Shown: positions 1 to 9,773 of the stretch, piece after piece
How positions within the stretch are numbered: position 1 is the first letter of the stretch
How the letters are laid out: every line of letters begins with the position of its first letter
From: a virus
Lineage: Duplodnaviria; Heunggongvirae; Uroviricota; Caudoviricetes
Length of the DNA stretch: 9,773 nucleotides
Direction: 5' to 3' (one strand)
Virus record (IMG/VR): IMGVR_UViG_2541047698_000005
Translations under genes and position numbers: made by a program
Notes under the pieces: model-generated
Told to the model about the DNA's origin: nothing
The model's input: the letters and a program-made list of their open reading frames with translations, nothing else
The model's database searches: none

Positions 1-113
1 GGATGATGTCGCTGTTGCTGACAGTGGTAATACGTTGACGGGGCAATATGCAGTTCGCTGCATAGCGGTCCGACCCCGTACTGCTCACGCAGCTTATCCA
101 GCAGTGGCATCAT
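1..113 (-). CDS. IS3-family transposase OrfB (DDE catalytic subunit), N-terminal fragment truncated by the window edge
   Basis: Hand translation of the minus strand in the -1 frame relative to orfA gives [37 protein letters not shown]..., which I recognise as a typical IS3-family OrfB N-terminus. It overlaps the orfA stop at the A6 slippery site. Confidence 0.7.
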
Positions 114-436
114 TTTTTCCAGAGGCGGTCGAACTCCGCCTTCGCAAAATAAGCGGAAGCCTGGCGAAGGATATCGTTACTGCGGCGCAGTTCACGATTT
201 TCACGTTCCAGCTCTTTCAGACGCTGACGTTCAGCGGTGGTGAGCCCTCCATCACCGCCCCCGGTATCCCGCTCATGCTGGCGAACCCAGACACGCAGAG
301 TCTCCGGCGTACAGCCAATCTTTGGAGCAATGGAACAAATTGTCGCCCATTGTGAGTCATATTCGCTCTGACTTTCCAGAACCATACGGACTGCCCGTTG
401 ACGGACTTCGGGGGAAAAACGAGTATTTTTAGTCAT
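110..436 (-). CDS. IS3-family transposase OrfA (HTH DNA-binding subunit), 108 aa
   Basis: The ORF track protein [22 protein letters not shown]...[36 protein letters not shown] has a helix-turn-helix followed by a leucine-zipper-like segment, typical of IS3-family OrfA. It ends at an A6 slippery run (plus-strand T-run 113..118) where the -1 frameshift into orfB occurs in this family. Confidence 0.88.
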
Positions 437-490
437 CCTGTTTACCTCTTTCTCAGGAAGTTTAGTCTCCAGGATTCCCGGGGCGGTTCA

Positions 491-682
491 GGACTTCAGC
501 ATCGCAACAGCTTAAGTGCGCAGCTCAACATGAAATGTCATGAGTTTGACCAGAAGAAAGACATGGCGAGCTTCTGCGGACAAGGGCTGGCAGCATGGCG
601 CTATACGAAGCCAGTGTTGGTCGCTGAGATTAACTCCCTGGCTAACCAGCTGCAGATTACGATCCCCGGGCTTCCGGGATGA
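491..682 (+). pseudogene. 3' portion of an uncharacterised gene immediately abutting the IS terminus (likely IS-disrupted); alternatively an intact 50-aa ORF starting at ATG 531
   Basis: The frame is open from the IS boundary at 490 to the stop at 680..682 (…GLQHRNSLSAQLNMKCHEFDQKKDMASFCGQGLAAWRYTKPVLVAEINSLANQLQITIPGLPG). Its stop overlaps the start of the next ORF in an ATGA motif. The 5' part of ORF-track entry 398..682 lies inside the IS and is not part of the gene. Confidence 0.4.
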
Positions 683-936
683 GTGATCGTGTTATTGAAT
701 GCGCCTCCAGAGCGGGGCGCGACTTCTCAGAGTTCATGAAAGGCGAGAAGGGCATGATGGAAGCATTGGCCTCGGTGGATGAGTTTGGCGAGCAGCTGCG
801 CCTCAACGGCTGTGTCAATCATCACTTTGTTAGCTACATGATGCGGAACTCGATCATGCAGGCATTCATGGACATGGCAAAAGCCGAGAGGAAAGAAGAG
901 CGCCGGCGTAAGCGAGCGGAAGCAAAAGCGAAGTAG
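679..936 (+). CDS. Hypothetical protein, 85 aa, with a strongly basic Lys/Arg/Glu-rich C-terminal tail
   Basis: ORF MSDRVIECASRAGRDFSEFMKGEKGMMEALASVDEFGEQLRLNGCVNHHFVSYMMRNSIMQAFMDMAKAERKEERRRKRAEAKAK. The start overlaps the stop of the upstream frame (ATGA at 679..682), suggesting translational coupling. An alternative internal start is the ATGATG at M26/M27, preceded by a GAGAAGGG Shine-Dalgarno-like motif. No family recognised. Confidence 0.5.
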   Translation: MSDRVIECASRAGRDFSEFMKGEKGMMEALASVDEFGEQLRLNGCVNHHFVSYMMRNSIMQAFMDMAKAERKEERRRKRAEAKAK

Positions 937-1222
937 CCATTACAAAGCCTATCTACGGGTGGGCTTGATAATGGCTTATACCCTACACGGGATAACTTAA
1001 CTGATATCCCTTTTAAAGGATAAAGGTATTCAAGCCTGACACATCATGCGCTGTATCGTCGCCGTGTTCCCGTATTAACAGAGACCGTAGCCCGACGGGG
1101 AACTCCTTCTGCGCGAGTGTGCGGGAATAATCAAAAACGATGCACACCGGGGTTACCGGGTACACATATTTCATCATGCCAGCGAGTCCGGTTCTGGCAC
1201 GGAAGAAACCGGACGTTATGAT

Positions 1223-1633
1223 TTAGTGCGGAAATATTTGTGTAGTGTTCTGAATGTTCTCAGTAAAGAGTAATGAATTATCAAAGGTATAGTAATACCT
1301 TTTGTTTTCGTGGATATTTGTAATCCATCTGAAAACCCCTGCTGTAGCAAGATTTTTCCTGTATTCGTAAAATGATAACTCTCCTGATTTGAATCCTTTT
1401 AAGGTGGCTTCTATAAGGCATTTATTTTTTGAAAATCTTACATTTACAACCTTACCCTGTCCTTTTATTAAAACCGTATTATCGTTTTCAAGAACAAGAT
1501 GAATATTCTCTGTGGCTAAATAGTAAATGTAATGTGAGACATTGTGACGTTTTAGTTCAGAATAAAACCAGTGATAGTTTAAATTATTTCGCACTTTATC
1601 GAATATTTGTTTAAAAATGGCAACCTGAGCCAT
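1223..1633 (-). CDS. Prophage accessory protein, YbcV/YdfO-like (DUF1398-type, assignment from memory), 136 aa; strongly AT-rich gene
   Basis: Long minus-strand ORF in a visibly AT-rich block that contrasts with the GC-rich head genes. The preferred start is the second Met (ATG at 1633..1631 on the minus strand), which is preceded by GGAAGGT at 6-nt spacing; the first Met (1648) has no Shine-Dalgarno motif. The size (136 aa) and the position next to a ylcI-like gene near cos match the ybcV/ydfO arrangement I recall from E. coli K-12 DLP12 and Qin prophages. Confidence 0.7.
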
Positions 1634-1690
1634 TGTAGTACCTTCCATGTGATATGAGGGGGCGTAGTCTGCACGATTATCTAGATTGCT

Positions 1691-1924
1691 TCAATCTGGT
1701 CTAACCTGTTTTCTGAGCAATTCAGTAATGTCACTCTTTTCTTTGTTTGCTTCAGGCGAAACTCTTTTTTCTGAGCACAGTCTCCGGCGGCAGGCTTCAA
1801 TGACCCAGGCTGAGAAATTCCCGGACCCTTTTTGAACAAGAGCGATGTTAATTTGTTCAATCATTTGGTTAGGAAAGCGGATGTTGCGGGTTGTTGTTCT
1901 GCGGGTTCTGTTCTTCGTTGACAT
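1691..1924 (-). CDS. YlcI/YnfO-family small protein (DUF3950-like) with a predicted ribbon-helix-helix DNA-binding fold, 77 aa
   Basis: ORF MSTKNRTRRTTTRNIRFPNQMIEQINIALVQKGSGNFSAWVIEACRRRL... The pattern of a basic N-terminal arm, a short beta-strand (RNIRF), helix (NQMIEQINIAL), Gly-rich turn (GSGNFS) and second helix (AWVIEACRRRL) fits a CopG/Arc-type RHH. It sits immediately upstream of cos/Nu1, as ylcI does upstream of nohD in DLP12 (from memory). It is co-directional with the DUF1398-like gene, 43 bp away. Confidence 0.7.
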   Translation of the reverse strand: MSTKNRTRRTTTRNIRFPNQMIEQINIALVQKGSGNFSAWVIEACRRRLCSEKRVSPEANKEKSDITELLRKQVRPD

Positions 1925-2059
1925 GAGGTTGCCCTGTATTCAGTGTCGCTGATTTGTATTGTCTGAAGTTGTTTTTACGTTAAGTTGATGCAGATCAATT
2001 AATACGATACCTGCGTCATAATTGATTATTTGACGTGGTTTGATGGCGTAGATGCACGT

Positions 2060-2300
2060 TGTGACATGTAGATGATAATTATTATCATTTTTCGGGTCCT
2101 TTCCGGCGATCCGACAGGTTACGGGGCGGCGACCTCGCGGGTTTTCGCTATTTATGAAAATTTTCCGGTTTAAGGCGTTTCCGTTCTTCTTCGTCGTAAC
2201 TTAATGTTTTTATTTAAAATACCCCCTGAAAAGAAAGGAAACGACAGGTGCTGAAAACGAACTTTTGGGCCTCTGTCGTTTCCTTTCTCTGTTTTGGGCC
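2060..2300. other. cos: Lambda-type cohesive end site (cos) with cosQ, cosN and cosB contiguous (joined ends)
   Basis: The sequence ...TCCGACAGGTTACG|GGGCGGCGACCTCGCGGGTTTTCGCTATTTATGAAAATTTTCCGG... matches the joined right and left ends of phage lambda as I recall them. The 12-nt cohesive-end sequence GGGCGGCGACCT is at 2124..2135. The cosQ region is the AT-rich GATGATAATTATTATCATTT segment around 2071..2090. Confidence 0.9.
2170..2290 (+). promoter_or_regulatory. cosB: cosB: terminase small-subunit binding elements R3, R2, R1 with an intervening AT-rich IHF site (I1)
   Basis: There are three copies of the CGTTTCC core: GGCGTTTCCGTTC (about 2173..2186, R3), GGAAACGACAGG (about 2237..2248, R2, inverted) and CTGTCGTTTCCTTTC (about 2273..2287, R1). 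R3 and R2 are separated by the AT-rich run TAACTTAATGTTTTTATTTAAAAT. This matches lambda cosB architecture. Confidence 0.8.
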
Positions 2301-2312
2301 GTGGAATGAACA

Positions 2313-2832
2313 ATGGAAGTCAACAAAAAGCAGCTGGCTGACATTTTCGGTGCGAGTATCCGTACCATTCAGAACTGGCAGGAACAGGGAATGCCCGTTC
2401 TGCGAGGCGGTGGCAAGGGTAATGAGGTGCTTTATGACTCTGCCGCCGTTATAAAATGGTATGCCGAAAGGGATGCTGAAATTGAGAACGAAAAGCTGCG
2501 CCGGGAGGTTGAAGAACTGCTGCAGGCCAGCGAGACAGATCTCCAGCCAGGGACTATTGAGTACGAACGCCATCGACTTACGCGTGCGCAGGCCGATGCA
2601 CAGGAGCTGAAAAATGCCAGAGACTCCGCTGAAGTGGTGGAAACCGCATTCTGTACTTTCGTGCTGTCGCGTATCGCAGGTGAAATTGCCAGTATTCTCG
2701 ACGGGATCCCCCTGTCGGTGCAGCGGCGTTTTCCGGAACTGGAAAACCGACATGTTGATTTCCTGAAACGGGATATCATCAAAGCCATGAACAAAGCAGC
2801 CGCGCTGGATGAACTGATACCGGGGTTGCTGA

Positions 2833-2858
<26 letters not shown>
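2313..2858 (+). CDS. nu1: Terminase small subunit gpNu1 (winged-HTH cosB-binding protein), 181 aa
   Basis: The ORF MEVNKKQLADIFGASIRTIQNWQEQGMPVLRGGGKGNEVLYDSAAVIKWYAE... is essentially the lambda Nu1 sequence as I recall it. It lies directly downstream of cosB and overlaps the start of A. Confidence 0.95.
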
Positions 2859-6539
<3,681 letters not shown>

Positions 6540-6559
<20 letters not shown>

Positions 6560-7859
6560 TCTCCCGCATATTACCAGTATGGCCTTTAATGAGCCGCTGT
6601 TGCTTGAACCCGCCTATGCGCGGGTTTTCTTTTGTGCGCTTGCAGGCCAGCTTGGGATCAGCCGCCTGACGGATGCGGTATCCGGCGACAGCCTGACTGC
6701 CGGAGAGGCACCCGCGGCGCTGGCGTTATCCGTTGATGATGACGGACCACGGCAGGCCCGCAGTTATCAGGTCATGAACGGCATCGCCGTGCTGCCGGTG
6801 TCCGGCACGCTGGTCAGTCGGACGCGAGCGCTGCAGCCGTATTCGGGGATGACCGGTTACAACGGCATTATCGCCCGTCTGCAACAGGCTGCCAGCGACC
6901 CGATGGTGGACGGCATTCTGCTCGATATGGATACGCCAGGCGGGATGGTGGCAGGGGCATTTGACTGCGCTGACATCATCGCCCGTGTGCGTGACATAAA
7001 GCCGGTATGGGCGCTGGCCAATGACATGAACTGCAGCGCAGGTCAGCTGCTTGCCAGTGCCGCCTCCCGGCGTCTGGTCACGCAGACCGCCCGGACAGGC
7101 TCCATCGGCGTCATGATGGCTCACAGTAATTACGGTGCTGCGCTGGAGAAACAGGGCGTGGAAATCACGCTGATTTACAGCGGCAGCCATAAGGTGGATG
7201 GCAACCCCTACAGCCATCTACCGGATGATGTCCGGGAAACACTGCAGTCCCGGATGGATGCAACCCGCCGGATGTTTGCACAGAAGGTGTCGGCATATAC
7301 CGGCCTGTCCGTGCAGGCTGTGCTGGATACCGAGGCTGCAGTGTACAGCGGTCAGGAGGCCATTGATGCCGGACTGGCTGATGAACTTGTTAACAGTACC
7401 GATGCGATCACCATCATGCGTGATGCACTGGATGCACGTAAATCCCGTCTCTCAGGAGGGCGAATGACCAAAGAGACTCAATCAACAACTGTTTCAGCCA
7501 CTGCTTCGCAGGCTGACGTTACTGGCGTGGTGCAAGCGACGGAGGGCGAGAACGCCAGCGCTGCGCAGCCGGACGTGAACGCGCAGATCACCGCAGCTGT
7601 TGCGGCAGAAAACAGTCGCATTATGGGGATCCTCAACTGTGAGGAGGCTCACGGACGCGAAGAACAGGCACGCGTGCTGGCCGAAACCCCCGGTATGACC
7701 GTGGAAACGGCCCGCCGCATTCTGGCAGTTGCACCACAGAGTGCACAGGCGCGCAGTGACACTGCGCTGGATCGTCTGATGCAGGGGGCACCGGCACCGC
7801 TGGCTGCAGGTAACCCGGCATCTGATGCCGTTAACGATTTGCTGAACACACCAGTGTAA
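6540..7859 (+). CDS. C: Prohead protease/scaffold gpC (S49/ClpP-like serine peptidase), 439 aa, GTG start inside the 3' end of B
   Basis: The ORF track gives a 484-aa frame from 6405, but the N-terminus MTAELRNLPHITSMAFNEPLLLEPAYARVFF begins at the GTG at 6540..6542, giving 439 aa, the lambda C length. The peptidase region contains GIAVLPVSGTL...DTPGGMV. Confidence 0.9.
7254..7859 (+). CDS. nu3: Scaffolding protein gpNu3, in-frame internal start within C, 201 aa
   Basis: An ATG at 7254..7256 is in frame with C, 714 nt after the C start, exactly as for lambda Nu3 nested in C. It reads MDATRRMFAQKV... Confidence 0.8.
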   Translation: MDATRRMFAQKVSAYTGLSVQAVLDTEAAVYSGQEAIDAGLADELVNSTDAITIMRDALDARKSRLSGGRMTKETQSTTVSATASQADVTGVVQATEGENASAAQPDVNAQITAAVAAENSRIMGILNCEEAHGREEQARVLAETPGMTVETARRILAVAPQSAQARSDTALDRLMQGAPAPLAAGNPASDAVNDLLNTPV

Positions 7860-7868
7860 GGGATGTTT

Positions 7869-8201
7869 ATGACGAGCAAAGAAACCTTTACCCATTACCA
7901 GCCGCTGGGCAACAGTGACCCGGCACATACGGCAACCGCGCCCGGCGGATTGAGTGCGAAAGCGCCTGCAATGACCCCGCTGATGCTGGATACCTCCACC
8001 CGTAAGCTGGTTGCGTGGGATGGCACCACCGACGGTGCTGCCGTTGGCATTCTGGCGGTTGATGCTGACCAGACCAGCACCACGCTGACGTTCTACAAGT
8101 CCGGCACGTTCCGTTATGAGGATGTGCTCTGGCCGGAGGCTGCCAGCGACGAGACGAAGAAACGGACCGCGTTTGCCGGAACGGCAATCAGCATCGTTTA
8201 A
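7869..8201 (+). CDS. D: Head decoration protein gpD, 110 aa
   Basis: [43 protein letters not shown]...[11 protein letters not shown] matches lambda D. The ORF track starts two codons earlier (7863), but the lambda-type start is the ATG at 7869. Confidence 0.93.
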
Positions 8202-8221
8202 CCTTACCCTTCATCACTAAA

Positions 8222-8244
8222 GGCCGCCTGTGCGGCTTTTTTTA
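8222..8244 (+). terminator. Terminator-like GC hairpin plus T-tract in the D-E intergenic region (probable attenuator or RNA-stability element inside the late operon)
   Basis: GGCCGC-CTGT-GCGGC at 8222..8236 (5-6 bp GC stem, 4-nt loop) is followed immediately by TTTTTTT at 8237..8243. Confidence 0.5.
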
Positions 8245-8255
8245 CGGGATTTTTT

Positions 8256-9281
8256 ATGTCGATGTACACAACCGCCCAGCTGCTGGCGGCAAATGAGAAG
8301 AAATTTAAGTTTGATCCGCTGTTTCTGCGTCTCTTTTTCCGTGAGAGCTATCCCTTCACCACGGAGAAAGTCTATCTCTCACAAATTCCGGGACTGGTAA
8401 ACATGGCGCTGTACGTTTCGCCGATTGTTTCCGGTGAGGTTATCCGCTCCCGTGGCGGCTCCACCTCTGAATTTACACCGGGATATGTCAAGCCGAAGCA
8501 TGAGGTGAATCCGCAGATGACCCTGCGTCGCCTGCCGGATGAAGATCCGCAGAATCTGGCGGACCCGGCTTACCGCCGCCGTCGCATCATCATGCAGAAC
8601 ATGCGAGACGAAGAGCTGGCCATTGCTCAGGTCGAAGAGATGCAGGCCGTTTCTGCCGTGCTTAAGGGCAAATACACCATGACCGGTGAAGCCTTCGATC
8701 CGGTTGAAGTGGATATGGGCCGCAGTGCGGCGAACAACATCACACAGTCCGGTGGTACGGAGTGGAGCAAGCGTGACAAGTCCACGTATGACCCGACCGA
8801 CGATATCGAAGCCTATGCGCTGAACGCCAGCGGCGTGGTGAATATCATCGTGTTTGATCCGAAAGGCAGGGCGCTGTTCCGTTCCTTCAAAGCCGTCAAG
8901 GAGAAGCTGGATACCCGTCGCGGCTCTAATTCCGAGCTGGAGACAGCGGTAAAAGACCTGGGCGAAGCGGTGTCCTATAAGGGGATGTATGGCGATACGG
9001 CGATCGTCGTGTATTCCGGACAGTACGTGGAAAACGACGTCAAAAAGAACTTCCTTCCGGACAACACGATGGTGCTGGGGAACACTCAGGCACGCGGTCT
9101 GCGCACCTATGGCTGCATTCAGGATGCGGACGCACAGCGCGAAGGTATTAACGCTTCTGCCCGCTACCCGAAAAACTGGGTGACCACCGGCGATCCGGCG
9201 CGTGAGTTCACCATGATTCAGTCAGCACCGCTGATGCTGCTGGCTGACCCTGATGCGTTCGTGTCCGTACAACTGGCGTAA
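8256..9281 (+). CDS. E: Major capsid protein gpE, 341 aa
   Basis: A 341-aa ORF, MSMYTTAQLLAANEKKFKFDPLFLRLFFRESYPFTTEKVYLSQIPGLVNMALYVSPIVSGEV..., with lambda E size and sequence (from memory). Confidence 0.95.
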   Translation: MSMYTTAQLLAANEKKFKFDPLFLRLFFRESYPFTTEKVYLSQIPGLVNMALYVSPIVSGEVIRSRGGSTSEFTPGYVKPKHEVNPQMTLRRLPDEDPQNLADPAYRRRRIIMQNMRDEELAIAQVEEMQAVSAVLKGKYTMTGEAFDPVEVDMGRSAANNITQSGGTEWSKRDKSTYDPTDDIEAYALNASGVVNIIVFDPKGRALFRSFKAVKEKLDTRRGSNSELETAVKDLGEAVSYKGMYGDTAIVVYSGQYVENDVKKNFLPDNTMVLGNTQARGLRTYGCIQDADAQREGINASARYPKNWVTTGDPAREFTMIQSAPLMLLADPDAFVSVQLA

Positions 9282-9283
9282 TC

Positions 9284-9310
9284 ATGGCCCTTCGGGGCCA
9301 TTTTCTCTTT
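9284..9310 (+). terminator. Terminator-like hairpin with TTCG tetraloop and T-rich tail directly after the E stop codon
   Basis: ATGGCCC-TTCG-GGGCCAT at 9284..9301 (7-bp stem, UUCG-type loop) is followed by TTTCTCTTT. It lies between the E stop (9279..9281) and the FI Shine-Dalgarno motif GGAGGAG. Confidence 0.5.
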
Positions 9311-9322
9311 GTGGAGGAGTCC

Positions 9323-9718
9323 ATGACGAAAGATGAACTGATTGCCCGTCTTCAGGTGCTGGGTGAGCAACTGAACCGTGATGTCAGCCTGACGGGGACG
9401 AAAGAAGAACTGGTGCTCCGTGTGGCAGAGCTGGAAGAGGAGCTTGATGACACGGATGACGCTGCCGGTCAGGACACATCTGTCAGCCCGGAAAATGCGC
9501 TGACCGGACATGAAAATGAGGTTGTATCAGCGCAGCCGGATACCGTGACTGATACGGCTGATCTGGTCACGGTTGTGGCACTGGTGACGCTGCATACTGA
9601 TGCACTTCACGCCACGCGGGATGAGGCTGTGGCATTTGTGCTGCCGGGAACGGCGTTCCGTGTCTCTGCCGGTGTGGCAGCTGAAATGACAGAACGTGGC
9701 CTGGCCAGAATGCAATAA
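9323..9718 (+). CDS. FI: DNA-packaging / head assembly protein gpFI, 131 aa
   Basis: MTKDELIARLQVLGEQLNRDVSLTGTKEELVLRVAELEEELDDTDDAAGQD... matches lambda FI. The start is the ATG at 9323, preceded by GGAGGAG; the ORF-track frame extends 13 codons further upstream without a Shine-Dalgarno motif. Confidence 0.9.
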   Translation: MTKDELIARLQVLGEQLNRDVSLTGTKEELVLRVAELEEELDDTDDAAGQDTSVSPENALTGHENEVVSAQPDTVTDTADLVTVVALVTLHTDALHATRDEAVAFVLPGTAFRVSAGVAAEMTERGLARMQ

Positions 9719-9729
9719 CGGGAGGCGCT

Positions 9730-9773
9730 GTGGCTGATTTCGATAACCTGTTCGATGCTGCCATTGCCCGCGC
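9730..9773 (+). CDS. FII: Head-tail connector protein gpFII, N-terminal fragment truncated by the window end
   Basis: A GTG at 9730 is followed by ADFDNLFDAAIAR, matching the lambda FII N-terminus (MADFDNLFDAAIARA), and is preceded by GGGAGG. Confidence 0.75.
   Translation, partial: MADFDNLFDAAIAR

Follow-up and report, generated by a model that had tools for sequence, protein, structure and literature searches.

A predicted IS629 insertion in a KilA-N/ORF11CD3 gene of a lambda-like prophage accessory segment

The left end of an IS3-family element

The DNA analysed here, referred to as the window, is a stretch of 9,773 nucleotides. It is identical to positions 1746-11518 of scaffold KE699051.1 (assembly GCA_000456365.1; locus L028), and its major capsid allele is rare, being found on 31 contigs. 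The first 490 bp contain the following features, all on the minus strand.

1-490, minus strand: the 490 bp at the IRL end of an IS629-group (IS3 family) element, 100% identical to copies L006, L003 and L004 from three other E. coli genomes
466-490, minus strand: left inverted repeat (IRL), TGAACCGCCCCGGGAATCCTGGAGA, the same as the right inverted repeat (IRR, positions 767-791 of L028) at 23 of 25 positions
110-436, minus strand: orfA, 108 aa plus stop, encoding an HTH_Tnp_1 DNA-binding protein (by translation; Pfam PF01527, E = 7e-13)
113-118, minus strand: A6 slippery run for programmed -1 frameshifting (by direct reading), with the orfA stop TGA directly after it at 112-110
3-113, minus strand: codons 1-37 of orfB in the -1 frame, cut by a scaffold gap (by translation; same N-terminus as OrfB in L006)
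39-155, minus strand: region of the ALIL (apical loop-internal loop) pseudoknot that stimulates frameshifting (Rfam RF01497)

Read on the minus strand, positions 490 to 466 give TGAACCGCCCCGGGAATCCTGGAGA, so position 490 is the exact tip of the element, with an end of the TG...CA type. Both terminal inverted repeats, IRL and IRR, begin with TGAACC and have the TG...CA form that characterizes the IS3 family. The orfA gene starts with an ATG at 436, just 3' of an AGAGG ribosome-binding motif, and stops with a TGA at 112-110. Its 3' end reads CTC TGG AAA AAA TGA, and one base back, in the -1 frame, orfB starts with ATG ATG CCA and stays open to the window edge. The element therefore has the two consecutive reading frames, orfA and a -1-frame orfB joined at a slippery A-run, by which IS3-family members are recognized. 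The original prediction had proposed a TG...CA terminus at 490, with OrfA and a frameshift-coupled N-terminus of OrfB on the minus strand. Both proposals are borne out by the IRL reading at 490-466 and by the arrangement of orfA (436-110) and the -1-frame orfB; the A6 site that it suggested mapping lies at 118-113.

In the IS3 family, for which IS911, IS2, IS3 and IS150 are the paradigms, a single mRNA yields both OrfA and the frameshift fusion OrfAB. OrfAB, which combines an HTH with a DDE domain, produces first a figure-eight and then a circle by copy-out, and the circle integrates by paste-in with a short staggered cut. The element studied here has in common with these four OrfA, an OrfAB predicted to be made by -1 frameshifting on an A-run, an rve/DDE domain as seen in the full-length copy that matches over the 490 bp, a short target overlap, though with unlike copies, and presumably copy-out/paste-in through a circle. 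It differs from IS911 in its frameshift stimulator, which is a simple stem-loop in IS911 and an ALIL pseudoknot here. The match to Rfam RF01497 runs from 155 to 39 on the minus strand and covers the full model (1-117) with 120.2 bits (gathering score 50, E = 2e-32). IS3411 is the element on which this pseudoknot family was defined, and at least 27 other IS elements have it (PMC5009743). Judged by sequence, window 1-490 is the left end of an IS629-group element of the IS3 family, and the match is far above chance.

Comparison with other IS629-type copies

As references for identity we used IS copies in sequenced genomes and plasmids, including copies labelled by PGAP, and compared them over the 490 bp. 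In the complete-E. coli collection, the 490 bp gave 6181 record matches. The copies compared were:

L006, full-length 1310-bp copy from strain FY26 with an annotated programmed frameshift: 100% over 490 bp
L004, partial copy, PGAP label "IS629 family": 100% over 490 bp
L003, partial copy, PGAP label "IS3411 family": 100% over 490 bp
L034, Shigella sonnei plasmid copy: 99.2% over 490 bp
L005, O157:H7 DEC4E copy, PGAP label "IS1203 family": 96.7% over 490 bp, 16 mismatches
L035, O55:H7 copy: 96.3% over 490 bp

Against these genome and plasmid copies, nucleotide identity is at or above the 95% used to define an IS629 isoform. In the full-length copy that is identical over the 490 bp, the -1 fusion yields a 404-aa OrfAB with HTH_Tnp_1, HTH_21 and rve domains (rve, E = 2e-27; NCBIfam IS3 transposase NF033516, 365 bits). 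The original prediction of an IS629-like, IS3-family element thus agrees with the identities found, which reach 100% for copies that PGAP labels IS629 or IS3411.

The three names refer to closely related elements: IS1203 and IS3411 are isoforms of IS629 according to Rump et al. (PMC3271280). Partial copies that are 100% identical to the 490 bp, like L003 and L004, are labelled IS3411 or IS629 depending on the genome, and it was on IS3411 that the ALIL pseudoknot was defined. IS629 itself, with its Shigella sonnei prototype, shares with the window element the inverted repeat sequence, the TG...CA ends, orfA and orfB in the 0 and -1 frames, and a 3-bp duplication, imperfect in the window. The S. 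sonnei plasmid copy differs from the window by 4 substitutions in the 490 bp, and it is 99.4% identical over 1310 bp to the matching full-length copy. The IS1203-labelled O157:H7 DEC4E copy reaches only 96.7%, so the window element is not the O157-type variant. By these alignments, the S. sonnei plasmid copy is nearer to the sequence type of the window element than is the O157 copy compared.

The presence of the element had also been taken as a pointer to an enterohaemorrhagic E. coli (EHEC) or Shigella host. This does not hold. The IS match is carried by 3780 of 5426 complete E. coli genomes (70%), with a median of 3 places per genome, and it is present on 3174 plasmids, some of them from Salmonella and Klebsiella. 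Identical copies come from avian, human and plasmid backgrounds; the O157 copy compared diverges by 3.3%, and the O55:H7 copy is no closer. The best matches to the flanks come from human blood and other isolates without an EHEC label, and the assembly series of the source is presumably a Danish bacteraemia and urinary tract infection collection. IS629 alone should not serve to call an EHEC or Shigella background.

The interrupted gene

To the right of the IS tip, the window carries three features on the plus strand.

491-493, plus strand: IRL-side copy of a 3-bp target duplication, GGA; the target and the IRR-side copy (L028 764-766) read GAA
491-682, plus strand: 3' remnant of a KilA-N/ORF11CD3 gene, 63 codons, with the ORF11CD3 domain (Pfam PF10549, E = 3e-14)
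679-936, plus strand: 85-aa gene of unknown function; its start normally overlaps the stop of the KilA-N gene (ATGA), but the IS has separated it from this upstream partner

In IS-free genomes the target is a 165-aa (498-bp) gene annotated "KilA-N domain-containing protein". IS-free matches to the window from 490 or 493 onward occur in more than 100 complete genomes and in phage PhiR49_1, and from 493 onward the window is identical to intact 165-aa genes. The empty site reads TTC ACC GGA GAA CTT CAG. In the source, the left junction reads ACC GGA GAA followed by TGAACC, and the right junction reads GGTTCA followed by GGA CTT CAG. Of the 165 codons, 103 thus precede the element, which separates the KilA-N domain (residues 9-101) from the ORF11CD3 domain (residues 109-161); the TGA at the end of the element is the stop codon of a 103-aa ORF that holds KilA-N only. 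The orientation of the element is opposite to that of the KilA-N gene and of the lysis and packaging genes nearby. These alignments document both junctions, the empty site and the separation of the two domains, as well as the identity and the anatomy of the inserted element.

The exact right junction was not found in complete E. coli genomes, GTDB representative genomes or IMG/VR, and in these three collections the insertion is private to the source lineage. The same KilA-N gene was also broken independently by a 1-bp deletion in a decayed prophage of another E. coli (AP026503.1; L018 7657-8153), and the gene is lost repeatedly. The 85-aa protein has no match in Pfam or NCBIfam. Its gene, normally joined to the KilA-N gene by the ATGA overlap at the KilA-N stop, has probably lost translational coupling to it. 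An Rfam match to snoRNA GlsR20 at window 604-698 was rejected as noise (22.8 bits versus a gathering score of 100).

The scaffold gap and the far end of the element

The start of the window directly follows a run of 920 Ns (L028 826-1745), and its end coincides with the scaffold end. The window begins inside the IS because assembly stopped at the repeat, leaving this scaffold gap. Left of the gap, L028 767-825 starts with TGAACCGCCCCGGGTTTCCTGGAGAG, and these 59 bp are identical to the reverse-complemented right end of the full copy. The first 25 of them (767-791) are the IRR, the other inverted repeat that the original prediction had expected upstream. Counted through the gap, the IS spans a nominal 1469 bp, of which 920 are estimated Ns, compared with 1310 bp for IS629 and about 1.2-1.55 kb for members of the IS3 family.

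The middle of the source copy, including the DDE region of orfB, falls within the gap. Could the gap hide a truncated, interrupted or composite element instead of an intact single IS629? A 1310-bp IS needs only 761 bp between its 59-bp and 490-bp ends, whereas the gap holds 920 Ns, an excess of 159 bp, and IS629 copies are commonly found cut short by other elements (L003, L004 and L007 are examples). Scaffold gap lengths are estimates, however, and the two ends are inverted, each identical to the full copy, and flank contiguous target with a 3-bp overlap, an arrangement that marks a simple insertion. We consider a non-intact element unlikely and infer that the source copy is probably full length and potentially active.

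An imperfect target-site duplication

Relative to the empty site, the two flanks overlap by exactly 3 bp. The target-site duplication that had been anticipated is therefore present as an overlap, but its two copies are not the same: the IRR-side copy reads GAA, the IRL-side copy GGA. All 10 intact alleles that were fetched read GAA, and in the best 12 of 493 matching records the alignment begins only at window 493. The published data on IS629 give a duplication of 3-4 bp of target, with identical copies at only 21 of 47 sites (PMC3271280). Among 34 distinct full-length IS629-type copies in the loci that we fetched, the duplication was perfect in 13, had one mismatch in 5, two mismatches in 13 and three in 3.

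A junction produced by IS-mediated rearrangement or by a scaffolding error, rather than by simple insertion, is an alternative. The duplication at the window site is imperfect, and 21 of the 34 distinct copies have no perfect one; those that could be tested had no empty site, which places them, probably, at rearrangement joints. In every intact allele, on the other hand, the two flanks of the window insertion sit side by side, with an overlap of exactly 3 bp. Among the empty-site relatives, L024 (GCA_045174585.1) is closest, at 99.925% identity over 9284 bp (window 490-9773, 7 differences); the left flank shows 0 differences from it over 700 bp, and the next difference in the right flank after 492 is at 1935. 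A rearranged or misassembled junction is thus highly improbable, and simple insertion is the reading that we retain.

Position 492 (G for A) is one of the 7 differences from L024. With so few differences, the probability of one landing by chance in the 3 duplicated bases is roughly 0.002, and because of this we suspect from the comparison that the base change has to do with transposition rather than drift. The altered IRL-side duplicate base is the sole unexplained detail of the insertion. One doubtful explanation is that the change is a scar of transposition chemistry. Carry-over of a donor-flank base, by way of the 3-bp spacer at the junction of the IS circle, might have given the G at 492. 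Alternatively, the 3 nucleotides outside IRL, at which the donor is nicked during IS3-family strand transfer, might have undergone error-prone resynthesis. A literature search found nothing relevant on donor-flank carry-over in the IS3 family. If such carry-over were general, imperfect duplications could record the donor sites of individual IS3-family jumps; as it stands, the imperfect duplication is a small curiosity for studies of the IS3-family mechanism.

The one-mismatch copies in our survey are probably rearrangement joints and have no bearing on the anomaly at 492. For L005, L044, L045 and L092, no empty site was present among the fetched loci; one was also absent from complete E. coli genomes for L005 and from IMG/VR for L044 and L045. 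For L074, an exact-match check within the fetched loci gave no empty site. In a separate case, an IMG/VR prophage contig (L149) carries an IS629-type copy without a duplication, and the same flanks lie about 14 bp further apart in the IS-free loci L071, L110 and L113. This spacing indicates a small deletion adjacent to the insertion.

Proposed course of the insertion and its consequences for expression

Overall, we propose, with a probability of about 0.93, that a single IS629 copy inserted into the KilA-N/ORF11CD3 gene in the accessory segment of a lambda-like prophage, in the opposite orientation. The element would have arrived by the copy-out/paste-in route of the IS3 family, with the A6 slippery site and the ALIL pseudoknot directing synthesis of the OrfAB transposase by -1 frameshifting. 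Insertion would have duplicated 3 bp of target. The break, past codon 103, separates the two domains of the gene and puts 1.3 kb of antisense IS DNA ahead of the ORF11CD3 remnant and the 85-aa gene. As a textbook case of IS629 entering an accessory gene of a prophage, the event is already known in kind, and the result has little weight beyond annotation. It explains the small ORF beside the IS, which is the tail of the broken KilA-N/ORF11CD3 gene, and the start of the window inside an IS, which reflects a repeat-induced scaffold gap.

The consequences for expression follow from the arrangement of the genes and are put forward conditionally. The prophage genes to the right of the IS would be transcribed only by read-through across the element. 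Since the phage genes are on the plus strand and the transposase gene is on the minus strand, such transcripts would be antisense to the latter.

The original prediction had instead raised outward transcription from the IS end as a possible driver of the adjacent ORFs. Some IS3-family members do activate neighbouring genes, and a 94-codon ORF (398-682) begins within the IS and continues in frame into the gene remnant. This ORF has no support as a gene and was not in the protein collection searched. A simple consensus scan, which may miss weak or non-sigma-70 promoters, found no sigma-70-like site on the plus strand of window 1-700, and the same kind of scan found none on either strand of the full-length IS copy. 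The geometry is also unfavourable. In the IS3-family members that have been studied, the outward -35 element lies in IRR, whereas the end that adjoins the phage ORFs here is IRL and the IRR faces the other way. Finally, the first adjacent ORF is the 3' remnant of a gene destroyed by the IS and not as cargo awaiting a promoter. An outward promoter supplied by the IS end is therefore very unlikely, and the claim is not upheld; read-through remains our expectation for the genes right of the insertion.

The accessory segment around the insertion

The insertion site lies between the lysis genes (Rz) and cos/Nu1 of the lambda-like prophage, about 1.6 kb upstream of cosN, and the packaging and head genes downstream of the IS are untouched. 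Window positions 2124-2135 hold the lambda-type cosN, GGGCGGCGACCT, which precedes the start of Nu1 (2313) by 189 bp. The interval from the lysis genes to Nu1 is variable, in line with the earlier assignment of the element to a prophage accessory region. It had further been suggested that this region undergoes IS-mediated remodelling where cargo genes sit; one simple insertion is what we find, and nothing beyond it.

The KilA-N/ORF11CD3 gene and the overlapping 85-aa gene form a cassette right after Rz (window 491-936; loci L008-L017). The pair occurs in lambdoid phages with at least 5 different packaging and head modules, including Stx phages. Among phages that share the head genes of the window, the same slot holds bor, a TonB_C protein, cold-shock genes or GnsAB instead. 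Between the cassette and cos, at window 1013-1924, lie three small minus-strand genes, flanked by phage genes on the plus strand: a 54-aa ORF, a DUF1398 gene (YbcV-like, 136 aa) and a YnfO/DUF3950 gene (77 aa). A second lambda-like prophage in the same assembly (KE699062.1; L029) is 98.8% identical to window 1185-9773, from DUF1398 to FI, which is the probable reason for the scaffold end at window position 9773.

Follow-up and report, generated by a model that had tools for sequence, protein, structure and literature searches.

The closest described counterpart of the locus analysed here is the hkbK–hkbL pair of phage HK620, in which a gene for a KilA-N protein (hkbK, NP_112071) is followed by one for a hypothetical protein (hkbL, NP_112072). 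The same pair occurs in Stx2 phage 1717 (gp49/gp50) and in many E. coli prophages, where the two products are WP_000839225.1 and WP_001283921.1. The KilA-N and ORF11CD3 domains, together with T5orf172, are parts of a domain-shuffling 'Bro network' (PMC10111431). Our subject is the interval 491..936 of a 9,773-nucleotide stretch of DNA from a tailed virus, the whole of which we call the window. This interval agrees with HK620 in gene order, in the ATGA overlap that joins the two genes and in the position after Rz, and it very probably represents the surviving right part of a conserved two-gene lambdoid accessory module of the hkbK–hkbL type, in which the first gene has been cut by an insertion sequence (IS) and the second has remained intact. 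The small protein of HK620 and 1717 matches that of the window at 100% over residues 1-66 in tblastn, the tail being masked as low complexity, whereas the first 102 codons of the KilA-N gene are missing in the window and the downstream packaging modules of HK620 and 1717 differ.

The lysis cassette precedes the module and the packaging genes follow it, and in the nearest IS-free relatives the pair is found between Rz and DUF1398/ynfO/nohD, in agreement with an earlier, sequence-only reading of this DNA that had placed it between the lysis genes and cos. The families of both products are already annotated across many records of phages and bacteria, and nothing in the locus is new in kind. Our search of the literature on KilA-N, lambdoid and Stx phages, IS629 and the names of either gene found no functional study of the hkbK–hkbL pair, and the description of the 85-aa gene as 'uncharacterised' remains fair.

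The start of the window already lies inside the IS, which makes up its first 490 nt (Table 1) and is 98.8-99.8% identical to annotated IS629/IS3411 copies. The terminal inverted repeat (...CCCGGGGCGGTTCA) stops at 490, and when three other IS629/IS3411 copies were aligned with the window all of them parted ways right after TTCA, which bears out the earlier statement that an IS terminus directly abuts the ORF pair. Matches to the IS that seemingly run past this point, as far as 523, were attributed by the same copy alignment to chance likeness of unrelated flanks and were discarded. With IS629/IS3411 of the IS3 family the window shares the terminal inverted repeat with TG...CA ends, an orfA with a helix-turn-helix and the ALIL pseudoknot, a programmed -1 frameshift element; it differs in holding only 490 nt, the other end of the element lying beyond the window start. 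To judge from these features the IS is an ordinary IS629/IS3411-type element, and its transposase genes point away from the ORFs of 491..936.

Table 1. Features assigned in the window, with position, strand and the basis of each assignment.
Feature	Position	Strand	Basis
IS3-family element, orfA-proximal end (IS629/IS3411-like)	1..490	-	Identity, orfA, ALIL, inverted repeat
ALIL frameshift pseudoknot of the IS	39..155		Rfam, 120 bits
orfA of the IS	110..436	-	HTH_Tnp_1 match, E 2.4e-12
KilA-N + ORF11CD3 pseudogene fragment (hkbK type)	491..682	+	Identity to intact alleles; PF10549 match
ATGA start/stop overlap, KilA-N gene to 85-aa gene	679..682	+	Seen in 81 of 94 loci; other intact loci have a 2-nt gap
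hkbL-family gene, 85 aa, intact (PHROG 875)	679..936	+	PHROG profile, DNA identity, dN/dS

The frame that holds position 491 is open to a TGA at 680-682, as had been reported from the reading frame; leftwards it stays open, in mechanical terms, back to 398, within the IS. It corresponds to codons 103-165 and the stop of a 165-codon gene (WP_000839225.1), window position 491 being nt 307 of that gene; the start codon and everything else in its first 306 nt are missing. From 493 onwards the window is identical to an intact locus (L001, 4001..4190), and the sole difference from intact alleles over the whole of 491..936 is base 492, a G where they have A, which turns codon 103 from GAA into GGA. 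When translated, 491-679 matches ORF11CD3 (PF10549) with an E-value of 2.7e-14 and 53.6 bits (cut-off 25), over profile positions 1-54 of 54. The intact protein carries, according to Pfam, a KilA-N domain (PF04383) at aa 9-101 (E 1.3e-15) and ORF11CD3 at aa 109-161, which gives an identity to a product that the sequence-only reading had not recognised. In the Pfam search of the window fragment only ORF11CD3 scores, PF04383 being absent, and the IS abuts codon 103, in the linker between the two domains. No Shine-Dalgarno sequence was found before either of the internal starts examined, ATG 530 (-0.9 kcal/mol) and TTG 398. Since the IS sits at the inter-domain linker and only ORF11CD3 scores, 491..682 is, by this comparison, a pseudogene remnant, promoterless and start-less, and not a gene of its own. 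Of the two alternatives put forward earlier, truncation of the first gene by the IS is the one upheld by the match of 491..682 to the 3' end of the annotated 498-nt gene.

The gene that follows is complete. It ends, as had been described, in a highly charged tail (KAERKEERRRKRAEAKAK), and the protein matches PHROG 875, a family annotated in dozens of phages, along its full length (E 3.2e-54; residues 1-85 aligned with profile positions 1-85 of 85), although the sequence-only reading had not recognised it. Its DNA is 100% identical to an annotated CDS with the RefSeq product WP_001283921.1, and the earlier concern that the ORF might be a fragment of a larger known gene is not borne out. Among copies from E. 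coli, Scandinavium, Raoultella, Klebsiella and Trabulsiella, the Nei-Gojobori dN/dS is 0.04-0.11 for most pairs with dS > 0.5, and higher, up to ~0.4, where one member of the pair is the Trabulsiella copy, the most divergent, or the frameshifted copy of HK97. By these ratios the 85-aa ORF is a real gene under strong purifying selection, and neither it nor the frame of 491..682, with its near-identity to an annotated gene, is open by chance.

An alignment of 25 homologs, with identity down to 61%, contains 21 invariant columns, and the invariant motifs ECASRxGRDFSxF, GEK and GCxNHHF are all present in the window protein. The C-terminal end is Arg/Lys-rich, with a tail, KEERRRKR, that is conserved among homologs. 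An AF2 model (pLDDT 92.9) predicts helices at residues 3-20, 26-42 and 48-84; fold searches returned generic helical bundles only and no informative match, and Pfam and NCBIfam returned no family match for the protein. A Cys/His metal site (C8, C45, H48, H49) was considered and rejected as a feature of the family, because the distant homologs P0122 and P0133 have Ser or Ala in place of C8. Homologs were found by tblastn in 56 phage records, including HK620 (hkbL), HK97 (p61), HK022, mEp235, Stx1 and Stx2 phages such as 1717 and 2851, Shigella phage Ss-VASD, and Salmonella and Klebsiella phages. The hkbL family is narrow: searched with its profile, 1.84 billion cluster representatives gave 21 proteins, most of them fragments. 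Nothing reached the gathering threshold in an Rfam search of 491..1222. We suggest that 491..682 be labelled a KilA-N/ORF11CD3 pseudogene fragment at an IS629-like end and 679..936 an intact hkbL-family (PHROG 875) gene.

Comparison with IS-free relatives, which the sequence-only reading had recommended, bears directly on the history of the junction. A megablast of 492..1220 (729 nt) against 5,426 complete E. coli genomes gave an at least partial match in 3,531 of them; coverage was at least 80% in 340, and eight were 100% identical from 493 onward. In IS-free genomes PGAP annotates a 498-nt KilA-N CDS (WP_000839225.1) that overlaps a 258-nt CDS for a hypothetical protein (WP_001283921.1) through ATGA, and there the intact 498-nt gene reads through the equivalent of 491..682 in frame. 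Over the 9.28 kb to the right of the IS the window shares 99.9% identity with the IS-free prophages that E. coli ST3 and KK19-02 carry, which indicates that the IS event is recent. The host, on the strength of such matches, is E. coli or one of its very close relatives.

How the junction arose is likely to be the simple history of one insertion together with a single substitution at base 492. An unlikely but credible rival holds that 490/491 is the scar of an IS-mediated deletion or rearrangement, after which the 5' KilA-N part, and perhaps the lysis genes, no longer lie beside the IS. This reading gains from base 492, immediately outside the IS, where the window has GG at 491-492 and fits none of the intact alleles (GA in 74 of 74 checked), but a single substitution explains that base equally well. 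Neither the far side of the IS nor the exact junction was recovered from complete E. coli genomes, GTDB representatives, IMG/VR or JGI metagenomes, the former counting in favour of a rearrangement. Look-ups gave no match to the 94-aa ORF that reads through the junction, and for the 50-aa ORF within the remnant they gave only frameshifted or contig-edge copies, none of them with the present junction. Against a rearrangement, the 99.9% identity of everything rightward to intact prophages is what a recent simple insertion would be expected to leave. A deletion would alter the history of the junction and not the identity of 491..936. The window is a further case of prophage decay driven by an insertion sequence in E. 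coli.

The two genes meet, as the sequence-only reading had it, in an ATGA motif, ATG 679 overlapping TGA 680-682. The Shine-Dalgarno sequence before ATG 679 is weak (-2.8 kcal/mol) compared with that of the intact KilA-N start, which is reasonable (-6.4 kcal/mol). Because the ribosome-binding site is weak and the ATG overlaps the upstream stop, the 85-aa gene is probably translated in coupling with the KilA-N gene upstream. A crude consensus scan of the + strand of 1..700 found no consensus promoter and no terminator, with the proviso that a non-consensus promoter would escape it; the same kind of crude scan found no consensus sigma-70 promoter between Rz and the intact KilA-N gene of IS-free relatives, and no terminator after the 85-aa gene. 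A promoter of this kind upstream and a terminator downstream are the signals that would mark a moron, a self-contained unit of transcription inserted into a phage genome. Terminator-like hairpins do lie between Rz and the intact KilA-N gene in these relatives, and in the mEp235 record a rho-independent terminator is annotated after Rz by its authors. Given hairpins after Rz and no consensus promoter, the pair is most simply read as part of a Q-antiterminated late operon.

We propose the following mechanism of how the pair might be expressed, which as a whole we regard as moderately probable. In an intact phage both genes would be carried on the Q-antiterminated late transcript, and translation of the 85-aa gene would rely mainly on termination-reinitiation coupling at the ATGA. 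In the present prophage the only transcripts to reach the 85-aa gene would be late ones that run through the IS in antisense, and with the coupling lost the gene would probably be poorly expressed. The transposase genes facing away, the lack of a consensus promoter and the lack of a usable start together suggest that transcription of the 85-aa gene occurs only through such IS-crossing transcripts and that its translation is inefficient. The earlier proposal that the second gene depends on read-through from the IS is not supported in that form: transcripts would have to pass through the IS from upstream and would not come from an IS promoter, given the transposase genes that face away and the absence of a consensus promoter from the + strand of 1..700.

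Perhaps the most telling feature of the hkbL family is its constant neighbour. We assembled 105 loci from annotated phages, GTDB genomes, IMG/VR and public assemblies, 94 of them with readable upstream DNA, and in all 94 the hkbL-family gene directly follows a KilA-N gene, be it whole or visibly damaged. The upstream gene is of the 165-aa KilA-N+ORF11CD3 type with ATGA overlap in 81 of the 94, of a 242-268-aa KilA-N+P63C type with a 2-nt gap in nine, and a damaged, edge-cut or differently started copy of the 165-aa type in the other four. The P63C type occurs in HK97, HK022, mEp235, Klebsiella phages, Scandinavium, Raoultella and Trabulsiella, with small proteins down to 54% identity. In the window the upstream neighbour of the 85-aa gene is the KilA-N remnant, with the ATGA overlap of the family. 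The gene pair is very common, and the small gene occurs in Stx, HK97-like and P22-like phages. The pair sits after Rz in lambda-, HK97-, P22- and Stx-type phages, whereas in Klebsiella phage ST11-VIM1phi8.1 it comes after the tail genes, beside an immunity-like region of Arc/Arc/Bro-N genes. A distant homolog, P0133, has an hkbL-like N-terminal domain (hhalign probability 96%) fused to a nuclease-like T5orf172/MUG113 domain, and is encoded immediately upstream of a KilA-N+P63C gene in a comparable region.

Adjacency across two KilA-N architectures, two gene orders and one fusion supports the view that the small hkbL protein works with the KilA-N protein. In the case of the 85-aa protein, this could take the form of a helical subunit or modulator, or of a basic C-terminal helix that contacts nucleic acid, and we find such joint action nearly as credible as its opposite. 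More doubtful, and offered as a tentative extension, is the generalisation that members of the hkbL family are small obligate partners of the KilA-N proteins of the Bro network, be the C-terminal domain of the latter ORF11CD3 or P63C. If true, the pair would constitute a previously unrecognised two-component, late-expressed phage system, in which the small protein might act as inhibitor or antidote, confer specificity as a subunit, or serve as a nucleic-acid-binding adaptor, and whose role could be superinfection exclusion, anti-defence or lysis-lysogeny control. The adjacency and the T5orf172 fusion provide a modest, testable lead that the two proteins work together.

A side observation concerns HK97, a viable phage in which the small gene is frameshifted after ~codon 54, beside an intact KilA-N gene. 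A full-length partner would, from this, not be strictly needed for phage growth.

A rather improbable form of partnership is a toxin/antidote-like or abortive-infection module for defence or exclusion, in which a KilA-N protein harmful to the cell or to incoming phage would be kept in check or directed by the 85-aa protein, and loss of the KilA-N protein would be tolerated first. The KilA-N family takes its name from P1 KilA, whose expression is lethal, and the HK620 record notes a similarity of hkbK to that protein. The tight coupling of the KilA-N and small genes would suit such a module, but no promoter of its own was found for the pair, its position is that of a late operon, and HK97 grows with the gene combination described above. 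The KilA-N protein gives a weak, domain-level PADLOC match to the candidate PDC-S22 (E 1.2e-8 over ~30 residues); this is the only similarity of the pair to the known defence systems of PADLOC-DB, which it otherwise fails to match, the 85-aa protein having no match there. Four independent lesions of the KilA-N gene leave the small gene intact (the window, L100, L010 and L017), as the reading would predict, but at one locus (L011) both genes are damaged, and the counts are biased, the loci having been retrieved through the small gene and the KilA-N gene being twice as long a target. For this retrieval and gene-length bias, KilA-N-only lesions were dropped as evidence of toxicity.

A system that suggests a defence reading is BstA, a prophage-encoded abortive-infection protein with a KilA-N-like domain (PMC8585504). 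Like hkbK it is encoded by prophages and has its KilA-N-type domain at the N terminus. Unlike the pair, BstA is a larger single protein with another C-terminal domain, has its own anti-BstA DNA element for self-immunity, and has no hkbL-like partner.

The sequence-only reading had also suggested lysogenic-conversion cargo such as bor, that is, a pair expressed from the repressed prophage and altering the phenotype of the host, which we now consider very improbable. The pair appears to fill the slot of borD in DLP12-type prophages, which on the K-12 DLP12 map we take to run from Rz to ybcV(DUF1398)/nohD, and it moves as a unit among phages whose packaging modules are unrelated (P22-like, HK97-like, lambda-like and Stx). 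Lambda bor and DLP12 borD share this slot with the pair but are unrelated genes, and neither Pfam nor NCBIfam gave any match between the pair and Bor. Whereas lysogens express Bor as a secreted lipoprotein, the products of the pair look cytoplasmic and no promoter of their own was detected: the consensus scan found none, with terminator-like hairpins upstream. On direct reading, the N terminus of the 85-aa protein (MSDRVIECASRAGRD) is hydrophilic and has no signal peptide or lipobox, and its model is all-helical and soluble. KilA-N and ORF11CD3, moreover, are domains of DNA-binding or regulatory phage proteins.

That the 50-aa ORF is an intact, independent gene upstream of the 85-aa gene, the second of the earlier alternatives, can hardly be maintained: the ORF does exist, starting at ATG 530 (and not 531, as first given), and gene callers have recorded its exact product in 66 blocks of public assemblies, but its 50 aa are residues 116-165 of the 165-aa protein, inside the ORF11CD3 domain, its ATG has no Shine-Dalgarno sequence and is read through from an upstream start in intact relatives, the calls that were inspected are a frameshifted KilA-N gene (L100, with a 1-nt deletion at nt 177) or contigs with the ATG at their very start, and none of the 94 loci has a stand-alone 50-aa ORF with its own ribosome-binding site in a phage that lacks the KilA-N part.

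Setting these readings aside in favour of a truncated hkbK–hkbL module, the locus can be placed against the wider set of related systems. In HK97 (p60/p61), mEp235 (mEp235_059/060) and the Klebsiella pairs a KilA-N gene likewise lies immediately upstream, and the small proteins are 54-96% identical. The KilA-N proteins of these phages are nonetheless of another architecture, with P63C instead of ORF11CD3 and 242-268 aa in length, and their genes are separated from the small gene by a 2-nt gap where the window has the ATGA overlap. The small gene of HK97 is frameshifted, whereas the copy in the window is intact.

At a greater distance stands the Bro network itself, reportedly described by Iyer, Koonin and Aravind (2002), which comprises the KilA-N, Bro-N, ANT, Rha, ORF11CD3, P63C and T5orf172 domains and includes P1 KilA and phage antirepressors. 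In PHROG, the families related to the KilA-N protein carry the labels transcriptional regulator, Rha-like and anti-repressor. The gene that the IS has truncated would, in its intact form, combine two of the domains of this network, KilA-N and ORF11CD3, in a single protein.

The HK97 copy of the small gene (HK97p61, 77 aa; NC_002167, 2501..2734) carries a frameshift after approximately codon 54 relative to its counterparts in mEp235, HK022 and the window. Through this frameshift HK97p61 has lost the conserved third helix and the basic tail; the neighbouring gene, which encodes a KilA-N+P63C protein, is intact. HK022 (NC_002166) carries both an intact 242-aa KilA-N+P63C ORF and an 85-aa hkbL-family ORF at ~1680..2758, both of which are unannotated in the RefSeq record, where the endolysin is the last annotation in this stretch. 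In Klebsiella phage ST11-VIM1phi8.1 the coupled unit grows to three genes, as the end of the hkbL-family gene overlaps by 4 nt a third gene of 255 aa (3252..4019) that has no match in Pfam. The three-gene unit lies directly 5' of a divergent Arc/Arc/Bro-N/repressor region.

At loci L101–L104 and some 20 similar places, a draft-assembly contig opens with the very ATG that corresponds to position 530 of the window, and gene callers therefore report the 50-aa product, i.e., residues 116–165 of the KilA-N+ORF11CD3 protein. The packaging modules on these contigs are P22-like and others, and the breaks may mark a shared mosaic or repeat boundary within the KilA-N gene.

A copy of the enterobacterial prophage pair, with 99% protein identity, is also found on a 4,030-nt contig (JARKOR010000234.1) included in a ‘Candidatus Nanosynbacter sp.’ MAG bin. 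Almost certainly this contig, in which the KilA-N gene bears a 2-nt deletion, stems from an E. coli-like prophage and entered the bin as a contaminant. The protein P0131 (325 aa) is repetitive, with four matches to the ECxxRxGRxFSxF motif, and looks like a translated tandem repeat rather than a true relative.

Features of the window downstream of the gene pair
Feature	Position	Strand	Remark
DUF1398 (YbcV-like) gene	1223..1648	-	mechanical ORF
YlcI/YnfO-family (DUF3950) gene	1691..1924	-	convergent with the KilA-N/hkbL pair
179-aa ORF	2214..2753	-	shadow ORF, antisense to nohD
Packaging and head module	2313..9718	+	complete, lambda-type

The DUF1398 and YlcI/YnfO genes form a minus-strand pair with the late-operon cargo on one side and nohD on the other. 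The DUF1398 ORF as called mechanically starts at ATG 1648, which has no SD, while in its RefSeq relatives the start codon corresponds to ATG 1633, which has a good SD (-6.8 kcal/mol) and gives a 136-aa product. The family carries the label ‘head protein’ in PHROG 413; this assignment looks questionable, given that the gene is encoded on the other strand and outside the head module. That module comprises Nu1 (nohD), the gpA terminase, portal, S49 protease, D decoration protein, E major capsid and FI.

The nearest IS-free relatives carry an nmpC-like porin gene, annotated ompC (L001, 673..1755; L106, 3446..4528), which is flanked by the Q-like antiterminator quuD and the holin essD. DLP12-type prophages likewise place a porin between antiterminator and holin.

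Follow-up and report, generated by a model that had tools for sequence, protein, structure and literature searches.

A variable accessory interval between the lysis genes and cos of a lambda-type prophage, and a conserved element within it

Anatomy of the interval

The window, by which we mean the whole stretch of 9,773 nucleotides analysed (IMG/VR record IMGVR_UViG_2541047698_000005), contains one end of an insertion sequence, a group of small genes, a packaging site and a head gene module. The interval under study, 491-2123, holds in order a KilA-N/ORF11CD3 3' remnant, an 85-aa ORF (orf85), a DUF1398 gene and a DUF3950 gene. The features are as follows.

1-490, minus strand: left end of an IS3-family insertion sequence (IS3411/IS629 type), by Pfam, BLAST and the ALIL pseudoknot
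436-110, minus strand: orfA of the insertion sequence (Pfam HTH_Tnp_1)
491-2123: interval under study, from the insertion sequence end (base 490) to the cosN nick (2123/2124)
491-682, plus strand: what the insertion sequence has left of a KilA-N/ORF11CD3 gene, its 3' part, codons 103-165 (Pfam ORF11CD3; PHROG 129/10441)
679-936, plus strand: 85-aa ORF of unknown function (PHROG 875, E = 3e-54)
1047-1154, plus strand: conserved non-coding structured element, corresponding to lambda 46868-46975, with sharp recurrent edges and covariation
1186-1214, plus strand: a further conserved hairpin, GTCCGGT-N15-ACCGGAC, whose loop contains an invariant GGAAGAAA
1223-1648, minus strand: DUF1398 gene of ybcV/ydfO/lambdap78 type (Pfam E = 3e-43, 147 bits against a cut-off of 22)
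1691-1924, minus strand: DUF3950 gene of ylcI/ynfO type (Pfam)
1762-2123, no strand: segment left of cos, 92-99% identical to the lambda right end and DLP12
1994-2026, no strand: inverted repeat ATCAATTAATACG / CGTCATAATTGAT, 70-100 bp upstream of the ylcI-type start, identical in lambda
2094-2100, plus strand: cosQ (GGGTCCT), identical to lambda 48473-48479
2112-2135, plus strand: cosN, identical to lambda throughout
2124-2135, plus strand: the 12-nt lambda left cohesive end GGGCGGCGACCT, exact
2176-2288, plus strand: cosB, with R3 at 2176-2193, R2 at 2232-2247 (inverted) and R1 at 2273-2288, the repeats identical to lambda
2313-9773, plus strand: lambda-type head module with Nu1, A, W, B, C/Nu3, D, E and FI (partial), from ORFs and lambda identity

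Both ends of the interval had been placed accurately in the preliminary description: base 490 is the end of the insertion sequence, and the cosN nick falls at 2123/2124. The insertion sequence, represented in the window by one end only, has the attributes of the IS3 family (IS3411/IS629 group), namely an HTH-containing orfA, a programmed -1 frameshift signal (an ALIL pseudoknot at 39-155, 120 bits in Rfam) and a terminal inverted repeat, TGAACCGCCCC, the reverse complement of 480-490. Its best BLAST matches are annotated IS3411/IS629 copies at 99-99.8% identity that end at base 490, and the junction it forms here occurs in 0 of 5426 complete E. coli genomes. It had been described as carried by the region upstream of cos; it lies at 1-490, outside the interval under study, and is not cargo within it but an interruption of the KilA-N gene, which is intact (498 nt) in phage PhiR49_1 and an E. 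coli ST3 prophage. The adjoining orf85, for which we found no Pfam match, accompanies the KilA-N gene in our catalogue of related loci. PADLOC defence profiles run against the cargo proteins gave a weak partial match only, of the KilA-N protein to candidate PDC-S22, and none for the other four.

Genes of ylcI/ybcV type had been recognised upstream of cos, and Pfam confirms both, as DUF1398 and DUF3950 (YlcI/YnfO) genes. The DUF1398 protein matches the solved structure of YdfO (PDB 2HH8, E = 1e-69). The sharp variation in base composition noted earlier is also real: this gene has 31.7% GC and 30% GC3, against 52-58% GC and 55-68% GC3 in Nu1, A, B and E. The YlcI-type protein combines a conserved stretch of about 50 residues at the N terminus with a C-terminal tail that varies. 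The conserved part may be a ribbon-helix-helix domain (CopG/Arc/MetJ type). An AlphaFold2 model is extended at 13-18 and has helices at 19-32 and 37-54 (core pLDDT 83-86, mean 69); the protein has no sequence match to solved structures, and a Foldseek search of the model against the PDB returned a single, non-significant match (E = 9), to a ribbon-helix-helix protein. The inverted repeat at 1994-2026 is a candidate operator. A consensus scan for promoters and terminators performed no better than on shuffled sequence, with 5 promoter-like sites where 3.8 were expected. The minus strand had no such site ahead of the ylcI-type gene, and the minus-strand genes had no promoter or terminator consensus above chance.

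The packaging site is of the lambda (Lambdavirus) type in its cosN cohesive end, in its cosQ about 30 bp upstream, whose role we take to be the one established for lambda cos, and in the R3, R2 and R1 repeats of cosB upstream of Nu1. Apart from the frameshift pseudoknot of the insertion sequence, an Rfam scan of 1-2400 gave two weak miRNA-like matches at 2224-2298, which are the known R2/R1 inverted repeat of cosB. The head genes had been called lambda-identical; the match is indeed close (97.1% at the nucleotide level), but the proteins Nu1, A, W, B, C, D and E are near-identical only, at 96.8-99.4%.

Variation among relatives and exchange of cargo

The segment between the lysis genes and cos had been proposed to be an exchangeable hotspot for cargo, and its relatives bear this out. 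We anchored a catalogue on Nu1 and the lysis genes, holding Nu1 at a protein identity of at least 99%; across the resulting 66 phage loci, among which those from IMG/VR are mostly E. coli prophages and not independent samples, the distance from Rz to Nu1 is anything between 450 and 4350 bp, and the interval has more than 20 gene contents. In these loci, homology to the window stops recurrently at 936, 1019/1047, 1154, 1185, 1762/1790, 2067-2073, 2090-2093 and 2121; the homology of Qin-type prophages to the window begins at 1185.

The 108-nt element at 1047-1154 sits between two independently assorting cargo slots. In a further set of 118 loci anchored on this element, slot 1 contains bor, KilA-N with orf85, Rha or nothing, and slot 2 contains nothing, YlcI, DUF1398 with YlcI, p78 with p79 and YlcI, or a TonB_C lipoprotein, which YlcI may or may not accompany. 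Most combinations of the two occur.

Taken together, these observations lead us to read the interval, with high confidence, as non-essential accessory DNA at the right end of a Lambdavirus-type prophage, extending from the lysis cassette to a fully lambda-like cos. In its layout, short conserved anchors set the variable slots apart, in the order Rz 3' end, slot 1, structured element with hairpin, slot 2 and the 5' half of the ylcI-type gene. That conserved 5' half, together with the region upstream of it, forms the right anchor, followed by cosQ, cosN, cosB and Nu1. Here slot 1 contains the KilA-N/ORF11CD3 gene, cut by the IS3411/IS629-type element, and orf85, both on the late-operon strand. 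Slot 2 contains two features of the opposite strand, the DUF1398 gene with its low GC and the ylcI-type tail.

From where homology ends, we infer that cargo may be swapped by homologous recombination at the anchors, with co-resident lambdoid prophages and infecting phages as the partners. The exchange would be performed by RecA or by Rad52-like recombinases of the phage, the double-strand cut at cos could stimulate it, and insertions of the IS type would add further variation. Such exchange would be tolerated because plaques form without anything encoded in the region, which the Q-modified late transcript simply traverses. CRISPRi in lambda found bor and lambdap78 to be non-essential; a block of the plus-strand lambdap79 gave polarity, so late transcription crosses the region (PMC10695390). 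Lambda also gains a marker placed in ybcV of DLP12 by homologous recombination, with 10 of 19 junctions adjoining cos (PMC3945230).

An alternative is that the variation arose mainly by independent insertion and deletion of self-contained morons through illegitimate recombination, the anchors being a passive leftover backbone. The composition of the DUF1398 gene is what foreign DNA would show, IS3-family and IS66 insertions are present in the interval, and unrelated filler sequences lie between anchors. Against this, identical joints recur beside many different neighbours, the slots assort independently, and an experiment has demonstrated homologous exchange in precisely this region (PMC3945230). 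We regard such insertion and deletion as unlikely to be the main source of the variation. The two processes are not mutually exclusive: some variants differ without flanking homology, such as the 105-bp filler of the commonest class and the IS66 insertion, and therefore illegitimate events contribute too. The recurrent joints could also represent a few old events that have spread clonally.

Lambdoid morons are extra genes absent from close relatives (Juhala et al. 2000; Cumby et al. 2012, PMC3594210), as here, and are defined by sporadic presence, deviant GC, a promoter and a terminator of their own, and expression while the prophage is repressed (Juhala/Hendrix, PMC3594210). Their classic example, bor, comes from this same interval. 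Presence is sporadic for DUF1398, bor, KilA-N with orf85 and the TonB_C lipoprotein, among others, all of which vary among loci with Nu1 at least 99% identical. The DUF1398 gene shares with morons a deviant GC and an orientation opposite to the host operon; KilA-N and orf85 differ from them in lying on the late-operon strand with a normal GC of about 53.5%. With no promoter or terminator consensus above chance, the minus-strand genes are at most candidates for self-contained morons.

A conserved structured element between the slots

The 108-nt element is found in 4577 of the 5426 complete E. coli genomes (84%), in a total of about 11,700 copies, and in 432 phage records; Stx phages and ES18 also carry it. 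A pattern scan of GTDB for divergent copies returned mostly lambda control-DNA contamination in unrelated assemblies, the true hosts in that scan being Escherichia and Raoultella only.

Covariation supports two helices on the late-operon strand, helix 1 formed by TGTATCGT/ACGATGCA and helix 2 by TGTTCCCGTAT/GTGCGGGAATA. Compensatory double changes occur at six pairs (as many arose in 1 of 500 shuffles), and 98.1% of cells in the helices are paired, compared with 32-66% when the partners are slid. The excess of G.U over A.C cells (120 vs 7) points to an RNA of the plus strand. Under the covariance model the copy in the window scores 123.6 bits. A second hairpin, at 1186-1214, follows 187 of 202 copies of the element and covaries from CCGG/CCGG to CCTG/CAGG.

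Searches for a known counterpart of the element were negative: Rfam families gave no match to 1047-1215 at E values up to 1 with permissive filters, and PMC12315714, PMC13190303 and PMC7067206 describe no RNA at this site. Anti-sRNAs of the AsxR/AgvB group were considered and rejected, as the element is located after Rz and has no Rfam match; those sRNAs occupy a moron site between Q/PR' and the lysis genes, 3' of PR', and are convergent and 51-60 nt long (PMC4104026). The element is widespread and unannotated, and phage lambda carries it as well; as far as can be told, it is new.

Phage polycistronic mRNAs contain intercistronic hairpins that act in processing or stability, such as the RNase III sites of T7 and sib of lambda. 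By analogy, the element may be likened to these in its irregular bipartite helix (7-8 bp, an internal loop and 11 bp), in its position inside a long phage transcript between functional gene blocks, and in the conservation of its mRNA-sense strand. It differs in having no sequence or Rfam relationship to them. We tentatively suggest, as a possibility held with reserve, that the element and the hairpin form an undescribed cis-acting RNA of the lambdoid late transcript, downstream of the lysis cassette, which could, for example, be a site where the transcript is processed, stabilised or bound by a protein. Being conserved, it would also double as a homology patch for independent swaps of both slots.

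The element may instead have no RNA function and be a recombination linker, part of a bor promoter or a small protein gene. The lambda-type variant does contain a good minus-strand sigma-70 match (TGGACA-N15-TACAAT) that points at bor and is annotated in HK629, a minus-strand 54-aa ORF is annotated over the element in PhiR49_1, and the folding energy of a single sequence is unremarkable (z = -0.95). The promoter match, however, is absent from the variant in the window and from most others, many of which have no bor. A coding function, whether of the 54-aa ORF or of short plus-strand ORFs, was rejected because variable columns are spread over the three codon positions without periodicity (21/20/19), one-base indels that would shift the frame occur, the lambda copy has stops in all six frames, and no Pfam or PHROG family matches. 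The compensatory changes, the pairing of the helices and the excess of G.U cells likewise argue against an element with no function as RNA, an explanation that we find rather doubtful. Should the element prove to be a functional RNA, a feature of the best-studied phage will have been overlooked, and one that would give a concrete, testable reason why the cargo on each side is exchanged as a separate cassette.

Comparison with lambda and related prophages

Lambda carries the order Rz-bor-lambdap78-lambdap79-[ylcI-like]-cos-Nu1, and its right end (NC_001416, 46.4-48.5 kb) shares with the window the 108-nt element, a DUF1398 gene, a ylcI-type gene, cosQ/cosN/cosB and Nu1 in the same order and orientation. 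The YlcI-type ORF of lambda, at 48303-48109, is omitted from the reference annotation. Window 1047-1707, which includes the counterpart of the DUF1398 protein lambdap78, aligns with lambda 46868-47527 at 82.5%. The two differ in that lambda has bor where the window has KilA-N/ORF11CD3 and orf85, in lambda 47528-48140 (including lambdap79/ybcW), which is absent from the window, in the tail of the ylcI-type gene, and in the insertion sequence of the window.

DLP12 of E. coli K-12, in the order rzpD-bor-ybcV-ybcW-ylcI-cos-nohD, has gene families in common with the window. Its NohD is 100% identical to Nu1 here, and it is 98.2% identical to the window from 1762 into gene A. It has the lambda layout, with bor and ybcW present, but lacks most of gene A and the head genes. 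Lambda and DLP12 are themselves homologous over 3353 bp across cos (PMC3945230). Prophages of the Qin type (cspI-ynfN-gnsB-ydfO-ynfO-cos-nohA) are like the window in that the DUF1398 gene adjoins the ylcI-type gene without ybcW, in an unbroken 91% alignment from 1185 to Nu1, and in a long YnfO-type tail; they differ in lacking the 108-nt element and in that cold-shock and GnsB genes separate ydfO from the lysis genes. The version in the window is therefore the lambda/DLP12 layout with KilA-N and orf85 in the bor slot and, as in Qin, without the ybcW segment.

These comparisons bear on the claim of the preliminary description that a discrete mosaic boundary at cos joins a lambda head module to an accessory region of cryptic-prophage type, foreign to lambda. 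Cutting at cos does stimulate recombination (PMC3945230), and in some relatives with the same Nu1 the homology to the window ends near cos: 2 loci (L036 and L067) lose it at 2121, about 10 at 2090-2093 and 5 at 2067-2073. In the window itself, 100-bp bins to the left and to the right of cos alike are 92-99% identical to lambda, and a single alignment at 97.1% joins window 1762-9773 to lambda 48141-48502 plus 1-7655; the same continuity holds for DLP12. Lambda-like and DLP12-like sequence thus extends 362 bp left of cos, to base 1762, a recurrent mosaic joint inside the ylcI-type gene. Nor is the upstream content unlike the lambda right end, since lambda has DUF1398 and YlcI-type genes in the same places, and the supposed contrast between cryptic prophages and lambda is false, DLP12 and lambda sharing one gene order. 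A boundary at cos is accordingly very improbable. The genes labelled cryptic-prophage-type are lambda-type, and the true joints fall within the ylcI-type gene and at the limits of a conserved element; relative to lambda they are at about 1762 and 1047.

The opposite extreme, a conserved syntenic block across lambdoid phages, has next to nothing to recommend it: the 5' half of ylcI, the cos region and the 108-nt element are each very widespread, but the lengths and gene contents catalogued above vary too much, and at least 80% of the version seen in this window is present in only 111 of 5426 complete E. coli genomes.

A zone of accessory-gene swapping between the lysis genes and the packaging site is ordinary and already known, and its mosaicism has been published. 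The claim of mosaicism consequently adds little: the moron-rich variable stretch between lysis genes and cos and its homology to DLP12 are textbook matter that has been studied experimentally. A sequence of the exact interval already exists from a phage isolate, PhiR49_1 (PV340568). This phage and the E. coli ST3 prophage (NZ_CP121087) are 99.9-100% identical to the window over 491/493-9773 with the same genes, and differ in that their KilA-N gene is intact and their interval uninterrupted, the insertion sequence of the window being absent.

Layout of the region upstream of cos

Combining an ORF listing with Pfam and BLAST gave the following layout.

1-490, left end of an IS3-family element, with orfA on the minus strand (436..110, HTH_Tnp_1) and an ALIL frameshift pseudoknot (120 bits)
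491-682, final 63 codons of a KilA-N/ORF11CD3 gene
679-936, orf85, 85 aa, PHROG 875, no Pfam match
1223-1648, minus strand, DUF1398 gene (Pfam)
1691-1924, minus strand, DUF3950 YlcI/YnfO gene (Pfam)
2094-2100, cosQ, same as lambda
from 2124, lambda cohesive end GGGCGGCGACCT, then Nu1, A, W, B, C/Nu3, D, E and partial FI

The interval originally singled out, 491-2123, is therefore bounded by two exact landmarks, the terminus of the insertion sequence (IS) and the cosN nick; cosN and the cosB repeats R3, R2 and R1 are the same as in lambda. The sharp variation in base composition reported for it was confirmed, the DUF1398 gene having 31.7% GC (30% GC3) against 52-58% (55-68% GC3) for the head genes. 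The IS that the upstream region was said to carry is present, 99-99.8% identical to copies annotated as IS3411/IS629 whose matches end at about 490-500, but it lies outside the interval, where it breaks the KilA-N gene after codon 102; the gene is intact in an ST3 prophage of E. coli and in phage PhiR49_1. Nowhere in 5426 complete E. coli genomes is window 1-700, which spans the IS junction, covered to at least 80%, so within that collection the insertion is private to the source of the window. The same interval without the IS has already been sequenced in PhiR49_1 and several E. coli prophages (99.9-100% identity). Upstream of the window-equivalent part, the Q antiterminator and holin genes of the closest relatives flank a porin gene of OmpC/OmpD type on the opposite strand (L001 1677-2819, L003 2673-3755), a further cargo site of the same prophages.

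Homology to lambda continues through cos

When the right end of lambda (NC_001416) is joined to its left end, a single alignment matches window 1762-9773 to lambda 48141-48502 and then 1-7655 at 97.1% identity, with 92-99% in 100-bp bins on both sides of 2123/2124. The mosaic boundary that the preliminary description placed at cos is thus not there; the alignment spans cos and stops at 1762, within the ylcI-type gene. Homology between lambda and the cryptic prophage DLP12 across cos (3353 bp) has been published (PMC3945230). The head module, described as identical to lambda, is close to it but not identical, its proteins ranging from 96.8% (C) to 99.4% (A) identity, and Nu1 (2313-2858) is 100% identical in protein sequence to its DLP12 counterpart NohD (L085 4826-5371).

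Window 1047-1707 aligns separately with lambda 46868-47527 (82.5%), a stretch that takes in the DUF1398 gene and lambdap78, whose proteins are homologous. Lambda has about 610 more bases (47528-48140, including lambdap79, a ybcW gene) that are absent from the window, and left of 1047 the positions of bor and Rz in lambda are occupied in the window by orf85 and KilA-N. Lambda also holds a 64-aa YlcI-type ORF (48303-48109, minus strand), 48 of whose first 49 residues match those of the window; RefSeq NC_001416 leaves this YlcI/YnfO-type ORF without annotation, and the record of the lambda-derived phage O276 annotates it. The order in DLP12, rzpD-bor-ybcV-ybcW-ylcI-cos-nohD, is that of lambda, and its alignment to the window begins at the same base, 1762 (98.2%), whereas Qin-type prophages have ydfO-ynfO-cos-nohA without ybcW and align in one piece from 1185 (~91%). 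These comparisons indicate that the upstream genes, first taken as cryptic-prophage-type rather than lambda right-end, are lambda-type genes. In the window, a Qin-like slot, without ybcW, is joined to a lambda/DLP12-like cos-proximal segment.

Lambda right-end contigs (~3.5 kb or 48.4 kb) also turn up among assemblies from unrelated taxa (Pseudomonas, Cohnella, Flavobacterium, an Arcanobacterium 'plasmid'; GTDB contigs L089-L123), and YlcI proteins P0015, P0027, P0059 and P0082 are recorded as coming from Staphylococcus, Bacillus and a spider; all of this looks like contamination with sequencing control DNA.

Exchange between the lysis genes and cos

Keeping the head module constant, we compared the best 80 IMG/VR loci with Nu1 at least 99% identical to that of the window. 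Their homology to window 491-2320 stops at a few recurrent points.

Extent of homology to window 491-2320 among Nu1-matched loci, which, like the best 120 loci selected by the element described below, are mostly E. coli prophages and not phylogenetically independent
Unbroken from 490: 2 loci
From 930-936: 10 loci
From 1185: 9 loci
1047 (or 1019)-1154 plus 1762-2320: 23 loci
Lambda type: 1 locus
To 1154, then from 2090-2093: 10 loci
To 1154, then from 2067-2073: 5 loci
Only from 1762-1790: 7 loci
Only from 2121: 2 loci

With Rz or the lysozyme gene as left anchor, the interval measures 450-4350 bp in 66 loci and, by assignment with a small reference set, shows 32 gene-content strings, more than 20 of them real once strings differing by trivial ORF calls are discounted. 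Its occupants include bor, KilA-N/ORF11CD3 with orf85, Rha/ORF11CD3, DUF1398, ybcW, YlcI, CspI, YnfN, GnsB, a TonB_C lipoprotein, PerC, DUF6979, DUF4406 and IS66. The full arrangement of the window is rare (2 of 66 loci), and at least 80% of its interval is found in 111 of the 5426 E. coli genomes, compared with 2222 for at least 80% of the whole window. Anchored on Nu1 and the lysis genes, gene content is therefore highly variable, no conserved syntenic interval emerges among the catalogued loci, and the proposal of an exchange hotspot is upheld. Because this interval had been sequenced before, and both morons, with bor an example within it (PMC3594210), and mosaic exchange with defective prophages (PMC3945230) are established, that finding was already known and its interpretation partly wrong; only the structured element may be new.

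A conserved 108-nt element

Window 1047-1154 is the commonest shared piece of the interval and has sharp edges. It occurs in 432 phage records, 431 of them near full length, including lambda (46868-46975), 933W-type Stx phages and Salmonella phage ES18, and as 11,720 copies in 4577 of 5426 (84%) complete E. coli genomes; none of 12 examples among the matches listed in those genomes has an annotated feature beneath it. Across 118 loci oriented on the element, Rz, wherever found, lies upstream on the same strand, and the element directly after Rz is the commonest arrangement (gap ~19 bp in L033 and L034). Coding can be rejected: the first, second and third codon positions have near-equal numbers of variable columns (21/20/19), indels of a single base are seen, and in lambda every one of the six frames contains stops. 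A 54-aa minus-strand ORF that the PhiR49_1 record annotates over the element matches nothing in Pfam or PHROG. No Rfam family matches the element, nor is it described in Rfam or the literature searchable here, which is no proof of novelty; the anti-sRNAs known from prophages are encoded at a different site, after PR' and before the lysis genes (PMC4104026).

From a MAFFT alignment of 39 distinct variants, RNAalifold predicts two helices, TGTATCGT/ACGATGCA (helix 1) and TGTTCCCGTAT/GTGCGGGAATA (helix 2). In this structure 98.1% of cells are paired, against 32-66% with partners slid by 1-3 columns. Compensatory double changes at six pairs (equalled in 1 of 500 shuffles), compensatory changes in fourteen cells (0 of 500) and 20 extra pair types where 15.4 are expected (0 of 500), all counted without tree correction, fall in columns outside those fixed by the search pattern. 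Intermediate states are preserved: C-G, U.G and U-A are all present at one pair, and lambda has G-C at another. G.U cells far outnumber A.C cells (120 vs 7), and the structure therefore fits a plus-strand RNA, in late-operon sense, rather than the minus strand. With a covariance model the window copy reaches 123.6 bits, the copies from lambda, DLP12, Stx phages and ES18 all exceed 100 bits, and Qin-type loci yield no hit.

Three observations weigh against an RNA function: taken singly, the sequence folds with unremarkable energy (z = -0.95); one covarying pair is a G.G mismatch in the abundant 933W-type copy; and the lambda-type variant holds a sigma-70-like minus-strand site aimed at bor (TGGACA-N15-TACAAT; L242 (HK629) 1480-1506, lambda 46882-46908), a match absent from the window's variant. 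Since conservation begins only six bases before helix 1 and ends just after it, no promoter or terminator belonging to the element is conserved, and if it acts as RNA it does so within the late transcript. The favoured reading, at low confidence, is that it serves processing, stability or protein binding downstream of the lysis genes. GTTCCC (helix 2 5' strand, 1066-1071) could pair with an inner GGGAAC (1099-1104) or the helix-2 partner GGGAA (1124-1128), and the two GGGAA stretches would allow alternative folds. By eye, in the alignment of 39 variants, ES18 helix 2 has two C.A mismatches and keeps the inner pairing.

In 187 of 202 copies a second hairpin follows about 30-55 nt downstream, with covariation from CCGG/CCGG to CCTG/CAGG; unlike the element, this hairpin is retained in Qin-type prophages.

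1186-1214, second hairpin, GTCCGGT-N15-ACCGGAC, invariant GGAAGAAA in loop

The GGA in its loop resembles CsrA-type sites.

Two slots and a probable route of exchange

The element splits the interval into two slots. Among 118 loci, the first, which begins at Rz and runs up to the element, contains bor, KilA-N with orf85, Rha or nothing; the second, between the element and cos, contains YlcI, DUF1398 with YlcI, p78 with p79 and YlcI, a TonB_C lipoprotein (in some cases accompanied by YlcI) or nothing. Their states are found in most combinations, an assortment observed directly, as are the anatomy and joints. On the right, the anchor extends from the 5' half of the ylcI-type gene through the sequence upstream of that gene to cos. 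YlcI proteins are conserved over their first ~50 residues and differ in their tails, the outcome that a recurrent joint at 1762 within the gene would give.

We infer that the interval is non-essential DNA whose cassettes are swapped among lambdoid prophages by homologous recombination at short conserved anchors, insertions such as the present IS adding variation. Published results fit this picture: lambda acquired a marker in DLP12 ybcV through homologous recombination, dependent on phage or host recombinase, and 10 of 19 junctions adjoin cos, whose cutting during packaging promotes exchange (PMC3945230); by CRISPRi, bor and lambdap78 are dispensable, and blocking plus-strand lambdap79 has a polar effect, so late transcription crosses the region into the head genes (PMC10695390).

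Cargo genes and local repeats

Defence-system models gave no convincing match to the interval's cargo proteins. DUF1398 is the YdfO/YbcV family (solved structure 2HH8), labelled 'head protein' in PHROG 413 and RefSeq lambda, probably wrongly, as lambdap78 is dispensable in CRISPRi and sits among antisense accessory genes.

A palindrome GATGATAATTATTATCAT at 2059-2088 matches the Fur-box consensus at ~15 of 19 positions by hand count, has a similar sequence in lambda and overlaps a promoter-like site on the plus strand (GTGACA-16-TATCAT, 10 of 12 matches) aimed at cos and Nu1; overall, the promoter scan did not exceed chance. Immediately past the orf85 stop codon, at 935-976, is a 15-nt inverted repeat, AGCCATTACAAAGCC / GGCTTGATAATGGCT; 936 is a recurrent homology joint. 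The DUF1398 gene follows the ylcI-type (RHH-like) gene by 42 bp on the same strand (1223-1924, minus), and the YlcI tail varies with downstream content; the layout resembles an antitoxin-toxin pair, but in many phages YlcI occurs alone. A 13-nt inverted repeat at 1994-2026, which lambda shares unchanged, precedes the start of the ylcI-type gene by 70-100 bp and may serve the putative RHH protein as an operator.

Follow-up and report, generated by a model that had tools for sequence, protein, structure and literature searches.

Two small genes lie next to the cos site of a lambda-type phage genome, and the question they raise is whether they work together as one module or are independent occupants of the same slot. 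The window analyzed here, a stretch of 9,773 nucleotides, belongs to a lambda-type phage or prophage and covers its right end, cos site and head-gene region, as judged from profile matches and alignments. An initial annotation of this DNA had placed two co-directional minus-strand genes there, and both open reading frames are indeed present: a ylcI/ynfO-type gene encoding 77 amino acids (positions 1691–1924) and, downstream of it, a DUF1398 gene of the YdfO/YbcV/lambda gp78 type encoding 136 amino acids (positions 1223–1633). We consider the best explanation, with a probability of about 0.6, to be that these are two independent accessory genes in a variable lysis/packaging slot, encoded antisense to the late operon.

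A prophage of E. coli ST3 matches the window at 99.9% identity from position 490 onward, and positions 1000–2320 are identical to phage PhiR49_1; the phage looks intact. On the head side the gene order is Nu1 (2313–2858), A (2833–4758), W, portal, protease/scaffold, D and E. The plus-strand Nu1 gene encodes the small terminase (PF07471, E = 6e-100) and is divergent from ylcI, at a distance that is constant at 389 bp in most lambda-type loci. The 12-nt cohesive-end sequence of cosN, GGGCGGCGACCT, was located on the plus strand at 2124–2135 by a match to the lambda left end. It is followed by the Nu1-binding repeats of cosB at about 2176–2288; the identity of cosN and of the R sites at 2176–2288 is what we take from the established picture of the lambda left end. 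The gene pair lies immediately to the left of cosN and is thus cos-proximal. In lambda, this region belongs to the pR' late transcription unit; hence both genes are antisense to late transcription, like bor.

The identity of both genes is established. The earlier expectation that HMM searches would return DUF3950 and DUF1398 was correct, as both families were matched above their curated cutoffs. The 136-aa protein matches PF07166 (DUF1398) with E = 3e-43 and 147 bits (cutoff 22) over profile positions 1–119 of 119, and it matches PDB entry 2HH8, the NMR structure of YdfO, with E = 3e-67 over residues 1–135 at ~80% identity. That structure is built of two alpha-beta3 halves. The halves of the DUF1398 protein align weakly with each other (hhalign P = 0.005), which fits what is presumably an internal duplication in the YdfO fold. 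For the DUF1398 protein, an alignment of 18 sequences gave AF2 a poor model (pLDDT 48), and the fold is therefore assigned by homology to 2HH8; a Foldseek search with this model retrieved only 2HH8, via sequence (TM 0.39), among noise, and yielded no structural lead to a function. The sequence of the protein contains no N-terminal hydrophobic stretch or signal sequence, and nothing thus supports the older names “envelope protein” and “head protein”. The family is small, with 189 clusters at E ≤ 0.001 among 1.84 billion representatives, mostly fragments. The window copy is a distinct allele, found at an identity of at least 99% in ~1,060 E. coli records.

The DUF1398 reading frame is open up to an ATG at 1648, which would yield 141 amino acids. 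No Shine-Dalgarno motif accompanies that codon, and GGAAGG (1641–1646) sits 7 nt 5' of the ATG at 1633; because only the latter start has such a motif, the 136-aa start is right. The start of ylcI has a weak motif, AGGG only. The 43-bp gap given in the initial annotation needs amendment: the spacer is 57 bp to the 136-aa start, or 42 bp to the 141-aa reading frame.

The 77-aa product of ylcI matches PF13132 (DUF3950) with E = 2e-20 and 72.8 bits (cutoff 25) and the NCBIfam model YlcI_YnfO_N (NF041551) with 35.2 bits (cutoff 30); it also corresponds to phrog_949. Three regions can be discerned in the protein: a basic N-terminal arm, a core of residues ~13–50 (1775–1924) and a variable C-terminal tail (1691–1774). 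The arm is very basic (MSTKNRTRRTTTR) and leads into NIRFP. AF2 predicts helices at residues 19–32 and 34–53 with a break at G33 (pLDDT ~83), together with a helix at 63–72 in the C-terminal extension of the 77-aa form; the strand region, residues 13–18, is coil in the monomer model. The spacing of the N-x-R-x-P ... G ... S motif is that of P22 Arc, and hhalign places YlcI in register with Arc, with a P value of 0.027 only. Of the earlier proposal that this is a ribbon-helix-helix (RHH) protein with a basic arm, the arm stands, and the predicted helices and the Arc-register motif agree with the fold; a significant sequence-profile or fold match of YlcI to a known RHH protein was not found. We regard the RHH fold as the likely one for the YlcI core, an assignment that is statistically not established.

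Judged from their substitution patterns, both reading frames are real coding genes, and purifying selection acts on each of them, as the initial annotation had supposed for the pair. When ylcI copies from lambda, DLP12, Qin, a Stx2a phage and IMG/VR contigs are compared, the first 50 codons show a dN/dS of 0.02–0.11. One comparison of the core gave 12 synonymous versus 2 non-synonymous changes; the most distant copy, that of the Stx2a phage, gave 17 versus 9. Between the DLP12 and Qin copies there are zero non-synonymous changes, and both of these prophages are cryptic and packaging-dead. The 50-residue core of YlcI is almost invariant, whereas the tail varies by lineage. For DUF1398, copies from phages, K-12 prophages and IMG/VR contigs gave a dN/dS of 0.18–0.36. 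The two genes also differ in composition: GC content is 31.4% in the DUF1398 gene (GC3 30.7%), 44.4% in ylcI, 52% in Nu1 and 54% in the window as a whole. The earlier description of the DUF1398 gene as markedly AT-rich, and the suggestion that it was acquired horizontally, are supported.

The pair itself is already known. It is annotated as YnfO/YdfO-type and is present in thousands of genomes, including lambda and most E. coli. The parallels with the K-12 pairs ylcI/ybcV and ynfO/ydfO that had been drawn earlier proved to be real. In the Qin prophage, ynfO and ydfO (b4533–b1549) are of the same families as the window genes, in the same order, on the same strand and with the same 57-bp spacer, and they adjoin the Nu1-type gene nohA just as the window pair adjoins Nu1. 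The YlcI cores of the window and Qin are 96–98% identical and the DUF1398 proteins ~76–80%; the window differs in its distinct DUF1398 allele and in belonging to an intact-looking phage. In DLP12, the opposite-strand gene ybcW, which is absent from the window, splits ybcV from ylcI. Lambda has the DLP12 arrangement in its lysis-cos slot, where gp78 (lambdap78) is the DUF1398 protein. In RefSeq, gp78 is labeled “head protein” and begins at a GTG that lies 41 codons too far 5', and an intact 64-aa YlcI-type reading frame of lambda, at 48109–48303, is unannotated in NC_001416. Alignment of the window with lambda yields one block, that of DUF1398, at 1047–1707 (83% identity) and another, from ylcI to cos, at 1762–2123 (95%); lambda has ~0.6 kb extra between them, with the opposite-strand gp79/ybcW. 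The homology break falls between 1707 and 1762, within the 3' end of ylcI, and hence the YlcI family consists of an almost invariant core with a variable tail. Lambda and DLP12 also differ from the window in the YlcI tail (their protein has 64 aa) and in bor, which they have downstream and the window lacks.

The boundaries of the DUF1398 unit are established by comparison of these same loci. The unit common to the window, Qin, lambda and DLP12 begins ~75 bp 5' of the ATG, with its 5' edge exactly at a GGTyAGACC box (1698–1706). This GGT-N3-ACC box, GGTTAGACC, lies in a minus-strand leader (1634–1710) that also contains the GGAAGG at 1641–1646. A promoter scan found a weak sigma-70-like site in the leader, TAGACC (1698–1703)/GATAAT (1676–1681), which overlaps the box; the spacing of this promoter-like site is not kept in lambda. 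At the other end, directly after the stop codon, is a minus-strand hairpin (GTCCGGTT...AACCGGAC, 1186–1214) that has no U-run. The hairpin is kept in lambda, DLP12 and Qin, the last with one compensatory change of T-A to C-G, and its fold energy is ordinary (z −1.6). We would suggest only tentatively that it is a 3' end or stability element. Both boundaries are common to the adjacent and the split architectures. In K-12, boxes homologous to that of the leader, upstream of ybcV and ydfO, are PdhR gSELEX peaks, and ybcV mRNA is down 10-fold in a pdhR mutant (PMC7660256). Given these PdhR data, and because leader and hairpin travel with the gene, the DUF1398 unit looks like a self-contained cassette with a putative promoter and terminator and with host-dependent expression. 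The cassette is present, absent or replaced among related loci. It thus combines the deviant composition and the presence/absence in related phages by which morons are recognized.

One peculiarity of this junction deserves comment. The stop codon of ylcI, TGA (1691–1693), is in frame with the DUF1398 reading frame, and the databases contain the “fusion” proteins P0010 and P0014. We considered and rejected a read-through fusion of ylcI and DUF1398. In lambda, the leader is read in another frame, and its sequence is not kept at the peptide level; the open frame is thus coincidental, and P0010 and P0014 are accordingly stop-codon or sequencing variants.

If the two genes were partners, they should be found together. 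A tblastn census of 50,697 phage records detected the YlcI core in 153 records and DUF1398 in 43, and ~110 of the 153 YlcI-bearing records had no DUF1398. The YlcI-only excess consists mainly of Stx-converting phages. In the Stx2a phage WGPS6, a lone DUF3950 gene lies between a KilA-N gene pair and HNH-terS-terL, that is, beside a different packaging system. Further, capsid-forming satellites of Enterobacter (cf-PICIs) list genes of the YlcI/YnfO family (PMC13612085). Among 80 IMG/VR loci fetched via the YlcI core, ~15 have no DUF1398 within 2.6–4 kb; their slot instead holds bor, a PerC-like gene or a ybcW-like gene along with cold-shock-type genes, or leads straight into the lysis genes. Of the complete E. 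coli genomes (5,426), 4,162 contain the ylcI core and 3,011 a full-length phage-type DUF1398; 2,173 have the adjacent junction and 1,363 the split ybcV-ybcW-ylcI form. Seen from the other side, 105 loci with a phage-type DUF1398, a highly redundant sample, have ylcI upstream in 104 cases, adjacent in 83 and split off by ~705 bp in 21. The pairing is one-sided and loose. The near-constant presence of ylcI upstream of phage DUF1398 may speak for a functional link instead of a common insertion slot. Matches in contigs of unrelated species (Flavobacterium, Cohnella, Pseudomonas and others) were set aside as mostly contamination by lambda control DNA and are uninformative on host range.

These counts bear directly on the reading offered in the initial annotation, a type II toxin-antitoxin or autoregulated defence operon. 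Such a module, whether toxin-antitoxin or abortive-infection, would use the RHH protein as an antitoxin that autoregulates and whose C-terminal tail neutralizes a DUF1398 toxin. It is easy to see the attraction of this proposal: a small RHH-like gene is followed, after a short spacer, by a larger co-directional gene, the weak structural matches of the YlcI model are mostly RHH antitoxins (ParD, MazE, RelB), the 77-aa YlcI has an extra C-terminal helix as antitoxins do, and phage-type DUF1398 nearly always has ylcI upstream. However, most YlcI-bearing phage records do without DUF1398, and relatives of DUF1398 stand singly, without YlcI, at host loci in several genera. In lambda and DLP12, moreover, the genes are ~0.6–0.7 kb apart and the YlcI tail is replaced, yet DUF1398 in these split arrangements is intact and still under purifying selection (dN/dS 0.12–0.2). 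Searches of both proteins against Pfam, NCBIfam and PADLOC returned no known family of toxins, nucleases or defence proteins; in PADLOC-DB 2.0, there was no significant match for either, only chance-level ones (E 0.02 or weaker). A literature search found no toxicity report for either gene. The initial annotation had also held that its proposal would fall if the two genes failed to co-occur outside this lineage, and essentially no such co-occurrence was found. Since the pairing is neither obligate nor tight, the toxin-antitoxin or defence reading is unsupported; we regard it as very improbable and the resemblance of the layout to a toxin-antitoxin operon as superficial.

The chromosomal relatives of DUF1398 point elsewhere. 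In nearly all E. coli, ycgX is a lone DUF1398 gene downstream of bluR, and stand-alone chromosomal DUF1398 genes also occur in Pseudocitrobacter, in Kluyvera (near icd) and in Klebsiella/Raoultella-type genomes. Their neighbors include icd, dinI, cold-shock, MerR-type and GGDEF genes. YcgX and its relatives share Pfam family and length with the window protein at 25–44% identity; unlike the window gene, they have a host context with neither a YlcI partner nor phage genes. Indeed, tblastn and family-HMM searches detected no YlcI relative near the stand-alone loci. Two distant DUF1398 members were also scanned against viral contigs, with no hits; both are chromosomal, not viral. Given stand-alone relatives such as YcgX, the phage-borne DUF1398 protein would most likely be a modulator of host physiology.

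These host copies also weigh on a second alternative, in which DUF1398 is a single-gene superinfection-exclusion or anti-phage effector acting in the lysogen and YlcI is a mere neighbor. The gene does sit in a moron slot antisense to the late genes, near the position of bor in lambda, and it is AT-rich, dispensable for lytic growth and widespread in E. coli prophages. On the other hand, orthologue-like chromosomal copies at a conserved host locus suggest a cellular role, and PADLOC returned no significant match. The literature search found no phage-resistance phenotype for DUF1398, apart from one unexplained gene loss in a resistant mutant. An exclusion function is, in our estimation, unlikely.

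A third alternative assigns YlcI to the phage itself: YlcI might bind near cos or the terminase genes and modulate packaging or late transcription, with DUF1398 as unrelated cargo. The nearly invariant 200 bp between ylcI and cosN, the constant position of the gene by the terminase genes of two packaging systems, its listing in terminase-carrying satellites and the very strong constraint on its core would all suit a packaging role. Yet ylcI is transcribed against the late operon, it shows no non-synonymous change between the packaging-dead DLP12 and Qin, its transcripts occur in K-12, which produces no phage, and the upstream DNA in the Stx phage is unrelated, so that no shared binding site is evident. 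We therefore consider such a role rather doubtful.

The initial annotation had proposed expression independent of the late operon, which agrees both with the bor-like antisense placement and with reports from K-12, in which ylcI of the cryptic prophage is transcribed and, with ybcW, forms overlapping convergent transcripts in most RNA-seq sets (PMC12288877). Lambda gp78 is non-essential by CRISPRi, with plating efficiencies of 1.9 and 1.3 (PMC10695390), and ydfO is strongly and transiently induced by ionic liquid (PMC4077768). The last-named paper also states that over-expression of YdfO confers oxidative-stress resistance; we reject this statement as a mix-up with YfdO of CPS-53, as the paper cited for it never mentions ydfO. 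In BL21(DE3), ybcV/ybcW rise more than 1000-fold after expression of T4 MotB (PMC7827196). We do not accept this rise as relief from H-NS, because the late genes of lambda DE3 rose too and cross-mapping is possible. The literature search found no function assigned to any member of the YlcI or DUF1398 families, in agreement with the earlier statement that the pair has none.

How might two independent accessory genes operate in this slot? The YlcI/YnfO-type gene would be its constant element, in lambda, in Stx phages with a different terminase and in capsid-forming satellites. It most likely encodes a dimeric RHH regulator of transcription of the Arc/Mnt kind that would bind DNA, and the obvious candidate target is its own promoter region next to cos. 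There, 70–100 bp upstream of ylcI, lies a 13-nt inverted repeat with a 7-nt spacer (ATCAATTAATACG/CGTCATAATTGAT, 1994–2026), a candidate operator, and a palindrome follows at 2072–2088. The repeat is unchanged in every lambda-type cos phage of the alignment, but so, very nearly, is the entire 200-bp stretch as far as cosN, and conservation does not single the repeat out. A promoter scan found no consensus sigma-70 promoter upstream of ylcI, and an Rfam scan of 900–2400 gave nothing real. The DUF1398 gene would be an AT-rich swap-in cassette, inserted downstream of ylcI in some lineages, that brings its own leader, GGT-N3-ACC box, good ribosome-binding site and 3' hairpin; each gene would have its own promoter. 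The DUF1398 product, probably a soluble protein of YdfO-like alpha+beta fold, would most likely modulate the physiology of the lysogenic host under host control, possibly to the lysogen's benefit, rather than poison the cell. A bolder version of this scheme can be imagined, in which YlcI is a lysogen-expressed RHH regulator of the slot cargo or of late/packaging genes and DUF1398/YcgX is a connector that rewires host stress responses or signalling, or blocks phages; we offer it as speculation, unlikely as it stands.

Both genes have parallels in well-studied phages. The P22 RHH repressors Arc and Mnt (immI) have their genes within the late region, as YlcI does, and regulate an accessory gene. 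YlcI also resembles them as a small phage protein with a basic arm, the N-x-R-x-P strand motif and the G...S turn spacing; it differs in showing no significant sequence or fold match and in lacking an antirepressor gene as a constant neighbor. DUF1398, for its part, is comparable to the lambdoid morons bor and lom, which are also dispensable, deviant in composition, independent of the late operon in orientation or regulation and polymorphic for presence and absence between related phages. The products of bor and lom, however, are outer-membrane proteins with known phenotypes, whereas the DUF1398 protein has no signal sequence.

The sequence evidence adds no new type of system, and its main value lies in redirecting experiments. 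The two genes are better studied separately, YlcI as a DNA-binding regulator and DUF1398, together with ycgX, as a host-physiology factor, and not as a toxin-antitoxin pair. Were a function to be assigned, it would close one of the last gaps in the lambda gene map, and ylcI, ynfO, ybcV and ydfO, along with ycgX, would leave the list of uncharacterized genes of E. coli.

The DUF1398 ORF shares its reading frame with the TGA stop codon of ylcI (1691-1693), and no further stop codons occur across 1634-1690. Two "fusion" proteins in the databases (P0010 and P0014) read through this TGA. We judged the open frame to be coincidental, and ylcI-DUF1398 read-through was rejected, because lambda reads the leader upstream of the DUF1398 start codon in a different frame.

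An intact 64-aa YlcI/YnfO-family ORF beside cos (complement of 48109-48303, corresponding to 1810-2004 of the lambda locus L249) is missing from the RefSeq annotation (NC_001416.1). In the same record, the DUF1398 protein gp78 is labelled "head protein" and is given a GTG start that precedes the conserved Met by 41 codons. Further, lambda right-end DNA is present in assemblies of Flavobacterium, Pedobacter, Cohnella and Pseudomonas, as well as in an Arcanobacterium "plasmid" and a "Campylobacter phage" record (L094-L122, the fetched loci concerned). These sequences in unrelated species are often contigs of ~3.5 kb, and they appear to be sequencing-control contamination. The literature also contains a confusion of names: higher oxidative-stress resistance has been credited to YdfO over-expression (PMC4077768), with PMC3105296 cited as the source, but the latter reports YfdO (CPS-53), not YdfO.

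Downstream of the DUF1398 gene, a 54-aa ORF without a family match (1013-1177, minus strand) falls within a region homologous to the lambda gp78-bor spacer. Lambda homology stops at position 1047, and bor is not present in this phage. The left end of the window (1-489) is the end of an IS1203-like element of the IS3 family, including its orfA (110-436, minus strand). At ~490, this element breaks a KilA-N gene that other strains, E. coli ST3 among them, carry whole; the exact junction is absent from all complete E. coli genomes of our collection. The interrupted gene lies upstream of an 85-aa phrog_875 gene (679-936, plus strand). In the Stx2a phage WGPS6 (L240), phrog_875 and its KilA-N partner are again paired; there they directly adjoin the DUF3950 gene, to which they are convergent.

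Toward cos, a perfect 8+8 palindrome, ATGATAAT T ATTATCAT (2072-2088), lies ~35-50 bp to the left of cosN and is kept, with small changes, across all of the lambda-type loci aligned.

The ybcW homolog lambdap79, which in lambda lies between gp78 and the YlcI-type ORF, is absent from the window. This gene was scored as essential by CRISPRi (PMC10695390), whereas deletions show that it is non-essential. A roadblock to the late transcript that crosses the lambdap79 region toward cos and Nu1 would explain the apparent essentiality of the gene despite its dispensability in deletions.

What the first reader, a model, noticed from the sequence alone, without database searches (positions are those of the whole stretch)
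8202..9322. Major capsid gene E is bracketed by terminator-like hairpins inside the late operon
A GC stem with a U7 tract follows D, and a 7-bp stem with a UUCG-type loop and a U-rich tail follows E. The late genes of lambdoid phages are transcribed as one long antiterminated transcript, so these are unlikely to be efficient terminators. They may act as 3' stability determinants or processing sites that raise the steady-state level of the D and E messages, the two proteins needed in about 400 copies per capsid, relative to flanking low-copy assembly proteins. That would be a simple stoichiometry control written into the intergenic spacers.
Basis: inference. Interest (0 to 1): 0.35.

Follow-up and report, generated by a model that had tools for sequence, protein, structure and literature searches.

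The report
Terminator hairpins flanking lambda capsid gene
Both hairpins are real, strongly conserved terminator-type RNA structures on either side of the phage lambda major capsid gene, but database records already note them; only their function is still unsettled.

Summary
Hairpin 1 lies after D at 8219-8240, with a U7 tract at 8237-8243. Hairpin 2 lies after E at 9284-9301, with a C(UUCG)G loop and a U/C tail. Both stem-loops are identical in phage lambda.

A strict terminator score finds three sites on the + strand of the window: these two and a third inside gene C, after portal gene B. It finds none on the - strand. Shuffles give 0.1.

I surveyed 37 non-redundant relatives of the capsid gene (28-100% protein identity). 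A terminator-like hairpin follows the D-like gene in 22 and E in 16. It follows about 1% of the other genes and 2% of random windows. Stem sequences differ while pairing is kept.

The feature is already known. GenBank records of N15 and HK225 annotate both sites as putative rho-independent terminators, and HK629 and 434 annotate the post-D one. The P22 record cites "stem-loops in phage HK97 and phage lambda".

The U tracts are conserved too, even at synonymous sites inside C. This points to true intrinsic terminators that Q-modified polymerase bypasses, rather than to simple stability hairpins. It is weakened because E is not uniquely bracketed. Interest is low to moderate.

The parts
6606..6637 (+). 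Third terminator-like hairpin, embedded in gene C: GAACCCGC-CUAU-GCGCGGGUUU followed by UCUUUUGUGC. It lies 47 nt after the stop of portal gene B. It is part of the same pattern of terminators punctuating the late operon.
   Evidence: d = 12.9; the 20-nt core is about 98% conserved in 14 non-redundant loci, against 76-84% in the flanks; codon identity is 0.94 in the block against 0.67 in the flanks, p = 3e-4.
7869..8201 (+). Gene D (head decoration protein, 110 aa).
   Evidence: lambda D, 5747-6079.
8219..8240 (+). Post-D hairpin: AAAGGCCGC / CUGU / GCGGCUUUU. The G+C core is 8223-8227 with 8232-8236.
   Evidence: -12.2 kcal/mol. (identical in lambda). (annotated as a rho-independent terminator in HK629, 434, N15 and HK225). 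(94.9% of cells paired; 3 pairs with changes on both sides).
8237..8243 (+). U7 tract of the post-D terminator. It directly abuts the E translation initiation region.
   Evidence: (a U-rich tail follows 22 of 27 post-D hairpins across lineages).
8244..8258 (+). E translation initiation region: ACGGGA (weak Shine-Dalgarno sequence), U6, then AUG. It is predicted to be largely unpaired.
   Evidence: conserved U7-ACGGGA-(A/U)7-AUG. (P(unpaired) 0.72). (hairpin-to-AUG distance 21 +/- 4.7 nt across 24 loci).
8256..9281 (+). Gene E (major capsid protein, 341 aa).
9284..9301 (+). Post-E hairpin: AUGGCCC / UUCG / GGGCCAU. It has a C(UUCG)G tetraloop and starts 2 nt after the E stop codon.
   Evidence: -12.9 kcal/mol, z = -3.2. 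(identical in lambda). (the homologous site is annotated as a putative terminator in N15 and HK225). (91% of cells paired; 3 pairs with changes on both sides).
9302..9319 (+). U/C-rich tail (UUUCUCU, 9302-9308), predicted to pair with the Fi Shine-Dalgarno sequence GGAGGAG (9313-9319).
   Evidence: second helix in the minimum-free-energy fold of 9282-9323. (P(unpaired) of the Fi initiation region 0.32, against 0.72 for E).
9323..9718 (+). Gene Fi (DNA packaging chaperone), the first low-copy gene after the shell genes.

Best explanation
The two hairpins are genuine intrinsic (rho-independent) terminators built into the antiterminated late operon of a lambda-type phage. A third, inside gene C, belongs with them.

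Proposed mechanism. RNA polymerase that has not been modified by the late antiterminator Q forms the G+C-rich hairpin at the U tract and is released. Such polymerase includes leak-through from the constitutive late promoter in a lysogen, and spurious internal starts. As a result, the strongly translated shell genes (Nu3, D, E) and everything downstream are expressed only when Q is present. Q-modified polymerase reads through with little loss. The hairpins then persist in the long late mRNA. There they can secondarily stall 3'-to-5' exonucleases, and they define the structural context of the neighbouring ribosome-binding sites: open for E, partly occluded for Fi.

Shown here: the structures, their terminator-grade architecture, their conservation and covariation, and the conservation of the U tracts.

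Inferred: which polymerase population they act on, and that insulation is the main selected function rather than dosage tuning.
For: 1. Architecture. Each has a G+C stem, a tetraloop and an adjacent U tract. The d-scores (22-24) equal those I computed for hairpins in lambda's ren-ninB spacer, at the oop 3' end, in the ea10-ral spacer and after rexB (d = 19-30). I identify these from memory as tR2, t_o, tL3 and the rexB-distal terminator.
2. Specificity. There are three sites on the + strand, none on the - strand, and 0.125 per shuffle. All three lie just after a gene end.
3. Positional conservation in 37 non-redundant loci, from Enterobacteria to alpha-proteobacteria. A terminator-like hairpin follows the D-like gene in 22 of 37 and E in 16 of 37. 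It follows 3 of 213 other co-directional genes and 33 of 1480 random windows. Fisher p ranges from 1e-12 to 1e-24.
4. Stems differ in sequence between lineages but stay paired. Loops are hypervariable. Double compensatory changes and many G-U pairs point to an RNA structure on the + strand.
5. U tracts accompany 81% of post-D hairpins and 48% of post-E hairpins, against 6% of random hairpins. This includes T-rich tails in G+C-rich alpha-proteobacterial loci.
6. Inside C, the codons GUU-UUC-UUU that make the U tract are invariant in 14 loci, while flanking synonymous sites vary.
7. Annotators reached the same reading. Putative rho-independent terminators are marked at these sites in N15, HK225, HK629 and 434.
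8. The phage L genome paper (PMC8022706) says such terminators inside the late operon are common and that 'their roles are not known'. It proposes partial termination, or stopping transcription that started without antitermination.
Against: - I had no transcript data. Termination at these sites, with or without Q, is not demonstrated here.
- Insulation alone does not explain why stem-loops so consistently follow the major capsid gene in unrelated capsid lineages (lambda, HK97, P22). That pattern suggests a link to abundance.
- The post-D U tract lies directly in front of the E Shine-Dalgarno sequence, and the post-E pyrimidine tail pairs with the Fi Shine-Dalgarno sequence. Part of the U-tract conservation could therefore reflect translation signals.
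- About half of the post-E hairpins in distant relatives lack a U tract. That fits a plain stability hairpin better.
- The 37 loci are not phylogenetically independent. About 10 belong to one N15-like group.
Confidence: 0.45

Rival explanations
1. After read-through, the hairpins act as 3' exonuclease barriers, and the post-D hairpin perhaps also as a 5' cap for a processed E message. The D and E segments of the late mRNA then outlive the flanking low-copy cistrons, which raises D and E output.
For: - Both stems are stable, and post-E carries the very stable C(UUCG)G loop.
- The hairpins hug E tightly. The post-D hairpin is anchored 21 +/- 4.7 nt before the E start, while its distance from the D stop varies from 7 to 40 nt. 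The post-E hairpin starts 2-12 nt after the E stop in enteric phages.
- Many post-E hairpins in distant relatives have no U tract.
- In HK97, putative terminators flank the protease and major-head block and the major tail gene.
- Precedents recalled from memory: the malE-malF REP hairpins and the Rhodobacter puf intercistronic hairpins.
Against: - The U tracts are conserved, which a barrier does not need.
- A comparable hairpin follows the low-copy portal gene, and others follow I and J.
- Stems of 7-9 bp are not RNase III substrates.
- From memory, Sampson et al. 1988 attribute the differences among late proteins mainly to translation initiation.
- The text I read from the lambda RIL-seq study names no Hfq-bound RNA from these spacers (weak evidence).
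Confidence: 0.25
2. Leaky terminators that attenuate even Q-modified polymerase. A fraction of transcription stops after D and after E, so the roughly 15 kb of head-completion and tail genes receive less mRNA than the shell genes. This would be a step-down of the kind seen in phiX174 and T7.
For: - The sites have terminator-grade architecture.
- They lie at the end of the shell-gene block.
- phiX174 uses poor terminators after J, F (major capsid) and G to step transcription down.
- Inefficient terminators that balance expression are reported for T7 and LUZ7.
- Partial termination is one of the two options named in PMC8022706.
Against: - A step-down cannot raise D and E relative to the upstream low-copy genes Nu1, A, W and B.
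- The terminator after B would give terminase and portal genes the most mRNA, which is the opposite of what is needed.
- The major tail gene V, needed in about 190 copies, lies downstream.
- From established knowledge, Q-modified polymerase resists intrinsic terminators efficiently, so the step per site is probably small.
Confidence: 0.15
3. The spacers are mainly translation-control elements. The post-D hairpin and U tract would form an unstructured, U-rich, S1-binding platform that drives very high initiation on E despite its weak Shine-Dalgarno sequence. The post-E hairpin and pyrimidine tail would occlude the Fi Shine-Dalgarno sequence and keep Fi low.
For: - U7-ACGGGA-(A/U)7-AUG is conserved.
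- The hairpin is anchored to the E start, not to the D stop.
- The E initiation region is predicted open and the Fi one occluded: 0.72 against 0.32 in the window, and 0.60 against 0.48 over 25 loci, Wilcoxon p = 0.002.
- The Fi Shine-Dalgarno sequence is paired in two different ways in lambda-type and N15-type spacers.
- This agrees with translation initiation being the main control (Sampson 1988, from memory).
- Precedent from memory: the rnd mRNA, where a terminator-like stem-loop plus U8 upstream of the Shine-Dalgarno sequence is required for translation.
Against: - It does not explain the hairpin inside C, or the post-E hairpins that are not next to a Shine-Dalgarno sequence.
- A G+C hairpin is not needed for a U-rich enhancer.
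- The difference in predicted pairing is modest, and the loci are related.
- Pyrimidine tails and purine-rich Shine-Dalgarno sequences are complementary by their nature.
Confidence: 0.15
4. Chance palindromes in spacer DNA, with no function.
For: The loose consensus scan finds as many terminator-like sites as shuffles do.
Against: - The strict score gives 3 sites against 0.125 expected.
- Position is conserved in 37 lineages with different stem sequences.
- Covariation is present.
- The D-E spacer is held at 95% identity or more in 3003 of 5426 complete E. coli genomes.
Confidence: 0.01

Closest known systems
The D-E and E-FI stem-loops of lambda itself, and the putative rho-independent terminators annotated at the same sites in N15 (AF064539), HK225 (JQ086371), HK629 (JQ182735) and 434 (OL657227)
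   Same: The stem-loops are identical in lambda and HK629. In N15 and HK225 the hairpins are homologous, carry compensatory changes and sit at the same two positions around the major head gene.
   Different: Nothing structural. The window differs from lambda by one T fewer before the E AUG, and by the tail UUUUCUCUUU instead of UUGUUUCUCU after E.
Stem-loops or putative terminators after the major capsid genes of HK97 (AF069529) and P22 (BK000583)
   Same: They sit in the same place in a Q-type antiterminated late operon. The P22 record says its stem-loop is 'similar in location to stem-loops in phage HK97 and phage lambda'. HK97 also has one at the end of the portal gene, like the hairpin inside C here.
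   Different: The capsid genes and hairpin sequences are unrelated. HK97 also brackets its major tail gene, whereas lambda V has no flanking hairpins.
Leaky internal terminators of phiX174 (T_J, T_F, T_G, T_H) and T7 T-phi after gene 10
   Same: These are intrinsic-type hairpins placed after major capsid genes inside a multi-gene transcription unit, with substantial read-through.
   Different: In those phages read-through comes from weak terminators and is measured to step mRNA down. Here read-through is imposed by an antiterminator, and the size of any step is unknown.
Intercistronic stabiliser hairpins (malE-malF REP, Rhodobacter puf operon), recalled from memory
   Same: A stable stem-loop sits after the cistron that must be made in excess, inside a polycistronic mRNA.
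   Different: Those elements have no conserved U tract and are not terminators. Differential segment stability has been measured for them and has not been measured here.
C(UUCG)G hairpins in phage T4 intercistronic regions (Tuerk et al. 1988), recalled from memory
   Same: The post-E loop is exactly C(UUCG)G and lies between cistrons of a phage late transcript. UUCG is kept in most N15-like relatives.
   Different: This is a structural class, not a functional family. Membership says nothing about mechanism.

Membership tests
Intrinsic (rho-independent) terminator | G+C-rich stem-loop of about 5-14 bp with a short loop | tested here: met
   Post-D has 5 G-C pairs plus 4 A-U or G-U pairs and a 4-nt loop. 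Post-E has 7 bp and a 4-nt loop. Energies are -12.2 and -12.9 kcal/mol.
Intrinsic (rho-independent) terminator | U-rich tract immediately 3' of the stem, on the transcribed strand only | tested here: met
   Post-D has U7. Post-E has UUUUCUCUUU, which is weaker. The d-scores are 22.2 and 24.3, similar to classical lambda terminators. No site scores on the - strand. The U tract is conserved across lineages.
Intrinsic (rho-independent) terminator | Causes transcript release by unmodified RNA polymerase | not testable with these tools
   This needs in vitro transcription, reporter assays or Term-seq. I could reach no such data.
mRNA 3' stabiliser / exonuclease-barrier hairpin | Stable intercistronic stem-loop downstream of the protected cistron | tested here: met
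mRNA 3' stabiliser / exonuclease-barrier hairpin | The upstream segment lives longer than the downstream segment, and processed 3' ends lie at the base of the hairpin | not testable with these tools
   No half-life or 3'-end data were available.
RNase III processing site (T7 type) | About 20 bp or more of double-stranded RNA, often with an internal loop | tested here: not met
   The stems are 7-9 bp. No longer helix appears in the folds of either spacer.
Any curated Rfam family | Score above the family's gathering threshold | tested here: not met
   The only overlap is a sub-threshold Leu_leader match at 8143-8243 (21.6 bits against a threshold of 50, E = 0.81), which I take to be a generic resemblance to a terminator.
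C(UUCG)G tetraloop hairpin | UUCG loop closed by a C-G pair | tested here: met
   Post-E is GGCCC-UUCG-GGGCC. The post-D loop is CUGU, so it does not belong to this class.

The most novel reading that the evidence does not exclude
The three hairpins (inside C, post-D and post-E) may delimit hairpin-capped sub-messages of the late transcript: Nu3 plus D, and E. Under this reading their selective survival, together with the U-tract-driven ribosome-binding site of E, sets shell-protein dosage in all lambda-type capsid modules. The same elements would double as terminators that keep the capsid and portal genes silent in lysogens. Capsid and portal proteins are typical triggers of abortive-infection defences, so silencing them could matter. 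This would be a dual-use terminator, stabiliser and translation element conserved from Enterobacteria to alpha-proteobacteria.
Probability: 0.12. Interest if true: 0.55.

Novelty: already known. Interest (0 to 1): 0.3.

Why it matters
Terminators inside antiterminated phage late operons are widely annotated, but by the field's own statement "their roles are not known" (PMC8022706). Lambda is the best system in which to settle this. The two spacers are non-coding, so stem, loop and U tract can be mutated separately.

The survey here gives clear targets and predictions. These sites are among the most conserved non-coding features of lambda-type head modules. The U tract is selected as well as the stem. 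A third site is held by synonymous-site constraint inside gene C.

The outcome would say whether such elements insulate prophage structural genes, tune dosage, or both. It would not change the general picture of lambda gene control.

Tried and rejected
- A loose consensus scan of the window gave no enrichment and missed hairpin 1. I replaced it with a scored scan and shuffles.
- The IMG/VR scan with the E protein returned only 99-100% identical loci, which are useless for covariation. I used GTDB genomes and GenBank phages instead.
- Papers on lambda late-mRNA levels were not held: Sampson 1988 and Liu 2013, tried by DOI and by PMC id, the lambda review by Casjens and Hendrix, and Pedulla 2003. 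None found 3'-end mapping, Term-seq or half-life data for these sites.
- The lambda RIL-seq/RNA-seq preprint names Hfq-bound phage RNAs only near pR' and in the early left operon. Its held supplementary text had no entry for the D-E or E-Fi spacers.
- The supplements of PMC5737525 are not held.
- RNase III processing is rejected on stem length.
- A DNA-level palindrome or protein-binding site is rejected. Many G-U pairs keep the structure only on the + strand RNA, and U tracts occur on the + strand only.
- A promoter between the post-D hairpin and E was considered. Only 17 nt are available and there is no consensus match.
- A known Rfam family is rejected.

Full report
**What the window is.** The 9.8-kb window is the left arm of a lambda-type prophage. 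Positions 7860-9773 are 96.2% identical to lambda J02459 and up to 98.7% identical to other E. coli lambdoid phages. The gene order is Nu1, A, W, B, C/Nu3, D (7869-8201), E (8256-9281), Fi (9323-9718), then the start of Fii. The left 2.1 kb is not collinear with lambda. It holds an IS3-type remnant and two small DUF genes.

**Check of the observation.**
- Post-D: AAAGGCCGC-CUGU-GCGGCUUUU at 8219-8240, with U7 at 8237-8243.
- Post-E: AUGGCCC-UUCG-GGGCCAU at 9284-9301, with the tail UUUCUCUUU.

A permissive consensus scan is uninformative: 10 sites against 9.1 expected. A scored scan that combines hairpin energy per length with a weighted U tail gives exactly three + strand sites above zero in the window. 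These are post-E, post-D and a site inside C at 6606-6637. The - strand has none, and shuffles average 0.125. The scores of 22-24 match those of hairpins at the positions of lambda's classical terminators (I identified those from memory of the lambda map). The D-E and E-Fi spacers are the only ones longer than about 12 nt in the head cluster. In lambda, every sizeable spacer of the late operon holds such a hairpin: D-E, E-Fi, I-J, J-lom and post-lom.

**Conservation.** Both stem-loops and the U7 tract are identical in lambda and HK629. The D-E spacer occurs at 95% identity or more in 3003 of 5426 complete E. coli genomes.

I collected loci encoding E homologues from GenBank phages and from one genome per GTDB species. 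I reduced them to 37 with less than 95% E identity, spanning 100% down to 28% identity to the window's E. Hosts include Enterobacteria, Aeromonas, Pseudomonas, Oceanospirillales and alpha-proteobacteria.

The test asked for a terminator-like hairpin within 67 nt after a stop codon, defined as dG of -6 or lower with at least 5 U in the next 8 nt. Results:

| Position | Loci or windows with such a hairpin |
|---|---|
| After the gene preceding E | 22 of 37 |
| After E | 16 of 37 |
| After other co-directional genes in the same loci | 3 of 213 |
| Random 70-nt windows | 33 of 1480 |

Fisher p ranges from 1e-12 to 1e-24. Any hairpin at all was present in 27 of 37 and 33 of 37, against a background of 35%.

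Stem sequences fall into many unrelated types, such as GCCGC/GCGGC, CCGCC/GGCGG, GGGCCC and GGGCGCC after D, and GGCCC/GGGCC, GGGGC/GCCCC, GAGCC/GGCUC and CGGCGGG/CCCGCCG after E.

In the alignable lambda and N15-like subset, loops are hypervariable and stems are kept. The post-D helix has 94.9% of cells paired and the post-E helix 91%. Each has three pairs with changes on both sides, and no shuffle out of 500 reaches the observed score. Frequent G-U pairs place the structure on the + strand RNA. These loci are related, so the p values overstate independence. The number of unrelated stem types is the sturdier argument.

**Already known.** N15 (AF064539) and HK225 annotate both sites as putative rho-independent terminators. 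HK629 and 434 annotate the post-D site. The P22 record marks a stem-loop after its coat gene as [quoted passage not shown]. HK97 marks putative terminators after the portal gene, after the major head gene, and before and after the major tail gene. [quoted passage not shown] It offers two options: partial termination, or stopping transcription that started without antitermination (PMC8022706).

**Terminator or stability hairpin?** The most discriminating result is that the U tract is conserved along with the stem.
- U tracts follow 81% of post-D hairpins and 48% of post-E hairpins, against 6% of random hairpins.
- T-rich tails appear even in G+C-rich alpha-proteobacterial loci.
- The third hairpin, inside gene C, lies 47 nt after the portal gene's stop. 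Its 28-nt block GAACCCGCCUAUGCGCGGGUUUUCUUUUG is almost invariant in 14 non-redundant loci.
- Codon identity among loci sharing the same amino acid is 0.94 in that block against 0.67 in the flanks (p = 3e-4).
- The only variable sites in the block are a stem-edge A/G (A-U to G-U), a loop U/C, and a base after the U tract.

An exonuclease barrier needs no U tract, so selection seems to act on the ability to terminate. The operon is read by Q-modified polymerase, and essential genes lie downstream (established knowledge). The simplest reading is therefore conditional terminators: effective against unmodified polymerase and bypassed in lytic growth.

The hairpin after the low-copy portal gene, and those after I and J, also show that E is not uniquely bracketed. 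They also show that a simple step-down would favour the wrong genes.

- The post-D hairpin is anchored to the E start (21 +/- 4.7 nt), while its distance from the D stop ranges from 7 to 40 nt. The post-E hairpin begins 2-12 nt after the E stop in enteric phages. The two hairpins therefore hug the E cistron.
- Half of the distant post-E hairpins have no U tract.
- Stem-loops accompany abundant structural genes in HK97 and P22.
- The U tract abuts a conserved E initiation region, U7-ACGGGA-(A/U)7-AUG, that is predicted to be open.
- The post-E pyrimidine tail is predicted to pair with the Fi Shine-Dalgarno sequence. P(unpaired) is 0.72 against 0.32 in the window, and 0.60 against 0.48 over 25 loci.

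These observations fit secondary roles in message stability and in translation context. They do not fit RNase III processing, because the stems are too short.

From memory, Sampson et al. 1988 found that translation initiation accounts for most of the range in late-protein yields. If so, any effect of the hairpins on mRNA level is limited to fine-tuning. I could not read that paper or the 2013 ribosome-profiling paper.

**Verdict.** The structures are functional by comparative criteria. They are best described as intrinsic terminators embedded in an antiterminated operon. The feature is already annotated in related phages, and for lambda by cross-reference from the P22 record. The proposed role in stoichiometry is one of several untested possibilities, and the comparative data lean somewhat against it as the main role. 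My confidence in the conditional-terminator reading is 0.45, and in the stabiliser reading 0.25. Interest is about 0.3. Its value lies in a well-defined, easily testable open question about terminators inside late operons, and in the side observation of a synonymously constrained terminator inside gene C.

Noticed in passing
window 6606-6637 (+), inside gene C; lambda 4485-4515: This is a terminator-like hairpin with a U tract embedded in coding sequence, 47 nt after the stop of portal gene B. The 28-nt block is almost invariant in 14 non-redundant loci. Synonymous sites are constrained (codon identity 0.94 against 0.67 in the flanks, p = 3e-4). HK97 has an annotated putative terminator at the end of its portal gene.
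   Followed up: partly
window 9302-9319 (+): The U/C tail of the post-E hairpin is predicted to pair with the Fi Shine-Dalgarno sequence GGAGGAG. N15-type spacers instead pair that sequence with a CUUCC run 5' of the hairpin. The Fi initiation region is predicted to be less open than that of E. The same tail-to-Shine-Dalgarno arrangement is seen after the P22 coat gene and before the HK97 major tail gene.
   Followed up: partly
window 39-155 (-) and 110-436 (-): There is a strong Rfam match to the ALIL pseudoknot (RF01497, 120 bits), the frameshift element of IS3-family insertion sequences. It overlaps an ORF with a transposase HTH_Tnp_1 domain. An IS element or remnant therefore sits at the left end of the window, where lambda has Rz and bor.
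   Followed up: partly
window 1223-1648 (-) and 1691-1924 (-): Two small ORFs on the opposite strand carry DUF1398 and DUF3950 domains. They lie between the IS remnant and cos/Nu1 and are absent from lambda at this position.
   Followed up: no
L169 (lambda J02459) 15461-15484, 18920-18935, 19613-19632, 136-151: Further terminator-like hairpins lie on the late strand of lambda in the I-J, J-lom and post-lom spacers and just upstream of Nu1. Every sizeable spacer of the late operon holds one.
   Followed up: partly
loci L091-L106, L119, L124, L127-L128, L136-L146, L151, L153: Short, low-coverage contigs in genome assemblies of unrelated taxa carry lambda E at about 95-100% identity. Examples are Chromatium, Neobacillus, Kitasatospora, Bradyrhizobium, Paenibacillus and an Akkermansia MAG. 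This is almost certainly contamination by lambda control DNA.
   Followed up: no
window 8250-8255 and 9302-9311, compared with lambda: The window has U6 rather than U7 before the E AUG. Its post-E tail is UUUUCUCUUU rather than lambda's UUGUUUCUCU, which gives a longer unbroken U run next to the stem.
   Followed up: no
window 8202-8218: The stretch between the D stop and the post-D hairpin varies in length across relatives (7-40 nt) but is never removed. It keeps the hairpin outside the footprint of ribosomes terminating on D, unlike the post-E hairpin, which starts 2 nt after the E stop codon. The meaning of this is unknown.
   Followed up: no
literature (PMC2147009): That paper cites an earlier array study (Chen et al.) as reporting high gpE expression in uninduced lambda lysogens, and says it could not reproduce the result. 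This matters for whether E is ever transcribed without Q.
   Followed up: no
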